From a virus: a stretch of DNA of 64,000 nt. Location of the stretch: the IMG/VR virus record IMGVR_UViG_3300009181_007093. The stretch is one strand, 5' to 3'. The notes beneath the pieces are model-generated. The model was not told the DNA's origin, did not search any database, and worked only from the letters and a program-made list of their open reading frames with translations. This document shows, in pieces, positions 1-64,000 of the stretch. The translations under genes were made by a program, and so were the position numbers. Within the stretch, counting starts at the first letter, position 1, and every line of letters starts with the position of its first letter.

Positions 1-443
1 CTTGTTGTCCTTGAGTGCCTTGTGACCCAGTGCTTCCTTGTATGCCTTGTTGTCCTTGAGTGCCCTGTGATCCAGTGATGCCTTGTACTCCTTGTGTACC
101 TTGAGACCCAGTAATGCCCTGTTGTCCCTGTGTACCTTGTGATCCAGTAACTCCCTGTTGTCCCTGTGTACCTTGAGATCCAGTGATTCCCTGTTGTCCC
201 TGTGTACCTTGAGATCCAGTGATGCCCTGTTGTCCTTGAGTGCCTTGAGATCCAGTGATTCCCTGTTGTCCCTGTGTGCCTTGAGATCCAGTGATGCCCT
301 GTTGTCCCTGTGTACCTTGTGATCCCGTGATGCCTTGTTGTCCTTGAGTGCCTTGTGACCCAGTGCTTCCTTGTATGCCTTGTTGTCCTTGAGTGCCCTG
401 TGATCCAGTGATGCCTTGTACTCCTTGTGTACCTTGAGACCCA
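1..443. repeat. Exact 110-bp internal duplication (1-110 = 334-443) within the 9-nt-periodic collagen repeat
   Basis: Direct comparison of the sequence; offset 333 nt, so in frame. Confidence 0.8.
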
Positions 444-3400
444 TTAACTCCCTGTTGTCCTTGAGTACCTTGAGAACCAGTAACTCCTTGTACACCTTGA
501 GTACCTTGCGAACCAGTAACTCCTTGAATGCCTTGAGTGCCTTGAACTCCTGCAACTGATAATGTCCATGCACTGTACAGACCAGATCCAACAGAAAGAT
601 CTGTTGTTATTGCTACTTCGGTGTCACTTACTGAAGTTACGTTTCCTTCCATGTATTCTGTTGTTGGGCTAGCCGTGACTGCTGCCCGTAGTCTTTGTCC
701 AACTGCGAACCCTATTGATGGTGTTGATGCGTATGCAAAAATCCTGCCGTATAGTCCGATTCCAAGGTATCTGGAACTAGTTGATGTTACGGACATAACA
801 GCGGCTAGCCCTTGCACTCCTTGTATTCCTTGTTGTCCTTGAGTGCCCTGTGATCCAGTGATGCCTTGTACTCCTTGAGTGCCCTGAGATCCAGTGATGC
901 CCTGTTGCCCTTGTGTACCTTGAGATCCCGTAACTCCCTGTTGTCCTTGTGTGCCTTGAGATCCCGTGATTCCCTGTTGTCCCTGTGTACCTTGAGATCC
1001 AGTTATGCCTTGTTGTCCTTGTGTACCTTGAGATCCAGTGCTTCCTTGTATGCCTTGTTGTCCTTGAGTGCCCTGTGATCCAGTGATGCCCTGTTGCCCT
1101 TGTGTACCTTGAGATCCAGTGATTCCCTGTTGTCCCTGTGTACCTTGAGATCCAGTGATGCCTTGTTGTCCTTGAGTGCCTTGTGACCCAGTGCTTCCTT
1201 GTATGCCTTGTTGTCCTTGAGTGCCCTGTTGCCCTTGTGTACCTTGAGATCCCGTAACTCCCTGTTGTCCTTGTGTGCCCTGAGATCCCGTGATGCCCTG
1301 TTGTCCTTGTGTACCTTGAGACCCAGTAACTCCCTGTTGTCCTTGTGTACCTTGAGATCCAGTGATGCCTTGTACTCCTTGTGTACCTTGAGATCCAGTG
1401 ATGCCCTGTACTCCTTGTGTCCCTTGAGATCCAGTGATGCCCTGTACTCCTTGAGTACCTTGAGATCCAGTGATACCTTGTTGTCCCTGTGTACCCTGTG
1501 ATCCAGTGATGCCCTGTACTCCTTGAGTGCCTTGAGATCCAGTGATGCCCTGTACTCCTTGAGTGCCTTGAGATCCAGTGATACCTTGTTGTCCCTGTGT
1601 ACCTTGAGATCCAGTGATGCCCTGTTGTCCTTGCGTGCCCTGTGATCCAGTGATGCCTTGTACTCCTTGAGTACCTTGCGATCCAGTGATTCCCTGTACT
1701 CCTTGAGTGCCTTGAGTGCCTTGAGTGCCTTGAGTGCCTTGAGTGCCTTGAGATCCAGTAATTCCTTGTGTTCCTTCAGTACCTTGTATGCCTTGAGATC
1801 CAGTGATTCCTTGTATACCTTGTTGTCCTTGCGTGCCTTGTGACCCAGTACTTCCTTGTATGCCCTGTTGTCCTTGAGTGCCCTGTGATCCAGTGGCGCC
1901 TTGTACTCCTTGTGTACCTTGAGATCCAGTAATGCCCTGTTGTCCCTGTGTGCCTTGAGACCCAGTGATTCCCTGTACTCCTTGAGTGCCCTGTGATCCA
2001 GTGATGCCCTGTACTCCTTGAGTACCTTGTGTACCTTGAGATCCAGTGATGCCCTGTTGTCCTTGTGTACCTTGTGTGCCTTGAGATCCAGTGGTGCCCT
2101 GTACTCCTTGAGTACCTTGAGTACCTTGAGTACCTTGAGTACCTTGAGTACCTTGAGTGCCTTGAGTACCTTGAGTACCTTGAGTGCCTTGAGATCCAGT
2201 GATGCCCTGTACTCCTTGAGTACCTTGAGTACCTTGTGTTCCTTGTGTTCCTTGTGTTCCTTGTGTTCCTTGTGTTCCTTGAACACCCTGAGTACCTTGT
2301 GCTGCCTGAATGCCTTGTATACCTTGAATGCCTCTACCAGAAAACCCAGAAATTCCTTGTATACCTTGAATACCTTGAATACCCTGAATACCTTGAGCAC
2401 CTTGAGTACCTTGAATACCTGCAACCGATAAAACCCATGAACTTACTGCGCCGGATCCAAATTGTGTATCAACATTAATATAGACGTTACCGTTGGGCCA
2501 ATTAGTGGCGAGATACAGCAATCCTTCCACATAGTGAGTTGCATAACCACCAAGTGCTGTGTTACCAGGAGAGTTAGACTTTGCCGCTCGTACTCTAGAG
2601 CCTATAACAAAACCTACTGAAAGTTCAGAACGCGGAGTAGTGTTGAAAAGTTGCAATCCTATTAGATTAGTTGAAAGATTATATGATCCAGTCAACTCAA
2701 TAGAAAAATCAGGTCTTATACCTTGTACGCCTTGAATCCCTTGTAGTCCTTGAATGCCTTGAACACCTTGAATGCCTTGTCTACCCTGAACGCCTTGTAG
2801 TCCTTGAGTGCCTTGTATGCCTTGAATCCCTTGAATCCCTTGAGTACCTTGTAAGCCTTGTGTCCCTTGAGTGCCTTGATATCCAGTGATGCCCTGAATT
2901 CCTTGAGTACCTTGTGTACCTTGAGATCCAGTGATGCCCTGTACTCCTTGAGTACCTTGGGTACCTTGAGATCCAGTGATACCTTGTACTCCTTGTGTAC
3001 CTTGAGTGCCCTGAGATCCAGTGATGCCCTGTAATCCTTGAGTGCCTTGTGTACCTTGAGATCCAGTGATGCCCTGTACTCCTTGTGTACCTTGTGTGCC
3101 TTGAGATCCAGTGATGCCCTGTACTCCTTGAGTGCCTTGTGTGCCTTGTGTGCCTTGAGATCCAGTGATGCCCTGTACTCCTTGAGCACCTTGAGCACCT
3201 TGTGTGCCTTGAGTGCCTTGAGATCCAGTGATTCCTTGGATGCCCTGTACTCCTTGTGTACCTTGAGTGCCCTGAGATCCTTGTGTGCCTTGAGACCCAG
3301 TGATGCCCTGTACTCCTTGTGTACCCTGAGATCCAGTGATTCCTTGGATGCCCTGTACTCCTTGTGTACCTTGAGATCCGGTGATTCCTTGGATACCTTG

Positions 3401-4606
3401 TTGTCCTTGTGTACCTTGAGATCCAGTGATTCCTTGTATACCTTGCGAACCAGCGACTCCTTGTGATCCAGTAATTCCTTGTATACCTTGAGTGCCTTGT
3501 ATGCCCTGAGTACCTTGTGATCCAGTAATTCCTTGTATACCTTGCGATCCAGCGACTCCTTGTGAGCCAGTAACCCCTTGAATCCCCTGAACACCTTGTG
3601 AACCAGTAATGCCTTGTGATCCAGTAACGCCTTGTAATCCTTGAGTTCCTTGAGTTCCTTGAGTTCCTGTTCCCCCTTGCGTTCCTTGAGTTCCTTGTAT
3701 CCCAATAACTCCTTGCGAACCAGTAATTCCTTGTACCCCTTGTGATCCAGTAATACCTTGTACACCTTGTGTACCTTGAGTGCCTTGTGATCCAGTAACT
3801 CCCTGTTGACCTTGTGTGCCTTGTGCCCCAGCGACTCCTTGTACGCCTTGAGATCCAGCGACTCCTTGCGATCCAACAACTCCTTGTGATCCAGTGATGC
3901 CAGTGATGCCCTGTACTCCTTGAGTGCCTTGAGATCCAGTAACGCCTTGTAGTCCTTGCGTTCCTTGTGTACCTTGTGCTCCTGTTCCCCCTTGCGTTCC
4001 TTGTGTTCCTTGAATGCCTTGGGATCCAATAATTCCTTGTGAACCAGAGACTCCTTGTGATCCATTAATTCCTTGCCGACCTTGTATGCCTTGCGAGCCA
4101 GCGACTCCTTGGATTCCTTGCGACCCAGTAACTCCTTGTGAACCAGTAGCTCCTTGAGTACCTTGCGATCCAGAAATACCTTGAGTGCCTTGAGTTCCTT
4201 GGTTTCCTGTGGCACCTTGAGTTCCTTGAGTTCCTTGTGAACCAGTGACTCCTTGTGAACCAGTTACTCCTTGTGATCCATTAATTCCTTGCCGACCTTG
4301 TATGCCTTGTGAACCAGCGATTCCTTGGGAACCAGAGACTCCTTGTGATCCAGCGACTCCTTGGATGCCTTGCGACCCAGTAATGCCTTGGATGCCTTGA
4401 AGTCCAATAATACCTTGTGACCCAATTCCTTGAGTTCCTTGAGTTCCTTGAGCACCTGTGGGTCCTTGCGTTCCTTGCGTTCCTTGCGTTCCTTGCGTTC
4501 CTTGAATTCCTTGAATTCCTTGAATTCCTTGAATTCCTTGAATTCCTTGAATTCCTTGAACTCCTTGAGTTCCCACATCTAATTTAACGAACAGTTCTTC
4601 AGACAA
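1..4606 (-). CDS. Very long collagen-like (Gly-X-Y) fibre protein with two embedded homologous globular modules; 3'-partial (runs off window)
   Basis: Translated by hand: TTG at 4606 gives MSEELFVKLDVGTQGVQGIQ... The same register holds at 2722 and at 10, and both non-repeat blocks translate stop-free (GTQ/GQQ/GIT/GSQ triplets). Non-collagen modules at ~550-810 and ~2420-2720. The ORF track reports only off-frame shadows because the true frame has no stop in the window. Confidence 0.9.
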   Translation of the reverse strand, partial: MSEELFVKLDVGTQGVQGIQGIQGIQGIQGIQGIQGTQGTQGTQGTQGPTGAQGTQGTQGIGSQGIIGLQGIQGITGSQGIQGVAGSQGVSGSQGIAGSQGIQGRQGINGSQGVTGSQGVTGSQGTQGTQGATGNQGTQGTQGISGSQGTQGATGSQGVTGSQGIQGVAGSQGIQGRQGINGSQGVSGSQGIIGSQGIQGTQGTQGGTGAQGTQGTQGLQGVTGSQGTQGVQGITGITGSQGVVGSQGVAGSQGVQGVAGAQGTQGQQGVTGSQGTQGTQGVQGITGSQGVQGITGSQGVIGIQGTQGTQGGTGTQGTQGTQGLQGVTGSQGITGSQGVQGIQGVTGSQGVAGSQGIQGITGSQGTQGIQGTQGIQGITGSQGVAGSQGIQGITGSQGTQGQQGIQGITGSQGTQGVQGIQGITGSQGTQGVQGITGSQGTQGSQGTQGTQGVQGIQGITGSQGTQGTQGAQGAQGVQGITGSQGTQGTQGTQGVQGITGSQGTQGTQGVQGITGSQGTQGTQGLQGITGSQGTQGTQGVQGITGSQGTQGTQGVQGITGSQGTQGTQGIQGITGYQGTQGTQGLQGTQGIQGIQGIQGTQGLQGVQGRQGIQGVQGIQGLQGIQGVQGIRPDFSIELTGSYNLSTNLIGLQLFNTTPRSELSVGFVIGSRVRAAKSNSPGNTALGGYATHYVEGLLYLATNWPNGNVYINVDTQFGSGAVSSWVLSVAGIQGTQGAQGIQGIQGIQGIQGISGFSGRGIQGIQGIQAAQGTQGVQGTQGTQGTQGTQGTQGTQGTQGVQGITGSQGTQGTQGTQGTQGTQGTQGTQGTQGTQGVQGTTGSQGTQGTQGQQGITGSQGTQGTQGVQGITGSQGTQGVQGITGSQGTQGQQGITGSQGTQGVQGATGSQGTQGQQGIQGSTGSQGTQGQQGIQGITGSQGIQGTEGTQGITGSQGTQGTQGTQGTQGTQGVQGITGSQGTQGVQGITGSQGTQGQQGITGSQGTQGQQGITGSQGTQGVQGITGSQGTQGVQGITGSQGTQGQQGITGSQGTQGVQGITGSQGTQGVQGITGSQGTQGVQGITGSQGTQGQQGVTGSQGTQGQQGITGSQGTQGQQGVTGSQGTQGQQGTQGQQGIQGSTGSQGTQGQQGITGSQGTQGQQGITGSQGTQGQQGITGSQGTQGQQGIQGSTGSQGTQGQQGITGSQGTQGQQGITGSQGTQGQQGVTGSQGTQGQQGITGSQGTQGVQGITGSQGTQGQQGIQGVQGLAAVMSVTSTSSRYLGIGLYGRIFAYASTPSIGFAVGQRLRAAVTASPTTEYMEGNVTSVSDTEVAITTDLSVGSGLYSAWTLSVAGVQGTQGIQGVTGSQGTQGVQGVTGSQGTQGQQGVNGSQGTQGVQGITGSQGTQGQQGIQGSTGSQGTQGQQGITGSQGTQGQQGITGSQGTQGQQGITGSQGTQGQQGITGSQGTQGQQGITGSQGTQGQQGVTGSQGTQGQQGITGSQGTQGVQGITGSQGTQGQQGIQGSTGSQGTQGQQ

Positions 4607-4725
4607 TATTTTTCTTTCACTTATAAAACAGGCAAATTAATCACTATATATATGTTATAAGATTTAAAAGCACATTCATCAATATTTCATTAATCTTTCA
4701 TATATATTTATCAGAAAGAGGTAAA

Positions 4726-5217
4726 ATGGCATTAGAACAATGGGAAATTAATTTAAGAAAACAATTAGAAAACGTACAATCCGTAAAAAAAGAAATTAAA
4801 GCAATTCAAGAAATTAAAGCAATTAATTTAACGAATGATTTTACATTTTATATTTCTATGTTCGTTTTTTTAATTTTATCATTTATTTTCTTTTTAGATA
4901 TTAAAACAGACATTTTTAGATTTATTAGCATTAAAGAAAACAACAATAATCAAATATATTTGGATCAATCCCAAAGCAAGCCACCAGAGCCATACTCATC
5001 AGATGAATTGGAAAAAATAAAAGAAAGAATAAAGCGACAAGAAGAAAAAACTTTTTTATTAGGTCTAATTACCAATGAAAACACTTTTATTTTAAAGCAG
5101 GGAAAAAGTAAGAAGCAAATGCTCAATTTAAATAAAAACTGGACATTAAATCAGCGTCCAATATATCTTGAATTAACAGATAAAGACATTGAATATCTTG
5201 AGTCATTAAACAATTAA
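4726..5217 (+). CDS. Hypothetical single-pass membrane protein
   Basis: GAGG RBS; hydrophobic segment FYISMFVFLILSFIFFL; TATATA motif upstream. Confidence 0.7.
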   Translation: MALEQWEINLRKQLENVQSVKKEIKAIQEIKAINLTNDFTFYISMFVFLILSFIFFLDIKTDIFRFISIKENNNNQIYLDQSQSKPPEPYSSDELEKIKERIKRQEEKTFLLGLITNENTFILKQGKSKKQMLNLNKNWTLNQRPIYLELTDKDIEYLESLNN

Positions 5218-5231
5218 AAAAGGAAACGAAA

Positions 5232-5618
5232 ATGAATTTTCATGATTTGAACAAAATAATTACAGAAACTCCAAATTTTTTAAGGATGCCAGGCCAAGGC
5301 TCCGCACAGGCGGGTCAGGGTCAAATGCCAGGCCAAGGAAGCACACCGCTCACGATGAACGCCTCGCAGGCGAAGGCAGGAAGCACACAACAGGCAGATC
5401 CGGGAAGTCCTGATCAGACTCAGGGAATTCCTGATCCTAGAACATCACGAGACACATCTTCGTTGCTGAATAAAATTTCTAAAAAAACTGGTGAGCATTC
5501 TGGTAAATACAGACCATTAGTTTCATTTTTAGGCCACAATCCAGCAATGTTAGATTTATTTAATAACATTTTAGATAATGCTGGTGCGATGCAACAATCA
5601 ACGTTTAAAAACTTGTAA
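5232..5618 (+). CDS. Hypothetical protein, possibly virion-internal (MNFHDLNKIITE N-terminus, Q/G/P-rich middle)
   Basis: AAGGA RBS; N-terminus resembles capsid-targeting-type leaders. Confidence 0.65.
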   Translation: MNFHDLNKIITETPNFLRMPGQGSAQAGQGQMPGQGSTPLTMNASQAKAGSTQQADPGSPDQTQGIPDPRTSRDTSSLLNKISKKTGEHSGKYRPLVSFLGHNPAMLDLFNNILDNAGAMQQSTFKNL

Positions 5619-5671
5619 TTTATCCATAACTGGTATTCTTTAGGGATAAAAAATAGTTTACAATCGACAAA

Positions 5672-5938
5672 ATGAACAAGGATCTTTTGCCAAGAGTTAG
5701 TATTGAGATTAGTGCTTCTTTAGAGCATGAACTTACTGGCAAAAAAGATGCAGCATATATAAAGCAACAATTAAAAATTATTCAAAAGGAAAACCCTGTT
5801 TTATACTTTTGGATTAAATCGTTTTCAAAAAAGACAAAAGATAAAAAAGGTGCTGCTTTTTGTGGAATTATGGTTTTTAAACTTCTTAGAATTCAAGCAG
5901 AATGCGACAGAATGGAAACAGAGATTAAGTTAATTTGA
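5672..5938 (+). CDS. Hypothetical protein
   Basis: ORF in series with the two upstream + strand genes; ends at a convergent gene. Confidence 0.65.
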   Translation: MNKDLLPRVSIEISASLEHELTGKKDAAYIKQQLKIIQKENPVLYFWIKSFSKKTKDKKGAAFCGIMVFKLLRIQAECDRMETEIKLI

Positions 5939-6529
5939 CTATCGGCATGATCCGCCTGAGCAACTGCTTGTTGGAGAAAGCCCATAATCTCTACACGCTG
6001 ATATCACATTAAATGGGTTGCTAGGTGAGCATGTATTGTTACTTCCACATCTATTTGGTGTAGACGTAGTTTGTACTGGTATTCTTTCTGGATATGATTG
6101 CTGAAAATTATTTTCTGTCTTTACAGGAACTTCTTTTATTACTTTCCAACATCCATCTTCACGTTTTAGAAATACTCTAGAAACAGTTTCTTTGCCCGAT
6201 CCTTCATAAGAAATAGCAACTTCCGCAGAATCTTCTTCCTGTGAAAGGATGTGTTGTTCTAACAAATTAAAAGAAGTATTATTTTTAGCAAAAAATAAAC
6301 CAGAATCTCTTCTTGCTTTTGATTGTAATTCTTTAGAAAAGAATGATGCGTATTCTACACAATCTTGTGCATTCAACGCCTTTGCGATTCCTTCTATTGT
6401 TTGTCTTATGCCTGTTTCCTCCTTTGATGGGTTTGATGAAGGATCGCCACCTATACTAGACATTGTAGGTCTATCTGCAATTGCAATGGTAGCAAACAAA
6501 GAAACGTATATAAAAAGTAATTTATTCAT
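5939..6529 (-). CDS. Secreted NTF2-like fold protein with Cys-rich C-tail
   Basis: Signal peptide MNKLLFIYVSLFATIAIA; NTF2-type end FLKREDGCWKV. Confidence 0.6.
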   Translation of the reverse strand: MNKLLFIYVSLFATIAIADRPTMSSIGGDPSSNPSKEETGIRQTIEGIAKALNAQDCVEYASFFSKELQSKARRDSGLFFAKNNTSFNLLEQHILSQEEDSAEVAISYEGSGKETVSRVFLKREDGCWKVIKEVPVKTENNFQQSYPERIPVQTTSTPNRCGSNNTCSPSNPFNVISACRDYGLSPTSSCSGGSCR

Positions 6530-7065
6530 TTTTTCCCTGCAAAATTATTATGTGTCGAATATGACGAATTATCAATTGCTTCAAAAAGAGACTCTGTGTC
6601 AACGGCTGGACCTATAATAGAAGGCTTATCTATTAAATATGCTCCATATAATGTTTGTGGTGCGTTTGTGTCCATCATTTTATATATTTCATTTGGTAGT
6701 GTTCGGCTCACAACAACAAAATCATTGTATTGGGTTGCTTCAACAAAAGATCGGCCCATGAATATCCAAGTAAAACTTCCAGCTTTCCAACAATCATGCA
6801 TTAATCTTGTTCCTTCATTAGGAAATCCACTTTTTATAGGAACTTCTGTGCCATCTATTTGCTGGTGGCTTTTAATTGTTTCCTGTAGAACAAACCCCTC
6901 TTCTTGATTTAAACTGATTTTATCAAGAAATTTACGCACTAATGTATAAGGGTAATGCGTCCAAAATGGTTCAAAGTTATTTTTCAATTTTCTTGAAACA
7001 TAATGTTCCCATACAACACCACATTTATCTTCAAAAGAGGCGGATGCATTCATTTTTTCTATCAT
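6526..7065 (-). CDS. Hypothetical protein
   Basis: ATGA overlap with the next gene. Confidence 0.7.
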   Translation of the reverse strand: MIEKMNASASFEDKCGVVWEHYVSRKLKNNFEPFWTHYPYTLVRKFLDKISLNQEEGFVLQETIKSHQQIDGTEVPIKSGFPNEGTRLMHDCWKAGSFTWIFMGRSFVEATQYNDFVVVSRTLPNEIYKMMDTNAPQTLYGAYLIDKPSIIGPAVDTESLFEAIDNSSYSTHNNFAGKK

Positions 7066-7081
7066 TATTAAATATCCATAT

Positions 7082-7486
7082 CTAGCTATTTTTATTGTTT
7101 ACAGGCTCACAATTTCCGCTCCATTGAAAGCTCTTCTTCGTTGCATTCCAAGTTAGAATACCATTAACACGCTCAAACCAGTCAAAATTTCCATATCTTT
7201 CCCATATAGGCTGCGTAAGCAAACCAATGAATGGGTCTTTATGGTTGAAAGAATCCAGTTCTTCTACAAGCTTTTTGCCTTTATATAGGTTCGCCTCGTA
7301 GCAACAACCTTCCTCTCCTCCTCCTTGATATTTTAAAACAGCCTTATTTGCTCCTCTCTTTTTCATTTCTTCAAAAACATTTTCAACTTCCTGCGGAGGG
7401 CTTTTCCAGCATTTTTTTTCTTCCGCAAAACCTATAGCTTTCTTTTTAGCAGAAGTTATGTTTTTTTTACTTAATTTTTTTTTCAT
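7082..7486 (-). CDS. Hypothetical protein (DUF6878-like YxGGGxxG motif)
   Basis: KYQGGGEEGCC motif; family match from memory only. Confidence 0.5.
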   Translation of the reverse strand: MKKKLSKKNITSAKKKAIGFAEEKKCWKSPPQEVENVFEEMKKRGANKAVLKYQGGGEEGCCYEANLYKGKKLVEELDSFNHKDPFIGLLTQPIWERYGNFDWFERVNGILTWNATKKSFQWSGNCEPVNNKNS

Positions 7487-7515
7487 TATTATGCCCTAGA
7501 TTATTTCAGGTAATT

Positions 7516-7998
7516 CTATTCGGCTTCAGCTTTATCGACATTAACTTGTTTCATTTCACTTACAATAACAAGTAGTTTCCAAACTCCATTTTCAAATTTA
7601 AAAGTGTTAAGGTACTCTACTCTTTCGTCCGGTACGAGAGCACTTGAGTTCCTATATGCCTTTTGTGGTTTCGTTGGAGCATCCCTATTTTGCACATATG
7701 TATCTTGCACTATTCTAGCTAGTGCATATGGAAACTTAATTTCAATAAGTTCGCACTCTACAAGGCTATAGTGTATATCTTTTTCTGCAAACACGGAAAA
7801 TGACTCTTTTTCAAACTTATCTCTATCTGGCATTTCATTTGAACAAGAGTTCATAACAGCACGAACATCTTCTTTATTGCAAGCATCAAAATTTCTTTGC
7901 ATAGCCTCATTGACTTTTTGTTCAACTGCTTTGTCTACACAAAAAGCAAAAGAGGACATTGAAAAGAACAGTACAATCGATATAAAGCATTTTTTCAT
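7516..7998 (-). CDS. Secreted NTF2-like fold protein
   Basis: Signal peptide MKKCFISIVLFFSMSSFAFC; FKFENGVWKL end. Confidence 0.6.
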   Translation of the reverse strand: MKKCFISIVLFFSMSSFAFCVDKAVEQKVNEAMQRNFDACNKEDVRAVMNSCSNEMPDRDKFEKESFSVFAEKDIHYSLVECELIEIKFPYALARIVQDTYVQNRDAPTKPQKAYRNSSALVPDERVEYLNTFKFENGVWKLLVIVSEMKQVNVDKAEAE

Positions 7999-8029
7999 TA
8001 TAAAACCTATTTTTAAATTTAGAAGTTAA

Positions 8030-8983
8030 TTATTTCGTATCATCGGAATTATTTCTTGTCATAATATCAGAGGCAGCAGAAATTTTTCTCTTTGTCCTCT
8101 CTACATCACTATCTCCAACAGCAAACTTTACATGACTTGGATATGCAATCGGCTTAATCACAGCAAATACGGCTGAAAGCTGTTCTGCTGTCTCACAGTA
8201 CGATGCTACCCTCGCATAAAAATCTGTTTTTACAACAACACCAGGATCCGTTTTTACGACCGTTGCTTTCTCTTGTGGAGTAAGTGCCTCTACATGCGTT
8301 GTTCCATCCCACATCAAGAGAGCAGATAGCTTTGCACCGGCGGTTTTTTCTTCTATGCTAGATTCGAACCATTCACGACCAGCACCATAATGACCATCAA
8401 GCAACTCAGATAAACTTCTGATTCCTGTAACAGGGTTGAAATCAAGTTCATTGTTTACTAGATCAGAAGCATTCGATTGAGAAAGCCCTAACGATACAAA
8501 AAGCCCCTTAAAAAAATCAACAGGGTCAGCGTTCTCTGGCATCTTTTTAAATTCAACTTTGAACTTGTCTTGGAAAATGAATATGAACTGATGATCCACT
8601 TTACCATCGCTGTCATTGATAACGATTTGTGGATTTGATGGTCTAGATTTGTTCTCAAAAATTTTATCAATCATCTGACCTTCTGCATATTCAGAAAGTT
8701 GAGCCTTTGTATTTTCAAGACGGGATAGAACAGAATCATAAACAGTCTTAGCTTCAACCCAGTTTTTAGCAACCGTAGTCATTTCTGGGCTTAGTACCAT
8801 TTCCCAGCGATCCTGCTTGCCTTTTGGTTGTGGCGTTACCTGTAGACCATGCTGTTGCAATGTCTTGTTTAAGTTCGCCATGACATCGGAAGAACGAGGA
8901 AGCGAACTCATACCACGAACAATCTGTACTGCCTTTTTTACAACATCGTCTGATTTAACAGTGATCTTTTTAGACTTAGACAT
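8030..8983 (-). CDS. Hypothetical protein (likely start MSKSKK at 8983)
   Basis: Long ORF with typical composition; upstream ATG at 9052 lies in AT-rich promoter-like sequence. Confidence 0.75.
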   Translation of the reverse strand: MSKSKKITVKSDDVVKKAVQIVRGMSSLPRSSDVMANLNKTLQQHGLQVTPQPKGKQDRWEMVLSPEMTTVAKNWVEAKTVYDSVLSRLENTKAQLSEYAEGQMIDKIFENKSRPSNPQIVINDSDGKVDHQFIFIFQDKFKVEFKKMPENADPVDFFKGLFVSLGLSQSNASDLVNNELDFNPVTGIRSLSELLDGHYGAGREWFESSIEEKTAGAKLSALLMWDGTTHVEALTPQEKATVVKTDPGVVVKTDFYARVASYCETAEQLSAVFAVIKPIAYPSHVKFAVGDSDVERTKRKISAASDIMTRNNSDDTK

Positions 8984-9076
8984 TTTTTTAATTTCCAAAA
9001 ATTCCTTAATTACCACACTTCTAATTATAGCACACAATACCATAAGGTACAATTAAATTTTGACTGTAATTCCATG

Positions 9077-9266
9077 GAAAAGCACGTAAAGTCTTTGATA
9101 GAAACGACTTACGGCATGAATTTAGAAGAAAAGCACGTAAAGCCTTTGATATAAACGACTTACGGCGTTAATTCAATCGAAAAACACGTAAAGTCTTTGG
9201 TAGAAGCGACTTACGTCGTTAATTAAGAAGAAAAGCACGTAAAGTCTTTGTTAGGAACGACTTACG
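9077..9266. repeat. Four direct repeats, 51-bp period, each with an imperfect inverted repeat CGTAAAG(T/C)C-N12-GACTTACG
   Basis: Copies start at 9077, 9128, 9179 and 9230; ~37-bp conserved core plus ~14-bp linker; intergenic. Confidence 0.9.
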
Positions 9267-9336
9267 TCTTACAAAAGAACAAATTAGCATAGAGGCTCCT
9301 TATTTTCCGTCATTACTGGACACTGCGGTACCAGAA

Positions 9337-9567
9337 TTAAATAACTTGCAGTAGGAACTCATGTTCTAAAATTAACGTCTTTGTAGAAAAAAATAGTGTT
9401 TTTTCAATACACAGGCTGTCTTCTACCATTGTTATTTTACCCAAAACGCTATGATGTCTGCTTTCATGATGTAATCTCATAGCACGATTGGCTGCACACT
9501 TTGCGTTTTTATTGTAGGTAATTATTGAAAAGTTGCCGCTGCTAACCTTGTATTTTTTTATTCTCAT
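9337..9567 (-). CDS. Hypothetical protein
   Basis: Short ORF in a minus-strand run. Confidence 0.5.
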   Translation of the reverse strand: MRIKKYKVSSGNFSIITYNKNAKCAANRAMRLHHESRHHSVLGKITMVEDSLCIEKTLFFSTKTLILEHEFLLQVI

Positions 9568-9687
9568 TGATATGAACCCCCAAATTTTTCAATTAACTTT
9601 GTGCAGTTTTTCTTGAATCAAACGATGAAGCCACGGTAATATTCTTCTACTGTAAGAAATTCGTTTCATTCTTTTTTAAATGCCATG

Positions 9688-10707
9688 TCATAGGTGTTTT
9701 TTTATTGTTTTTCCAATATGGTTTTTGAAGTAGTTTGGAAGTTCATAGTTTCTTGCATTTTCATACCCGTTTTTGTAAACTTCATAAAGAAGGTCTGGGT
9801 TGTCTAATAGCCCGAGTATTTTCTCTCTTGTATTTTCTTTATTCAATACTCTTATGTTGTGACCATTCATTTTGTACTCTTGTTCTTTTTCTCGTTCAAA
9901 CCCTTCAAAGAAATCATGTTCTAATTTAAAACAATTTTCTCCATCAATCCAAGGGAAGGCAAATTCAACACTATCTTCCTGAAGCATCATTGCTGAGAAT
10001 GCTGGTACAAATAAGTGGCGTTCTGTTTTTGCGGTTGCTCCATCCGGAGCAAAGCTAATCCTTGATGATTTCATTTGGTTAGCCATTTCCTCCCATGATA
10101 TTCTTTGTGTTCTGTATGGGCTATACGTCGGGTTTGTGTTAAAGCTATAATGACTCCAATGATTTTCGTGCAACAGTTCCCACAGTACATCTCTTGTTGG
10201 TGGATATACACTCATGGCGACTGATGTTGCCAATGGTCTTTTTAGATAATCTTCCTTTGATTGAAGTGGTGGAACTTCCCGCAATCCTAAGCCAAAATCA
10301 GAATAACCAACAAAGTCAAACGGTACATAATTAATCCCATCTGGCAACTCCTTCCTATGCCACGGATAGCACTCTACTGAAAAGAACACCTTTATCAGAC
10401 TACAAAATGTCCCCCATATATATTTGCCAAGTTCACTTTGCTCCCACCCAGCCGGTATACCGCCCCCATCGTTTTGAAGTATAATTGGTTTTCGTATTTT
10501 TTCTATATAATCAGCTTTATTGAAATCAAATATATAAGAAACTGGGCAATTGCTAAACTGTGGCAACATTATACAATCACAGGATTGTATGCTTGAAGCT
10601 ATTTCAAACTCTTCAGGATTGTAAGTAACGAGGTCTTTGCAGAACAGGAACGAACCCATTGGGCGGTGCCAGTTGGCATCAAGGGAGTCAGGCCAAATCT
10701 TTATCAT
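9688..10707 (-). CDS. Putative GT-B/exostosin-like glycosyltransferase
   Basis: SRISFAPDGATAKTERH resembles the GT-B C-terminal motif; ends with an NPDLLYEVYKNGYE-type helix. Confidence 0.5.
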   Translation of the reverse strand: MIKIWPDSLDANWHRPMGSFLFCKDLVTYNPEEFEIASSIQSCDCIMLPQFSNCPVSYIFDFNKADYIEKIRKPIILQNDGGGIPAGWEQSELGKYIWGTFCSLIKVFFSVECYPWHRKELPDGINYVPFDFVGYSDFGLGLREVPPLQSKEDYLKRPLATSVAMSVYPPTRDVLWELLHENHWSHYSFNTNPTYSPYRTQRISWEEMANQMKSSRISFAPDGATAKTERHLFVPAFSAMMLQEDSVEFAFPWIDGENCFKLEHDFFEGFEREKEQEYKMNGHNIRVLNKENTREKILGLLDNPDLLYEVYKNGYENARNYELPNYFKNHIGKTIKKHL

Positions 10708-10779
10708 GCTATTGTAAATAATTCTTTTTGAGATTAAAAAATCATCATACCAAATTAGAACGGCATTGTCAAAGGCACT

Positions 10780-11151
10780 TCAAGCTAAGTAGTCATCTAA
10801 TGGAGGAAGTTGTGGTATGCTATCACCTTTAACTCTAAAATTATGTGTTATAATAGCTTTTGCTAAGTGAACCACAGCCAAGCAAGCAGAAGAACTCATG
10901 CTGTGTGTTTCAATGGTTAGCCCATTAAAATCTTTTTCTTTTATTGGAAGCAAAAGAACAAACGGAATATTTGTTCTTTTCCTCATTTCTTTGAATAGCT
11001 GCTTTGCGGTGGCTAGCTCTAAACTTTCATCTATGTTTATTTTGAATTTTTTTTCAAGATCGCTAATTTTTTTTCTTGATGAAAAAAAATAGTAAATTAA
11101 AAAAATAAAGCATGGAAATAAAAGCACTAATATAGTAATAAAATATACCAT
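10780..11151 (-). CDS. Hypothetical membrane-anchored protein
   Basis: N-terminal TM helix; coupled to the upstream stop. Confidence 0.65.
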   Translation of the reverse strand: MVYFITILVLLFPCFIFLIYYFFSSRKKISDLEKKFKINIDESLELATAKQLFKEMRKRTNIPFVLLLPIKEKDFNGLTIETHSMSSSACLAVVHLAKAIITHNFRVKGDSIPQLPPLDDYLA

Positions 11152-11747
11152 TAGGACTCGTATGTTTCTAGAGAAAAAGAGTCTGCATTAGAAAAAAACA
11201 AGTTTAAAGACAAGTTCATATAGAAAGGGTCAAAATAGCTTTCAAAAAAACTTCTTTTTTTAAGGTAAAGTTGAAAACCGGCAAAGCTTTTCCAAAAATC
11301 TGCGGTTCCCAAAATAGAATCAGAGCAAAGAATTCCTCCATACTTCTTTTTTATTTCGTCTATTGAATTAATTGCATTTACTCTGTCGTTTAGGTTCATA
11401 ATTGAACGAATCATTTTAATAGGCTCAGCAGATACAGTCTTGCAAAGTGCATCCCTAGTTTCTGATAGCTTTAAAGTGGGGTCTATGGTAGGCAAAGAGA
11501 AAAGGCATCTTTCGTTTTTTAGGTTTGAAGCTAAACTACAAAAAATATCAACAGGATCTCCAGATAACGATTCCACAACAGAAAAATTATTTGAAGAACA
11601 AGCAGCCTGCACCTTTTTTTTATTTTCTTCGCTAAAATTTGATACTATTATTATACCAGAAAGCCTTAGTCTTTTTGCCTTATTAAGCCAATTGCTGCCC
11701 AAGTCTTCCCATGTTTTTTCATTAAAAAAAGTAGATGCTATATACAT
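11151..11747 (-). CDS. Hypothetical protein
   Basis: ORF; TAATG overlap with the next gene. Confidence 0.65.
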   Translation of the reverse strand: MYIASTFFNEKTWEDLGSNWLNKAKRLRLSGIIIVSNFSEENKKKVQAACSSNNFSVVESLSGDPVDIFCSLASNLKNERCLFSLPTIDPTLKLSETRDALCKTVSAEPIKMIRSIMNLNDRVNAINSIDEIKKKYGGILCSDSILGTADFWKSFAGFQLYLKKRSFFESYFDPFYMNLSLNLFFSNADSFSLETYES

Positions 11748-11919
11748 TAAAATTTCCGTTAATAAGAGAACATGGCAAAAAAGCGATCAAGCAAAACTTG
11801 CTAAATCATGATAGCCGTTTTTGTCTAAATTAATATAGTACTTTGCCACAAAAAAATTAAATTTCTGGCAGAGTAAAGATCTAAAAGCCATAGAAATCAT
11901 GCTCTAAAGATCGACTTTT

Positions 11920-13176
11920 TCACGCTGCTTTATTTTTTTTAAAAGTAGGCTTTTCTTCGCCAGAGACGATTTTATCGGTAACAGTAACCGTTGCGTTTGG
12001 ATTATCTGCGGATTCTATCATTATTTCCAAAAGAATTTTTTCTATCATACTCCGAAGTCCTCTAGCTCCCGTATTTTTATCAATTGCTTTTTTAGCAATT
12101 AAAAGCAAAGCTTCTTTTGTGAATTCTAGTTTGACTTTGTCACACAAAAATAATTTTTGATATTGTTTAATAATGGAGTTTTTAGGTTCAGATAAAACAG
12201 AAACTAAAGATTCCACATCAAACTTTTTCAGTGGAGCGACACAAGGAAGGCGACCGATTAGCTCTGGAATTAAACCATACTGAACAAGATCCTCTTCTAT
12301 TAAGTTTTCTTCTGTCCACTCTTTAGACTCTATTGGATTAAATCCAATTGATTTCTTACACAATCTACGATTAATAATCTTATCTAGACCAACAAACGTG
12401 CCGCCACATATGAAAAGAATATTGGTGGTATCTACTTGGATAAACTGCTGTTCTGGATGCTTCCTACCTCCTGCTGGAGGTACATTGCAAATAGTGCCTT
12501 CAATAATCTTTAAAAGAGATTGTTGCACACCTTCACCTGACACATCTCTAGTGATCGAAACATTTTGGTTCGTTCTGCCGATTTTATCTATTTCATCAAT
12601 ATAAATGATGCCATTTTCTGCCGCCTCTACATCAAAATCAGCATTATTCAAAAGCTTTAAGATTAAGTTTTCTACGTCTTCGCCAACGTATCCTGCCTCG
12701 GTGAGAGTGGTTGCGTCCCCTATCGCAAACGGGACATCCAAATATTGTGCAAGTGTTTTTGCAAATAAAGTCTTTCCAGAACCAGTTGGTCCAACCAAAA
12801 GAACATTAGATTTTTCAATAGTGGTTTCGTTCATAGCTTTGCTTATGCTAGGAGCGAATATTCTTTTGTAATGGTTGCAAACAGCAACAGCCAAAGTTTT
12901 TTTTGCTGTTTCTTGACCAACAATATATTGGTTCATGTACTCAATTACATGTTTAGGATTTGGAATATCAAGCGTGTATTTGCTCTTTTCTTTTTTATAT
13001 TTTTTACCTGACTTGCACATAGTGGAAACAAGCTCCACGCACCCGTGGCAAATGAAAAAGCTTGTGCCCTTTTTTCTTCCATTAGTCTCTTCCGTGATAT
13101 TAGGCGATTCTATTAAATTGCCAACCAACTTATTTGATTGACCACAAAAATCGCAACATAAATTGTTTCTGTTCAT
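11920..13176 (-). CDS. clpX: ATP-dependent Clp protease ATP-binding subunit ClpX
   Basis: C4 zinc finger (CDFC...CHGC), Walker [13 protein letters not shown] pore loop, Walker [16 protein letters not shown] loop, GARGLR. Confidence 0.97.
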
Positions 13177-13225
13177 AATTACATCCTGTATAAAATGGTT
13201 TGTCTATTTGTTGGCAACTTTGTTT

Positions 13226-13795
13226 TTAAATGTTTTCTTTTGTGCTTTCCATTAATTCTTTAACGTTAGCCACACAAAATCCTTTGGCTCCTCTTTCTAT
13301 GAATTCAAAAATTACTCCTGTTAAATTTGATGGACGAGTAAAAACTTGCGTTAGTCCAGGACAAGTTAAAGGTTTTTCTGATGCGAATTCTGCGTATCCT
13401 TTGTCTTTCCACTCCTTCATGGTGTTCTCAACACTTTGTACTTGATAAGCCATGTGGTGAACCCCACCAACATTATCTCTTTTTTCGACCCACTTTCCAA
13501 CGATTGAATCTGGAGTGCCATCGGAGATAAATATTTCTGGCGGCATGTGGAATTGAGCAAACATTTCTTTTTGAATGTTCTCTAAGAAAGGGTTTCCTAC
13601 ATACTGATTGATTACCCAGTGCAATGTTTCAATTTTTGGTTTTTCTGGAGGCTCTAATGCTATGCATTTTGCCTGGCTTCCGTCTGGAAAGTCTATGTCG
13701 AATTCCGTTTGAACTTTATAGCCAAAAGCATCAATAAAAAATTCTGATGTTTTTTTTCTGTCTTTTACTCTGTATGCAATGTGGTCTAGGCGCAT
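13226..13795 (-). CDS. VOC/glyoxalase-superfamily metalloenzyme resembling the HPPD C-terminal domain
   Basis: LDHIAY...GGVHHMAY...LTQVFT...IFEFIER.GAKGF (His/His/Glu triad). Confidence 0.75.
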   Translation of the reverse strand: MRLDHIAYRVKDRKKTSEFFIDAFGYKVQTEFDIDFPDGSQAKCIALEPPEKPKIETLHWVINQYVGNPFLENIQKEMFAQFHMPPEIFISDGTPDSIVGKWVEKRDNVGGVHHMAYQVQSVENTMKEWKDKGYAEFASEKPLTCPGLTQVFTRPSNLTGVIFEFIERGAKGFCVANVKELMESTKENI

Positions 13796-13895
13796 TATAC
13801 TTCCTATTTCTCAGATATTAGGAATCGTGTCCAATTAGCTACCGTGTGAATCACGGTGCCAGACATACTACAGCAAACAAGGCAACTTGTCAATG

Positions 13896-14207
13896 CTAAA
13901 TGCTCTTGTCACACTGCTTATCCCATTCGTGGGCAGAAATAGCCTTGTCATCTACGAACACATCAACATCTGGTTTGCCCATTATAATTCCATGGTTCTT
14001 AATGCCGAAGTCATTTATTTGTTTTTCTGTTAGTGGGTATAGGTTCCTACCAGAAGCCATACCTCTTGCCGTAAACAAATAAATGATATGCCCCTCATCA
14101 AATAGACGATTTACTCGATCTATCCGATGCTGTATAGGCGTGGATTTTTCATAGTCATTTCCAACAGTATGCAATAAAGTATTATCTATATCGAATGCAT
14201 ATCTCAT
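13896..14207 (-). CDS. Small HAD-family (capsule-biosynthesis-type) phosphatase
   Basis: FDIDNTL, LFTARG, GKP, FVDDKA motifs. Confidence 0.8.
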   Translation of the reverse strand: MRYAFDIDNTLLHTVGNDYEKSTPIQHRIDRVNRLFDEGHIIYLFTARGMASGRNLYPLTEKQINDFGIKNHGIIMGKPDVDVFVDDKAISAHEWDKQCDKSI

Positions 14208-14230
14208 TTACACAGCCTTGTGAAAAAGAC

Positions 14231-14264
14231 GCAAGCCCGCTTGAAAACTTCCAAGCGGGCTTGC
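14231..14264 (-). terminator. Rho-independent terminator
   Basis: 13-bp stem GCAAGCCCGCTTG/CAAGCGGGCTTGC followed by a T-tract on the minus strand. Confidence 0.8.
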
Positions 14265-14285
14265 AATAATAAGAACTAGGAATCT

Positions 14286-14657
14286 TTAAGAATTAATTAA
14301 AGAGTCTAATGCCTTAAAAATTTCAATACACTTAGTGATGCCACCATTTGAAAAAGCAAACTTCTTGGCAGAAGCAAGATCTCCAACAGAAACTTTATTT
14401 CCGGGATTCTTTTTCGCTTTTTCAATGAACGCTTCTTTAATGCCTTTCTTACTGCCGCCAAGTTTGTCCTTCATCGCCTGCCAACGAATGGAATAAACTT
14501 GCATCTTACCTGAAGGTGAGGTTTTAAATCCATTTTCCTCCAAGTGATCTTCAACTTTTTTCGCCCATCCTATTGGTGGTACTTTTTGAAAAGCTCCTAT
14601 TTTCTCCATGAACGCTCTGGCAGTAGATGCCTTCGTCGGCTTTTTAGCATTATCCAT
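14286..14657 (-). CDS. Basic hypothetical protein (candidate nucleoid-associated protein)
   Basis: Lys-rich; C-terminal VSVGDLASAKKF..NGG...FKALDSL resembles a small-protein family I recall from planctomycetes (unverified). Confidence 0.6.
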   Translation of the reverse strand: MDNAKKPTKASTARAFMEKIGAFQKVPPIGWAKKVEDHLEENGFKTSPSGKMQVYSIRWQAMKDKLGGSKKGIKEAFIEKAKKNPGNKVSVGDLASAKKFAFSNGGITKCIEIFKALDSLINS

Positions 14658-14671
14658 TTTAAATCCTTTCT

Positions 14672-15166
14672 TTAAGCAACCTTGCTAGCTTTGTAAGTTT
14701 TAGACTCTTTACTTCTATCTTCTGACTCCGAAATCAACTGCTCTTTTACAGCCCTTCTTAGGGTTTGGTAAAGAGTACTTTCATTCTTATTCCACTTATA
14801 CTTTTCAGGATTCTCCATCAGCTTCTTTGCAATGGATTCTTCTGTAAGCGGATTACTCTCATTTTGCAAAATGTCTAACAGACTCTTTTTCAAACCACCA
14901 ACATTTCTAGCCTTTTTAGGAGCAGCAGTCTTCTTGGATGGCTTAATAGACTTCTTAGAAGTCTTCTTTGGGTTTGTTTGTGTGGATTTCTTTGCCAATT
15001 TAATTGTTTTGCTTTCAACTAAATTGCCACACTTCTCAAACGTATCAACAAGCCGATCCATCGCAGATTCAACATACTCAGTCATTGCCTGAAAAAGGTT
15101 TTCAAAGCCTTTGACTGTGTTAGACAACTCCTTTTCTACTCTATTAGAAACACTCTTCATCGACAT
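14672..15166 (-). CDS. Coiled coil + Lys-rich linker + C-terminal winged-helix DNA-binding protein
   Basis: AGGAG RBS; LLDILQNESNPLTEESIAKKL...LYQTLRRAVKEQLI pattern. Confidence 0.6.
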   Translation of the reverse strand: MSMKSVSNRVEKELSNTVKGFENLFQAMTEYVESAMDRLVDTFEKCGNLVESKTIKLAKKSTQTNPKKTSKKSIKPSKKTAAPKKARNVGGLKKSLLDILQNESNPLTEESIAKKLMENPEKYKWNKNESTLYQTLRRAVKEQLISESEDRSKESKTYKASKVA

Positions 15167-15427
15167 GACATCTCTCCTAACGCCTGCAAAATAAAAGACC
15201 TTAAAATAACGGCGATATTCTTAAAAGGTCCTGAACAAGTCTCCATACAAGTATACGCCAAGCATTCTGATTGTAAAGTCATACTCATAAGAATTTACAG
15301 GAATATACACAAAAAACGCTTTAAAATAGGCAAAAAAAATTTTTAAATATTTTGAAATATTTATGCATTTATTTAGAAATTGCACTCATTTAACTTGACA
15401 GAACAACAAGGAAAAGAAAGGATACTT

Positions 15428-15604
15428 ATGTTGGTTTTAAGCAGGAAAAAAGACGAAACGATAATATTGAGAGGTCCAAATATGGACGATATCAAAATTA
15501 CGGTTGTCAGAATCGACAACCGTAATAAAGTTCGAATTGGAATTGAAGCAGACAAGGAGATTACCGTTTTAAGAAGCGAACTTATCTCCCCAAGCTCTGA
15601 TTAA
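15428..15604 (+). CDS. csrA: Carbon storage regulator CsrA/RsmA (copy 1)
   Basis: [12 protein letters not shown]...KVRIGIEA...VLRSEL; AAGGA RBS before the ATG at 15428. Confidence 0.9.
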   Translation: MLVLSRKKDETIILRGPNMDDIKITVVRIDNRNKVRIGIEADKEITVLRSELISPSSD

Positions 15605-15904
15605 ATCCTCCATATTTTTTCGTAGACCTATCGGCTTTTTTCGTTAAATATTTGAAATATTTTCGCTCTATTCTAGCTTCTTTTGTTTCTTCTTCTTTTT
15701 TATTGGTGAAAATAAGCATTATGTTTTTAAGCAACATGGATGACCCTCCATAGTGAATTAATCTACACTAGCTATTGCTTGAAATATCCTATATATTGTT
15801 AGAATGTCATTAGTGAATAAGAATGTTGAGGCGGTCTTGCAGATGTTTCTGAATATGCCTATGATCTGCGAAAATACCTTGTAGGTTTTTTGTAAAGCGA
15901 CACA

Positions 15905-16870
15905 GTGAATCCTAGCTGTAAAACAAACGGACTGTCCATTGTGATGGTTAGTACGTTTAAACATGAACTATGTAAATTGGTTTTGGATCACACTATAAGG
16001 TGTACAGGATGTGAAAAAGTTTATGTTTTTAGTGACATAGATTTTTATCCTGGTAGCATTTTTTTTAAAATAGATCGTTTAAAAAATCGTGAAGATTATT
16101 CAAAATTTATATTAAAAGAGTTGGGCAAACATGTGGTGGGAAATCACTTCATGATAGTTCAATATGATGGAATGCCAGCGTGCTCTTCACGTTGGAACAA
16201 TGAATTTCTGTACTACGATTATATAGGTGCGTGCTTTGAATGTGGTGCCTGTATGTTTAATACAGGGTATCATTCTGATCGTTGCATTAAAGGACATAAT
16301 GTTGGAAATGGTGGCTTTAGCATACGAAGCCGGTTGTTGCTTGATGTTTGTTTAAGTGATGATGTTGTCTTTGATCCGCAGCAGCCTGAAGATACTCGTA
16401 TTTGCATATGCTACCATGATTTGTTTACGAGTCTTGGTGTTAGATATGCTCCTGCCAAATTAGCCCGCACATTTAGTACAGAAATTTTGGGCTTAGCAGT
16501 ACAGAATGGAGCTTTAAGCTGGAATTATGATCTATTTGATAGGGAATGTAACCAATATCCAACTTATGGTTTTCATGGAACACTAGGTATACCCTTTTTT
16601 ACATCTGATGAGTACCTACACACTTACATATCGCTATTAACAAAAGATGAGATTAATGTGCAAGTCTACGATCAATTTTACGGATTTACGACATCTTTCC
16701 CACGCATTGAAAGTGGACTTTTAGTCGGTTTATATCGAGCATCTCGATATGAGCATTTGGAACAATATATTGATAAAATTCTAAAATACGATATAGACCC
16801 TTTATGGGTAAATGAAGTTCTTGATATCAATTTGCGTAAATTCATAATTAGTCGCTATGGAATTTTATGA
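15905..16870 (+). CDS. DUF5672-family (GT-A-like) protein
   Basis: IVQYDG, YDYIGA, VGNGGFSIRS, PED..IC, FSTE, YGFHG motifs. Confidence 0.8.
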   Translation: MNPSCKTNGLSIVMVSTFKHELCKLVLDHTIRCTGCEKVYVFSDIDFYPGSIFFKIDRLKNREDYSKFILKELGKHVVGNHFMIVQYDGMPACSSRWNNEFLYYDYIGACFECGACMFNTGYHSDRCIKGHNVGNGGFSIRSRLLLDVCLSDDVVFDPQQPEDTRICICYHDLFTSLGVRYAPAKLARTFSTEILGLAVQNGALSWNYDLFDRECNQYPTYGFHGTLGIPFFTSDEYLHTYISLLTKDEINVQVYDQFYGFTTSFPRIESGLLVGLYRASRYEHLEQYIDKILKYDIDPLWVNEVLDINLRKFIISRYGIL

Positions 16871-16909
16871 AAATTTGATCTTATGCCCTAAATATTAAAA
16901 AAGGTTAAT

Positions 16910-17329
16910 ATGAAAATTATGCCCATTAATGAGTTGCCAAAATATCTAAAATCTTTAAGAAGCGGCACGCCTCCTGATAATGATGTTGTTGTTGATATGG
17001 GATCATTACAAAATAATCGTGGATTTCGCACCTTATCCAACTTTGCGGCTATTTGTGCTCTATGCTTATTTCTAGCGTCTGGATCTATTGTCACATATAG
17101 AAATTTTTCTAGCACAAATATTACAGTAATAATGGATACAACAAACCTTAGCAGCAATGATGTGACTGGATTGATCAATCAGTATGGTGCGACTGTTTTA
17201 AGCGTAACGCCTTCGACTTCAAATATTTATGTTGTTAAAATAAAAATAAATGGTTTTAAAAATATAAAATTATTTCTGGAGTCCTTGCGAAATCAAAGGA
17301 ATGTTAGCAAGGTTCAATTAGAAGAATGA
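16910..17329 (+). CDS. Hypothetical membrane-anchored protein
   Basis: AAGG RBS; one TM helix. Confidence 0.6.
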   Translation: MKIMPINELPKYLKSLRSGTPPDNDVVVDMGSLQNNRGFRTLSNFAAICALCLFLASGSIVTYRNFSSTNITVIMDTTNLSSNDVTGLINQYGATVLSVTPSTSNIYVVKIKINGFKNIKLFLESLRNQRNVSKVQLEE

Positions 17330-17334
17330 AACAA

Positions 17335-18414
17335 TCAAATTATCCATTGAGCATTTTTTAAACTTGAATTAACTATTCTCAAAATTGTACTATCAAATGG
17401 TATTGGTGCAACCCAACCTTTTGACGCTAATTTAGATCCATCTAAAGCATATCGTCTGTCATAACCCGCACGAGCACTTTCGCATGCTACTAATTTATAA
17501 TTTAATTGCTTTTGCATTATATTTGAAATCAATACTGCAATTTCTAAATTATCAAGAGATTCTGTACCACAAATATTATACCGGTCTGGGGACTTAAATC
17601 CTTGTGAATATTTAGAAACCTTTTGTTTTGTTAAAAAAACTAGTGCATCAGCTTTATTGAGAGCATCTAAATAAACTCGACTACCAATATTCCACCGCAC
17701 TCCATTAGAATCAGTGTGACTTCCAGATTGGTCTGCATCGCCGTAAATGGGAACAGTGTGACCTTGTGCTACGCATTGTATGATTTTTGGAATAAACTTT
17801 TCAGGGTCTTGGCATTCCCCTATAAGATTCATGCAGTTTGTGATTACAATTGGTACGTCATATGACCTAAAATAACTAATGCACAATGCTTCCTGTGCGG
17901 CTTTTGACGCCGCATAAGGATTACTTGGCATTATAGTTGACCATTCTTCGTGCCCTTTTGATGGTAGTGGTTGGGCTTCACCATACACTTCATCACTAGA
18001 TACCTGTATAAATATTTTTGGCTTGGCAATTCTGGCGAACTCTAAAATTGTGAGCATCAAATCGCAGTTGTTTTTCCAACAAAGCGACGGATTTGATATA
18101 GACCGTTCTACAGCACTATCACTTGCAATATTGATTATGGCATCAATTCTATCATCAACAATATTGCCTGCCTTATCAATTTTTCTATCTAATAACAAAT
18201 TTTCTAATTGACGGTCTATTGGAACAGTTAGATCATGTTTAAAAATTTTAACACGAGGATTAGGACCTGTGACCGTTTCAATTCTTTGACAAGTACCCTT
18301 GTGAACGAAACTATCCAAACCAATTATATTATAATCAGTATGATCAAGAAAATACTTTAAACAATGGTGACCTAAGAATCCACCGATGCCGGTTATTAAT
18401 ATTTTTTCACTCAT
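17335..18414 (-). CDS. NAD-dependent epimerase/dehydratase, dTDP-glucose 4,6-dehydratase (RfbB)-like
   Basis: TGIGGFLG, VSSDEVYG, PSNPYAASK, QDPEKFIP, RAGYDRRYALD. Confidence 0.88.
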   Translation of the reverse strand: MSEKILITGIGGFLGHHCLKYFLDHTDYNIIGLDSFVHKGTCQRIETVTGPNPRVKIFKHDLTVPIDRQLENLLLDRKIDKAGNIVDDRIDAIINIASDSAVERSISNPSLCWKNNCDLMLTILEFARIAKPKIFIQVSSDEVYGEAQPLPSKGHEEWSTIMPSNPYAASKAAQEALCISYFRSYDVPIVITNCMNLIGECQDPEKFIPKIIQCVAQGHTVPIYGDADQSGSHTDSNGVRWNIGSRVYLDALNKADALVFLTKQKVSKYSQGFKSPDRYNICGTESLDNLEIAVLISNIMQKQLNYKLVACESARAGYDRRYALDGSKLASKGWVAPIPFDSTILRIVNSSLKNAQWII

Positions 18415-18423
18415 AATATTTTT

Positions 18424-18642
18424 TTAAGTTACCGAAGGCGGAATTTGAACAGGCAACTCTTCAACCACTCCAGTTGCTTTTGAAATTACAATGGAGCCAT
18501 CCTCAACTTCAATGTTTAGCTCATCTCCTTCTTTCCATCCATTACGTTCTAGTATTTGTGAAGGAATTTTCAGAATGACGTTATCCGGATCTCCAGCAAT
18601 GTCTTCAAAAATTTCTTCTGCTAAAAATTTTAGTTTTTCCAT
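18424..18642 (-). CDS. AbrB/MazE/SpoVT-type DNA-binding protein
   Basis: ILKIPSQILERNGWKEGDELNIEVEDGSIVI signature. Confidence 0.8.
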   Translation of the reverse strand: MEKLKFLAEEIFEDIAGDPDNVILKIPSQILERNGWKEGDELNIEVEDGSIVISKATGVVEELPVQIPPSVT

Positions 18643-18671
18643 AATTATACCAATACATTGGCAAGAAAAAA

Positions 18672-18720
18672 TACCCCTAGTCGGACTTGAACCGACAAGC
18701 CCTTGCAGGCAACGGATTTT
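18672..18720 (-). pseudogene. 3' exon of a disrupted intron-containing tRNA-Leu(UAA)
   Basis: AAAATCCGT-TGCCTGCAAGGGCTT-GTCGG-TTCAAGT-CCGAC-TAGGGGT-A: anticodon 3' side, long variable arm, T-arm and acceptor strand. Confidence 0.88.
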
Positions 18721-18916
18721 CTTACCACTATAGTTTTCACTACCATTTCTGTTTGTGGTCTGGACTTTACCTTAACCATAACTTTATGTTTTAGGTTCCT
18801 GCCGTCAAGTCTCTACACCTTCATATTTCTATGCTTGGCTCGGTATTAGCAGTTAAGCCTTCACCGAATTTGACAGGTTCTATTTTAAAGATTTCTCCTT
18901 AAACACTCAAATAAAT
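18721..18916 (-). ncRNA. Group I intron (196 nt) at the tRNA-Leu UAA anticodon position (U|AA)
   Basis: P/Q/R/S-like cores AAATTCGGTGAA, AATACCGAGCC, GTGTAGAGACT, AAGGTAAAGTCC; terminal G; P1 pairing GACTT exon with GAGT IGS, U.G at the splice site. Confidence 0.85.
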
Positions 18917-18921
18917 AAGTC

Positions 18922-19103
18922 TCATTAGCGTCATAATATCCAACATCATAACCTTGTTCATGCCCCATAGCATAAGCTGGCATCAATCCCCTTGATTATA
19001 TCGTCTTTTTTGCCTTTTGCAACACAGTTTATTATGTCGCTTATTGCTTTTTCGTTTCTAACGCTATATCCTTCAATTTCATTCTCCAGTGATCAAAAAT
19101 CAT
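18922..19103 (-). pseudogene. Frameshifted, truncated small phage gene
   Basis: Three frames join into MIFDHW/ENEIEGYSVRNEKAISDIINCVAKGKKDDIIK/LMPAYAMGHEQGYDVGYYDANE; ATG overlaps the HNH stop. Confidence 0.55.
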
Positions 19104-19570
19104 AGCATTTCTTTTCTGTGATGTTTCATGTGACAATTAGCACAAAGTAGTTCGCATTTTTTTATTTCTGATAAGATCATTGACCATGCACAATTCCAAT
19201 TTTGACACAAATTAAATTTTTTTGTCTTTTCGTTTTTGTGATGAAAAGTTAATACTTCATTATCTTTAACACCACATTTAGAGCATTTTGCTCCACAATA
19301 TTTTATTGCTTTGTTTCTATTATTCTTTCTACTTTTCCAATTTCTACAAGTAGAACAAACACTATTTTTTGTCCAGTTGAACTCTTTGCCACATTCTGTG
19401 CATTCTTTTTTGCTATTTTTATCTCTTGGTGGCATATGTAATCTTTTTGTGTTTCTATTACCAAATGGTGAACATTTTAAACAATACGTTCTTGAAGTTA
19501 ATTGTTTTTGTTTACCATTTACTATAGCATAAGCAGGGAATGACTGATTGCAATTCAAACATATTTTCAT
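19100..19570 (-). CDS. Zinc-finger HNH endonuclease (free-standing homing type)
   Basis: Several CxxC pairs; LTFHHK...EIKKCELLCANCHMKHH. Confidence 0.88.
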   Translation of the reverse strand: MKICLNCNQSFPAYAIVNGKQKQLTSRTYCLKCSPFGNRNTKRLHMPPRDKNSKKECTECGKEFNWTKNSVCSTCRNWKSRKNNRNKAIKYCGAKCSKCGVKDNEVLTFHHKNEKTKKFNLCQNWNCAWSMILSEIKKCELLCANCHMKHHRKEML

Positions 19571-19648
19571 TTTTAATCCTTTATTGAAGGGAGTAGTGAC
19601 CTAATAGGTATACACCAAAAATAAAGAATATCATGTCTGCTTTTTAAG

Positions 19649-19723
19649 TAGCCCGGATCGGATTCGAACCGATACTTGCGACATTTTAAGTGTCGTGCCT
19701 GCTGCCAATTGGGCTACCGGGCC
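19649..19723 (-). tRNA. tRNA-Leu(UAA), intronless, short variable loop
   Basis: GGCCCGG/CCGGGCT acceptor; CGACA-CTTAAAA-TGTCG anticodon arm; ATCGG-TTCGAAT-CCGAT T-arm; no encoded CCA. Confidence 0.9.
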
Positions 19724-19747
19724 ATTTACTTCCAAGCTACACATCAT

Positions 19748-19768
19748 TGCCAATTTCACCATAGGGGC
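19748..19768 (-). pseudogene. 5' fragment of the disrupted tRNA-Leu(UAA)
   Basis: GCCCCTA-TG-GTGAAATTGGCA; GCCCCTA pairs with TAGGGGT at 18673-18679. Confidence 0.8.
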
Positions 19769-19889
19769 ACAATAGCAGCGAATACAAGACAATTAAAAGA
19801 TATTACGAGCAATTCCCTTGCGTTTCGCCACTTCGCGGTATTCTGATTCTACCAGAATTTATTTAAAAATCAAACACAAAAACTCTATT

Positions 19890-20480
19890 CTACGACTTTC
19901 TAATTTTTAGATGTATCCAACACGATTCTGACACTGTAAAAGGTTGAACAAGAGGGGATTCGTTCACTGCTTTTTCTACATCAGGAGCATAAAAATCATA
20001 ATCATGTCCAGCTAAATATCCTCCTATTTTAACTTTAGGGAACCATGCTTCAATATCTTCTTTAACCCTTTCGCATTCATGAGCGGCATCAATAAATACA
20101 AAGTCCAAAGATTCATTTTTATATGTTTTGCTAGCGTCCACAGATGACATTCTAACGGCACTATAGTAGTCTTCTAATGGTTTCATGTTGTTTATAAAAG
20201 TACTATACAACAAATCATTGCCAAGATTCTTCATGGTTTCTATATGCTCCGTACTTCCGAGCCAGGTGTCTATGCAATCAAATTTAATTCCTTTATTGCT
20301 GTTTGCGATTATAACACCCATATAAGCCGAAGATTTCCCCTTCCACGAACCGACTTCAACGAAATGAGATCCACTAGGATGCTCATGAACCATTTTTGAA
20401 TATAGATTTGGATATGTAAACCAATTTTCTCCAAAACTATCTTGTTGATAAATATGTTCCAACTTACTGTTTCCTGTCAA
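19890..20480 (-). CDS. Class I SAM-dependent methyltransferase (Methyltransf_24-like); start may be TTG at 20462
   Basis: VEVGSWKGKS, IDTW, FVFIDAAH, GGYLAGHDY. Confidence 0.88.
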   Translation of the reverse strand: MTGNSKLEHIYQQDSFGENWFTYPNLYSKMVHEHPSGSHFVEVGSWKGKSSAYMGVIIANSNKGIKFDCIDTWLGSTEHIETMKNLGNDLLYSTFINNMKPLEDYYSAVRMSSVDASKTYKNESLDFVFIDAAHECERVKEDIEAWFPKVKIGGYLAGHDYDFYAPDVEKAVNESPLVQPFTVSESCWIHLKIRKS

Positions 20481-20526
20481 TAAAGCTATTTTTCAAGACG
20501 ATTTAATTGCATTCGTCTAATATATA

Positions 20527-20842
20527 TGAACTACCCACCCGCTAAAGACGAGTGGGTTTCCTACCCAACCAACTGCTTTTCAATTAAGGAAAGTCTAATG
20601 TCAGGACAGCAGGCTAACCCGGTCGTTCCGACCGTTTTGTTTTTTAGTTTTGGACTAAACACTTGTTTATCGTGCTTCATCCAAATCTAATATAGTGTAA
20701 AATTTCAAATTTTTTCACAAATAACGGCGATTCATCCCCTACCCTAAAGAGGTTTGGTCACAGTCTCGTCCGCTATCGCTCACTCGCTTTGCAACCAAAC
20801 TTTTTCCTTAAGAAAAAGTAGGGGTTTTCTCGCCGCGAGGAT
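20527..20842 (-). mobile_element. Non-autonomous IS200/IS605 derivative: tnpB internally deleted, both ends and the omega-RNA region kept
   Basis: Right end ...GGAAACCCACTCGTCTTTAGCGGGTGGGTAGTTCA; TnpB C-tail TVGTTGLACCPDIRLSLIEKQLVG*; left end GGCGAGAAAACCCCTA...CCTCTTTAGGGTAGGGATGAATCGCC interrupted by a nested hairpin. Exact left boundary uncertain. Confidence 0.8.
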
Positions 20843-20876
20843 ATATAAATAATTAGGTATGCACAAGGAGAGAAAT

Positions 20877-21260
20877 ATGGGAAAAGAATATGGTTTATAT
20901 TTATCGGGATTACTAAGTTTTGATGAGTATTGTGACATTTCAGAATCAGTAGAAAAAATTAAGCCGAGCGACAAGGTAAGAAACAAGATTGGGAGCATCA
21001 AAAGCTATTGGCTGAAGCCTGGTGAGGCTTTAACTCACATACAAGGCTTATTACACGAATATGGTTATATTGTAGACAATCCTAGTTTTGACATAAGCGA
21101 TAGCAAAGAAGACGGTCATCAAAATTTTTCGCTATCTCGTTTTGCAGATGAAAAAGCGTACCAAGATGGTGTTTTCGTACATGTGGATAATGTTTTAGTT
21201 TTCAATTGGCACTGGATGCCGAGTGGCAATCAGGTAGAAATAGTTTCATATATATCATGA
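20877..21260 (+). CDS. Hypothetical protein, possibly virion-associated
   Basis: AAGGAG RBS before ATG 20877; TATATAAATA upstream; own terminator. Confidence 0.75.
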   Translation: MGKEYGLYLSGLLSFDEYCDISESVEKIKPSDKVRNKIGSIKSYWLKPGEALTHIQGLLHEYGYIVDNPSFDISDSKEDGHQNFSLSRFADEKAYQDGVFVHVDNVLVFNWHWMPSGNQVEIVSYIS

Positions 21261-21269
21261 AAAAAAATA

Positions 21270-21299
21270 GCGGTCAGGAAAATTTATATTCCTGACCGC
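21270..21299. terminator. Bidirectional hairpin terminator between convergent genes
   Basis: GCGGTCAGGAA/TTCCTGACCGC stem with A-tract on the left and T-tract on the right. Confidence 0.75.
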
Positions 21300-21324
21300 C
21301 GAGTGTTTTTAAATGTTTACTCTA

Positions 21325-21570
21325 CTAAACTTGAGTTTCAGAATTGTCAACAAAGTTAGAAAAGTACTTTATTAGTCTTTCCAACTTTTTGCTTCTAGTT
21401 GTGGCCCCTCCGCCAATATCAGAAAACTCTTTATGTATCTGGCTAAGCTTAGGAGATACATCCAGCCAAATGCTATTGGCTCTTTCCATAATTGCACAAA
21501 CCTTTTCTTGCGTTTCTTTTTTTATTCTTGACATATTCACAATCCTTTTTAAAAGTAAAAGCCTAAACAC
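21325..21570 (-). CDS. Hypothetical protein
   Basis: Short ORF; true start probably MSRIKK. Confidence 0.55.
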   Translation of the reverse strand: MFRLLLLKRIVNMSRIKKETQEKVCAIMERANSIWLDVSPKLSQIHKEFSDIGGGATTRSKKLERLIKYFSNFVDNSETQV

Positions 21571-21657
21571 TAATAATAATCATAACATAAATAAAATAAG
21601 CATGCAATAGAGATCTAAATTATTTAATAATATTAAATCGTTGATTAAACATGTAAT

Positions 21658-21939
21658 TCATCTGCGGGGTTTAAGCTCATCTAGCAAAAGCTTAAATTCA
21701 TCATGCGAATAACCTAAAACAGAAACAAAATAGAAAACAAACCGTAACAAATTAGATGATAAATTTGTTTTTTCTTTTATTTGTTTTTCGTTTAAATTAT
21801 TTTTTCTTATTTGCCAAGCAGCAGACAATAATTGATTGAAAACATTAGAATCAAAAACAAGCCCACAAAAATTACACCTAGAAATACCGTCTAGCAGTGT
21901 TGTTGTGAGCTTCTTACCACATCCTGGACACACGTTCAT
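21658..21939 (-). CDS. Zinc-ribbon protein
   Basis: CPGCG...CNFCG. Confidence 0.7.
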   Translation of the reverse strand: MNVCPGCGKKLTTTLLDGISRCNFCGLVFDSNVFNQLLSAAWQIRKNNLNEKQIKEKTNLSSNLLRFVFYFVSVLGYSHDEFKLLLDELKPRR

Positions 21940-22007
21940 GATTAACCATCAAAAAAGCCGCACTGGGATAGAGCACCCAGTGCGGCTCGTTTATATTATT
22001 ATTACTC

Positions 22008-23465
22008 TTATTCGTCGTCGTCTTCCTCATCCTCATCCTCATCCTCGTCGCCATCCTCATCCTCATCCTCATCCTCATCCTCGTCGCCATCCTCATCCTC
22101 ATCCTCGGTTTCGGATTCGGCTTCATCTTCGCCCTCATCCTCATCACCATCCTCGTCCTCATCACCATCCTCATCCTCATCACCATCCTCATCACCATCA
22201 CCATCCTCATCCTCATCCTCGTCCTCGTCCTCATCCTCGTCCTTTGAAGCAAATGCCATCTTTTCCCGCCAATCTATTAGCGTTGTTGAAAAATCTTCAG
22301 AGTTTTCGATAGCATGATTTTCTAAGATCATTTTCATAAGCTCAAGCATAGTTACCTCTATAGTAAAAACTTCATTTTCAAACTCTATCTCACCATCGGC
22401 TTCAATAATACTCTGAATACACCTTAAAACCTTTTTAATTGTTTTAGGGCTTCCCATTTTCTTCGAAACATAAGCACCAGACTCCGACATTGCTTCTTCA
22501 ACTATCCTTAAAGAAGCAACTGGGGCTTTTGCCTTGTTTTTTAGAATAGCTTTTTCTCTCTCTTCCGATCTTGATAAAACTTTTTTTGCCTTTTTTACAG
22601 ACTTTTCATCACCTTGTATCTCGGCAATTGCTTTAATTGTTTTTGCCCGATCCTTCTTTTTTACAATAGCATGCAATTGCTTTTCCATTTTTTCACTTTT
22701 CTTTTCAAATAAATCATCTGCTTTGCAGAGTGCAGACTTTATAACCTCATTCCTAGTCTCTTCAGATTCTATTTGTGAAATTTTTATAGCTGCATGGCGT
22801 TTGATCCTATTTTCACAAACAAGATTTAAAGTTTCTTCATCCAAACAAGATATGAGATCATCTGTTTCCTTAAGCCACTTTGAATCTTTTTGAAGCGTTT
22901 TTAGAATCTGTTCGTCGTCTACATCAAATCTTCTTAGCTCTGCGACAGCGGAAATCTCATGCCCTTCGGTGAGATCGATTCGATTTTTGTTTTCCGCCCA
23001 AGACAGCACAGCAGCTTCTAGGTCACTGGAACAGTCAAAAATCTGGCACGGTATGAATTCGTATGCTATATGTGCTGAAACCATTCTGTTTTCACTAGCA
23101 TCCCCGTTAGAGCATGGTTCTAATACATTTTCTTTTTTAGAAATTAAGTAGTGTAAAGCTCTATACCTTCGATCTCCTCCAACTAGTTGAGGGTGTTTTT
23201 CCCCATTCCTTTCAACCCATCGGCAAATTAAAGGGGTTAAAAGCGTATGAGCTTTTATGCTTTCCCTTAATTCAGAGCAGATTTTTTTATCAGCTAAAGT
23301 TTCGAATCCATTTTTTGTTAATAATCTTGGATTTGAAAAAACGTATCCACTGGCGTTGCCATCTACGCTATCTGTGGTGATTATCGCACTAAAAGGAACC
23401 TTATGGAGATACCCATGCAGGTGTTGAATGCCATCGATGAACGCAAGTCTATTATTGGTCTTCAT
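22008..23465 (-). CDS. ParB/Srx-domain protein with coiled coil and ~80-aa Asp/Glu C-terminal tail
   Basis: LLTPLICR...LVGGDRRYRAL (GxxRxxA)...AENKNRIDLT; GGAG RBS; (ED)n tail. Confidence 0.8.
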   Translation of the reverse strand: MKTNNRLAFIDGIQHLHGYLHKVPFSAIITTDSVDGNASGYVFSNPRLLTKNGFETLADKKICSELRESIKAHTLLTPLICRWVERNGEKHPQLVGGDRRYRALHYLISKKENVLEPCSNGDASENRMVSAHIAYEFIPCQIFDCSSDLEAAVLSWAENKNRIDLTEGHEISAVAELRRFDVDDEQILKTLQKDSKWLKETDDLISCLDEETLNLVCENRIKRHAAIKISQIESEETRNEVIKSALCKADDLFEKKSEKMEKQLHAIVKKKDRAKTIKAIAEIQGDEKSVKKAKKVLSRSEEREKAILKNKAKAPVASLRIVEEAMSESGAYVSKKMGSPKTIKKVLRCIQSIIEADGEIEFENEVFTIEVTMLELMKMILENHAIENSEDFSTTLIDWREKMAFASKDEDEDEDEDEDEDGDGDEDGDEDEDGDEDEDGDEDEGEDEAESETEDEDEDGDEDEDEDEDEDGDEDEDEDEEDDDE

Positions 23466-23515
23466 TTGAAAAACTCCCTTTTGACAAAAAATTAAAATAA
23501 CGCTTTAATTAAAGA

Positions 23516-24148
23516 CTAGAACTCGTATCCTTTCGTTTTTGAAAATGGTTTTCTACATCGGATCATATTGTTCGTTTCATACTCTTTATCGCCAAGACTG
23601 TCTAGTCCAGAATTTTTTTTCCTTAAAACCAAACCCTCAATCTGTTTATTTTCTAAGGACTCCTCATACCGGAGTTTAAAATTATCGTAAAAAGTCTCTG
23701 CCATGCTGAATTTTGAAGACATTTCCAAAGCAATTCCAGAAGAATTTAACTTGACTGGATTATCGCATATTTGTTTTAGCATCTCAATTCTTTCAAGTTG
23801 CTTTGGTTGAAAGAAAAGATATTTCCCTGCTTGCAAAACATCAAAAAAAATTATTTCTTTTGTAGAATTAACATCCTTGTTCATAAGTTCCCCATCTAGC
23901 CAGTATTCTTTTTCAGCATCAAGATTTAGACAAGAAATTAAATCTTCTTTTTCTTTAGCAGAAAGTTCAAATTTTGAAAAAGTAGTTCCATGCCTGTTTC
24001 CAACTGTGATCTCTCTTTCAGAAGATATATGGACAACCACTCTACTTCCATTGAATTTTCTTTGTGCCAACCAGTTTCCGTCTTCATAAAGATACAAGTC
24101 AGAAGGCAACATTTTACCTTTAGGTCTTGGCGGAAATATTATATTCAT
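23516..24148 (-). CDS. Minimal ATP-dependent ligase/nucleotidyltransferase (adenylation domain only)
   Basis: Motif I QRKFNGSR, LDGEL, IFFDVL, IEGLVLRKK; no OB domain. Confidence 0.75.
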   Translation of the reverse strand: MNIIFPPRPKGKMLPSDLYLYEDGNWLAQRKFNGSRVVVHISSEREITVGNRHGTTFSKFELSAKEKEDLISCLNLDAEKEYWLDGELMNKDVNSTKEIIFFDVLQAGKYLFFQPKQLERIEMLKQICDNPVKLNSSGIALEMSSKFSMAETFYDNFKLRYEESLENKQIEGLVLRKKNSGLDSLGDKEYETNNMIRCRKPFSKTKGYEF

Positions 24149-24185
24149 TCTTTTCTATCTATATTGCTCTTATTGTTTAGGGCAT

Positions 24186-24214
24186 AATATACCAAAATCA
24201 AAATTATTTGTCAA
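24186..24214 (-). promoter_or_regulatory. Sigma-70-type promoter TTGACA-17-TATATT with extended -10 TG
   Basis: Upstream of the ligase/ParB genes. Confidence 0.65.
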
Positions 24215-24314
24215 CCCCCACAAATATTTTGTCCACCCCCACACACAACCCTAATGGAATGAAGAAATAGCTCTAAAGAGGGATAACTTGGGCAAGTTAG
24301 GAAAGTCAGAGAAT

Positions 24315-24878
24315 TTAGCGTATCTCCACGATCCCATAGCACAGCATATGTAGGATATTCATCTCAACGTCTTCGACTCTTCCGTAGTGGCTCTCATCAA
24401 TCACAATGAGGTGGTTAGCGTATTCCGCAATAGTGCCACGACAGTTGCCAACAAGGGCAACGGTCACAAGATTGTGCTCTGTAGCCCATCGGATGGCTGC
24501 GACCAGATTTGGAGAACTACCGCTAACACTTGATAAAATGAGTATGTCTTCCGGTTCTGCATGATTGACAAGTTGCCGAACGAATACATCGTCAAATGAG
24601 AAGTCGTTACCGATGGCAGTCATCCACGCCACGTTATCGGTCAAAGACAGCACTTTAAACGGATGCAGAACCGCAGCAGAGGCTGTTTTGCCAAGGTCTG
24701 TGCTGAAATGCGAAGCGTTTGCTGCACTCCCGCCATTTCCGCAGATAAAAATACGTTTTCCTTCTATTCCAGCCTGTCGAATAATATCGATTGCATTAGC
24801 TATAACAACCGCTGGAACAGACTCTAAGGCACGGTTCTGTGCTTCTACGTATGCTTTAACCCATTCAATCGTATTCAT
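24315..24878 (-). CDS. gmhA: SIS-domain phosphoheptose isomerase (GmhA-like)
   Basis: ICGNGGSAANASH, TAIGND, SVSGSSPN, VEDVEM; GC visibly above the flanks. Confidence 0.85.
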   Translation of the reverse strand: MNTIEWVKAYVEAQNRALESVPAVVIANAIDIIRQAGIEGKRIFICGNGGSAANASHFSTDLGKTASAAVLHPFKVLSLTDNVAWMTAIGNDFSFDDVFVRQLVNHAEPEDILILSSVSGSSPNLVAAIRWATEHNLVTVALVGNCRGTIAEYANHLIVIDESHYGRVEDVEMNILHMLCYGIVEIR

Positions 24879-24929
24879 TTTTTAGATATTCTCGGTCGGG
24901 AAATCAAACCCTACAATTTTAACATGATT

Positions 24930-25568
24930 CTATCGCTCAAGCTCACCGATAAAACTCATCTTGCATTCTTCACATGAAGCTTTTAATGGGTTGAATCCAT
25001 TTGGATTCCTTCCGCTTCTGATGCTGTTTTGTGGAGGAAGACATCCACATGTGTATTTATAATTATAAGATTTTGTTTTTTCTAAAGTTTTTAATGATTT
25101 TTTTGTAGAATCATAAAAAGCTTCCCAATTAAAAGTTTTTTTCAAAAAAACAAAGGCATTTATTCTTTTTTGTATACAAAGATCACTTGGTTGTGCTAAA
25201 AAACGTGCATCTACAACGTTTCTTGGAAAATCAAGCATCAAAATAGACCATCCTCTGCTTTTATGCTTTACGACAAAAATTCCTTTTTCGACGCATTCTT
25301 CCATAAAAACTTTTTTATGGTACGAATTTGGTCCCACATCATTTTTGCCTTTTTGCAAATGAAAAATGTGTATCATTTCATGAAGCAAACATGTTAAAAA
25401 AGAACTTTCATCAAACACGCATCTTCCCATAAACAATATGTTTTTATTTTTGTCAAAATTAAAACAAAATTTTCTTTTAAAATCAATTTGAATATTTACG
25501 AACTTTAATTTACTTTTAAAAAATGTTTTGTTAAAAAAGTAAAATATTTTTTTTATTTGATTTTCCAT
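24930..25568 (-). CDS. SprT-like zinc metalloprotease
   Basis: LLHEMIH...YH, C-terminal YTCGC...CEEC. Confidence 0.7.
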   Translation of the reverse strand: MENQIKKIFYFFNKTFFKSKLKFVNIQIDFKRKFCFNFDKNKNILFMGRCVFDESSFLTCLLHEMIHIFHLQKGKNDVGPNSYHKKVFMEECVEKGIFVVKHKSRGWSILMLDFPRNVVDARFLAQPSDLCIQKRINAFVFLKKTFNWEAFYDSTKKSLKTLEKTKSYNYKYTCGCLPPQNSIRSGRNPNGFNPLKASCEECKMSFIGELER

Positions 25569-25603
25569 ATAGATGAATTGAATGATCTGGAAATATTTAG
25601 ATA

Positions 25604-25894
25604 TTAATTACTATCGCTATCGTCGTTCCATAATATAACCTGAGTGTCATTCTTATCTTTAACGCAGTGTACACTACCGTCACAAAAACCTGAAAAGCAA
25701 CCGATGCCTGCACTCAGGCTAAACGATTGTGGAATATAACTAGAATTATTATACCGATTTAATTGATCTGATTTATTGATATAGGCAGAATGGTTATCTG
25801 ATTTGTTTGTGATAGGATCTTGTTGTTTTTTAGAATACAACATTAAAATTAAACATACAAATATCAATAATGCTATAATGTTTTTCATCTGCAT
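25604..25894 (-). CDS. Hypothetical membrane-anchored protein
   Basis: N-terminal TM helix. Confidence 0.55.
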   Translation of the reverse strand: MQMKNIIALLIFVCLILMLYSKKQQDPITNKSDNHSAYINKSDQLNRYNNSSYIPQSFSLSAGIGCFSGFCDGSVHCVKDKNDTQVILWNDDSDSN

Positions 25895-25938
25895 TGCCTA
25901 AAAAACAGTTCTAAACGAAGATTGCATTCAAAACAATT

Positions 25939-26109
25939 TCATTCTTTATGGTCATGAATTGCTTTATAAACTTCACTTCTATGAACAGGTATATCTTCTG
26001 GAGCTTCTATTCCTAATCGTACTGTGTCCCCACGTATGTCTACGATAAAAACTCTAATATTATCGCCTATTACTATGTTTTCATCTTTTTTTCTGCTTAG
26101 AACTAACAT
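25939..26109 (-). CDS. csrA: Carbon storage regulator CsrA/RsmA (copy 2)
   Basis: [20 protein letters not shown]...[19 protein letters not shown]; TTGACA-18-TACAAT promoter at 26158-26187. Confidence 0.95.
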
Positions 26110-26228
26110 TTGAATCCTTTCCAGAGGCAGGGAAATAACCATCTATCTATCTGTTTCATTGTACCATGGCAACACAATATTTGTCAACCCATGAAACACG
26201 AAATACCCGCCACTTAAGAAAAATAAAA

Positions 26229-26260
26229 GGAGTCATTAAGTTTGTTAACCTAATGACTCC
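26229..26260 (-). terminator. Rho-independent terminator
   Basis: GGAGTCATTA/TAATGACTCC stem plus T-tract. Confidence 0.75.
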
Positions 26261-26287
26261 TAAGTTATTTGGAACTAAAAACTAAAA

Positions 26288-26443
26288 TTAAAATAGTCTT
26301 TGATTGCAAACAGTAATTGCAGGCACCCAAGCGCCAGCTCTACCATTGCAAATTCCTAGTGCTTGTAAAATCCTACTGCATCGTGGGTAGTAATAACCCC
26401 ATACTGCCGTAGTGTAAGTTCCATTTGGTTTTTTACAGTTCAT
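26288..26443 (-). CDS. Small 51-aa Cys-containing protein (not in the ORF track)
   Basis: MNCKKPNGTYTTAVWGYYYPRCSRILQALGICNGRAGAWVPAITVCNQRLF; AAGGAG RBS, CTATATAA upstream, terminator downstream. Confidence 0.75.
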   Translation of the reverse strand: MNCKKPNGTYTTAVWGYYYPRCSRILQALGICNGRAGAWVPAITVCNQRLF

Positions 26444-26515
26444 AAAATTAATTCTCCTTAATTAAGATAACGTTACCATATTATATAGAGGAGAATTAAA
26501 TGTTTTTTATTTAAA

Positions 26516-27283
26516 CTAAAGTTCTTCTTTGTTGTTTCGCAATGTTTTTATAGCTTTTATTCCAAGTGATTTTATTGTTGAACCACCTTCGTGCTTAACC
26601 CAACTTGTGCCGCACACAGCTTGCTTGAAATCTTTTTCTCTCATTCTCTTTGCATAGTCTTGTGCTTCATAGCTTGCATACGGCATTTCTTTAATTAACC
26701 CAACATGATTAAAAAGATCTCGATGACAAAGAGAACAATATAAAGGAAGAAAAAACTTTTCATCATCTATGACTTTATCTGAAAGTACTTGTCCTTTTCT
26801 AGCTCGCATAAATTCAAAATTTTCAACTGGGTTGTTTGTTACTGGAGAAACCATTTTAACACCAGAAGATTTCATTGTTTCAAGATATGTTCCTAGATTA
26901 AGAAGCCAATTTCTACCATAAAAAGAAACATCAGAATGCATAATGACAACATACGGTATTATTTTATCCGCTTTGTTCTCAAATTTCCAAGGATTTTGAA
27001 GTGCAAAATTTACAGCAGATCCAAATCCTTTGTTTTCTTGATATAAACATCTAACTCCTGTTATGCGAGCTTTTTCCAATTGCGACTTAAAAGAATCATT
27101 TTCTGATCCATCGTCTACTAAAGTTATAAGATACCGATTGGATATTACCGTTTGAAATATAGTTTGAATAGCATTACTAACAAGAGCTTGTTGACCGTAA
27201 AAAGGTATAATTATCTCAACATCCGAGCCTAAAAATGGCTTTTTTTCAATTACCCTATTAATCATAATTTTATTTTCTGCCAT
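26516..27283 (-). CDS. Glycosyltransferase family 2-like
   Basis: IIIPFY, LVDDGS, NKGFGSAVN, MHSD, WVKHEGG. Confidence 0.8.
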   Translation of the reverse strand: MAENKIMINRVIEKKPFLGSDVEIIIPFYGQQALVSNAIQTIFQTVISNRYLITLVDDGSENDSFKSQLEKARITGVRCLYQENKGFGSAVNFALQNPWKFENKADKIIPYVVIMHSDVSFYGRNWLLNLGTYLETMKSSGVKMVSPVTNNPVENFEFMRARKGQVLSDKVIDDEKFFLPLYCSLCHRDLFNHVGLIKEMPYASYEAQDYAKRMREKDFKQAVCGTSWVKHEGGSTIKSLGIKAIKTLRNNKEEL

Positions 27284-27292
27284 GCATCGTCC

Positions 27293-28180
27293 TTAAATTA
27301 ATGTAAAGTCAATAAATTGAATTTCTAGTATATCTCTTGGGAAAGAATTGTCGATATTTTCTTTCCATCTGGATTTTATTCTTCTAAGAATTTCTTTTTT
27401 ATGCGTAAAAAATATTTCAATTGGTTGTTTAATAATATTTTCGCTAACAATAGTTAATCCAATATCATTTATTATTTTTTTGTATTCTTGTAAAGGGTTT
27501 GTGAACTCTAGTGTTGGAATTCCTTCAAACCCCATAGAATATAACTCTTCTGTAGTAAAAACAAGATGCAAGTAAGCCTTATTAAGCTGTCTATAAAGAT
27601 GCGTTCCATGTCTACTTGTCCATGGGTGTAGTCTTAAAAATATTTTGCCAATCTGTGGTGCTTTAACATTTCTTATTCGAATAAGCTCTTTGAATGGGTC
27701 CTTGGTGTGATCCAAAACATCGTTAACAAGAATAATATCATATGGACCGTTTTCTACTACAACATCCCAGTCGCTTGTTAGTATGAAGTTTTCTTTTGTT
27801 TCAAAGTGATTCCAATCTTGATCTTTTATATCATATCCCACTACCTTTTTTATACCATTTTTTGAAGCAAGAAAAGGAACGTGCCCTTCTCCACAACCAA
27901 AATCTAGAATAGATTTTCCTTCGATGCTAGTTAAAATCAAATTTTGTAAAACGTCTTCGGCTCTTAGTAGCTTGTCTGATTCTTTATCTTCACAAATCAA
28001 ATCTTCTTGTAAAGCTTCTGGCCAATCTTTTGTTTTAGAAAGCATCCTTAATTCTGTTATTTCCGCAAGGTGATCTTTACCTTCTGGTATATTTTTATTT
28101 TCTTCTTCTAACAAACTTTGCAAAAAGATCTTTATATGATCTAATGCTCTAATGTACTCAATAATATTTTTTTGACTCAT
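27293..28180 (-). CDS. Class I SAM-dependent methyltransferase
   Basis: ILDFGCGEG, VVGYDI, DVLDH; likely start MSQKN. Confidence 0.8.
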   Translation of the reverse strand: MSQKNIIEYIRALDHIKIFLQSLLEEENKNIPEGKDHLAEITELRMLSKTKDWPEALQEDLICEDKESDKLLRAEDVLQNLILTSIEGKSILDFGCGEGHVPFLASKNGIKKVVGYDIKDQDWNHFETKENFILTSDWDVVVENGPYDIILVNDVLDHTKDPFKELIRIRNVKAPQIGKIFLRLHPWTSRHGTHLYRQLNKAYLHLVFTTEELYSMGFEGIPTLEFTNPLQEYKKIINDIGLTIVSENIIKQPIEIFFTHKKEILRRIKSRWKENIDNSFPRDILEIQFIDFTLI

Positions 28181-28229
28181 TTTATTCTCACAGTAATTAT
28201 AACAAAAACAAACCGTAGCGTCTATATCA

Positions 28230-28784
28230 TTATGTTCTTGATAGGTCACTGAACTCATAATAAAAATTTACGTCGCCACTCATAGTCAAATTTGATATTG
28301 CACTATCTTCAATAGAAATAATAAAGCTTTCAGACGATGCATTCGGCACTCCATCTTGTACTAGTTCTATTTGAGCTACTTCCCCTTGTGCATTGTAGGA
28401 ACTCACAATTAGCGATACTGTACTACCAGAGTAGTTAAATAAAGTGGCAATATGAATTTTTGAGTTTGATGCTTTTGCTGGAAGAGTAGACAAATCAAAT
28501 GTGCAGTCTTTTTTTATTAGTGTTGGTATTCTATGAGTTTCAGCGATAAGCTCGATAATTTTTGGAAGCTTACCAATATACATGTCATGCACTTGTTTTG
28601 CTTTTTTGCCATAAAGTGTAAAAATTTCTCCATTTTTTAAAGGCTTTCCAACATGAGGAATATAAACGGCTTGATTGTTTAAAGATAAAAGAACTGTTTC
28701 TATTGAGTTTGTTAAAGGACTAGAATAAATATTTTGATAATCAATATTGTTTACTAAGAATGTGTATACAGGTGCTGGTGCCAT
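28230..28784 (-). CDS. Hypothetical protein
   Basis: ORF in an operon-like run. Confidence 0.65.
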   Translation of the reverse strand: MAPAPVYTFLVNNIDYQNIYSSPLTNSIETVLLSLNNQAVYIPHVGKPLKNGEIFTLYGKKAKQVHDMYIGKLPKIIELIAETHRIPTLIKKDCTFDLSTLPAKASNSKIHIATLFNYSGSTVSLIVSSYNAQGEVAQIELVQDGVPNASSESFIISIEDSAISNLTMSGDVNFYYEFSDLSRT

Positions 28785-28794
28785 TTTTTTGCCT

Positions 28795-29403
28795 TTATTT
28801 TAGGTTGTCGTTATCTAGTTCAACAACGTAATACATTTCCCCTAAAAAGTGTTCCCAAGATTTTACTCGAACAGCACTAGAAAGAGGATTTAATTTGGGT
28901 TTTATTGGCTTTTTTAATAGTGACATTTTTGCTTCTTTTGGTGTTCTGCCCGCTTTCTTCAAATTGCATTTCACGCAAGCAGCTACTACGTTTTCCCAGG
29001 TTGTCAGTCCTCCTTGGCATTTTGGAATCAAGTGGTCTAATGTAAGGTCAATCTTTGACGCACAGTATTGACACTGATTATTATCTCTCAAGAATATAGT
29101 TCTTCTGTTATAGTGAACTTTTCTAGATGGTATTTTATCATATTTAGTAAACTGTATTATTTCTGGTATTTTGAATGTATTGTTTACAGTTTGAATAAAA
29201 TTTTTATTTTCGTCCGGACGAATTTTTGACCAATCCGACCAATTAAAAGATTGAAAATCATCTACACAATCAATTATTTTTGCTTTGGGAGTTCCATCTT
29301 TATAAAAAGAGCAAACTTTTGTTATAGCAGATTCTAAAGTCGTAATGCCTACTGCTATCCAAGATCTGTTAAGAACTAAAACTTTTGAGCTATTACCTAA
29401 CAT
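28795..29403 (-). CDS. McrA-like HNH endonuclease
   Basis: VLVLNRSW, RDNNQCQYC, TLDHLIP..GG.TTWENVVAACVKCN.KK. Confidence 0.9.
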   Translation of the reverse strand: MLGNSSKVLVLNRSWIAVGITTLESAITKVCSFYKDGTPKAKIIDCVDDFQSFNWSDWSKIRPDENKNFIQTVNNTFKIPEIIQFTKYDKIPSRKVHYNRRTIFLRDNNQCQYCASKIDLTLDHLIPKCQGGLTTWENVVAACVKCNLKKAGRTPKEAKMSLLKKPIKPKLNPLSSAVRVKSWEHFLGEMYYVVELDNDNLK

Positions 29404-29404
29404 T

Positions 29405-29770
29405 TTAGTTTGCCTTTGAGTTCAAATCATGATATTTGATCAAAAGTTCTCCTAAAACTTCCATTTTTCCTAACAATTCTTGAAATTCTTTTTGATCTAA
29501 GTTTTCTATTTTATTCATTTTAGAATGTAAAAATGTGCATAATGTATTATATTCTTTTTTAGTCTCTTCTATGTTAAAATTACCATTTTTTGCATTATCA
29601 TAATATGGCAACTTCACAGAAAAATGATCACGAGTTAAAAGTGCATATCCACCCTTTTTTTCAGCAGAAGATACTATTTTCTCTACCCCTGCTTGCCTTG
29701 CTTCAGCAAACGATATAAAATCCTTATTAACAGATTCGTTTATACCAGAAAGTTTTATCCAATCATTCAT
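29405..29770 (-). CDS. Hypothetical protein
   Basis: GAGG RBS; ORF. Confidence 0.7.
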   Translation of the reverse strand: MNDWIKLSGINESVNKDFISFAEARQAGVEKIVSSAEKKGGYALLTRDHFSVKLPYYDNAKNGNFNIEETKKEYNTLCTFLHSKMNKIENLDQKEFQELLGKMEVLGELLIKYHDLNSKAN

Positions 29771-29773
29771 ATT

Positions 29774-30130
29774 TTACCTCTTAATGTGTTTAATATTCCA
29801 AGTACCACCTTCGCCAGAATTTGTAGCAAAGTTTTTTTTAGTATTTTTAACCTTTGGTCCTTTTATATGTGTTATGTCCCAAAGTCCTTTTTCTCCTGAA
29901 TTTAATTTTTCGTTACTTTTTCCTGGGATGTGACTTATATCAAATGGACCTTCATCTTTTCCTTTATAAATTCTATCGTCAAGTGATAAGTAAAAAATTG
30001 CGTCCGCACTTCTCGTTAAATACCATTGAGGTGGGTAGAGACCTATTCCTCCATATCCTAAAGGATATAGACCTGTTTTAGCACCTGCATTGCTTCCTTC
30101 TGTAAGTAGCCATTCTTTAAAATTAATCAT
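29774..30130 (-). CDS. Hypothetical, likely virion protein (MINFKEWLLTE start; GLYP and (F/W)DI.HI repeats)
   Basis: ATG at 30130; internal repeats. Confidence 0.7.
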   Translation of the reverse strand: MINFKEWLLTEGSNAGAKTGLYPLGYGGIGLYPPQWYLTRSADAIFYLSLDDRIYKGKDEGPFDISHIPGKSNEKLNSGEKGLWDITHIKGPKVKNTKKNFATNSGEGGTWNIKHIKR

Positions 30131-30163
30131 ACAATATGTATGATTAATTAACAAATAAAAAAA

Positions 30164-30254
30164 GTGGGGACTTTGACTTGGCAGGAGTAATCCTGCCATG
30201 GATGTGCGGGTCAGGGCAAGTCACCGCACTTCCAAAAAAAGTCTAAGTCCCCAC
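30164..30254 (-). ncRNA. Unassigned GC-rich three-way-junction structure ending in a U-tract (structured 3' UTR/terminator or sRNA)
   Basis: Outer stem GTGGGGACTT.GACTT/AAGTC.AAGTCCCCAC enclosing hairpins TGGCAGGA-GTAA-TCCTGCCA and GTGCGG...CCGCAC. Confidence 0.55.
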
Positions 30255-30290
30255 CCTTGTGAACGAGTGAAAAAACGTAGAAAACACAAA

Positions 30291-30506
30291 TCAACGTGTT
30301 TCCGAAGCTGCAAAAAATTCCTTTGCTGCTTCCCAGAAATTACTACCATCGCTTTCTGGGCAACCTGCTTCTTCCCAAAGGTAATAGGCTTTTTCTCTTA
30401 TGACTTCATCTATTGACTTAGAACAGCATGAAGTTGTTTTTGAATCATCAGAAGAACAACATTTTTTTGCTGCACTAAGACTTACCGTACTGTTATTGAA
30501 CAACAT
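30291..30506 (-). CDS. DUF2934-domain protein
   Basis: IREKAYYLWEEAGCPESDGSNFWEAA. Confidence 0.8.
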   Translation of the reverse strand: MLFNNSTVSLSAAKKCCSSDDSKTTSCCSKSIDEVIREKAYYLWEEAGCPESDGSNFWEAAKEFFAASETR

Positions 30507-30577
30507 TAATATACCTTTCTATAAAATGAACTTGGACAACGAAACCGATTTTAACAAAAAAAAAAATTATGTCAATA

Positions 30578-30817
30578 TCAGCATCTAGATATTTTTGAAA
30601 TTAAATAGACAAAAGAGTTTAAGTACACTGCTTGCCAATACGATATTTTGTTTATTTGATTGTTAAAAACATTAGGTAAAAATAAGTTCCATAAAAACGC
30701 AATAGGGAAAGCAAAAATAATAATCAGTAAAAATGTAGACAAAACATTTGCTATCGCCTTTATTTCTTCGCTCTTATCTTCATCAGATTTTTTTCTACGA
30801 GGAGGTATGATTTCCAT
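30578..30817 (-). CDS. Small membrane protein
   Basis: FLWNLFLP...ISYWQA motif. Confidence 0.65.
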   Translation of the reverse strand: MEIIPPRRKKSDEDKSEEIKAIANVLSTFLLIIIFAFPIAFLWNLFLPNVFNNQINKISYWQAVYLNSFVYLISKISRC

Positions 30818-30945
30818 TATTTTTTTCCTAAAAAGTTTATTTTTTTCTCTTGATCATACGATGATTCATATTTTTTTGATATTATAAAAGCAAAAGCAAA
30901 AAGCATAATAACAAAAAAAACTAAATATCTAGATTTTTGGTTCAT
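30817..30945 (-). CDS. Small membrane protein (42 aa, not in the track)
   Basis: MNQKSRYLVFFVIMLFAFAFII...; TAATG coupling to the next gene. Confidence 0.5.
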   Translation of the reverse strand: MNQKSRYLVFFVIMLFAFAFIISKKYESSYDQEKKINFLGKK

Positions 30946-30980
30946 TTTTAAACTACTAAGACTCTATGAACAGAAAAAGA

Positions 30981-31013
30981 CGAAATACCCGATTATTACA
31001 ATCGGGTATTTCG
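30981..31013 (-). terminator. Rho-independent terminator
   Basis: 14-bp stem CGAAATACCCGATT/AATCGGGTATTTCG plus T-tract. Confidence 0.8.
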
Positions 31014-31030
31014 CCAATTTTATTTATAAA

Positions 31031-31474
31031 TTACCGATTGAATAATTTTTTTCTATAATCGACTTCTATTGTTCCGTTCCTTCTAGCAGTAATGGCAATA
31101 GAGTGTGTGCCGTAATCATGAACAACTCTTTTCCCATCTCTGGTAGTAGATGTCTCTTCCTTGCATGCACAAGGAGGAGCACAAACAGGAACTGAAACAG
31201 ATTTGGTGCAACAGTTGTCACAAAAAGAAATATCTATGTTCTTCGAAATAGCACAAGGAGCAATATTCCTTTTTCTATGATAGATAATCTTATTTGCATC
31301 AGCATCCTGAGCATCAGTAACCTCCTGAACCTTCAGGACACTCCTAATTGGTGTCTGAGGATCAGCAAGCGTCGGAGTGGCAGTAGCATCCGCAAGTGTC
31401 GGAGTATCAGCTATAGCCAAAGAACCCTGAGCAATAAGCAACAACAAAATAAAACTGAAAATCAACTTCATCAA
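31031..31474 (-). CDS. Secreted Cys-rich protein resembling a planctomycete family
   Basis: Signal peptide; RNIAPCA...VCAPPCAC...RDGKRVVHDYG...EVDY; AAGGAG RBS and TTGACA-16-TATAAT promoter. Confidence 0.7.
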   Translation of the reverse strand: MMKLIFSFILLLLIAQGSLAIADTPTLADATATPTLADPQTPIRSVLKVQEVTDAQDADANKIIYHRKRNIAPCAISKNIDISFCDNCCTKSVSVPVCAPPCACKEETSTTRDGKRVVHDYGTHSIAITARRNGTIEVDYRKKLFNR

Positions 31475-31565
31475 AAACTCCTTTCAAAAGTTTATAAAAA
31501 CAAATGCGGTCGTTGTGACCGCTAAACGAAATTATAGCAAAAAAAAAGCTACTGTCAATAGAGAA

Positions 31566-32345
31566 TCAGTTTCCTTCTACATATGTTGTATTTTCATACC
31601 AATAACCACAAGAATTTTCTGGCATGTATTCTTTTTGCGTGATAACTATTATCTCCGTATCACATTTCATTTTGTTTTTAATGGCAGAAGCTAAAGATGC
31701 CTGTCCTGAGTGTGTCGTAATAAATTTTTTACATGAACACAAAACATCAGAATAATACTCTAAGTTTGTTATATCTAAAGAATCAAATTTTACACTTTTA
31801 ATTCGATTTATATTTCTCCAGCCACTTGTTCCCTTTATATGATATGGCTTTAAATTAGAATGAGTAATATTAATTGTGTTGTTAAAATCTAATTTTTGAT
31901 TTTCTATAACTTCATTTACAATGTCTATTTTATATTTATCAGACGTAGTATAGGCACTTAAATCAATAAAAACTTTATCTTTTAATTCTTTTATATAGTT
32001 TGGGTTGTAATAAATTTTAGGATAGTGATAAACTGGCTCTAGTCCGTATGCACACTGTGTTGCCTCTATTATGTTTCTTCTCTTATTGCCTTCTTTCAAG
32101 AAGCAGTTTGGAGTGAAAAGATTTTTTAACCAATCAATTGGAGAATCTTCTTTTTCACCTTTTAAAAAAGAATTTCTTTCCCATAAAAAACTTTTAATTC
32201 CCTCGTTTCTATATGCATTATGTTTCGACAAGTAACAATTTATTCCATGGGAATTGCAAAGCTCAGGAATCATACTGATCGATAAATTATCTCCAAGACC
32301 ACCATAGATTTGAAATAAAACTATGTCTTTTACTGATTGAGTCAT
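31566..32345 (-). CDS. Putative glycosyltransferase-like protein
   Basis: N-terminal YGGLGDNL and C-terminal FITTHSG..SLA resemble GT9/GT11-type motifs. Confidence 0.5.
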   Translation of the reverse strand: MTQSVKDIVLFQIYGGLGDNLSISMIPELCNSHGINCYLSKHNAYRNEGIKSFLWERNSFLKGEKEDSPIDWLKNLFTPNCFLKEGNKRRNIIEATQCAYGLEPVYHYPKIYYNPNYIKELKDKVFIDLSAYTTSDKYKIDIVNEVIENQKLDFNNTINITHSNLKPYHIKGTSGWRNINRIKSVKFDSLDITNLEYYSDVLCSCKKFITTHSGQASLASAIKNKMKCDTEIIVITQKEYMPENSCGYWYENTTYVEGN

Positions 32346-32602
32346 GTAGAACTGTTGTGCTTCTTTAAAATTTTCTTTGCTTTTTCCAACAAGCCAGAAT
32401 TATCCAGATCCTTGCACTGGCTACAAACTTCGCTGGGTAGTGCAAGCGGAGGTTCTGGAAAAGCTTCTGTGGGAACTCCACAATGAATACAGTAATAGTA
32501 ATACGGAGATCCTGCATGGAGACCGTTATTGTCGACTTTTTTTATATTCTCTCCGTAAAAATATCTGCGAACAAACTGGTCAAAAACCTTTATGTTTTCC
32601 AT
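32342..32602 (-). CDS. Zinc-finger hypothetical protein
   Basis: AGSPYYYYCIHC...CSQC. Confidence 0.65.
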   Translation of the reverse strand: MENIKVFDQFVRRYFYGENIKKVDNNGLHAGSPYYYYCIHCGVPTEAFPEPPLALPSEVCSQCKDLDNSGLLEKAKKILKKHNSST

Positions 32603-32841
32603 TTCTCTTTTTCTTTATCTAAATTTTTGAAATTTTTAAGCACTTCATAGATTAGTTTTACTCCTGAAGAACCTAAATTGTCTATTTTAGATATTTCTGC
32701 TTCACTGACCGCAAGTAGATCTTTTATATAAATTAATTTATATTTAGATTCCTCTAAAGCGTTTATAATTCGTAGAGGCAATCCGATATACTCTAATTCA
32801 GCAATTGGTACATCTGAATCACTTTTTCTAATTTTTGACAT
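32590..32841 (-). CDS. Stand-alone RNA polymerase alpha-subunit C-terminal domain
   Basis: IAELE..GLPLRIINALE...IKDLL..SEAEISKIDNLG...V..I. Confidence 0.75.
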   Translation of the reverse strand: MSKIRKSDSDVPIAELEYIGLPLRIINALEESKYKLIYIKDLLAVSEAEISKIDNLGSSGVKLIYEVLKNFKNLDKEKEKWKT

Positions 32842-32855
32842 ATCAGCACCATGAA

Positions 32856-33173
32856 CTATTGGTGTAAAACATTTCTTTTTATGCCAATTGCCCTCGACAA
32901 TTTTTGAGCTTTAACAGCATAAAAATTCTGTGGTGTATTCTCTTCTTCCATTTTATTCATGTGAGAAGAAATGTTTTCCCATTGCTTATCGTCTAATTGG
33001 TCTACAAGGTGAACCATAGAGTTAGAAAGTTTATATGCCAAAGCAATAAGCTGTTTGTCAGCAGTTCCAGATTTAAGAATTAAATCACCTAGTCTAACTG
33101 CAACATTTACTTCGATGCTGATATTACAACGCAAGTCAACTTCAAACGGGCTTTCAAAAGAATTTTCAATCAT
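32856..33173 (-). CDS. Hypothetical protein
   Basis: GGAG RBS before MIENS. Confidence 0.65.
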   Translation of the reverse strand: MIENSFESPFEVDLRCNISIEVNVAVRLGDLILKSGTADKQLIALAYKLSNSMVHLVDQLDDKQWENISSHMNKMEEENTPQNFYAVKAQKLSRAIGIKRNVLHQ

Positions 33174-33248
33174 ATTATATATCTCCAAGGTAGCAACAAA
33201 ACACAAAACACAAAACACAATTCAATTTTCTGTCGTATAAGAACTGAT

Positions 33249-33833
33249 TTAACCAACATTTTGTTGGCGGATTAATTTTATTTCCCTTCTCATCTTATCG
33301 TACAAAGCCATTCTAGTCTTTTTATTTTTTTTTGCAAGGAAGGCAATAGTTTTTCCTTTAATGTAAAAATCTTTAAGTATTTTTTTATCCTTTATGTTCT
33401 GTTTGGTATCGCAGCAATTGTCTTCTAGAAGCTTAGACAGCAAGGTACAGTCGGACAAGTGGGCTGGTAATTTTTCTTGGTTTTTGTAACTTTTGTCCTC
33501 AATATCAGGAACACCATATGCGGAAAGCGTTTCCATGCTAACAGTATTTTTTGAAAAACGCTTTTTTCTTTTTATGTATCTTAAGTATTGTATTGCTTTG
33601 TTGAACAAGTGATTTGATGCATATTTGTTAAAAAGGCCTAAATTTGGATTATATTTTCCGATGCACAGTAGCAGCTCATGACAAAGTACACTAAAAATCT
33701 CAGAATCTTTTACTTCCTCTTTTGTATTTTTAAATTTAATAGATATTGCGGTAACCAAATACATATAATCTGCCACAACTGGTTTCTCTGTGGCATGCTT
33801 TTTTGGAAGAAATTTTTTATTTTGACTACTCAT
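33249..33833 (-). CDS. Divergent sigma-70-family factor (regions 2 and 4)
   Basis: KYNPNLGLFNKYA...AIQYLR; C-terminal HTH ILKDFYIKGKTIAFLA. Confidence 0.65.
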   Translation of the reverse strand: MSSQNKKFLPKKHATEKPVVADYMYLVTAISIKFKNTKEEVKDSEIFSVLCHELLLCIGKYNPNLGLFNKYASNHLFNKAIQYLRYIKRKKRFSKNTVSMETLSAYGVPDIEDKSYKNQEKLPAHLSDCTLLSKLLEDNCCDTKQNIKDKKILKDFYIKGKTIAFLAKKNKKTRMALYDKMRREIKLIRQQNVG

Positions 33834-34566
33834 TGATTAGCTTTTTTTCCATGTGGAACTTAATATCATTAAAACTCCACGGTGTTCCAAATGGAACTTC
33901 CTCTCTTATATTATCCACTCCAACATCTAACGTAAGATTATTCTTCAAAAACAAAGTTTGCATTGATTTAACAAAAATATCAACTTTTTCTGGTTCTACT
34001 TTGAATTCTGTTAAATCTTCTATCCTGCTCTTAATAGTTTCTTTTTCTTCCAAGCTGAGGACGCAATCATCTTGTTGTTTTAATTTGTTATGTACGTGTC
34101 CATACAACATCCAAGAACCATAATTTGAACTAGGCCAAGATCTACAAGGATAGTGACTCGTAAAAATATTTTGCTTTTCTATATAAAAAACATGGTGGTC
34201 ATAAATAGCTTTAAAAAAAGAAGATAGAACTTTTCTATTATCATGGTTTCCGAAAATAAGATATATATTCTTGCAATTTATCCTGTCAAAGAAGTCTGCG
34301 ACGTCTTTTTTTGTTGTGCTGCTCCAACAAAAATCCCCTAAAATAACTAAATTATCGTCAGAAGCAACGGTGTTGTTTGTTGATTCAATTATGCAGTTGT
34401 TCATCTTTTTAACTGCGTCTTGATCTATTGTAACGCTCTTTAACGATATACACCCTTTTTTAGCAAGAGAAATAGTTGCTTTTTCGTATTCTGTAAGAAA
34501 AGGTCGATTGCAATACTTTATTATGTTTATATGGTTAAGATGCCAATCGGCTGTAAAATGCCACAT
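33826..34566 (-). CDS. Calcineurin-like metallophosphoesterase
   Basis: ADWH, LGD, GNHD, SHYP, GHVH, DVGVD. Confidence 0.9.
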   Translation of the reverse strand: MWHFTADWHLNHINIIKYCNRPFLTEYEKATISLAKKGCISLKSVTIDQDAVKKMNNCIIESTNNTVASDDNLVILGDFCWSSTTKKDVADFFDRINCKNIYLIFGNHDNRKVLSSFFKAIYDHHVFYIEKQNIFTSHYPCRSWPSSNYGSWMLYGHVHNKLKQQDDCVLSLEEKETIKSRIEDLTEFKVEPEKVDIFVKSMQTLFLKNNLTLDVGVDNIREEVPFGTPWSFNDIKFHMEKKLINE

Positions 34567-34630
34567 TTATAGTCTGTTCAAAAGTTATTGAATTGCAAAC
34601 AAACCCAGTTAATCAAAGGTTTGCTACTTC

Positions 34631-34659
34631 ATTATACCATGAATTACCACTATTGTCAA
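34631..34659 (-). promoter_or_regulatory. Consensus sigma-70 promoter TTGACA-17-TATAAT with extended -10 TG
   Basis: Perfect consensus upstream of the phosphoesterase/sigma genes. Confidence 0.75.
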
Positions 34660-34671
34660 ATAGCAACCCGA

Positions 34672-35325
34672 TTATCCGCACAAATATGGTATTTTAGTGG
34701 GCTTTTCGACAAACTTTGGCATACGGAGTACAGAATTAATCTCTGTTTTGTCGGAGTTTTTGAACTCTTCATGCCATCCATGTTTTGCAATACAAACAGT
34801 TGGGATAGGAAGATTTCCAACAAAATGGGTGAATCCAAGCATGAAACGGATAACAGCAGCTTTTGTATCTCTTAGATGAAAATTTTCTTTAAATTCTTCT
34901 CCAAATAAAGATTCTTCAAAATTATCATGATCATGAGAATAGTTTATTGTTGATCTAACTAATAATGTTAGCAATGATTTTTTTATAGGACAGTCTAACC
35001 AGAAATTAGATGGTTCTATCCACAAAACGCTTGAGTGAGACGTTTTCGCAAAGTTAGAATTTTTAAACTTATTTACATGACTACAAAGAATAACGTCTTC
35101 AAATTTTTTTAAAAAGTTCGCCACTGAGGCTTCTTTTTTAACTTCATGACAAAAGAAAAACCCTTTTGATTTATTATTTTTGTAATCAAATTTAGCAGAA
35201 AATTGTTCTCTACAATAGTCCCATTGTAAAGAACAATTTTCTTTATCTTCTAATGCAAAGCTTCCAATAATAGGCGTACTGTAATGCGATTTATATTGCT
35301 TGAAATCAAATTTTTGGCGAATCAT
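34672..35325 (-). CDS. Hypothetical protein (paralog of 60432-61040)
   Basis: Shared GSFA, W.YCR..F, WI.PS..W, SL.T.L.R, AV.RF..G.T, GW.E.F. Confidence 0.75.
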   Translation of the reverse strand: MIRQKFDFKQYKSHYSTPIIGSFALEDKENCSLQWDYCREQFSAKFDYKNNKSKGFFFCHEVKKEASVANFLKKFEDVILCSHVNKFKNSNFAKTSHSSVLWIEPSNFWLDCPIKKSLLTLLVRSTINYSHDHDNFEESLFGEEFKENFHLRDTKAAVIRFMLGFTHFVGNLPIPTVCIAKHGWHEEFKNSDKTEINSVLRMPKFVEKPTKIPYLCG

Positions 35326-35331
35326 ATATTA

Positions 35332-35520
35332 TCAAATATTTTTAAATCTAATCCATTTTGAGTCTTCTTCAGACCAAACAATAGGAAATCCTTTTGGTAT
35401 AGTGTCTAAAATATCAAAAAGTTCTGTTTCTGTTTTTGAACGCTCAACAGATCTTTGAAAAATTAAAGGATGAACAGAAGCATATCTTTCTTTCAATTTG
35501 TTTATAATTTTTTCGTCCAT
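35332..35520 (-). CDS. Hypothetical protein
   Basis: VHPLIFQRSVER...ELFDILD. Confidence 0.65.
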   Translation of the reverse strand: MDEKIINKLKERYASVHPLIFQRSVERSKTETELFDILDTIPKGFPIVWSEEDSKWIRFKNI

Positions 35521-35528
35521 CGATGCTC

Positions 35529-35783
35529 TTAAAGTTTTTGTAAGCAGGATCTTCTCCAAATATAACAGAACAAAACTCCACCCAATACAGACATAATAAG
35601 TCCTGCTGGTTTAAATTGTGATCCGCCTGATATCATATAATTAACAAGTCCTCCTATAAAAGAACCTGCAACGCCTATTAAGAGCGTTGGCAAAAAACCT
35701 ACAGGCTCATTGCCTGGATGTGTAAATTTTGCTATCGCCCCAACTAACAATCCAAAAACCACCCAACACAATAACGCAATCAT
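35529..35783 (-). CDS. GlsB/YeaQ/YmgE (transglycosylase-associated) membrane protein
   Basis: WVVFGLLVGAIAK..HPG...LIGVAGSFIGG...IMSVLGG. Confidence 0.88.
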   Translation of the reverse strand: MIALLCWVVFGLLVGAIAKFTHPGNEPVGFLPTLLIGVAGSFIGGLVNYMISGGSQFKPAGLIMSVLGGVLFCYIWRRSCLQKL

Positions 35784-36688
35784 TTTGTCCTCCATTTTGG
35801 TGAAACTATTTCATAATATATATCAGGCACCTTATTCATATTTATTTCTCGGAATAAATCGGCTCTATATAAAGTGTGCTTATCTTCAAACTCTTTTAAA
35901 TTTTTAAATCCATATACCGCCTGTAATGCTGATTCTGCCGAATTTTTTTCTACAATCTTCAAGAATCCATGCAGCTTAACTTCGCCAAATTCTTTTCTAA
36001 GAAAAAGACAAAGCACTAAAGAACACTCATCAAACTCTTTCTTTTTATCTGCACTAAAAGCTTGATAATCATCATGCGATGTTTTAAAAACTTCTTCACA
36101 ACTAAAGAATACTTTGTTTAAAGAAGCTTCTCTCATGATTTTTTCTATATCGCCCATAGATGAGTTCATAATGCCAGCAGAATTTACAAACCACCAAGGA
36201 GTAGCAAATCCATTTTGCTCATCAAACTCTGCAAAACTTGCCATTGTTAACAAGCCCGTAATTTCGCTGAACCCATCGTTGTTTAATACCATCCAAATTA
36301 CTGATATCTCTAATTCTCCATCTTTTTTCCTAACCTCTATTTTTGAACTATCTAAGCCAAAAAGTTTTTTTAGTAAACTATGATTTGGAACACAGAATAC
36401 ACGGCATTCTTTTGAAAATTTTGTTTTTGGAAAGCCCCATCTAGAAGTACACCAATAATTATATAATTCTATTCGATCTGAAAGAAGAATTCCTTGTTTG
36501 TTGTCTATGCTTAAGATAACAAAGTTGTTGTTAGCGTAACGATTCCATTCTAAAGACTTTAATTCTGGGTCGTCTTTCAAATTATCTTGTTTAAAGTCAA
36601 CAGGATAAGTAATTTCGCTTCCTGTTAAATTGTTGCAAGCAATTAAATAAATGAACATTCCAAATATAATGATTATAGTTTTCAGCAT
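35780..36688 (-). CDS. Hypothetical exported protein
   Basis: N-terminal signal/lipobox-like LIAC; TTGACA-17-TATAAT promoter at 36734-36762. Confidence 0.7.
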   Translation of the reverse strand: MLKTIIIIFGMFIYLIACNNLTGSEITYPVDFKQDNLKDDPELKSLEWNRYANNNFVILSIDNKQGILLSDRIELYNYWCTSRWGFPKTKFSKECRVFCVPNHSLLKKLFGLDSSKIEVRKKDGELEISVIWMVLNNDGFSEITGLLTMASFAEFDEQNGFATPWWFVNSAGIMNSSMGDIEKIMREASLNKVFFSCEEVFKTSHDDYQAFSADKKKEFDECSLVLCLFLRKEFGEVKLHGFLKIVEKNSAESALQAVYGFKNLKEFEDKHTLYRADLFREINMNKVPDIYYEIVSPKWRTK

Positions 36689-36773
36689 AGTTTAGTGCCT
36701 TAAATAGGGTTTTCCGAATTTTTACAAGTTATTATTATAACAGTAATAACAACTATTGTCAACGATCATTGGC

Positions 36774-37025
36774 TCACAAGTCTTTTAGACCTTTGGATTC
36801 TTCATGAATTCTTCTAGACGTTTCTTTTAATTCTTCTTCGTATTTTTTATCCCAAGGTATTTCTTTTTTTTCATTCAAACTAATATTCTTATTATTTTTT
36901 ACTTCATAATCATAGTTTTTCTTATAGGATCTTACAATAAAAACACCTATAAAAAAAGTAAAAATAATGTTCAAAAAAGACACAACAAAAATACTGCCTA
37001 AAATAAAATATAGAAGAATATTCAT
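36774..37025 (-). CDS. Hypothetical membrane protein
   Basis: Long hydrophobic N-terminus. Confidence 0.6.
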   Translation of the reverse strand: MNILLYFILGSIFVVSFLNIIFTFFIGVFIVRSYKKNYDYEVKNNKNISLNEKKEIPWDKKYEEELKETSRRIHEESKGLKDL

Positions 37026-37107
37026 TAAAATGCCTGTAATTGTTAAATTTCCATCATAATAGTTATTGGTAATAATCCTAGCATATATGAAACTATTTGT
37101 CAAAATT

Positions 37108-39714
37108 TTAGCTCTTCAAAGACCTTAAATCTTGTTTCGTGTTTGAAAAAGAAGAATTGTCCTTAGAAATTCTAATTCTTATTAATGGATTTTTTTTCCA
37201 ATCAGACAAAGTAAACATTCCGATATTATCAGACAATACAACCTCTTCATTTACCTCTACCATGTCATTTATAACATTTTTTGTTTTTGTGTTCAAGGCG
37301 AAAGAAAATTCTTTATAAAAATTACTTATTTTTTTACATAAATTTTCTGCTGGGAAAAATGCATGTACTATGCTGTCTTCGTCCTTGCCTGTGTCCAAAA
37401 AGTAGCGATTCATTAAAATAGAAAACTTCCACAAAAAATTGTCAGAAGAATTACCAGAAGAAGTGCAAGCCCATTTAAACGTAAAACTCCACCTTTCTTC
37501 TGAAGCTGAACCAGATCCTACTACGCTATAATTTGAAGTCCAACATTCTGTTACTTTGCTATAATGCATTGCAAAATAATTTGGTAAAATAATTTTGTTA
37601 TTTAACGAAAAGTTATAAAACGCACCAACATTTAAATTGTGCGACACATAGAGTACAGCCGGAATAGCCGTGCAAATTCCGCATGCAGTAATAGATCTAG
37701 AAGCTGGCTGCAAAACTGTAACAACCGATGTAAAAGTAAAAACAACAGTTGCCGTGAGCAATGCTTCTTTTGTCATTACAAAACTTGTTAGGCTATCTAT
37801 TCTATCAATATATGTTTCTGTAGGCAAAACAGATTCTTGAATAATTGATCCAAAAGGACCCATCGAACTTGTTGTGATACGCATGCCAACCTTAAGATTA
37901 AGTGTTGATGAAATGGTAGCAATCTTGCTTCCTTTTGTAGTATTGCCAGAAAGAATTACAACAGTAGGTGGTGGATCTGTTTGCCCTGAGTTTCTATCAT
38001 AATCATTAAGACGAGAAATGTTAGCATATGAAATCCACGCCCTTGCTTTCATTTTAACAATATAAGGATCTTTAGGTATGCAACCTGCACATAAAGAGTA
38101 GTCAGAAGCACCACTGGCTACAAGAGCCGGTTCATGGTAACACAATCTTTGACATCTTGGGCTAATTTCATCAATTTGTGTGTGATAAACACCAAAATAT
38201 GAATCCGCTTGTGCTTTGGAAGGGAACGGCCAATACACACCATTCTCCCACTGCTGGAATGCGGGTTCATAAAAGTTATGATACCAAAAACCCATTGGAG
38301 CAATGCTTGGGTCTAAAGTATCTTTTCGCACACTTTGCTCATAATTTAATATTGTTATCACCTCACCAAATTCTTCGTTATAGCTCCCATTGTTCCAAGC
38401 AATCTCAATGTAGCCTGTTGAATTCTCAACAGTTGACCCAGAAGAAACAGCGTTTGTAAATGGAAATTCTATAAGATCTGTGAAAGAAAAAATTCCGGAG
38501 TTAGACACAACAAAAGTCTGAAATGGTGTATCGCCGTACTCTTGGCTTCTTATAAAAATTGTACCTACAATGGTTCCAGCTATAATTGGGAAATGACCAG
38601 TATTGTATTTATAAACTCCATCTGAGACTTCAAATTCGGTGGCAGTTTCATTTAGAATTAGTCTAGAACTAATATTATCATCTTGATGGCTTCTGTCTGG
38701 GTGATGACAACTATAACCACTAGAAACAAATTGAAAAGTTTTTTCTCTTTCATATAAAGATAAAGATTCCTCGAACTCTAAACCAATAGAACTCACTATG
38801 CCTCCAGAGGCAACAATTGAGCCTGATATGGTGTATTCTAGTGTTGAAAAAGCCACACAAGGAGATCTACTGCCTCCCAATGAGTGAGCTGATCCATCTG
38901 CCGATGGTACGAGATTAGTTGTTCCAGGCACATCACTAAAAATAATTCGTTCTTCTGAAATTAGAAAAGATAAAGATTGATCATTTGTGTATCCTGTCCC
39001 TCCATTCGATATATACAAACTAGCAAGAAAAGGTTCCTCAGTGGAAAATACTGCATAACCCACTAGTCCACTTCCACCGCCATATACAGTTGCGTGTGCC
39101 GTTATCAAGCCAAAAGAACTTTCACAGTCACAAGTAGAAGCACACCCAGAACCCACTATGTTAAAAACGCTAGAAACATAAACTCCCATTTTTGTTCTAA
39201 TAAGAACATTAGAATGTATATAAAATTCAATACACTCTGGAACTTCTTTCCAGTCTACTGGATTACATTCAATATCTTGGTTTGCCTGAGGACCGGTATA
39301 ATATGGTCCAGATGTTTCTATACTTATTATTTTCCAATTTGAGCCTTTTGCTACTGCCTCTCTAATAGTCTCTGTCGAAGATATCTGAAGGCAAACGTCT
39401 TGTGGAGATGTTGCTAATATCATTTGCATAAAACATTGATTGCAATTCAAGCAGTTCCACAAACTTCCATTTCCAAATGTACTTGAGTTTGAATCAATAG
39501 GTCTTGCATTTTGCCAGGTTTGTCCTGCGCTTATTACGCCTTTAATTTTGTACCAAACCAAGAATCCAGTACCTACGTGCCAAGAAATGTCTATATCTTT
39601 TACAAAGTTTCTCTCTACCAACCAAGATATATCTTGTTCTATAAACGCTATCTCCAGAGAACGCATTGTTCCAAATGATTCTTCGTTATAGCTTTCATCA
39701 GTTGATATTTGCAT
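37108..39714 (-). CDS. Large beta-rich, probably virion structural protein (868 aa)
   Basis: S/T/G-rich; NGGTGYT and TTKGS..ATISSTLNLKVGMRIT modules typical of tail/baseplate proteins. Confidence 0.6.
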   Translation of the reverse strand: MQISTDESYNEESFGTMRSLEIAFIEQDISWLVERNFVKDIDISWHVGTGFLVWYKIKGVISAGQTWQNARPIDSNSSTFGNGSLWNCLNCNQCFMQMILATSPQDVCLQISSTETIREAVAKGSNWKIISIETSGPYYTGPQANQDIECNPVDWKEVPECIEFYIHSNVLIRTKMGVYVSSVFNIVGSGCASTCDCESSFGLITAHATVYGGGSGLVGYAVFSTEEPFLASLYISNGGTGYTNDQSLSFLISEERIIFSDVPGTTNLVPSADGSAHSLGGSRSPCVAFSTLEYTISGSIVASGGIVSSIGLEFEESLSLYEREKTFQFVSSGYSCHHPDRSHQDDNISSRLILNETATEFEVSDGVYKYNTGHFPIIAGTIVGTIFIRSQEYGDTPFQTFVVSNSGIFSFTDLIEFPFTNAVSSGSTVENSTGYIEIAWNNGSYNEEFGEVITILNYEQSVRKDTLDPSIAPMGFWYHNFYEPAFQQWENGVYWPFPSKAQADSYFGVYHTQIDEISPRCQRLCYHEPALVASGASDYSLCAGCIPKDPYIVKMKARAWISYANISRLNDYDRNSGQTDPPPTVVILSGNTTKGSKIATISSTLNLKVGMRITTSSMGPFGSIIQESVLPTETYIDRIDSLTSFVMTKEALLTATVVFTFTSVVTVLQPASRSITACGICTAIPAVLYVSHNLNVGAFYNFSLNNKIILPNYFAMHYSKVTECWTSNYSVVGSGSASEERWSFTFKWACTSSGNSSDNFLWKFSILMNRYFLDTGKDEDSIVHAFFPAENLCKKISNFYKEFSFALNTKTKNVINDMVEVNEEVVLSDNIGMFTLSDWKKNPLIRIRISKDNSSFSNTKQDLRSLKS

Positions 39715-39785
39715 CTATTGCCTTGTACTTAATTATTTTCTATAATATATAGATAAAAAGTACAATTTAGAACTCACGAATCATA

Positions 39786-40526
39786 TTACTGCGACTCGCA
39801 ATTATCTTCTAATCTTTCTAAAATAGATGAAATTAAAGGGTGCCTTACTATAGAGCTTGGTTTAAAATGAATAATACCTATTCCATTTAGACCGTTTAGC
39901 TTCTCCACAACAGACATTAAGCCCTGATCCCTTCTCGGTATATCGCTTTGATTTGGATCACCGGTTATTATTACTTTGCTATTCTTTCCAAATCTAGTAA
40001 TAAACAATTTAATTTGAGAGAAAGTTGCATTTTGTGCTTCATCAAATATACAAACCGAGTTGTGCCATGTTCTACCTCGCAAATAAGCTATTGGTGCTAT
40101 TTCTATAGATTTATTTATAACCTCTCTTTGTGGGCTTTCTTTACCCATACATCTATTGATACAATCATACATTGGCATCATATATGGTGCCACTTTTTCT
40201 TCAAAGGTTCCAGGAAGGTAGCCCAAACTTTCTCCAGCCTCTACTACTGGTCTTGTAAGAATAATTTTTTCTTTTCTTCCGGCAAGTACTTCGCTCATTG
40301 CAAAGGCACAAGACAATTGGGTTTTCCCTACACCGGCTGGTCCCAATAAAAATAAAACATCATGTTTTTCAAAAAGTCCCCAAGCACTTTTTTGTTCTTC
40401 ATTAAAAAATTCAAAATGAAAAGATTGTTTACTATAGTTTGATTTTTCTACTTTTTTTTCATTTTGATTAGTTCTTTTTTCTGTTCTTCTTGTGCTTTGT
40501 CTTGTGCTTTGCCTTTTTTTTCTCAT
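39786..40526 (-). CDS. phoH: PhoH-family ATPase
   Basis: GPAGVGKT, LTRPVVEAGESLGYLPG, YLRGRT, DEAQN, ITGD..QSD, VRHPL. Confidence 0.95.
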   Translation of the reverse strand: MRKKRQSTRQSTRRTEKRTNQNEKKVEKSNYSKQSFHFEFFNEEQKSAWGLFEKHDVLFLLGPAGVGKTQLSCAFAMSEVLAGRKEKIILTRPVVEAGESLGYLPGTFEEKVAPYMMPMYDCINRCMGKESPQREVINKSIEIAPIAYLRGRTWHNSVCIFDEAQNATFSQIKLFITRFGKNSKVIITGDPNQSDIPRRDQGLMSVVEKLNGLNGIGIIHFKPSSIVRHPLISSILERLEDNCESQ

Positions 40527-40578
40527 TTTTCCTTTCTAAAAATCTAGAATATATAGACTAACAGATAATATATAATAT

Positions 40579-41049
40579 ATGGAAAACTTTAAAATATTTC
40601 TAGAGAAAACCGAAGAAGAAAGAAATGTTAATCAACTTATTGATAGCCTTCCAAAAAGCCATAAAAAACTATTAAATAAATACAAGTTCATTTATACTGG
40701 CGGCAACACTCTTAATGACGATAAGCAGCATGTAGGGTATATACATAAAAACAAAATTGTTGTAGCCGCTCCGTGGAACTATAGCCGAGAATTTACCACT
40801 TTGCATGAAATAGCACATCTTGTTTTCGAGAAATTGATGACTACTCAATTAAAGAAAGACTGGTCGAGTCTCGTTGAAAAAACGATATCAGAACAAATAA
40901 AAAACAACCCAAAAAACAAGAGTGCGTTAAAGCAGAATGATGAAGAAATATTCTGCATGGCGTATGCAGCCAATTATGCCAAACATGCGCCACAAACATA
41001 TACCAACAAAGAATGGCAAGAATTTATCAAAAACAAATTGCCTCAGTAA
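40579..41049 (+). CDS. HExxH zinc metallopeptidase-like protein
   Basis: TTLHEIAHL...EEIFC. Confidence 0.7.
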   Translation: MENFKIFLEKTEEERNVNQLIDSLPKSHKKLLNKYKFIYTGGNTLNDDKQHVGYIHKNKIVVAAPWNYSREFTTLHEIAHLVFEKLMTTQLKKDWSSLVEKTISEQIKNNPKNKSALKQNDEEIFCMAYAANYAKHAPQTYTNKEWQEFIKNKLPQ

Positions 41050-41157
41050 GTCCTTTTTGGATAAAAGAAATACCAATAATTAGATAAGCTATAAATTTCA
41101 AATATTTCGTAAATCAAAATACAGCTTTCCGTTATCACCACAAAGATACAAATAATT

Positions 41158-41619
41158 ATGAAAAAAATAAGACCTGCCATAAAATCAGATTATTCTGATA
41201 TTACCGAAATTGGAACAAAAAGTTATTGTAATCAATATTACGAAGGCGATGAAAGTTTCTTAAGCAAGATTGATGGATGCCCGGCGGGATGCTTTGTCGC
41301 GGATTTAGATGGAGTCGTTGGTTACGCAATATCATTTCCATATCTTGTGGGAAAGTCGTTTCCAATTGATTCATTTTTTGTTCTAGTTGAAAATCCAAAT
41401 TGCTTGTACATACACGACGTTTGTGTGGCAGAGGACTTCAGGGGCATGGGGATAGCACGAATGCTTGTCTCTAAAGTTATAGAAACAGGATGGAACGTTA
41501 TGTGCCTTACAGCAGTGCAGGGTTCGGAGGGGTTCTGGGAGCGGTTCGGGTTCCGATCCTTTTTTGAAACGAAATACTGCGGGAAGAGAGCCAGTTACAT
41601 GGTCTTCATAAAGAATTAA
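41158..41619 (+). CDS. GNAT acetyltransferase
   Basis: YIHDVCV..DFRGMGIA, AVQGSEGFWERFGF. Confidence 0.9.
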   Translation: MKKIRPAIKSDYSDITEIGTKSYCNQYYEGDESFLSKIDGCPAGCFVADLDGVVGYAISFPYLVGKSFPIDSFFVLVENPNCLYIHDVCVAEDFRGMGIARMLVSKVIETGWNVMCLTAVQGSEGFWERFGFRSFFETKYCGKRASYMVFIKN

Positions 41620-41654
41620 AGATGGACAATTTTTTACTCAAATACAACTTATAG

Positions 41655-42308
41655 TTAGCTTTTTGTAAAAAAAGCGACCACAGAACATCTGGCTTTTTCT
41701 CCAGCATTTACATCGACTCTATTAATGGAGTGCCACACACCAGTCTTAGTAAAAACCATTCTATTTGGTTTAGGAGAAATATATCTTCCCATTGCCAGGT
41801 TATCTAATACGGCACCAGAATGCTGCCTATTGATAGGATCGTTGTTTTCCGTACATTTCACATCATTGTTATTTACATCTGCTAATAGCAACTCTCCTCC
41901 CCAATTTGAACTCCATTTTTCATGAGGATAAAAAATTGCAGCCGCTACGTATCCTGTGTCATTGTGCCAAGAGATTTTTGTTCCTACTGGATATATGTAC
42001 GGAGTAAGAAAAAAGTCATCCCAATCTTCTCCTTTTTTACCAACCACATCTTGAAGATGCTGCTCTGCTAACGCCAATATAACAGCGTGAAGCCCATCCA
42101 TTGGACATCCAAAAGGTGCTCTAGAATGGTAATACGGAGGACCAGCAAGAATTTGACCATCTGTTAAACGCCAAATTTTTTGCCACCCCGTCATAGACCT
42201 AAAAGCAAAATCCATTGAACCAAAGTAAGAAACAAACTGATCAAATGTATTTTTATCAAATACATCATCTACAATTGCATAATTATTTTCTTTTGTGGTA
42301 AGTTGCAT
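41655..42308 (-). CDS. 2OG-Fe(II) oxygenase (prolyl-hydroxylase-like)
   Basis: WHND, WGGEL, PKPNRMVF, WHSI, RCS. Confidence 0.85.
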   Translation of the reverse strand: MQLTTKENNYAIVDDVFDKNTFDQFVSYFGSMDFAFRSMTGWQKIWRLTDGQILAGPPYYHSRAPFGCPMDGLHAVILALAEQHLQDVVGKKGEDWDDFFLTPYIYPVGTKISWHNDTGYVAAAIFYPHEKWSSNWGGELLLADVNNNDVKCTENNDPINRQHSGAVLDNLAMGRYISPKPNRMVFTKTGVWHSINRVDVNAGEKARCSVVAFFTKS

Positions 42309-42320
42309 TTTTAAAAATTT

Positions 42321-43058
42321 CTACAATGGTCTTGATTGAACATCTGACATTAGTTTCGGCAAAATTGCCATAGCTTGTTCTGTCATTCTTTCATACTCAC
42401 TAATATCCATACTAAATATTCTGTAGTGATGTACGATTGCATTTTTCATTATCTGCGGCTTATGTCCTCTGCTTTGTGCTCTCATAGTTAGTATGAATGC
42501 ACTTCCTATCATTGGAAGCTCTTCAGGCCAAGGCCCAATATCCTTCCATGCTTCCCTTGTCATTGCAACAATAAAATCTTGTAAGAAATCTATCTTTTGA
42601 GTTCCTATCATATAGCTCTGTGTATCAATGCCAATAAGTCCTGACTGTTGTGCTTCAGAAACATTGATAAGAAGATCCATCCATGCTGGATTTAGAACAA
42701 CAACATCACAATGTAGAAAAATAAAATATTTTGAGTTACCATCAGCAGCTTGAACTCCTTTGTTACAAGCAGCAGACCAATATAAATTCTTTTCATTTCT
42801 TACAACTTTTACTTCACCTTCAATATCCTTTAAAAAGTCCTGTGACTCTTTACCGCTTGCGTTGTCGACTACTATAATTTCATAATTATTATTAAATGAA
42901 GTAACAGCAATAGATTGCAAACATATATTAAGATATTCTGGTCTGTCTTTGTGTACGATAATTATAGATACATGTTCGTCGGTGTTCTCATGTAACTTTA
43001 TGCTAAGTTCCGGCTTATCTCCTTCAAGGGGATTATGAGGAGTAATAGATGTTGCCAT
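42321..43058 (-). CDS. Glycosyltransferase family 2-like
   Basis: VSIIIV, IIVVDNAS, SAACNKG, LHCD, IVHH. Confidence 0.85.
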   Translation of the reverse strand: MATSITPHNPLEGDKPELSIKLHENTDEHVSIIIVHKDRPEYLNICLQSIAVTSFNNNYEIIVVDNASGKESQDFLKDIEGEVKVVRNEKNLYWSAACNKGVQAADGNSKYFIFLHCDVVVLNPAWMDLLINVSEAQQSGLIGIDTQSYMIGTQKIDFLQDFIVAMTREAWKDIGPWPEELPMIGSAFILTMRAQSRGHKPQIMKNAIVHHYRIFSMDISEYERMTEQAMAILPKLMSDVQSRPL

Positions 43059-43115
43059 TTTTCATACCTTTCTTTATTTATTATTTCGACCGATTCTAAA
43101 CCTACCAAAAATAGA

Positions 43116-43325
43116 TTAATCGGTCAAGTCAATTTCAAAAACTCCTCTTTCGCAAACACACGCAATAGTTCCATTTGGAGTAACAATAGATTCAGCATAC
43201 CTTGTAGATAGTTCTTTAGAAAATTGCTCTGCGGATTCCCTAGTCTTAAATGCTTTTTCTACCTTTACAACACAATATTCGCCATCTACTTGCCTGGCCA
43301 CAGAAATAATAGCAAAAACTTTCAA
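43116..43325 (-). CDS. Hypothetical protein (true start TTG at 43325, MKVFAII)
   Basis: The upstream part of the track ORF is an off-frame read of the neighbouring gene's repeats. Confidence 0.65.
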   Translation of the reverse strand: MKVFAIISVARQVDGEYCVVKVEKAFKTRESAEQFSKELSTRYAESIVTPNGTIACVCERGVFEIDLTD

Positions 43326-43329
43326 AATA

Positions 43330-44121
43330 TTAAATTCCCTTCTTAGAGTCTTCCTGAGCGTCTTCCTGAGCGTCTTCCTGAGCGTCATCCTGAGAGTCAT
43401 CCTGAGAGTCGTCCTGAGAGTCCTGAGCGTCCTGAGCGTCCTGACCACCGGAACTAATGTGAGACAACGTCTCGATATACAAATCGTCCTGAGCGTCTTC
43501 CTGAGCGTCTTCCTGAGCGTCTTCCTGAGCGTCTTCCTGAGCGTCTTCCTGAGCGTCTTCCCGAAAAAAGTCCTGAGCTTCGTCAGCGTCTTCTTGAGCG
43601 TCCTGAGCGACTTCCTGAGCTTTCTGAAGAACTTCCTGAGCAGCAATCGTTGGTTTACATTCAGAATCTGGCACATGATCAAGACGATCAAGGGCACAAG
43701 CTATTTTATCAAAGTCATTTCTAAAAACTCCTTTGCCTCTGGGTTTGGCAACGTCCGGAGATACAGAAACAACGTCCGGAGATACAGAAACAACATCCGG
43801 AGATACCTCTATGTCTTTATCGTCAAATTCTATGTCTGTATCATCAAAAGATTTTTTAACGTTTTTATTCCTAAGTTTGCGCTGCACTAAAGCTAAATGT
43901 TTTGAATAACCTTTTCTCCATGCTTTTAAGGCTTGATGAGGGAATCTGGAAGCACTCTTTTTAAGTTCTTCTTTTACAATCAAACTAACATTTTGTCTGT
44001 CAATCCATTCACAAAGCTTTTTAAGAGTTAAATTGCTTAGATCACATGGCTTTCTATTATCAACTTCTGGACGTCCTGTCGTAAGCTGTATTTTAAATGC
44101 TTCTGGATTCCCTACACTCAT
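43330..44121 (-). CDS. Hypothetical protein with SPDVVSV and (EDAQ)n acidic repeats
   Basis: 12-bp and 21-bp tandem repeats, in frame. Confidence 0.75.
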   Translation of the reverse strand: MSVGNPEAFKIQLTTGRPEVDNRKPCDLSNLTLKKLCEWIDRQNVSLIVKEELKKSASRFPHQALKAWRKGYSKHLALVQRKLRNKNVKKSFDDTDIEFDDKDIEVSPDVVSVSPDVVSVSPDVAKPRGKGVFRNDFDKIACALDRLDHVPDSECKPTIAAQEVLQKAQEVAQDAQEDADEAQDFFREDAQEDAQEDAQEDAQEDAQEDAQDDLYIETLSHISSGGQDAQDAQDSQDDSQDDSQDDAQEDAQEDAQEDSKKGI

Positions 44122-44148
44122 TTAATTCTTTCCACGATTTAATATCGT

Positions 44149-44574
44149 TTAATTTACATCTTGTTCTGCGTCTTGTTCTGCGTCTTGTTCTGCGTCTTGT
44201 TCTGCGTCTTGTTCTACATCTTGTTCTACATCTTGTTCTGCGTCTTGTTCTGCGTCTTGTTCTACATCTTGTTCTGACGGTGCATCTGGTGCTTCTGTTT
44301 TAACAGAACTTTCATAATAACCAGATCTAGCCTTAGATACATATTCAAAAAGCTCTTCTGGAAGTTTTGGAGGCTCTATAATATCTGGACGCAAAGCACT
44401 CAATATATCTTGTTCTAAAGAAGCAATATCTATATTCTTATCTATTTCTTTAAAAAAAACACGTTCTTTTATATAATCAATATTCACATCAATAACAATA
44501 GTTTTTCCATCTTCATTAATGAATTCTATAGACATAGGAAACAAAGGATTAGCAGAAACTATTTGGTATTGCAT
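44149..44574 (-). CDS. Hypothetical protein with (EQDA/V)n acidic tail
   Basis: 12-bp tandem repeats at ~44155-44275. Confidence 0.7.
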   Translation of the reverse strand: MQYQIVSANPLFPMSIEFINEDGKTIVIDVNIDYIKERVFFKEIDKNIDIASLEQDILSALRPDIIEPPKLPEELFEYVSKARSGYYESSVKTEAPDAPSEQDVEQDAEQDAEQDVEQDVEQDAEQDAEQDAEQDAEQDVN

Positions 44575-44628
44575 ATGATTAATATAGTGATAATGCAAAA
44601 TTTTAAAAAATACAATATATAAATTATC

Positions 44629-44877
44629 ATGGAATTTAAAAATTGGCTAAATTTGCCATTAATAGAAAAAAGCGGCAAAATAGAACTATTAAGGGACAAA
44701 GTCAATCCAATATATATGCAAATATCAGATGGATCAAAACTTTTTTTTACTTTTGATGAATTTAAAAGAATATCTGGGAAGCCATCTGTTGGAAAAACTA
44801 TTATTTGGAAAGCACAAAGAAATCCAAAAGATACAACACAAAATACATCTAAAATTACTTTTTGTAAAATAATTTAG
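44629..44877 (+). CDS. Hypothetical protein (MEFKNWL start)
   Basis: TATATAAA upstream. Confidence 0.65.
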   Translation: MEFKNWLNLPLIEKSGKIELLRDKVNPIYMQISDGSKLFFTFDEFKRISGKPSVGKTIIWKAQRNPKDTTQNTSKITFCKII

Positions 44878-44911
44878 ATGTATTTTTGAGAAAAACAGAC
44901 TGGCATCTGCA

Positions 44912-45109
44912 TCAATATGCAGATCTGATCTTTGTTATGTCTATTTTGTCTGGGTCTAATCCTGGCCCATATGGAGAAGGAGAATATTCCTTTTGTAGCT
45001 TGTATATTACTCTGTCTGAAACCTTATCGATGAAAATCTTTGTTCCAATACCAAAAAACAAAAGTAAAATTGTCATACATACAAAAACATAAATTAATTT
45101 ATTATTCAT
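44912..45109 (-). CDS. Small membrane-anchored protein
   Basis: TM helix then YSPSPYGPGLDPDK. Confidence 0.6.
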   Translation of the reverse strand: MNNKLIYVFVCMTILLLFFGIGTKIFIDKVSDRVIYKLQKEYSPSPYGPGLDPDKIDITKIRSAY

Positions 45110-45173
45110 CTAATAGCCTCTCTAAATGTGTTTCGTTCATCTCGGTCCAGTGTACCAAAAATATAATCATGCG

Positions 45174-46202
45174 TCAATGGATTGTTTCGTTCCAATTTTT
45201 TATATTTGGAGTAACATTTTGTTTTTCTAATTCTGCCAACTTTAACAAAGTAGCCTTATATTCTTCGTTTATTTCTCTTGGTGTTTCTAACTTTAAAGTA
45301 ACAACCATATCTCCTATGCTTCCTCTTGATGGCATGCCTTTTCCTTTTACTCTAAATCTAGTATGTGCTTGACATCCTGCTGGAACTTTTATCAAAACTT
45401 TTTCATTAGAAACACAGGGGGTAATAATGTCTCCGCCCAATGCTAACTGACTATAAGATACCGGTATCTCTATGAAAATATTCGGACCCTCTCTTTTAAA
45501 TATAGGGCTTTCTCTTATAGAAATAAAAACTAACAAGTCTCCATTTCTACCACCTCTCAAGGATTCATCGCCTTCCCCAGAAAAAACAATTTGTGCCATA
45601 TGTTCTATTCCAGGCGGAATTTTACATTTCACTGTTTTTTCTTCAAACGATTCAGATCCTTTTCCTTTACAAGTATCACACTTTTTAGTATTAATTTTAC
45701 CTATACCAGAACAATGCCCACAAGATTGTCGAAGTACAAAAGGTGCTTCAGACACCTGAACAAAACCGTTGCCGTTGCATTGCTCACATTTTAAAAACTC
45801 AGAAAAGCCATTGCCAGAACATGTTTTACATCGGTTGCTTTTTTTGAATGTAATTTCTTTTTCGCATCCATTTAAAACATCAACCAAATCTATCTCTATC
45901 TTTTCTTGTAAATTTTTTCCTCTAAAAACACTATTAGAAAAAATTTCATCCATTGAAAATTCAAAGCCTGAATTATGAACTTGTCTGCTTCTAAAATTCA
46001 TGCCTCCACTGTCGTAAGACTGTCTTTTTCTTGTATCGCTTAGAATTTCATAGGATTTTTGTATTTCCTTAAAGGTATTGGCTGCTTCCGGATTGTCTCT
46101 GTTCACATCAGGATGGTACTTTTTTGCACACTCCCGATATGCTTTGTTAATATCATTAATCGTAGACGATTTATCAAGTCCAAGTATTTTATATGGGTCC
46201 AT
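45174..46202 (-). CDS. dnaJ: Class A DnaJ chaperone
   Basis: J-domain with HPD, four CxxCxGxG repeats, C-terminal domain. Confidence 0.95.
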   Translation of the reverse strand: MDPYKILGLDKSSTINDINKAYRECAKKYHPDVNRDNPEAANTFKEIQKSYEILSDTRKRQSYDSGGMNFRSRQVHNSGFEFSMDEIFSNSVFRGKNLQEKIEIDLVDVLNGCEKEITFKKSNRCKTCSGNGFSEFLKCEQCNGNGFVQVSEAPFVLRQSCGHCSGIGKINTKKCDTCKGKGSESFEEKTVKCKIPPGIEHMAQIVFSGEGDESLRGGRNGDLLVFISIRESPIFKREGPNIFIEIPVSYSQLALGGDIITPCVSNEKVLIKVPAGCQAHTRFRVKGKGMPSRGSIGDMVVTLKLETPREINEEYKATLLKLAELEKQNVTPNIKNWNETIH

Positions 46203-46213
46203 TTCTATTTTTC

Positions 46214-46561
46214 CTAGCCCTCAGACAAAACTCCCTTAATAGAACTTGGTTCCATGAAAAATCTATCTCTATGTGATCCATCATAATTAGGAGCCATAAC
46301 ACCACCTCCAGAAACTATAACTCGATCACCTATTTTATAGCCCCAACTATCACTCAAAAATCCTGGACCAACGGATCGAATATAACCCTGAAGAGGAACC
46401 TTTAAATCAGTACTTTCAGAAAGGGCTAATGTTGTACCCATAAGCTCTTGTGATGTTAGCATTTCAACTAAAACCTGACTTCCTGTTGCGTGTACACCAA
46501 CAATTTTTGGTGTATTTGTATTGGATAGAATCTTTCCTGTCGTGCTAATAATTTTACTCAT
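46214..46561 (-). CDS. GroES/Cpn10-like co-chaperonin
   Basis: TGSQVLVE...G.IRSVGPG...KIGDRVIV...IKGVL. Confidence 0.65.
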   Translation of the reverse strand: MSKIISTTGKILSNTNTPKIVGVHATGSQVLVEMLTSQELMGTTLALSESTDLKVPLQGYIRSVGPGFLSDSWGYKIGDRVIVSGGGVMAPNYDGSHRDRFFMEPSSIKGVLSEG

Positions 46562-46621
46562 ATGAACCCTTTTCTGTTAAAAACAATTTATATACATACA
46601 GTCGGAACGACCGTTCTGTAT

Positions 46622-46650
46622 AATATACCAAAACGTAAAGTATCTGTCAA
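46622..46650 (-). promoter_or_regulatory. Sigma-70-type promoter TTGACA-17-TATATT with extended -10 TG
   Basis: Upstream of groES-like/dnaJ. Confidence 0.6.
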
Positions 46651-46685
46651 CGCCATAACGAAATTTTTCAAAAACAAATCTAAAG

Positions 46686-47054
46686 TCATTCTAAAATAAC
46701 ATGCCCCTCATTCCCTGCATTTTCTAGATCATCGTATTCTTCTTCATATTCTTCTTCATGCTCTGAATAGTATGCGGTTTCAGGAAAATATTTTTGCGTA
46801 CATATAAATTCTGAATTGTAAGGCGGGTTATCAAAAACAGTTGTCAAATGATCAGAATCAATATTATTGTCAGGTTTCCAACAATAATATTCTTGTGTTT
46901 TATCTTCTGGCTTGTTGGTTTTTTCAAATAGTCGATCTACTTTACTAGTGCATATAGCATCACTTAAGTCTAAATAGCCTCCACATCCTTGTTTGTATAT
47001 ATCTTTAGAAAATTCTATTAATTCTTTTTTAGAAATACTAATCATTTCATTCAT
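46686..47054 (-). CDS. Hypothetical acidic protein
   Basis: TAATG coupling to the ALDH gene. Confidence 0.6.
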   Translation of the reverse strand: MNEMISISKKELIEFSKDIYKQGCGGYLDLSDAICTSKVDRLFEKTNKPEDKTQEYYCWKPDNNIDSDHLTTVFDNPPYNSEFICTQKYFPETAYYSEHEEEYEEEYDDLENAGNEGHVILE

Positions 47055-48556
47055 TATTTTAGTCCTTGTGGAAAATTTAAAGTTACAGAATGATTCACTG
47101 ACACTGCGACTTTATGTACGACAGCATCAAACATTCCTGCTGCTGATGGCCAACCGTTACCCGACTTCTTAATACCTCCAAAAGGCAGATGTGATTCAGC
47201 TCCTATTGAGCCCAAATTAAAATAAATCATACCTGCATCGCATAAGTTTCTTATTTTTCTCATATTACGAAAATCATTCGTAATAACTCCCAATGACAAA
47301 CCAAAATCTGTATCGTTATAAATCCTTATTGCATCTTCAATAGTATCAAAAGGTATAATAGCTACATGCGGTCCAAATACTTCTTGCTTTAAATATTCTT
47401 TATCAGACCATTCGACCTCGTAAACAAAAGGTCGTAAAAACCAGCCTTTTGTCAAAAGTTCTTGTAATATAGGCTCATCATACAAAACAGTTGCATCTTT
47501 ATCTTTGCGAACCAACTCATTAAATCTCTGCACACGTTCCATCTGATCTTTGCTAATTAGAGGTCCAAATTCAACGGAGCAAACTCCTACGCTTTTATCA
47601 AATGGATTTTTAACATTAGCGATTCCAACTTCATATAAAAATCTCTCTTTAAACTTCTTCATTACTGATCTATGAATTAGTAATCGTCCAGCAGAAACAC
47701 ATCGCTGACCGCTTAATTTGAAAGCACTATTAATGCAAGCAGATACTGCTAAATCAATATCGCAATCATCAAATACCATCACGGCAGATTTGCTGCCCAT
47801 CTCGCAGCTACATGTTTTATTCCAACTCTCTGCACAGTTCATTCTTATGAGCATTCCTACGTCCGCACTGCCCGTAAAACAAATATGATTTACATCATTA
47901 TTTTTAACAATTTTGCTACCAACATTTCCATCGCCATGGATCATATTAAAAACACCCGATGGGAAGCCTGCCTTCTCATATATCTCTGCTGTTTTTTGAC
48001 CAACCAGTGGAGTTAATTCACTTGGTTTAAAAACAACAGTATTTCCTTCTAGTATGGAAGGACCAGCACACCAAAATCCACCAATTGCAAAAGGAAAGTT
48101 CCAAGGTGCTATAACAGCAACAACTCCTTTTGGTTTCCGAATAATGTATGAATCCCGCTCAGAAAGCTCTGATGATACAATATCACCACAGCTTTCGCGT
48201 CCTTTGCCAAAACAATATTGAGACATATGCAAAGCTTCAATAACTTCAGCTTTACTTTCATTAAGACTTTTACCTGTTTCTAAAGAAATAGTTTTGGTTA
48301 CATCTTCTTCCATTTGTTCCAAAACTCTGCACAGATTCCAAAAATATTCTGCTCTCTTTACCCTACTAATTTGACTCCACGATTCAAAAGATTTTTTAGC
48401 TGTTTGGATTGCTAAGTTTATATCATTGGCAGAAGAATCAGGAAAAGAACCTATAATATCTTCTGTTGATGGATCGTATGAATTAAAAAAAGAACTAGAA
48501 TCTTCTGCTTGGAATTTACCATTGATAAAATTTAAGTTTTTCATAAAGTTTTCCAT
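47054..48556 (-). CDS. NAD(P)-dependent aldehyde dehydrogenase
   Basis: PWNFP, FKPSE, FTGS, EMGSK, GQRC, EVFGP, PFGGIKKSG. Confidence 0.95.
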   Translation of the reverse strand: MENFMKNLNFINGKFQAEDSSSFFNSYDPSTEDIIGSFPDSSANDINLAIQTAKKSFESWSQISRVKRAEYFWNLCRVLEQMEEDVTKTISLETGKSLNESKAEVIEALHMSQYCFGKGRESCGDIVSSELSERDSYIIRKPKGVVAVIAPWNFPFAIGGFWCAGPSILEGNTVVFKPSELTPLVGQKTAEIYEKAGFPSGVFNMIHGDGNVGSKIVKNNDVNHICFTGSADVGMLIRMNCAESWNKTCSCEMGSKSAVMVFDDCDIDLAVSACINSAFKLSGQRCVSAGRLLIHRSVMKKFKERFLYEVGIANVKNPFDKSVGVCSVEFGPLISKDQMERVQRFNELVRKDKDATVLYDEPILQELLTKGWFLRPFVYEVEWSDKEYLKQEVFGPHVAIIPFDTIEDAIRIYNDTDFGLSLGVITNDFRNMRKIRNLCDAGMIYFNLGSIGAESHLPFGGIKKSGNGWPSAAGMFDAVVHKVAVSVNHSVTLNFPQGLK

Positions 48557-48574
48557 TTTTGGTAAGGAGTGTGT

Positions 48575-49306
48575 TTAAAAGTAGTTTATAAAGTAACATT
48601 TTTCATCTTTTTCTCCAAGAAGAACTGCACTCATATAATTGTTTCCAATGAGAAAAAAATCTAATGCTTTGGACGCTTCTTCAACAGAGTTATAGCTATT
48701 TCTTTCTCCATTTTTCCCTATAAAATAATATTCGTTTTCTCCTGAAAAAACTTTAAATCCAGGAACAACTATACAAAAATTATCAAATATAGAATTGTAA
48801 TTATCTTCTGGAAAACGCTCTAGTGTTTTAACTATTTTTTTTGTTGATTCCGAAGCTATTTCCAAAAAATGATGTAGAGGGTATACTCTTGGCTCGTACT
48901 CTACACTCTGTCCTTGTCCAAAAGAGTTAATATCATTTAATATTTTATTTTTATTTATTTTATAACGTAACATTTTTGCCAATATAATGGCACTTGCTGC
49001 AATACCAATCGAATGAAATCCATAATACATTGCATTTGATTCTTCTAAAAAAAGTACGTAAGATTTAATCTCTTCAGATAAGAAATAGCATCCCATATCT
49101 TCATATTTATGTATTTTTTCATTCGCAGACTCTATATCTTTTTTATATAATTCATTAAATCTTAAAAAACTCCAGAAACAATTTGGTTGGCTTTCCCATT
49201 GTTCTATATTTCTTCTTAAAAAATACAAATCTATAATTTGTATTTTCTTTAACTTTCTAGATTTCATGCCTGATTCTAAGCATTCTTCTTTAACAGAATG
49301 AATCAT
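48575..49306 (-). CDS. Hypothetical protein
   Basis: ORF in operon. Confidence 0.7.
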   Translation of the reverse strand: MIHSVKEECLESGMKSRKLKKIQIIDLYFLRRNIEQWESQPNCFWSFLRFNELYKKDIESANEKIHKYEDMGCYFLSEEIKSYVLFLEESNAMYYGFHSIGIAASAIILAKMLRYKINKNKILNDINSFGQGQSVEYEPRVYPLHHFLEIASESTKKIVKTLERFPEDNYNSIFDNFCIVVPGFKVFSGENEYYFIGKNGERNSYNSVEEASKALDFFLIGNNYMSAVLLGEKDEKCYFINYF

Positions 49307-49309
49307 TTT

Positions 49310-49846
49310 CTAAGCTTTCCGCAGTTCTTTTGGAGACAGACAACAAAAAATTCTATTTCCATCTAACTTTGGTGCCTTCTCTAGAACAGAAAAAGGAGCA
49401 AGGTTTTCAATCATTTTAGTAATAACATCAAAACCTTTTTCTTTGTGAGAAAGTTCACGTTGCCCTTTAAAAATAAGAATTAAATTAACCTTCATTCCTT
49501 CTTCTAGAAATCTTTTAGCCCGAGCTGTTTTAACATCAATATCGTGTTTTTCTATAGAAGGTCTTAGTCTTAATTCTTTAAGCTGTACCTGAGACTCTCT
49601 TTGTTTTTTGTGGTGTTCTTTTTTTTTGATTTGTTGTTCATACTTAAATCTACCGTGATTTACAACTCTGCAAACCGGCGGCGTAACATTTGCCGCAATC
49701 TCTACAAGATCCATTCCACAATCTTGTGCGATCTTTATTGCTTTTTCTAACCCCATCACCCCAAGTTGCTTTTCTTCAACTATCACACGAACTTGTGGTG
49801 CCTTAATTTGCCAATTTATACGAAAAACATCTTTACTTTCATCCAT
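49310..49846 (-). CDS. infC: Translation initiation factor IF-3
   Basis: RIN.QI....VRVI...QLGVM, DLVEIA...PPVCR, KELRLRP.I..HD. Confidence 0.95.
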   Translation of the reverse strand: MDESKDVFRINWQIKAPQVRVIVEEKQLGVMGLEKAIKIAQDCGMDLVEIAANVTPPVCRVVNHGRFKYEQQIKKKEHHKKQRESQVQLKELRLRPSIEKHDIDVKTARAKRFLEEGMKVNLILIFKGQRELSHKEKGFDVITKMIENLAPFSVLEKAPKLDGNRIFCCLSPKELRKA

Positions 49847-49849
49847 TTT

Positions 49850-51466
49850 TTACCTGATCGTGGTGGAATTTATTACGCTTTTAAGACCTAGCGAAACGCT
49901 AACTGGGTCTAAACAAACGTTTATTACAGATAACACTTTGTTTTTTAAAGATAAAGAAATAGATTCTTCTAATTGGTCTTCAGTTTCAACCTTATATCCA
50001 AATCCGCCGCCCATCATATCAGAAACCTTATGGTAACTCCAGTCTCTAATAAAAATATTTAAAATATTTTTTTCTGTTGCGTATCCTTTATTATTCAAAA
50101 CAAATATTATTGGGTTTAATTTATGCTGTAAAATAGTACTAATTTCTGATACGGACATTTGGAACGCCCCATCTCCAACTAAAACAATAGGGCGAATATT
50201 AGGTTTAGCCATTTGAAATCCTAACGCACCAGGAATAGCCAAACCCATACTGCAATAAAATGCAGGGCTTATGAACTGGTGGTGGTGCACGTTTAGCCTT
50301 GTTGCTCCAAACAAACTCTCACCAATATCTGCAACCACTGCCATTTTTTCATTTAAAATATTATTTATTTTTTCAAAAAATCTATCCACAGTTATTAATG
50401 CACCATTAACTGGTGTAAAAACTTTTGATTCTTTCTTTTCTAAAGTTATTTTTTCTTTCTTACCAAGATCAATTTTAAAAAGATCTTTACAGAAATCAGT
50501 GAATTTTACACCATTATAAATATGATTTTTTATCTTCAATCCTTCTGTAGAACAAAATATAGTTTGTTGTTTTGTAAATTTAGGAGTTTGAAAACCAGAT
50601 AGCATTTCTGTTAACATTTCCCCTAAAACAAGCAAACAATCAGAGTCGTCAACAAGCTTTCTAACACATTCTTGGCTTGTCTGGTTGCCACAGTACACAC
50701 CAGCAAAAAGTTCATGATTTTCATTTATTGAAGATTTACTCAATAGAGTTGTTACTATGGGTATATTGTTCTTTTCTGCAAACCTTACTAGACTTTCATC
50801 TAAACCAAATCTAGTTATTTGAACACCTGCAATTATTACTGGTGTTTTTGAATTTTTAATCCAATTAATTGTTTCATCCATAGCCTCTTTAAGGCTTTCT
50901 GGATCGCTTTTTTGCTCTACAGGAGTACCTTGTGTATAAACATCGTACTTAATTGGTTGCGAGGCTACATCACGAGGAAGCTCAATATAAATAGGCTGCT
51001 TGTTGTGTCTGAGCATTTCTAGTGCATTGTCTATTTTCCAACCAGCAGTTGTTGAGTTATCTAAAACAACGCTGCAACATGTTATGTGAGAAAATATTTT
51101 ATGTTGATTGTCAAAACTTTCTAAAACATGATGCAACATTAAATCTTCATTTCTCTCTTTAATTCCTGGTGAACCGCTTATAACAACAACAGGAGATTTT
51201 TCTGCGTACGCTCCTGCGATAGAATTGCATAGCTTTAGTGCTCCAACGCTATAAGTAGCACAAACACATCCTATGCCATTGGCTCTTGCATACGCATCTG
51301 CTGCGAATCCTGCATGATTCTCATCTGTATTGCTAACAAATTTTATCTTTTCATTCTGTGAAAGATTCCCTATGAATTCTGATAGATAATCTCCTGGCAC
51401 ACCAAAAATGTGTTTAATCCCAGAATTGCCTAATCTTTCAATAAGAAATTCAGCTACAGATGGCAT
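49850..51466 (-). CDS. ThDP-dependent 2-keto-acid decarboxylase (pyruvate/indolepyruvate decarboxylase family)
   Basis: FGVPGDY, DENHAGFAADAYAR, LHH, GDGAFQM...LNNKGYATE. Confidence 0.92.
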   Translation of the reverse strand: MPSVAEFLIERLGNSGIKHIFGVPGDYLSEFIGNLSQNEKIKFVSNTDENHAGFAADAYARANGIGCVCATYSVGALKLCNSIAGAYAEKSPVVVISGSPGIKERNEDLMLHHVLESFDNQHKIFSHITCCSVVLDNSTTAGWKIDNALEMLRHNKQPIYIELPRDVASQPIKYDVYTQGTPVEQKSDPESLKEAMDETINWIKNSKTPVIIAGVQITRFGLDESLVRFAEKNNIPIVTTLLSKSSINENHELFAGVYCGNQTSQECVRKLVDDSDCLLVLGEMLTEMLSGFQTPKFTKQQTIFCSTEGLKIKNHIYNGVKFTDFCKDLFKIDLGKKEKITLEKKESKVFTPVNGALITVDRFFEKINNILNEKMAVVADIGESLFGATRLNVHHHQFISPAFYCSMGLAIPGALGFQMAKPNIRPIVLVGDGAFQMSVSEISTILQHKLNPIIFVLNNKGYATEKNILNIFIRDWSYHKVSDMMGGGFGYKVETEDQLEESISLSLKNKVLSVINVCLDPVSVSLGLKSVINSTTIR

Positions 51467-51472
51467 TTATTT

Positions 51473-52294
51473 TTATTCACTTGTAAAAGAATCAGAAATT
51501 TTTATTAGGAAGCCTTCCTGATCTGTTGGATACCTACGCATCCACTCAATCTCTTCACTTAGACCGGAACATCCAAAGTTTGAAGGAATAAGACTTGGAC
51601 TTGTAAAAACTGGTATAACACTTATCCCTTTTATAACTATAAAACTTGGTATCACACTTACATCTGGAATGGTTTGAACTGAAAGCATTTCTTCTTGAAC
51701 CATTTTTATAAGTTTGAATTCTAAATAATAACATCCTGGTAAGCAGGTATCGGTTGCAGACCATTCATACTTAAAATAGCTTTCTATCAAAACATCTTGT
51801 GTTGTTGTTCCATCTAGTTCTAGTACATCCTCATAAACCATTTCTACAACAGCAGTTGCATTCATGAACTTAATGATCACTAAAGAATCGCCTTTTGCCC
51901 ATTCCTGTGCAGTCGTTCCGTGATAAGCTCTTTGCACTTGAACAAGATTGTTTTTCTCATCAAATGCTATTACAAGCATTTCCTCTGGAAGTCGTAATCT
52001 GTTCATCTTTATTGTGTCCCCAACCATAATTTGGTTGAAACCAATATTATCTGCCAAAGCAAAATACGTGTCGTTCTCTGATATCGATGCTTTTAATTTA
52101 GCTTTTGCCCACATAGATGCCTCAAGAACTAAATCCGTAAGATCTAATGGACCATCGCAATCTTCTATTTTAAGCTTAAAATCTGGCTTCGTATCATGCC
52201 GCCTAATTATAAAGTCGGGACACACTCCAGCAACACACCCAAGAGAATCTGGGCAGTTGGTATTATAAGGAGAGCTTGAGGAGTTGCATTTCAT
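51473..52294 (-). CDS. BppU-like baseplate/structural protein
   Basis: IRRHDTKP...PLDLT...YEWSATDT..PG.Y.LEF...YP. Confidence 0.6.
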   Translation of the reverse strand: MKCNSSSSPYNTNCPDSLGCVAGVCPDFIIRRHDTKPDFKLKIEDCDGPLDLTDLVLEASMWAKAKLKASISENDTYFALADNIGFNQIMVGDTIKMNRLRLPEEMLVIAFDEKNNLVQVQRAYHGTTAQEWAKGDSLVIIKFMNATAVVEMVYEDVLELDGTTTQDVLIESYFKYEWSATDTCLPGCYYLEFKLIKMVQEEMLSVQTIPDVSVIPSFIVIKGISVIPVFTSPSLIPSNFGCSGLSEEIEWMRRYPTDQEGFLIKISDSFTSE

Positions 52295-52369
52295 ATTTAT
52301 ATGTAGTAAAAAAAATAATTTTTAATTTTATTAAATAATTTTAGTTTTTAAACCTAGCAAGCCTGTTAG

Positions 52370-52645
52370 CTAGTTCCTATCCATGTTATTTTTTATTCGC
52401 TCCGCACGTTGAGCCTCAAGTTGACGAGACTTTTCAAATAATTGATTAGATATTCTACGATCATCATCTCTATCTATATCATAAAAGTTAATAATATATC
52501 TAGTGTTATTTTTCTCATCCCTCATCCGGTACCATTCTATCCTGTCGGCGTGGTTCATTTTTGTAGCAAGTTCGTATGCTAAGAAGGGCGTTTTTGAGGT
52601 AATACTCATAACAATAGCCAAGGCTACTAAAAGGGCAGCAAGCAT
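52370..52645 (-). CDS. Hypothetical protein
   Basis: AGGAGG RBS; hydrophobic N-terminus. Confidence 0.6.
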   Translation of the reverse strand: MLAALLVALAIVMSITSKTPFLAYELATKMNHADRIEWYRMRDEKNNTRYIINFYDIDRDDDRRISNQLFEKSRQLEAQRAERIKNNMDRN

Positions 52646-52675
52646 ATATCGATCCTCCTTATGAAAATTTTATCT

Positions 52676-53068
52676 TTACTTTATTTTACCTTTGGAAATT
52701 ACCTTATCTTTAGTGATTGCCTTATCTTTGGTGATTGCCTTATCTTTAGTGCTTGCCTTATCTTTAGTGATTGCCTTATCTTTGGTGATTGCCTTATCTT
52801 TAGTGCTTGCCTTATCTTTAGTGCTTGCCTTATCTTTAGTGCTTGCCTTATCTTTAGTGCTTGCCTTATCTTTAGTGCTCTTATCTTTATCTATAACCTT
52901 ATCTTTATCTATAACCTTATCTTTATCTATAACCTTATCTTTAGGACTTGTCTTAGCACTTTTTGCCATTTTCAATTTAAACTTTTCTTTTGCTGCATGT
53001 AGTGCGTCTATTGATTTCGATAGTTTTTCTACGGCAATAAGCCATCGATCAATTTCAGTGTTTATCAT
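52676..53068 (-). CDS. Basic low-complexity protein with KDK(VID/AST/AIT) hexapeptide repeats
   Basis: 18-bp tandem repeats at ~52700-52940. Confidence 0.7.
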   Translation of the reverse strand: MINTEIDRWLIAVEKLSKSIDALHAAKEKFKLKMAKSAKTSPKDKVIDKDKVIDKDKVIDKDKSTKDKASTKDKASTKDKASTKDKASTKDKAITKDKAITKDKASTKDKAITKDKAITKDKVISKGKIK

Positions 53069-53078
53069 TAAATTTTCC

Positions 53079-53405
53079 CTATTTATAGTTTAAGAATCCA
53101 ACAACGTCATATTGACCGTCTTCAATTTTTGTTAACATATCCAAATCCATATTAACTTTAGCCTCATTGTGTACACTTTCTAACTTTACAAGCTTTCTGT
53201 GCAGTATTTTTAACCATCTTTTTTGACAGTAAAGACCAGTATGATCTACAAAATTATCAAAATCTTTAAATACAAAAAAATATTTTAGAAAAGATTGCTG
53301 TACTTCTTTTCTAAAATATTCCAATAAATATCTTTTTTCTTTTGGTATAATATCAATAGATTCATATTCTCTTGCTAAAAATAATAAATCTTTTTTAGAT
53401 ACCAC
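53079..53405 (-). CDS. Hypothetical protein
   Basis: ORF in series. Confidence 0.65.
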   Translation of the reverse strand: MVSKKDLLFLAREYESIDIIPKEKRYLLEYFRKEVQQSFLKYFFVFKDFDNFVDHTGLYCQKRWLKILHRKLVKLESVHNEAKVNMDLDMLTKIEDGQYDVVGFLNYK

Positions 53406-53415
53406 TTTAAATTTC

Positions 53416-53910
53416 CTATTCTACTTCGACCCCTTCTACATACTTTAAATACAATATAAGCATTCCACCGGCAAATTGCTGTGGCACGTTTTCAGCAGAT
53501 AACTTGTGAAGAATGCTACTAACTAGCCGAATGTCTCCCGTTACCTCGCCTAGCAATTGTGTTGCACTATCATGATTCCTTAGAAAAAAATAAGATTTCT
53601 TTACACTATCAATAATATCATAGTTAATTACTGTTAAAATATTATCACAATTTATCAGCATATTCTTGGGAATTTTACCACCACAATAAAATGGTTTATT
53701 TTTAAAGAATATTTTTATATGGTGTGCAGCAAGATGCTTTAAATCGCTTTGAAAGTTTTGTGCAAAACACAAAAGATCCTTTTGATTGTTCTCATCTTCC
53801 CCATTTTCCCCATCTTCCTCTTCATTATCTTCATCGTAATCACAGTAGTCATTTGAACAGAAACGTTTATTTAATGTGGCAGTTGATGTTATTGATGGCA
53901 TTAATGGCAT
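53416..53910 (-). CDS. Hypothetical protein with acidic patch
   Basis: ORF. Confidence 0.65.
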   Translation of the reverse strand: MPLMPSITSTATLNKRFCSNDYCDYDEDNEEEDGENGEDENNQKDLLCFAQNFQSDLKHLAAHHIKIFFKNKPFYCGGKIPKNMLINCDNILTVINYDIIDSVKKSYFFLRNHDSATQLLGEVTGDIRLVSSILHKLSAENVPQQFAGGMLILYLKYVEGVEVE

Positions 53911-54028
53911 TGGAACCCCCAGTGAGATACCTAAAAATAGCAGTTATCAAACTGCACTTCGAGAACTAAAAAAAAATCTTACCAAAAATAAACTAGAATG
54001 TCAAGCCATATATATTAAAAAGGAAAAA

Positions 54029-54526
54029 ATGCAATTAACAAAAATTTTTTTAGTAGCTTTGTTTGGACTTTTTGTCACAGGTTGTGCAAATGGCAATTTT
54101 AGTCCCAGAAATAATCCAAAAATAAACAACGAACAAGGTAAAATAGATGAAATAAAATCTAATCAAAATGGAGTTTTAGCCGAAATTGGCAAGCTTAAAC
54201 AAGACGCACAGATAATGGAAAGCCAACTCAAAGAAATACAAAATGGGCTACTAAACGTTAATGCAATGATATCAAGAAACGAAAATAATGGAATACAAAT
54301 TCTACAAGGAGATGGATCGTTAATTATGGTTTTTTGTATTGGACTTTTTGCAATTATGCTTTTTTATCGAAATAAATACATTGCGAAAGAAAAAAGCATA
54401 TCTATAATCGCCCAAGAAGTTTCGCTTTTTAATAATGCAGATCTAAACGAAAAAATACTTAGAGCTGCAATGACTAAGGGTGAAGGCAAACAAATGCTAA
54501 AACTACTTCAAAACCGATCAATATAA
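54029..54526 (+). CDS. Putative lipoprotein with coiled coil and second TM segment
   Basis: AAGGA RBS; lipobox-like VTG-C; TATATA upstream. Confidence 0.7.
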   Translation: MQLTKIFLVALFGLFVTGCANGNFSPRNNPKINNEQGKIDEIKSNQNGVLAEIGKLKQDAQIMESQLKEIQNGLLNVNAMISRNENNGIQILQGDGSLIMVFCIGLFAIMLFYRNKYIAKEKSISIIAQEVSLFNNADLNEKILRAAMTKGEGKQMLKLLQNRSI

Positions 54527-54994
54527 ATCTATTTCTTTTCCAATATGAGAAATTAAAACACCATAAGAATGTTCTATTTCATGTTGAAAAACAATAGAAT
54601 AAAGACCTTTTTCAAGTGCAGTAAAATCTTCTATTTTTAATGTTTTTTCGTATATCAATCGTTTACCTGTTATTGTTACCTCAGAATGTCTTTCAACTTC
54701 AAATCTTCTAATTTCTTTTCCTTTTCTAATTGAAAGACAACCTTCAATTGATTTAATGAATTCTCCGTTACCGCTGTAACAACAGTTTAAGTAACATTCA
54801 TAAGATGAGTTTCTACTCACTATGAAAAGGTCCAAAGGAATTCCAACTTGTACAGCAGAAAGACCTATTCCATTGTTTTCATAACAGACTTTCTCCATTT
54901 GGTTAAATATTTTGTATATTTCCACCAAATTATCTGTTGGAGTTTTTTTAGCTTTAGGAATATCTTCTAAAGGCACAAGATTAAATTCAATCAT
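54518..54994 (-). CDS. def: Peptide deformylase
   Basis: GIGLSAVQVG, EGCLS, QHEIEH; AGGAG RBS. Confidence 0.92.
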   Translation of the reverse strand: MIEFNLVPLEDIPKAKKTPTDNLVEIYKIFNQMEKVCYENNGIGLSAVQVGIPLDLFIVSRNSSYECYLNCCYSGNGEFIKSIEGCLSIRKGKEIRRFEVERHSEVTITGKRLIYEKTLKIEDFTALEKGLYSIVFQHEIEHSYGVLISHIGKEIDLY

Positions 54995-55075
54995 TCGCAT
55001 CTCCTGCTTTAACGAGAGGCTATTGTCGCTCTCCACAGGCTTAAATTAAGGATTTACCAGCTCTAGATTCCCGTG

Positions 55076-55351
55076 CTAATCTTTTTTATCATAACCTTGT
55101 TCTTTATACAGAAGAATAGGATAGCCAGAACAGTTGTTACCTAGAGGAGTGTTTTCTTTTTGAGGGTCGTTTCCTCTTCTTCTCATTTCATATAAAAATT
55201 CTTCTACTTCTATGTCAACTTCTTTTGCTTTTGAAGATTTTTTTAAACAGTACCTTTTTAAAGGATCAACTTCATCCTCTGCTAAATATCTACATTGTTG
55301 AGATGTTTCATTAATCAAACAAACATCTTTTAGATGATTAGAACTTAACAT
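55076..55351 (-). CDS. Cys-containing hypothetical protein
   Basis: CRYL...YCLK...PLGNNCSG; TTGACA-17-TATCAT promoter at 55385-55413. Confidence 0.7.
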   Translation of the reverse strand: MLSSNHLKDVCLINETSQQCRYLAEDEVDPLKRYCLKKSSKAKEVDIEVEEFLYEMRRRGNDPQKENTPLGNNCSGYPILLYKEQGYDKKD

Positions 55352-55409
55352 TTTTGAACCTACGGAAAGAGAAAAGGCTTGAATATGATACCGAAAAAAA
55401 AGTAAATTG

Positions 55410-55673
55410 TCAATGCGTTAAGTTGTTTACTATTCCTTCAAATCTAGGTTTTAGCCATTCTCTTAACTTTTCCACACTAGCTTTTACTTCACTTGGAATT
55501 CTTAAAATTATAGTATCATGAACCAAACCATCATTTGAATCATTCGGAATGTTTTTCTCTACTATATCTCTAATTAGTTTAGAAACAGAAACACCTTTTC
55601 TTTTAGCCTCTTTTTTGACTTTTTCTTGGAACTCAGCATCTATTGAAAGGCTTAATATCTTATTTGTACTCAT
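55410..55673 (-). CDS. Ribbon-helix-helix (CopG-like) DNA-binding protein
   Basis: ILSLSID...VKKEAKRKGVSVSKLIRDIVE. Confidence 0.75.
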   Translation of the reverse strand: MSTNKILSLSIDAEFQEKVKKEAKRKGVSVSKLIRDIVEKNIPNDSNDGLVHDTIILRIPSEVKASVEKLREWLKPRFEGIVNNLTH

Positions 55674-55918
55674 TATTGACCGTATCTTTCTGGAAAATTT
55701 TCTCTTAATTTACTTTTAAGAATTTGATTAGTTAGTTCTTTTTTCTTTCTCCTTCTCTTCTCGCCAGGACTCTCATATGATTCTCTTTTTTTATATTCTT
55801 GAAGAATTCCTGCGTCTACTACTGCTTTCTTGAAAATAGCAAACATTTTTTTAAAAGCAAATTCTTTATCTGAAAAGCTAGCATTACGGGGTAGCTCTTT
55901 TTTGTACACTTTTACCAT
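55673..55918 (-). CDS. rpsU: Ribosomal protein bS21
   Basis: FKKAVVDAGILQEYKKRESYESPGEKRRRKKK. Confidence 0.85.
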   Translation of the reverse strand: MVKVYKKELPRNASFSDKEFAFKKMFAIFKKAVVDAGILQEYKKRESYESPGEKRRRKKKELTNQILKSKLRENFPERYGQ

Positions 55919-55992
55919 TTAAGAAACCTTTTTGAAAACTTTTTCCTACCGTTCTTAATATTAATATAGTGTAGAAAATTAAATTTAATAAG

Positions 55993-57135
55993 TTAATCTT
56001 TTGGTATTCTTACGAATTTTATGCCCATTTTTTTTGAAACATGCTGCCTTACTTCTTTATCGTATGAAACCAATTCTGTCGATTCTCCTGTCGTTGGCCA
56101 TGAATCTCTATCTAAACTAGGCAAAATTTTATCTAATTTAAAAATTAAAATTTTAAATATATCACCATTCCAATGAGAAGAATTTCCTTCGCTTATTATG
56201 CTAGAAAATGTAAAAAAATGATATTTTTGCAATTGATTAGAGAAAAGATCGTCTATTTCATACTCTTTTTGTGAATAATATCTGGATCTTTCATCCACGG
56301 ATAAATATGGACAACGTGCTAAAAGAGCTAAACGAGACAAACTATTAAAAACATCTAATACAATTCCCGTTGCACGCATAGCAGCCAGAACACGAGTTAC
56401 ATCTGTTTCTGTTGTTATAACACATCTTCCTATGAACTCTTTGGAAACGTCATGCGAAAAGTTGTTTTGCCAAACTACAGGAGTATAACCTGATTCTAAA
56501 AGCTTGTTTAGAAGTTCTATCCAAAACTCTCTTTTAGCATTAATATTTTTAGCCTGTCCATTGGACCACTTTGTACAAAAAAGGGAAGGATAAACAAATA
56601 TTTTATATCCAGGATATGTTGCTACATCTCGATTAAAATCTTTTCCTAAAATAGCAGCGGATGGAACGAACGGTAAAAATCTTTTAGTGTCTTTATACTT
56701 TTGAAAAAATTTATTTTTAAATCCATTTTCATAGTAAGCAGATATTTCTCTATAATCAACTACATCTCTAAAAAACTCATTAAAGTTTCTAAGATAAACT
56801 GTATGAAGATCTGAAGTGTTGTTGAATCCAATAGATTTTTCATAAAACTTTTTTATATGAGACAAATCATTAATAGACCAATATTCATCAACATATGGGA
56901 ACAAACCTTGAAATCCTGGCCAAGATGCTAATATGAAGTATTTTGAAGATTTAGATTCTAGCCTATATCGATTCAGTATGAAGCTTGAAGCAATACAAGT
57001 GCTTCTTAAGTCTCCAAAAAATGGAAATATTGTAATCTGAGAAAAATCCGTAGGTATCTTTTTTTCTTCGAATCGTTCTCGTATGAACCCGTTTCTTTCT
57101 GCGGTTCTTTTTAAAAAATCTGCTATCGAATCCAT
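55993..57135 (-). CDS. GT-B/GT9-like hypothetical protein (paralog of the next gene)
   Basis: FFGD, SWPGFQGLFPYVDEYW, SRLALLARCPY. Confidence 0.5.
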   Translation of the reverse strand: MDSIADFLKRTAERNGFIRERFEEKKIPTDFSQITIFPFFGDLRSTCIASSFILNRYRLESKSSKYFILASWPGFQGLFPYVDEYWSINDLSHIKKFYEKSIGFNNTSDLHTVYLRNFNEFFRDVVDYREISAYYENGFKNKFFQKYKDTKRFLPFVPSAAILGKDFNRDVATYPGYKIFVYPSLFCTKWSNGQAKNINAKREFWIELLNKLLESGYTPVVWQNNFSHDVSKEFIGRCVITTETDVTRVLAAMRATGIVLDVFNSLSRLALLARCPYLSVDERSRYYSQKEYEIDDLFSNQLQKYHFFTFSSIISEGNSSHWNGDIFKILIFKLDKILPSLDRDSWPTTGESTELVSYDKEVRQHVSKKMGIKFVRIPKD

Positions 57136-57153
57136 ATAACACTTTCTGTTAGT

Positions 57154-58329
57154 TTAAGTACGCCATCTATTTTGTTTTTTTAGCATCATTTTAGTAACCT
57201 CATAGTTCTCTACTGGTCCTAAGATATCTTCCCAATTATCTTGCTTCATTTCTTCTATAGCCTGCTTTACATAGAAAAAAGCTCGTTCTTCTTTTTCTAT
57301 CAAATTTTTATACTGTGCTAAGACCAATTTCTTTTTATTAAAATCAGTTGTTAAGGCAATACGCATTCCTTCCTGTCCGTTACCAACTATCTGTTCTGGT
57401 GACTCAAACAGTATCCATGGAGTTCCCACCATAGAAGCAAGTCTAGTAGATGCCGTCCAAAACTGAATTGTGAACTCAAGTTTAGAGATAATTGCTAAAG
57501 TAAGCTCTAAATCCCTAGCTTCCGGAAGACTACTAAAATCCACAATATGTTTTACAGGACAAGGCAATACACTTTGTTTTTCGCCAAGCCATATCGGATT
57601 GTATCCTTGCTCCTCAAGATATAATATCAAGTATCGATAAAATTCACTTGTTAAATTTCGCCCATAACACACACGACCTCTTGCGAAAATACCAACAGAG
57701 TTTGGCTTTAAATACTTTTTTGCTAACTCTAATGATTTTAAACTCGGTCTTGGTATCTGAACAGCAAATTTTTTATGATAAGGAATATCATTAAGTAAGC
57801 CTCTCTCTATATCGCACGAGTTACATGATGGACATTTTGACTCATGTTCGTTATCGCCCCAGAAATTAGAACATGATCTACAAGTATTGCCCAAACAAAT
57901 TGTACCCATCGAAAAACCTTTATAAACAATTCCATGCTCCTCTAACAAATCTTCTAATTTTTTTATGTTTTTAGAAGTGTTTTGAAAAGCAAGAGAATAT
58001 TCTCTCATGCCTTGGAATTGCTCTTCAATTTCCCAGAACTCATCAACTAGATGCCTGTATAAATATTCTCTTCCATACCAACCAACACACACTACATAAC
58101 ATCCAGGATATTTTTGTATAATTTTAGGGATACAATACATTAAAGCAAGAGATTCACATCCAAATTCACTAAAACAAGTTATAAAAAGAATTCTTTTTTT
58201 ATCACTTGGCATTACTCTTTTATTGAATTTAAACTTACGAAGCTTAATCTCTTCTATTTTTTCTTCTTTTTCAATAATTTTACCATCACCAGGATTCCTG
58301 ATGTGCGTTTTTAGCAATTTCATTTTCAT
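57154..58329 (-). CDS. GT-B/GT9-like hypothetical protein with zinc-ribbon insert
   Basis: SEFG.E, GWYGREYLYRHLVDEFW, CRSC..CPSC, TRLASMVGTPW. Confidence 0.55.
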   Translation of the reverse strand: MKMKLLKTHIRNPGDGKIIEKEEKIEEIKLRKFKFNKRVMPSDKKRILFITCFSEFGCESLALMYCIPKIIQKYPGCYVVCVGWYGREYLYRHLVDEFWEIEEQFQGMREYSLAFQNTSKNIKKLEDLLEEHGIVYKGFSMGTICLGNTCRSCSNFWGDNEHESKCPSCNSCDIERGLLNDIPYHKKFAVQIPRPSLKSLELAKKYLKPNSVGIFARGRVCYGRNLTSEFYRYLILYLEEQGYNPIWLGEKQSVLPCPVKHIVDFSSLPEARDLELTLAIISKLEFTIQFWTASTRLASMVGTPWILFESPEQIVGNGQEGMRIALTTDFNKKKLVLAQYKNLIEKEERAFFYVKQAIEEMKQDNWEDILGPVENYEVTKMMLKKQNRWRT

Positions 58330-58330
58330 T

Positions 58331-58525
58331 TTATTTATTTCTTATATTTACTGTGCGCAACATCTTAACATTACCGCTACATCTCAAGCATCGAAAAACT
58401 CTGGGCTTCCCACACGATGAACAACCACTACGAACTTCTTTTAAGTGCTTTAAATCATCTGCGGAACCTGTTGACATTTCTATCCAGCCGCATTTGCAAC
58501 GAAAAGTGAAAGGCTTTGTTTCCAT
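58331..58525 (-). CDS. Small zinc-finger protein
   Basis: CKC, CSSC, CLRC. Confidence 0.65.
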   Translation of the reverse strand: METKPFTFRCKCGWIEMSTGSADDLKHLKEVRSGCSSCGKPRVFRCLRCSGNVKMLRTVNIRNK

Positions 58526-58542
58526 GCAATAAAAGAGTATTG

Positions 58543-59673
58543 TTACTTTTTTATTATTTTAAAAACTCTTTTAATCTCTCTGTCGTTGATGCATTCCCAC
58601 AATTTATCCTTAGAAGAATCTTCACTGTCAGAGTCTAAAGAAAGGCTACCTAATTGAAAGTTATAGGCTCCTTTTCCTAGCTTTCCGCCGCCTCCACCAT
58701 ACTGACCACCTAGCTCTTTGCAAATAGAAGGTACGGCTAAAGCTGCGTTGCTACTACGTACTGATCCTTCTACTTTGTTTCCATCAATAACGGCAAAAGC
58801 AACAGCAGTTTCTACACTTTCCCAAGAAAGCATTTCATCAGCAACTGCCGCTATTAGATCTCGATTATTATTCGTTATTAATCCAATTCCATGTATTAGT
58901 ATACCGTCCTTAATAATATCATGTGCTTTTTGAGCAACACATGCTCTTGCTTGCACCCACTCCCTAGGATGTTTATACTTCGTTATTTGCTTTAATGCAT
59001 TTGAGTTTCTAAAGTTAAAAAGTTCTGAATAAGCTATATGTTCAAATTCAGTTGTGTCATCTGATGTCTGGTAATCGGTATCAGTTATAATTCCAACCAA
59101 CAAAGCTGTGGCCGTTTTTGAATCAATATCGTTGTCTTCTTCAAAAACAACACCATGTTGCTTTATTAATTGATAAACTGTGGCACAAACACTTCCGGCT
59201 CTTAAGTTTAGATATAAACCTTTAAAAGAACTATTAGGAGGATCTTTGTGATGATCAATTACCAAGTCAAAAACAGTGCCATCAGGACAAGCAGCATATG
59301 CTGGAACTACATCCACAGAAATCTTAATATCATATGTGCTTAAATCGTAATCAGAATAAAGTTTCAATTCTGGATCTAAAAGATTTGCCATTCTTTGGTT
59401 TTGAGGATGTGAAATAAAACCATCATAAAAACAGTCGATGTCTATATTATCATACGCCTTTTTTAGCATCCAAGATAATCCCATCTGCCCTCCAATGGCG
59501 TCAGGGTCGGCGTAAGGATGAGAAAATATAGCTACTTTTACTGAGCCTTTTTCAAAAACTACTTTTTGTATTTTATCTGATAAGAACTTGTGGCACTTTG
59601 CAACAGTTGTTTCTCTTATTTTTTTACGAATATTTTTATCGGGTAAAACGTCATCCTCTTTTTTTTTATTCAT
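58543..59673 (-). CDS. DHH/DHHA1 phosphoesterase (NrnA-like)
   Basis: H..ADPDAIG, VDV, IDHH, GIITDT, GSVRS, GGGGG. Confidence 0.9.
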   Translation of the reverse strand: MNKKKEDDVLPDKNIRKKIRETTVAKCHKFLSDKIQKVVFEKGSVKVAIFSHPYADPDAIGGQMGLSWMLKKAYDNIDIDCFYDGFISHPQNQRMANLLDPELKLYSDYDLSTYDIKISVDVVPAYAACPDGTVFDLVIDHHKDPPNSSFKGLYLNLRAGSVCATVYQLIKQHGVVFEEDNDIDSKTATALLVGIITDTDYQTSDDTTEFEHIAYSELFNFRNSNALKQITKYKHPREWVQARACVAQKAHDIIKDGILIHGIGLITNNNRDLIAAVADEMLSWESVETAVAFAVIDGNKVEGSVRSSNAALAVPSICKELGGQYGGGGGKLGKGAYNFQLGSLSLDSDSEDSSKDKLWECINDREIKRVFKIIKK

Positions 59674-59802
59674 TTTAATAAGTGAACCGTATCAACATTC
59701 ACTAAAAAACAATTTTATTAGGAATTGAATTCTAACTGTAACAAAAATTCCTAAAAAAGTCAATGAAGAAAGATAGCTATTATCAATTACAAAAATCAAA
59801 TA

Positions 59803-60414
59803 TTAGATTTTTTTAGATTTTTTTTCATTCCCTGCGGAGAACCTTCCACCTGACAAAGAATTGCTTAGCTTATCTATTTCTTTTCTTAAAGATTTTATTT
59901 TTGACATTGCATCTTTTTCTGCAGAATCTTTTTTGCCTGAATCTTCTTTAGACAACAAAGCACTTAATTCATTTTCTAATTTATTGAATTTTTCTTTTAG
60001 CTTTTCCAATTTTTCTATTGCTTCGCCGCCCATAGCCCAGTTTTGAGTAACATTTACAGCTCCGTCTTCTCCTACTGTGCTTGGTCGAATTGGATTGTGT
60101 GAGTTAGCTAAAACCTTAGTGCTACGTTTAGAGTCTGCACTCGTGCTTTCTTTTTTTACGTCTAGAGTGCTGTTAAATAAAGGATTTGCTTTGTTTGATA
60201 ATCTTAACCAGTATTCTGAGTCTACTTCATTAAGAGGCTTATTCTTTCCAGATTCTTCGGACGAATATTGACCAAAAAAGTCTGTGGAGGTGTCTGGAGC
60301 GTCTGCGTTATCGGCTGTATTCTTGGCAACATCATCAAAAATTCCTTTTTGCAATGCTGCATCCCATATTTTAGAGTACTTGTCTATATCATCCTGCATA
60401 CTGCTCATTATCAA
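59803..60414 (-). CDS. Hypothetical coiled-coil protein
   Basis: GGAGG RBS; CTATATAA upstream. Confidence 0.7.
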   Translation of the reverse strand: MIMSSMQDDIDKYSKIWDAALQKGIFDDVAKNTADNADAPDTSTDFFGQYSSEESGKNKPLNEVDSEYWLRLSNKANPLFNSTLDVKKESTSADSKRSTKVLANSHNPIRPSTVGEDGAVNVTQNWAMGGEAIEKLEKLKEKFNKLENELSALLSKEDSGKKDSAEKDAMSKIKSLRKEIDKLSNSLSGGRFSAGNEKKSKKI

Positions 60415-60431
60415 TCCTCCAAAGAGTTTCT

Positions 60432-61040
60432 TTATTTTATATAGGGAAGAACTAGCAAAGAATCTATATCTATTTTATTAACTTTTTTATCATAAAATTG
60501 CTCCAGCCATCCTTTTTTGTTTCCAACGTATTCTGTATGCCCTGATAAGAACCGATTAACCGCATATCTTGTAGACTTAACATACGAATCACTCAAAAAC
60601 GCTTCCTGTAAATTGTTATTTTTTGGAGAATATTCACTTCCACATCGTAAAAGTATTGTAAAAAGAGACCTTCTCATTGATTTAATTGTCCACCATTTAG
60701 ATGGAGATATCCACATAATAGATTTTCTTTGAGTCGGACCATACTCCGATAAAATATCAATTCCTAACTTTTTTTCTATTTTCTCCATAAAGGACGCTAT
60801 GCAATTTCCCTTATTCGGATTATGAGAAAAGAAAAAAATGTCTAAATTATATAATTTTGGATGAAAAACATCTCTACAATATGTCCAATCAACTACATGA
60901 TACTTATCTCCGTCAAACCTTTTATATTGGGCAAAACTTCCTACTTCAGGTTTGTAAGGAGTTCTTATTTGTATAATTTCACTGAACTTCTTCTGTTTTT
61001 TCTGCTTTTTCTTCTTCTGCTTCTTTTTCTTCTTCTTCAT
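60432..61040 (-). CDS. Hypothetical protein (paralog of 34672-35325) with Lys-rich N-terminus
   Basis: Same motifs as the paralog; overlaps the upstream gene by 62 nt. Confidence 0.75.
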   Translation of the reverse strand: MKKKKKKQKKKKQKKQKKFSEIIQIRTPYKPEVGSFAQYKRFDGDKYHVVDWTYCRDVFHPKLYNLDIFFFSHNPNKGNCIASFMEKIEKKLGIDILSEYGPTQRKSIMWISPSKWWTIKSMRRSLFTILLRCGSEYSPKNNNLQEAFLSDSYVKSTRYAVNRFLSGHTEYVGNKKGWLEQFYDKKVNKIDIDSLLVLPYIK

Positions 61041-61533
61041 TTTCTTCCTTCTTGGAATCTACCGTTAACTTAGATTCCATTCTAAGTGTTGTTCCTGAAC
61101 TGTCTAAAAAATCATCTAAATTCTTTATGTTTATAATCTCCCAATGTGGATCATCTATTGGAACGTATTCTTTTTTAGTATAATAAAATGACTCCATCTG
61201 ATATTTATACACTTTAGCTTCAACTTCTTCTGGAGTCATGCCTGAATACAAGTCTGAACATATATTCTTACACACTCTAATTGCATCTTTCTCTATGGCA
61301 CCGCCTAACTTTATTAGAACTTGAATTGCCGCCTGTACTTTACCTTCTTTGTTATAAAGAAGATCTATTATATCTAGTTTCATTCGACCATCAATAAATT
61401 CAGCTATAGCAGTAAATTTCGCTATAATTTCACCTTTACACGGTTTGTTCCTTCCACAAACTTTAAAATACTCAGTAAAGTTTGAACCGTTTATTTCCAA
61501 AACATCATCTTTTTTTTCTTCAACTTCATTCAT
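60979..61533 (-). CDS. Hypothetical protein
   Basis: ORF downstream of dnaE. Confidence 0.7.
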   Translation of the reverse strand: MNEVEEKKDDVLEINGSNFTEYFKVCGRNKPCKGEIIAKFTAIAEFIDGRMKLDIIDLLYNKEGKVQAAIQVLIKLGGAIEKDAIRVCKNICSDLYSGMTPEEVEAKVYKYQMESFYYTKKEYVPIDDPHWEIINIKNLDDFLDSSGTTLRMESKLTVDSKKEENEEEEKEAEEEKAEKTEEVQ

Positions 61534-61543
61534 AGCATTATTC

Positions 61544-64000
61544 CTATTGTTGTTTTTTCATTGTACATTTTTCAAATTGCATAAGACAGTCTTCTTGTGT
61601 AATTGTATTATCTATTACTCCTTTTTTCATTATAGCAACTCTAAAATCATCTTTTTTATCAGATGTATTTTTACCACGACGGTTAGGCTTATGTTGGTTG
61701 CTTTCTAACGAAAAAGTAAAAAACCCATTTGAAGGTGCCTGTAGCCTCAATCTAAGTAAGTTACCTACTAAAAATTCTTCTTTCCATCTTTCCCAATCAT
61801 CTTGCCAAATAATTATTTTGTTTTCTTGTCCTGTAATATCCTCTGCGGTCAAATGATAGTATACTGTTCCTTTCTTACTTTTAGTCTTATTGGTCTTAAT
61901 AACACACACCTCAACTGGTCCAACTGAGGCACTTGGTGACCCTTTTTCCGAGTTATTTGTTACTGTAGAATAATCTCTTAAGTTATTAAATGTTAATTTA
62001 ACGTTATGATCTGGGCTGAATTCTAATGGATGTGCCAAGGAAAACCCATAATACTTCCTCTCACATGCTATGTAATTTGATATTTCCTCCTCTGTTTCGG
62101 CATCTAATTTGGCATCTAAATCATTAAAATCACCGAGTTTTGGTGAGTTTTTTTCATTATTTTTATTTTTTTCTATTGATCTATTTCTTTTGTCCCACAA
62201 CTTTTTAAAAGAATTAAGAGGGTTAAAGCTTTTCTTATTCTTAACTTTTTTGTAGTATACAACAATTTCTTTTTCTATAGTAACGCCACAATCTAAAGTA
62301 ACTGTGCCATTGGTTAGCTTTGCAATTGCACCGTCTTCATCTTTTTCGCATTTAATGCTACCTTCAACATAACGAACCTCTTCGACATCATACTTCTTCC
62401 AATAGTCCAATTTATAAGGGTTGGTGCTTTTTATATCAGATAGGTTAGTTGTTTCATTTGGAAATAAAGATTTAAACTCATTGTCATATTTTAGCATAGT
62501 CGCTATATGTCTTTTTTGCTTTTCTTCTTTTTTCTTGAAATAATTTTTATATTTTTCTGCAAACCTCCAAAGCGTTACAGGGTCACTTTCAGTAAAGCAT
62601 CGCAATCCTATCAATGGCTTTAAAACATTTGCCTCTGTTCCGAACCTTTCAAGAAAGTCTTCAAAATCTTTATACGGTTGACACTCTATAATTCTTGTGG
62701 CGGGAGCTTCACCAATACCTTTAATGTTAGAAAAACCAAAGTATATAATGTCTTCTTGCAAATCAAAACTTATTTTTGACCTATTTATATTCAAACCACA
62801 GACTTGCACACCATGCCCTTTTGCTTCCATTTTGTATTCTTTTATTTTTTCACTTGATTTTTCGCACCTTAAGATACTAGTGTAAAATTCATTTGGATAG
62901 TGAGATTTCAAGTAAAGAAGATAAGAAGAAATATATGTATATGCAACAGCATGACTGTTGCTCGTTACTATTCCGTTGGGCAAAATAAAGTTGTGTGTTC
63001 GATTGGAAACTTCAAGATCGTACATTTGATGCCTGCCCATGGGCAAGACTCGTAAAATTTTCCTAGACACCAGACTCCCGGTATTGGAGATTGAAGCATG
63101 TTCTGAAATACTTCCCACCAATCCAACGCCATTCTTCCCGTGCTGCTGTGGAAGCATGACATGCCCACTCTTATTAACATCACATCTTTTCTTCTTAAAC
63201 ACTCTTCGTTCAACATGGCATCTCGCTGTTGAACAATCGGCAACCGAAAATTTATTGGTTTGTTGCTTTGATGCTCGTAAAAATGATAAAATCCGTCTAC
63301 TTCTATCCAAATTTTTCCTTTCGTCATATCTACCTGCTTCCACTTTCGATCCGACCTTTTCCCACAACGAATTTTCTTGGTTCCCCATTTTAACTGGGCA
63401 CGCAACCAAGCTTCCATTTTTGATCGTTTTGGACTTTTCCATGCAGCTTCTGTGCATTTTGCAAATTTTTCTGGGTTTTCTTCTCTCCACTTTTTCAATC
63501 GTTCTGCTCTTTGTGCTTGTATCTCTGGGCGGGCAGATGTTTTTCTTGCAGAAACAGAAGAGGCTCTCCGATGACCTTCCGAGCGATTTGTCTTTAAATT
63601 CTTTGCTTTTATATTTTCTCGTTTTATTCTTTCGCAATCTTCGCAAGTTTTTAGATGCTTGTCTCTCGGAATCATTCTTTGAAATTCTATTTGACATCGA
63701 GATTTGAAAGTCTTTCCGCCGCCCCAGCCCAACCTTCGACACTCTCGACAAGCTGACTGGTGCTTCAGCATCAACGACTTTGATGGAAATATTTCTCCGC
63801 AACGAGCTTTTGATTCTTTTTTTGCTGGCATATTTTTCTCCGTATTCTTTTTCACAAAATATAGAAACATCTTTAGCCAGTATTTCACGAAGCGAAATTT
63901 GTCCATCCTCGGTTAAAAATTTATGATCTATGGTACAAATTATTTCATACCCATCATCAAAAACAACCTTGTGTCCTTCTAATATTCCGTGATCATGTAA
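61544..64000 (-). CDS. dnaE: DNA polymerase III alpha subunit with intein; 5'-partial
   Basis: One open frame from 64000 to the stop at 61544. C-extein starts SHAVAY...YLKSHYPNEFY...NINRS...GFSNIKGIG...ERKYYGF, followed by an OB-fold region. Confidence 0.92.
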   Translation of the reverse strand, partial: LHDHGILEGHKVVFDDGYEIICTIDHKFLTEDGQISLREILAKDVSIFCEKEYGEKYASKKRIKSSLRRNISIKVVDAEAPVSLSRVSKVGLGRRKDFQISMSNRISKNDSERQASKNLRRLRKNKTRKYKSKEFKDKSLGRSSESLFCFCKKNICPPRDTSTKSRTIEKVERRKPRKICKMHRSCMEKSKTIKNGSLVACPVKMGNQENSLWEKVGSKVEAGRYDERKNLDRSRRILSFLRASKQQTNKFSVADCSTARCHVERRVFKKKRCDVNKSGHVMLPQQHGKNGVGLVGSISEHASISNTGSLVSRKILRVLPMGRHQMYDLEVSNRTHNFILPNGIVTSNSHAVAYTYISSYLLYLKSHYPNEFYTSILRCEKSSEKIKEYKMEAKGHGVQVCGLNINRSKISFDLQEDIIYFGFSNIKGIGEAPATRIIECQPYKDFEDFLERFGTEANVLKPLIGLRCFTESDPVTLWRFAEKYKNYFKKKEEKQKRHIATMLKYDNEFKSLFPNETTNLSDIKSTNPYKLDYWKKYDVEEVRYVEGSIKCEKDEDGAIAKLTNGTVTLDCGVTIEKEIVVYYKKVKNKKSFNPLNSFKKLWDKRNRSIEKNKNNEKNSPKLGDFNDLDAKLDAETEEEISNYIACERKYYGFSLAHPLEFSPDHNVKLTFNNLRDYSTVTNNSEKGSPSASVGPVEVCVIKTNKTKSKKGTVYYHLTAEDITGQENKIIIWQDDWERWKEEFLVGNLLRLRLQAPSNGFFTFSLESNQHKPNRRGKNTSDKKDDFRVAIMKKGVIDNTITQEDCLMQFEKCTMKKQQ
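62957..64000 (-). mobile_element. Intein in DnaE (N-terminus outside the window); ends ...YDLEV...HNFILPNGIVTSN before Ser+1
   Basis: Block B ICTIDHKFLT at ~63910-63940; blocks F/G at ~62957-63030; last Asn at 62957-62959. Confidence 0.9.
62968..63831 (-). CDS. Zinc-finger + Vsr/DUF559-like PD-(D/E)XK endonuclease nested in the +1 frame inside the intein
   Basis: GGAG RBS then ATG at 63831 (MPAKK); C/H zinc motifs; KQVD...IWIEVDGFYH...QRD...LIRV nuclease core; TAG at 62968-62970. Confidence 0.85.
   Translation of the reverse strand: MPAKKESKARCGEIFPSKSLMLKHQSACRECRRLGWGGGKTFKSRCQIEFQRMIPRDKHLKTCEDCERIKRENIKAKNLKTNRSEGHRRASSVSARKTSARPEIQAQRAERLKKWREENPEKFAKCTEAAWKSPKRSKMEAWLRAQLKWGTKKIRCGKRSDRKWKQVDMTKGKIWIEVDGFYHFYEHQSNKPINFRLPIVQQRDAMLNEECLRRKDVMLIRVGMSCFHSSTGRMALDWWEVFQNMLQSPIPGVWCLGKFYESCPWAGIKCTILKFPIEHTTLFCPTE

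Follow-up and report, generated by a model that had tools for sequence, protein, structure and literature searches.

An intron-bearing tRNA-Leu(UAA) gene of an uncultured phage interrupted by tRNA-locus DNA of a related phage family that carries an HNH gene and a second tRNA(UAA)

The broken locus and its parts

The window, i.e. the whole 64,000-nt stretch of DNA that was analysed (IMG/VR virus record IMGVR_UViG_3300009181_007093), appears to belong to a large uncultured phage with a GC content of about 0.33 and without a close cultured relative. On the minus strand, the locus described here is flanked by a Methyltransf_24 gene (20480–19890) and a MazE/AbrB-like gene (18642–18424), with an epimerase gene next. 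Read along the minus strand, the order is nt 1–22 of a tRNA-Leu(UAA), an 826-nt insert, the sequence GACTT, a 196-nt group I intron and a 49-nt 3′ exon. Loci used for comparison are designated by L numbers. The features are:

19747–19768, minus strand: 5′ fragment (nt 1–22) of a class II tRNA-Leu(UAA), its last A common to the insert; identical to the start of the L086 5′ exon
19724–19747, minus strand: insert, left end: 24-nt tail of the donor-family leader (alignment to L076, L196–L199 and L205)
19649–19723, minus strand: intact intronless tRNA(UAA) with a 5-nt variable loop, class I shape and A73 (ARAGORN, Rfam)
19571–19648, minus strand: tRNA–HNH spacer with a GGTGTA motif and a hairpin (comparison with L205, folding)
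19100–19570, minus strand: HNH-A, an intact free-standing HNH endonuclease gene, 156 aa (phrog_2255, alignment of relatives)
18922–19103, minus strand: pseudogene X′, the first 61 codons of X, with which the insert ends on the right (aligned to nine intact X genes)
18917–18921, minus strand: GACTT, the last 5 nt (30–34) of the old 5′ exon (comparison with ACACAACGGACTT directly before the intron in L086 and L114)
18721–18916, minus strand: group I intron without an open reading frame, 196 nt, inserted between U34 and A35 (Rfam RF00028, 50.6 bits)
18672–18720, minus strand: 3′ exon (nt 35–73) of the class II tRNA-Leu(UAA), 49 nt (48 of 49 nt as in L059 and L086)

The 5′ fragment, GCCCCTATGGTGAAATTGGCAA (19768–19747), is exactly the first 22 nt of an unbroken tRNA-Leu(UAA) in the IMG/VR locus L086. 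An earlier note, made from the sequence alone, had recognized this fragment and given its length as 21 nt; the L086 match extends it to 22 nt, the 22nd being common to the insert. The 5′ exon of L086 is GCCCCTATGGTGAAATTGGCAAACACAACGGACTT, of which the window lacks ACACAACG, i.e. 8–9 nt of the old tRNA, close to the loss of about 9 nt estimated before. GACTT, the intron and the 3′ exon of the window show a 92%–94% match to L059, L100 and L086, and these three loci represent the unbroken form of the intron-bearing tRNA-Leu in the window. The 3′ exon has a single changed base relative to L059 and L086, with a G.U pair in the variable arm kept, and its TAGGGGT pairs with GCCCCTA of the 5′ fragment.

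When ACACAACG (8 nt) is restored and the intron is spliced out in silico, ARAGORN finds an 86-nt tRNA-Leu(taa) with a long variable arm, A73 and a cloverleaf; the broken gene as it stands, spliced without this fill, yields no ARAGORN tRNA. An Rfam scan of positions 18600–19900 (E-value up to 10, truncated tRNAs included) detected neither tRNA piece, and the pieces were identified by alignment to the unbroken alleles. Because the 22-nt match is exact, in the right orientation and 1 kb upstream of its own 3′ exon, a chance match is excluded. The fragment and the 3′ exon belong to one tRNA, as had been proposed: unbroken L086 matches both. The gene that took up the insert is the class II intron-bearing tRNA-Leu, and it is now dead. 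A functional split tRNA, or a second intron, was considered and ruled out, since 8–9 nt have been lost and ARAGORN recognizes no tRNA fold once the pieces are joined.

The sole intact tRNA in the window is at 19723–19649 (minus strand) and has the anticodon UAA (Rfam tRNA score 57.7 bits). ARAGORN and Rfam thus confirm the intronless tRNA of the earlier note; its assignment to leucine is a prediction from sequence. The inserted tRNA is not of the class II tRNA-Leu type, its variable loop being 5 nt long; A73 and the UAA anticodon are present, and it was filed as “tRNA(UAA), class I shape”. UUA is the commonest leucine codon in the open reading frames of the window (35% of leucine codons; UUA and UUG together make up 55%), and a tRNA(UAA) is therefore plausibly needed by the phage. 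tRNAs with a UAA anticodon, A73 and a 5-nt variable loop are common in these phages (window 19723–19649; L076, L044, L108, L210 and others), and sequences in Synechococcus phage S-SKS1 and Cronobacter phage S13 that match the short-armed tRNA(UAA) at 85%–86% bear the annotation tRNA-Leu.

The 196-nt group I intron that had been read after GACTT is supported by the alignment to L059, L100 and L086 and by a match to Rfam Intron_gpI (RF00028) at 18927–18739, with a score of 50.6 bits against a gathering threshold of 50. Intact relatives score 53–71 bits and L059 below 50, so that the score of the window lies within the range of intact alleles; none of the 55 consensus pairs is broken and there is no decay. 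The splice sites, ACTT/A...GAGT and ...GTAAG/AAAATCC, show U at position −1 (a U.G pair in P1) and a terminal G. More than 120 IMG/VR contigs with the intron core were found in a scan of IMG/VR. Thirty-five IMG/VR introns are 84%–97% identical to that of the window, and 33 of these interrupt tRNA(UAA) genes from which in-silico splicing yields a complete tRNA, either short-armed (74–76 nt) or long-armed (83–86 nt). The intron boundaries in the window agree with those of the 33 relatives. As to the other two, one is at a contig end and incomplete, and one (L037) has mismatched exons. Exon pairing in the anticodon stem, of which the window retains two of five pairs, is needed by the Anabaena intron according to the title of Zaug et al. 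1993, as cited in PMC3984707.

L037 (IMG/VR 3300045125_000172, oriented copy at about 4760–5040) has the intron closest to that of the window (96.9% identical). In its tRNA the 5′ exon (GCGCCCATGGTGACC...) is class-II-like and the 3′ exon (...CACTGCTCCTA) is of class-I type, and the acceptor strands pair at only four of seven positions. ARAGORN found no other tRNA in the 12.8-kb L037 locus. Judging from its exons, L037 is apparently a second dead tRNA, formed by recombination through the shared intron.

Source of the insert and the HNH-A gene family

The insert (19747–18922, minus strand, 826 nt) consists of a 24-nt leader tail, the short-armed intronless tRNA(UAA), the HNH gene and 61 codons of X. 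It aligns in one piece to L199 2834–3649, and the homology ends sharply on both sides. A search with the HNH protein revealed the donor arrangement: leader, short-armed tRNA(UAA), spacer of about 75 nt, HNH gene, and X starting from an ATGA overlap. This arrangement occurs with an intron in L196 and L197 and without one in L198 and L199. The closest donor type is L205, which has an intact X, an HNH protein 85% identical and a tRNA 97% identical to those of the window; by eye, the spacers also match closely. The tRNA is likewise 97% identical to that of L199, from which it differs by a compensatory G2-C71/C2-G71 change.

The left end of the insert starts sharply at 19747; its counterpart in L076, L196–L199 and L205 is ATGATATGTAGCTTGGAAGTA, which stands just before the tRNA; only the 3′ arm of the leader hairpin (19747–19724) is kept. 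In the donor family X is an intact, conserved gene of 73–76 aa downstream of the tRNA or of the HNH gene. Alignment of X′ with nine intact X genes displays −1 and +1 frameshifts and an end in codon 61, and the frameshifted gene remnant noticed before is thus real. The start of X′ overlaps the HNH stop (ATGA), as in L196–L199, and the homology stops sharply at 18922. X′ carries these two frameshifts, and the neighbouring intron is without decay. The insert starts inside the leader hairpin and ends in codon 61 of X, and therefore both ends are illegitimate joints. The HNH gene is near the middle of the slice, with 177 nt to its left and 178 nt to its right. These alignments identify the insert as 826 nt taken arbitrarily from the corresponding tRNA locus in a related phage family, and not as an element with ends of its own.

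The earlier note had proposed that a free-standing endonuclease cassette invaded the tRNA gene and supplied a replacement tRNA. An HNH gene and a tRNA of the same anticodon are indeed in the insert; a roaming cassette with defined ends is not what the comparison reveals, and the tRNA is rather adjoining DNA that came along with the nuclease gene, the way it does in ordinary homing. Between the window and the donor family there is only distant similarity, with one clear case, a phosphoesterase gene 14 kb away (about 45% protein identity). New here are the broken allele, the source of its insert and the finding that HNH-A is linked to tRNA(UAA) genes across its family.

The leader before the tRNA is a conserved sequence of about 110 nt (L199 2745–2857; also L076, L196, L198 and L205), closed by a long stem, CTTCCAACTACAT...ATGTAGCTTGGAAG; it matches no Rfam family. 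Two donor-family phage contigs carry a tmRNA (Rfam RF00023), at 8312–8668 in L044 (115 bits) and at 8054–8406 in L114 (89 bits).

The HNH gene proposed before at 19570–19100 is borne out. The open reading frame (156 aa) matches phrog_2255, “HNH endonuclease” (E-value = 3.5e-28), and three further HNH PHROGs; it matches no Pfam family, the Pfam HNH models included. A full-length alignment of HNH-A relatives shows three invariant CxxC pairs and FHH...CANCHxxHH. HNH-A is 30%–37% identical to genes annotated as HNH in Bacillus phages, and its homologues form 42 clusters.

All ten distinct family members that were read (the window, L196/197, L198, L199, L205, L206–209, L210–215, L216, L217 and L218/219) lie within about 110 nt of a tRNA(UAA) gene. 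The tRNA is upstream and on the same strand in nine of the ten; in L217 the two genes overlap at the 3′ end of the HNH gene. The linked tRNAs(UAA) are of class I or class II, with or without an intron, and are found in at least five gene neighbourhoods, among them the family locus, one with a ribosomal-L12-like neighbour that has its own promoter, and a tRNA-Lys/tRNA-Leu pair. A tRNA(UAA)+HNH unit thus does recur at other loci, as the earlier note had asked, and the uninterrupted intron-bearing allele exists in other phage contigs (L059, L086).

HNH-A is outside any intron or intein, and its presence in the interval between tRNA and X is sporadic (present in L196–L199 and L205; absent from L076, L114, L019 and L084). 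In L086, L092 and others an unrelated HNH gene on the opposite strand occupies its place. This second HNH, of 153 aa (...ELHHKDGDNSNN...LLCPNCH), is located between tRNA and X in L086, L037, L108, L092, L095, L012 and others. Two HNH families, in either orientation, are thus accommodated in this interval.

Members of the HNH-A family adjoin tRNA(UAA) genes in ten of ten cases, and the break is inside a tRNA(UAA) gene; together these suggest site-specific cleavage by HNH-A, whose family would be one of free-standing homing endonucleases that target tRNA-Leu(UAA) loci. What emerges is an HNH family bound to a single tRNA species. HNH-A adjoins intron-bearing tRNAs in L196 and L216 and intronless ones in L198, L199 and L205–L215, and the conflict between two selfish elements that had been suggested is not supported; for the same reason the insertion site of the intron is probably not the target of HNH-A. 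The intronless tRNA of L198 is identical in its exons to the intron-bearing tRNA of L196. A sequence comparison of HNH-linked and unlinked tRNAs showed no consistent difference at the break region.

Two further observations concern the DNA around the HNH gene. A hairpin at 19648–19555 of the window (MFE −17.6 kcal/mol, z −1.9) has the HNH Shine-Dalgarno sequence AAAGGA paired and contains GGTGTA, a motif that precedes the HNH gene also in L196, L199, L205, L206, L210 and L216. At 19165–19085, DNA identity to L196–L199 is 90%–100% over the final ~50 nt of the HNH gene and the beginning of X; the proteins are otherwise 58%–66% identical. The region may be part of a common conversion tract, or the HNH/X junction may hold a functional element.

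Junctions, strains and the origin of the break

Both junctions are found again in a 50-kb contig of JGI 3300027754 (100% identical), in Logan SRR5818192 (100%), and in ENA ERZ27299986 (98.9%, with 23 substitutions over 2,076 nt and no gaps). The right junction recurs in Ga0194055 (99.3%), together with the same variant positions as in the divergent strain, and a JGI 3300010885 contig has the same gene order. Since the junctions recur in assemblies of a strain that is 1.1% divergent, the structure predates the split of two strains. In L201 the element differs from the window less than its flanks do (4 differences in 1,097 nt versus 19 in 979 nt, p = 6e-4); in L204 the lower divergence is not significant (p = 0.3). 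L201 (ENA ERZ27299986) also displays, at 1499–2681, two tandem Methyltransf_24 genes (187 and 190 aa; about 90% DNA identity) where the window has one, and nine positions differ in the 121-nt spacer that precedes the broken tRNA.

A search of viral and metagenome contigs for a sister phage that keeps the uninterrupted allele among the same genes was negative. The exact pattern of flank plus 5′ fragment gave no match in viral or metagenome contigs, and the pattern of junction 1 none in viral contigs. Methyltransferase relatives are at most 58% identical, and they gave no match to the tRNA locus. Epimerase relatives were not found in viral contigs; metagenome contigs gave only the same phage, and the next protein match is 62% identical.

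The sequence AATGA occurs at 19748–19744 and at 18926–18922, at both junctions as the earlier note had it. A target-site duplication was ruled out, since the unbroken tRNA lacks this sequence at the break point. On the right, AATGA belongs to the reading frame of X (GCT AAT GAA); on the left, it is made up of the A of the tRNA and ATGA of the leader.

The preferred reading, with a probability of about 0.6, is that the HNH enzyme cut the resident tRNA gene and that the repair copied the tRNA locus of a related phage without homology. The resident intron-bearing tRNA-Leu gene would have lain between the methyltransferase and MazE/AbrB-like genes. During a mixed infection the HNH enzyme itself would break this tRNA-Leu(UAA) gene, and 826 nt from the corresponding tRNA locus of the co-infecting relative would be copied into the gap: the leader tail, the short-armed tRNA(UAA), the HNH gene and the first 61 codons of the gene behind it. 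Recipient and donor having no common flanking homology, this would be an illegitimate repair and not a clean homing, with 8–9 nt lost. The imported tRNA would read UUA and take over from the old one, which would make the damage tolerable, and the intron would be stranded in the 3′ untranslated part of the HNH/X′ transcript. This proposal builds on what the sequences show: the anatomy of the locus, where the insert came from, that both partners exist in unbroken versions, and that two strains have inherited the structure. Cleavage by the HNH enzyme is suggested by the strict tRNA(UAA) linkage, the central position of the HNH gene in the slice, and the precedent of SegB (PMC2330249).

The same anatomy and donor could also have been produced with no endonuclease, by chance illegitimate recombination or template switching during replication, and retained by virtue of the replacement tRNA. 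The joints are without homology and no cleavage site can be deduced from the sequences, and phage genomes are mosaic, e.g. the hybrid tRNA of L037, which was joined through the same intron; all of this would suit such an accident. It would, however, require that a slice bearing a tRNA(UAA) land by chance in a tRNA(UAA) gene of about 85 nt, which is very unlikely, and for this reason targeting is favoured. The almost central HNH gene and the invariable linkage of its family to tRNA(UAA) genes across contexts point the same way, and an origin by chance is considered rather unlikely. A history of several steps is a much weaker candidate and is judged very improbable. Here the cassette would have been placed between two copies of the class II tRNA, or by one copy that was later duplicated, and deletions would then have trimmed it. 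A 2026 paper describes SegB as driving tandem amplification of tRNA-endonuclease segments with microhomology joints (PMC13096335), and L201 has its methyltransferase gene duplicated just upstream; at least three events are needed, however, where one suffices, and the window has no second copy of the class II tRNA segment, of the 5′ arm of the leader or of the 3′ end of X.

The objection that the locus is an assembly chimera of co-occurring related phages is prompted by the many related intron-bearing tRNA loci that co-occur in metagenomes. It fails, because both junctions recur identically in three other assemblies from different samples and pipelines, one of them a variant with 23 substitutions, and the right junction in a fourth. 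Microhomology amounts to 1 nt at the left junction and none at the right, leaving no repeat across which an assembler could jump; a chimera is scarcely credible.

The composite could, beyond being a mere scar, have been kept by selection, although this is improbable. In one version, a possible counter-defence, a short-armed tRNA would be favoured for evading a host nuclease that cuts tRNA-Leu, e.g. in the variable arm; endonuclease-driven replacement of a tRNA allele would then be a route of counter-defence. In the other version the halves of the dead tRNA (acceptor stem and T arm) and the intact ribozyme might act as processing signals that delimit the ends of the HNH transcript.

If the preferred reading, cleavage followed by illegitimate repair, is correct, the loss of 8–9 nt predicts that the enzyme cuts within nt 20–32 of tRNA-Leu(UAA) genes. 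The locus would then be a natural trapped product of endonuclease-associated gene transfer between phages without common flanking homology, and a rare fossil of the way in which DNA-cutting selfish enzymes spread together with adjoining tRNA genes. A nuclease gene could in this manner bring a tRNA gene into a new genome and render its own damage harmless.

Comparison with known systems

SegB of phage T4 is a free-standing endonuclease in a tRNA cluster that recognizes a tRNA T-psi-C motif and carries neighbouring tRNA genes with it (PMC2330249). The window resembles this system in having a free-standing nuclease gene among tRNA genes whose spread co-converts the adjoining tRNA genes, and the SegB recognition site is within a tRNA gene, comparable to the break described here. 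SegB, however, is a GIY-YIG enzyme and the enzyme of the window is an HNH. Homing of SegB is a clean homologous repair between syntenic regions, whereas in the window both joints are illegitimate and the resident tRNA is destroyed. The incoming tRNA of the window also differs in architecture by its short variable loop, and cleavage by the HNH enzyme is a prediction from sequence.

The review PMC3984707, which summarises work on intron/endonuclease pairs (such as Bonocora and Shub 2009), puts forward illegitimate recombination as their next evolutionary step. Unlike such pairs, HNH-A also adjoins intronless tRNAs (L198, L199, L205–L215), and the inserted DNA of the window is in an exon and not in the intron, so that the intron is stranded and not mobilised.

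Insertion of a free-standing endonuclease gene within a gene is shared with Aeromonas phage Aeh1, in which nrdA is reportedly split by mobE and still functions as two polypeptides. The split tRNA of the window, in contrast, is dead, and its function would be supplied by the co-transferred paralogue.

The insertion between U34 and A35 is at the trnL-UAA intron site of cyanobacteria and plastids. The intron of the window is like those introns in its site (CUU/AAAA), its small size, the lack of an open reading frame, the U.G pair at the 5′ splice site and the terminal G. It differs from them in its occurrence in phage genomes, where long-armed as well as short-armed tRNA(UAA) genes carry this type of intron, and in that the 5′ exon left in the window has only 5 nt. 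According to a 2014 review, every phage group I intron then known was in a protein gene (PMC3984707), and the literature searched contains no later report of a group I intron in a phage tRNA gene. The introns described here are the opposite of what the review states.

Such an intron is also found in a 735-kb uncultured huge phage (L001, accession LR756501). At positions 1471–1770, a tRNA gene that ARAGORN misses because of the position of the intron is an unbroken intron-bearing class II tRNA-Leu(UAA), and its intron is 79.5% identical to that of the window.

Follow-up and report, generated by a model that had tools for sequence, protein, structure and literature searches.

The DNA analysed here, referred to as the window (positions 1–64,000 of IMGVR_UViG_3300009181_007093), encodes, with a probability of about 85%, a cis-splicing class-1 intein at the phage dnaE site GFNK↓SH, with a same-strand gene for a Vsr/EDxHD zinc-finger endonuclease lying in the +1 frame within the intein loop. 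A free-standing-type endonuclease gene would have come to sit wholly within the endonuclease-insertion loop of the intein. Ribosomes translating dnaE would read through this gene off-frame, giving a disordered loop of ~260 residues between the Hint halves, and the intein would excise itself together with the loop and ligate DnaE. The endonuclease would be translated independently, from an internal start at its own GGAG-ATG, and would presumably cut intein-less dnaE alleles, leading to the intein and endonuclease being copied in together. Selection on synonymous codon choice in the endonuclease gene would keep the dnaE frame free of stops. A stop or frameshift would give a fractured gene with a split intein, a step that the GTG and Shine-Dalgarno (SD)-like sequence at the start of IntC may ease.

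Layout of the window and the intein frame

The features of the locus, all on the minus strand, are as follows.

61544–62956, minus: dnaE C-extein, an open frame starting SHAVAYTY..., with Ser+1 at 62956–62954 and the stop at 61546–61544
62957–64000, minus: C-terminal 348 codons of the intein, frame continuous with dnaE and without a stop
62957–63070, minus: IntC-like segment of 38 codons with blocks F/G and the terminal Asn, from sequence
62968–63831, minus: homing-endonuclease gene, +1 frame, encoding 287 aa and ending in TAG, from the ORF, homologues and AF2 model
63016–63426, minus: Vsr-like/EDxHD nuclease core, endonuclease residues 136–272, E-x-D-x-x-x-H...R-D
63071–63850, minus: intein-frame linker of ~260 codons, where the endonuclease gene is read off-frame
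63622–63816, minus: two C2H2-like zinc fingers, endonuclease residues ~6–70, CxxC...H...C repeats
63838–63841, minus: Shine-Dalgarno GGAG, 6 nt upstream of the ATG at 63831
63911–63940, minus: intein block B, ICTIDHKFLT with the T-x-x-H motif (TIDH at 63934–63923), from sequence

The ORFs of the window revealed a dnaE/intein frame that is free of stops from 64000 to its own stop at 61544 on the minus strand, passing through blocks B and F/G into the C-extein as an earlier note on the sequence had described. The C-extein matched Pfam HHH_6 (E=6e-13) and the PHROG 405 DNA polymerase (E=3e-34). Block A and the N-extein lie past the window edge and Ser1 of the window intein was inferred from relatives, 33 of which are complete and have an N-junction that reads GFN(K/R)↓S or GFN(K/R)↓T, with x-x-x-x-T after it. 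The Pfam Intein_splicing family gave a split match to residues 12–347 with a score of 28.1 bits, below the cut-off of 35.8 because the N-terminus is missing; complete relatives score 37–40 bits, and the match is above the cut-off in L019 and L022. The D, H, K and T of block B are invariant in an alignment of 33 related inteins. Blocks F and G are present as YDLEV...HNF...VTSN↓S, with the terminal Asn at 62959–62957 and Ser+1 at 62956–62954, and are likewise invariant in the alignment of relatives. The intervening linker is rich in R, K and S when read in the intein frame and matched no family, consistent with the ~250 aa stretch without a recognisable motif reported earlier.

The Hint fold was assessed on the closest complete relative (L032, 70% identical) rather than on the incomplete copy in the window. 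The model of its intein frame is ordered over residues 1–98 and 385–426 with pLDDT values of 89–97, and Foldseek matched these parts to the Npu DnaE intein 4kl5 over 94 columns with an E value of 4e-7, a probability of 1.00 and an rmsd of 1.4. Residues 99–380, an insert of ~280 residues, are predicted to be disordered with pLDDT values of 30–50. The off-frame stretch of this close relative is thus predicted to form a disordered loop within the Hint fold, the arrangement that had been proposed for the structural check.

The endonuclease and selection on the two frames

The endonuclease gene of 864 nt lies wholly inside the intein frame and ends with TAG at 62970–62968, 11 nt before the last intein codon (62959–62957), in agreement with the dual-coding length, the overlap with the splicing motifs, and the GGAG and ATG at 63831 of the earlier note. 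The AF2 model of the protein gave a mean pLDDT of 87.6. Exhaustive comparison using VIA-align placed the model closest to Vsr (1cw0_A, Z 10.4, rmsd 3.0, 118 residues aligned) and I-Bth0305I (3r3p_B, Z 8.1, rmsd 2.9, 90 residues aligned), with the next unrelated structures at Z values of ~7 or less. Foldseek gave only zinc fingers, those of CTCF with a probability of 0.98, and a weak Vsr match at rank 49. The model is confident and its predicted fold is that of a Vsr-type nuclease similar to Vsr and I-Bth0305I. E177, D179, H183, R203 and D204 of the core are invariant in 21 homologues, and the zinc-finger repeats differ in number between homologues. The +1 protein carries the zinc-finger repeats and the nuclease core recognised in the initial reading.

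Pfam and PHROGs contained no match to the endonuclease, nor did tblastn find one in 50,697 deposited phage genomes, and no significant hit came from a profile search against PDB sequences. The family has so far been found only in metagenomic and MAG data. Twenty homologues share 34–68% identity, and 420 representative clusters were obtained at E<=1e-3.

The significance of the open intein frame was examined by shuffling synonymous codons within the +1 gene and counting stops in the intein frame. The window frame contains 0 stops compared with a mean of 17.5–17.7 expected and none of 3000 shuffles reached 0; the Poisson estimate is ~2e-8, which makes the earlier value of ~1e-6 a conservative one. 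The other overlapping frame, used as a control, contained 25 stops where 22 were expected. Substitutions track the codon phase of the endonuclease, with position 3 varying 2–3 times more, and amino acid identity to relatives is 0.65–0.67 in the endonuclease frame compared with 0.36–0.39 for the intein-frame linker. Diversity at endonuclease third positions drops from ~0.55 to 0.22 only at the IntC overlap. As judged from these sequence comparisons, the linker is constrained solely to be stop-free. Selection on both frames, as suggested previously, is supported by the absence of stops and the much higher identity of the nuclease frame, and takes the form of amino acid conservation in the nuclease frame and stop avoidance in the intein frame.

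The window rests on a single assembly, and the same picture might in principle arise from compensating indels or from an alternative frame that is open by chance. This explanation is effectively refuted by the comparative data, as the open frame was not reproduced by shuffling and the identical architecture occurs in >60 independent contigs. An alternative genetic code is irrelevant, as the frame contains no stop of any kind. A pair of programmed frameshifts that would bring the nuclease into the intein frame was rejected, since an open intein frame would then not be needed.

The start of the endonuclease gene bears on a further alternative, in which a +1 ribosomal frameshift from the dnaE frame would yield the protein fused to IntN. 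Two relatives do carry natural in-frame fusions of this kind, P0023/L078 as the result of a 1-nt deletion and P0089/L094, and the endonuclease frame of the window stays open over the 31 codons before the ATG. However, the GGAG-spacer-ATG is conserved, being common to many relatives, and in several relatives (L002, L004, L005 and L010) a stop closes the endonuclease frame just 2–4 codons before the ATG, so that a shift site would have hardly any space. A slippery motif was not found, and a frameshift origin of the protein is considered very improbable.

Relatives and the split-intein alternative

Of 60 distinct related endonuclease loci, 53 have the unsplit overprinted layout, with 827 stops expected in their intein frames and 0 seen, and it is also present in all 13 further loci from genome collections, 12 of them gammaproteobacterial. 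The >60 contigs with this layout were assembled independently from many samples and sources, and their endonucleases show 33–71% identity. Three of the gammaproteobacterial genomes have no PF07733 (dnaE) match other than the intein-bearing gene, which must therefore yield a working polymerase. The exteins of six loci that are not DnaE (L017–L020, L022 and L024) gave no convincing Pfam or PHROG match. On the sequence evidence, the unsplit overprinted layout is the common state of this endonuclease family and not a rare intermediate. The earlier proposal of a distinct architecture or intermediate therefore stands as regards an unsplit intein with a separate gene, but the layout is neither previously unseen nor, at 53 of 60 loci, a rare intermediate.

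The remaining seven loci (L001, L007, L008, L014, L027, L052 and L068) are true fractured genes with split inteins and the same endonuclease family. Their intein-frame stops are near expectation, for example 14 compared with 12.8. Homologs with intein-frame stops, which had been named as a sign of an ordinary split intein, thus exist as this minority, while the other 53 loci are open and the window has no stop. The split state arose at least four times within the endonuclease family, so that the conversion to a split-intein locus anticipated in the earlier note is a step seen in relatives. An empty allele without the intein (L079, GFNL↓SH) and a mini-intein (L080), from which the endonuclease has been deleted leaving only remnants of its ends, were also identified, both in dnaE genes with ~88% identity in the N-extein.

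The existence of split members in the family raises the alternative that the window locus is itself already wholly or partly a split intein, with IntC and the DnaE C-extein translated from the GTG at 63070 and trans-splicing with an N-terminal fragment; the open frame would then serve other ends, such as avoiding polarity or allowing coupling. The IntC-like segment does open with an in-frame GTG (63070–63068) preceded by GGGAG (63079–63075), and a GTG occupies this position in most of the relatives that could be scored, namely 37 of the 46 unsplit and 3 of the 4 split ones. This conserved GTG and SD-like sequence leaves room for some separate translation of the C-terminal half. However, conservation of the GTG requires no start function, because it is forced by the conserved Trp-Cys codons (TGG TGY) of the endonuclease. 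Without a stop in the linker every N-terminal product runs into IntC and the C-extein, making a cis precursor unavoidable, and the avoidance of stops over ~280 codons in 53 loci fits a need for read-through and is absent in the truly split loci. A locus that is already split is accordingly regarded as improbable, and cis-splicing of an unsplit intein remains the preferred reading.

Relation to known inteins and to gene fracture

The discovery of the cyanobacterial DnaE split intein raised the question, still open, of how split inteins and genes in pieces originate. In the model of 2009 an invading endonuclease gene breaks the host gene at once (PMC2677866). Here a single endonuclease lineage at one insertion site provides empty, unsplit (the majority), frameshifted IntN-endonuclease fusion, split (with at least four origins) and mini-intein states, a natural series that makes the order of events testable. 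We tentatively consider, at somewhat short of even odds, that unsplit inteins with an overprinted endonuclease are direct and repeatedly used precursors of natural split inteins and fractured genes. Read-through in the -1 frame would be tolerated by the endonuclease cassette, whose conserved Pro-Gly-Val-Trp-Cys codons would provide the SD-like GGGAG and the GTG at the IntC start, so a single nonsense or frameshift mutation could turn a cis-splicing gene into a working trans-splicing pair. If this is correct, gene fracture would be a second step and not the invasion event proposed in 2009, and some loci may run cis and trans modes together.

Fractured genes, in which the halves of a split intein lie on either side of a free-standing Vsr-like endonuclease gene, were described by Dassa et al. 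(2009; PMC2677866). The window resembles these in its Vsr-like endonuclease type, in the same-strand position between the intein halves, in the overlap of the 3' end with IntC, and in having a phage-type replication gene as host, dnaE being among those of both. In fractured genes the stop of IntN is followed by a spacer of 27–51 nt and the 3' overlap is 6–69 bp (PMC2677866), while the window has no stop or spacer, all 864 nt overlap the open intein frame and 114 nt overlap IntC. An IntN stop with IntC on a separate ORF is found in the seven split relatives, which show exactly the fractured-gene arrangement (PMC2677866), and is absent from the window. The window instead has the open frame through a separately started, out-of-frame endonuclease ORF under purifying selection that defines a non-canonical intein.

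Out-of-frame or antisense intein endonucleases are already known, from a proposal by Gorbalenya (1998), as cited in the preprints, and from the work of Gosselin (2025) and Phillips (2026). The non-canonical inteins of actinobacteriophages are contiguous with an endonuclease out of the intein frame, and the authors proposed that a free-standing endonuclease gene had invaded a mini-intein (Gosselin, Arsenault and Gogarten, bioRxiv 10.1101/2025.01.02.630785). In these inteins, as in the window, the in-frame reading of the stretch has no recognisable structure. Their Vsr-like endonucleases, a type that the authors describe as otherwise seen only alongside split inteins, are antisense and the same-strand case is endonuclease VII-like in frame 3 (10.1101/2025.01.02.630785), unlike the same-strand +1 Vsr/EDxHD endonuclease with zinc fingers in dnaE and its split sister loci described here.

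In the cyanobacterial dnaX intein the LAGLIDADG endonuclease is out of frame (Phillips, DeSimone and Gogarten, bioRxiv 10.64898/2026.09.14.751524), an arrangement that according to that preprint was first proposed by Gorbalenya in 1998. This intein shares with the window the overlapping frames, purifying selection on the endonuclease and a free extein-frame reading, and it also lies in a cellular replication gene with a proposed secondary invasion of a mini-intein. It differs in its LAGLIDADG family and its host gene and site, and no split derivatives are reported (10.64898/2026.09.14.751524). In a system described in 2025 (PMC11855218) the host frame is also stop-free across a hidden out-of-frame zinc-finger endonuclease gene, but that system has no intein and its mature host protein retains the off-frame insert, whereas in the window the insert is proposed to be removed by protein splicing.

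I-Bth0305I is an EDxHD homing endonuclease from a group I intron in recA of phage 0305phi8-36 (PDB 3R3P; PMC3239194). The predicted catalytic domain of the window endonuclease has a similar fold, with 90 of 98 residues aligned, and its family has an invariant E/D/H/D set in the aligned sequences. I-Bth0305I differs in being intron-encoded and in its DNA-binding N-terminal region, and shares 16% identity with no significant sequence match. Relative to these systems, the novelty lies in the endonuclease family, in its placement on the same strand and in a direct connection to split inteins.

For protein engineering, the inteins described here may offer new candidate intein pairs that use a Ser/Thr nucleophile and are cysteine-independent. 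As gene callers annotate only one of two overlapping frames, such inteins and endonucleases are systematically mis-annotated, and this extends to large sulfur bacteria in which the affected gene is the only one for the replicative polymerase.

An endonuclease gene within the dnaE intein

One minus-strand frame of the window stays open for 818 codons between the window edge at 64000 and its stop at 61546-61544, in agreement with the earlier note, which had read an unbroken dnaE/intein frame from 64000 into the C-extein. The nuclease gene that it had placed in the +1 frame, with its own GGAG and ATG, was also present in the sequence.

Minus strand, intein frame: intein block B, ICTIDHKFLT, read from the sequence
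Minus strand, intein frame: R/K/S-rich stretch of about 260 codons between block B and blocks F/G
Minus strand, intein frame: blocks F/G, YDLEV...HNF...VTSN, then Ser+1, read from the sequence
Minus strand, intein frame: dnaE C-terminal region downstream of Ser+1 (Pfam HHH_6; PHROG 405 DNA polymerase)
GGAG 63841-63838, ATG 63831, TAG 62970-62968, minus strand, +1 frame: endonuclease ORF, 287 codons

The window copy of the intein starts after block A, which lies beyond the window edge, and Pfam Intein_splicing gave a two-piece match bracketing the R/K/S-rich stretch (residues 12-347). The G+C content of the overlapped stretch is 40-44% compared to 30-33% in its surroundings, consistent with a foreign origin. 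A separate low-complexity overlap of 62 nt was observed between ORFs 60432..61040 and 60979..61533, where the former begins with a poly-Lys run (MKKKKKKQKKKK...; window 60979-61073, minus strand) that is the other-frame reading of the poly-Glu C-terminus (...EEEKEAEEEKAEK...) of the latter, upstream ORF.

The endonuclease gene is real. An exhaustive search gave 420 representative clusters at E<=1e-3, and a 90%-clustered protein collection contained 20 homologues with 34-68% identity. Their alignment revealed CxxC...H...C repeats of varying number followed by a helical middle, with E177, D179, H183, R203 and D204 invariant. The AlphaFold model was confident (mean pLDDT 87.6), with an N-terminus resembling tandem C2H2 zinc fingers, while residues 136-272 matched Vsr (1cw0_A; Z 10.4, rmsd 3.0, 118 aligned) and the catalytic domain of I-Bth0305I (3r3p_B; Z 8.1, rmsd 2.9, 90 aligned). 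On the basis of the fingers, the invariant residues and these structural matches the product is a predicted Vsr-like/EDxHD-type homing endonuclease, in line with the zinc fingers and nuclease core first noticed in the sequence.

Modelling of both frames had been proposed in the earlier note, and the intein frame was modelled on a relative, L032, which carries a complete intein of 426 residues and an endonuclease with 70% identity. In this model pLDDT was 89-97 over residues 1-98 and 385-426 and 30-50 over residues 99-380; the ordered part matched 4kl5, the Npu DnaE intein, with E=4e-7 and an rmsd of 1.4 across 94 columns. The intein site in complete relatives is GFN(K/R)|S or |T ... SN|SH. Threonine at intein position 1 is an unusual class-1 nucleophile; it is found in about half of the complete relatives (GFNK|T-L-T-E-D-T...; L013, L006, L023, L043-L051, L061-L072, at the N-extein/intein junction of the host frame), the others having serine.

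Constraint on the two frames

The chance of an open second frame was examined by shuffling synonymous codons inside the +1 gene, preserving protein and codon usage. The intein frame contained no stops against a mean expectation of 17.5-17.7, and none of 3000 shuffles was free of stops; the third frame, as a control, contained 25 against 22 expected. Differences between the window and its nearest relatives were concentrated at endonuclease codon position 3 (0.52-0.54, compared to 0.22-0.25 at positions 1 and 2), and identity was 0.65-0.67 for the endonuclease but 0.36-0.39 for the intein frame. The earlier claims of openness beyond chance and of selection on both frames were thus upheld, the latter as position-3 bias in the endonuclease and stop avoidance in the intein frame. 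Because of this bias and the far higher endonuclease identity, the intein-frame linker is constrained solely to remain open. Where the final ~40 codons of the endonuclease overlap IntC (the C-terminal intein half), position-3 diversity drops from about 0.55 to 0.22; as the Vsr alignment extends to residue 272, the overlap seems to code for two folded segments simultaneously.

Distribution of the layout and known systems

Loci around endonuclease homologues were taken from assemblies, IMG/VR, JGI metagenomes and GTDB genomes. The host frame (endonuclease frame +2) was fully open across the endonuclease in 53 of 60 distinct endonuclease genes, often for about 4 kb, the entire dnaE; summed over these 53, shuffling predicted 827 stops and none was seen. 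All 13 loci from genome collections were open, 12 being from Gammaproteobacteria, including Beggiatoa, Thiomargarita, Thiothrix, Methylococcaceae and Competibacteraceae. In three of the gammaproteobacterial genomes the intein-bearing gene is the sole PF07733 match, so the overprinted layout would there yield an essential polymerase. The same intein and overprinted endonuclease occur in at least two host proteins other than dnaE (L017-L020, L057; L022, L024), which suggests that the element has moved between genes. The C-exteins of these two hosts begin with SETMVHFYP... and S(H/T)LVDSMK...; Pfam and PHROG gave no convincing match for either.

The Vsr-like/EDxHD-type family was first seen adjoining split inteins in the layout IntN-stop-spacer-endonuclease-IntC (Dassa et al. 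2009, PMC2677866), where a stop and spacer follow IntN (the N-terminal half), whereas here the frame is open. Gosselin et al. (bioRxiv 10.1101/2025.01.02.630785) described contiguous actinobacteriophage inteins with antisense Vsr-like endonucleases, and a same-strand endonuclease VII-like gene in frame 3; according to them, Vsr-like endonucleases had otherwise been known only with split inteins. Phillips et al. 2026 (bioRxiv 10.64898/2026.09.14.751524) described an out-of-frame LAGLIDADG gene in the cyanobacterial dnaX intein, for which they credit Gorbalenya 1998, and the ShiLan case lacks an intein (Arsenault et al. 2025, PMC11855218). The general kind, an out-of-frame endonuclease in an intein, is therefore already known, and the distinct architecture proposed earlier is not new as a kind. 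The searchable literature yielded no earlier report of a same-strand +1 Vsr/EDxHD member, of the breadth of this layout over phages and bacterial chromosomes, of the dual-coded endonuclease/IntC overlap, or of unsplit and split states together in one endonuclease lineage.

Split, empty and fused alleles

The remaining seven of the 60 loci had stop counts near expectation (for example L001, 14 against 12.8; L014, 30 against 28.5), with IntN and IntC in different frames in L014 and L052, and these exceptions are true fractured genes. Split loci fell in at least four places on the endonuclease tree, L001, L014+L052 and L068 being nested among unsplit loci, as anticipated by the proposal that the layout can turn into a split-intein locus. 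Forcing all seven into one clade, a constraint defined only after the tree had been viewed, cost 164 log-likelihood units (p-AU 1e-76). We infer the direction of change (the tree root) from the difficulty of losing many stops at once. Of the loci that could be scored, 37 of 46 unsplit ones and three of four split ones have a GTG where IntC begins; it is fixed by Trp-Cys codons of the endonuclease, and in the window is preceded by GGGAG. In L001 (1-5859 of a 173-kb contig) dnaE is in three pieces: besides the split intein, another free-standing ORF (255 aa, faint DUF4379) separates the PHP/NTPase part from the finger part.

An empty allele, GFNL|SHAVAY, was found in L079, and L080, whose N-extein DNA is 88% identical to that of L079, has a mini-intein of 201 residues inserted there. 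In the +1 frame of this mini-intein all that is left of the endonuclease is its first zinc finger, joined directly to its C-terminal tail in an ORF with start and stop (L080:1898-2500), so both reading frames survived the deletion of the nuclease core. L078 (1657-1720) and L051 (1466-1530) differ by one G within a GGG run shortly before the endonuclease ATG, and in L078 this joins dnaE-N/IntN in one frame with the endonuclease (P0023, 859 aa). Further downstream the old intein frame of L078 still has no stops; a recent frameshift could explain the difference, as could a homopolymer sequencing error. The phage DnaE fragment of L094 (2501-4840; P0089) contains a separate mini-intein elsewhere (...VVHN|CTSEG), and at the GFNR|T site IntN continues in frame into a related endonuclease, followed by a Pyr_excise nuclease gene with no intervening IntC or DnaE C-part.
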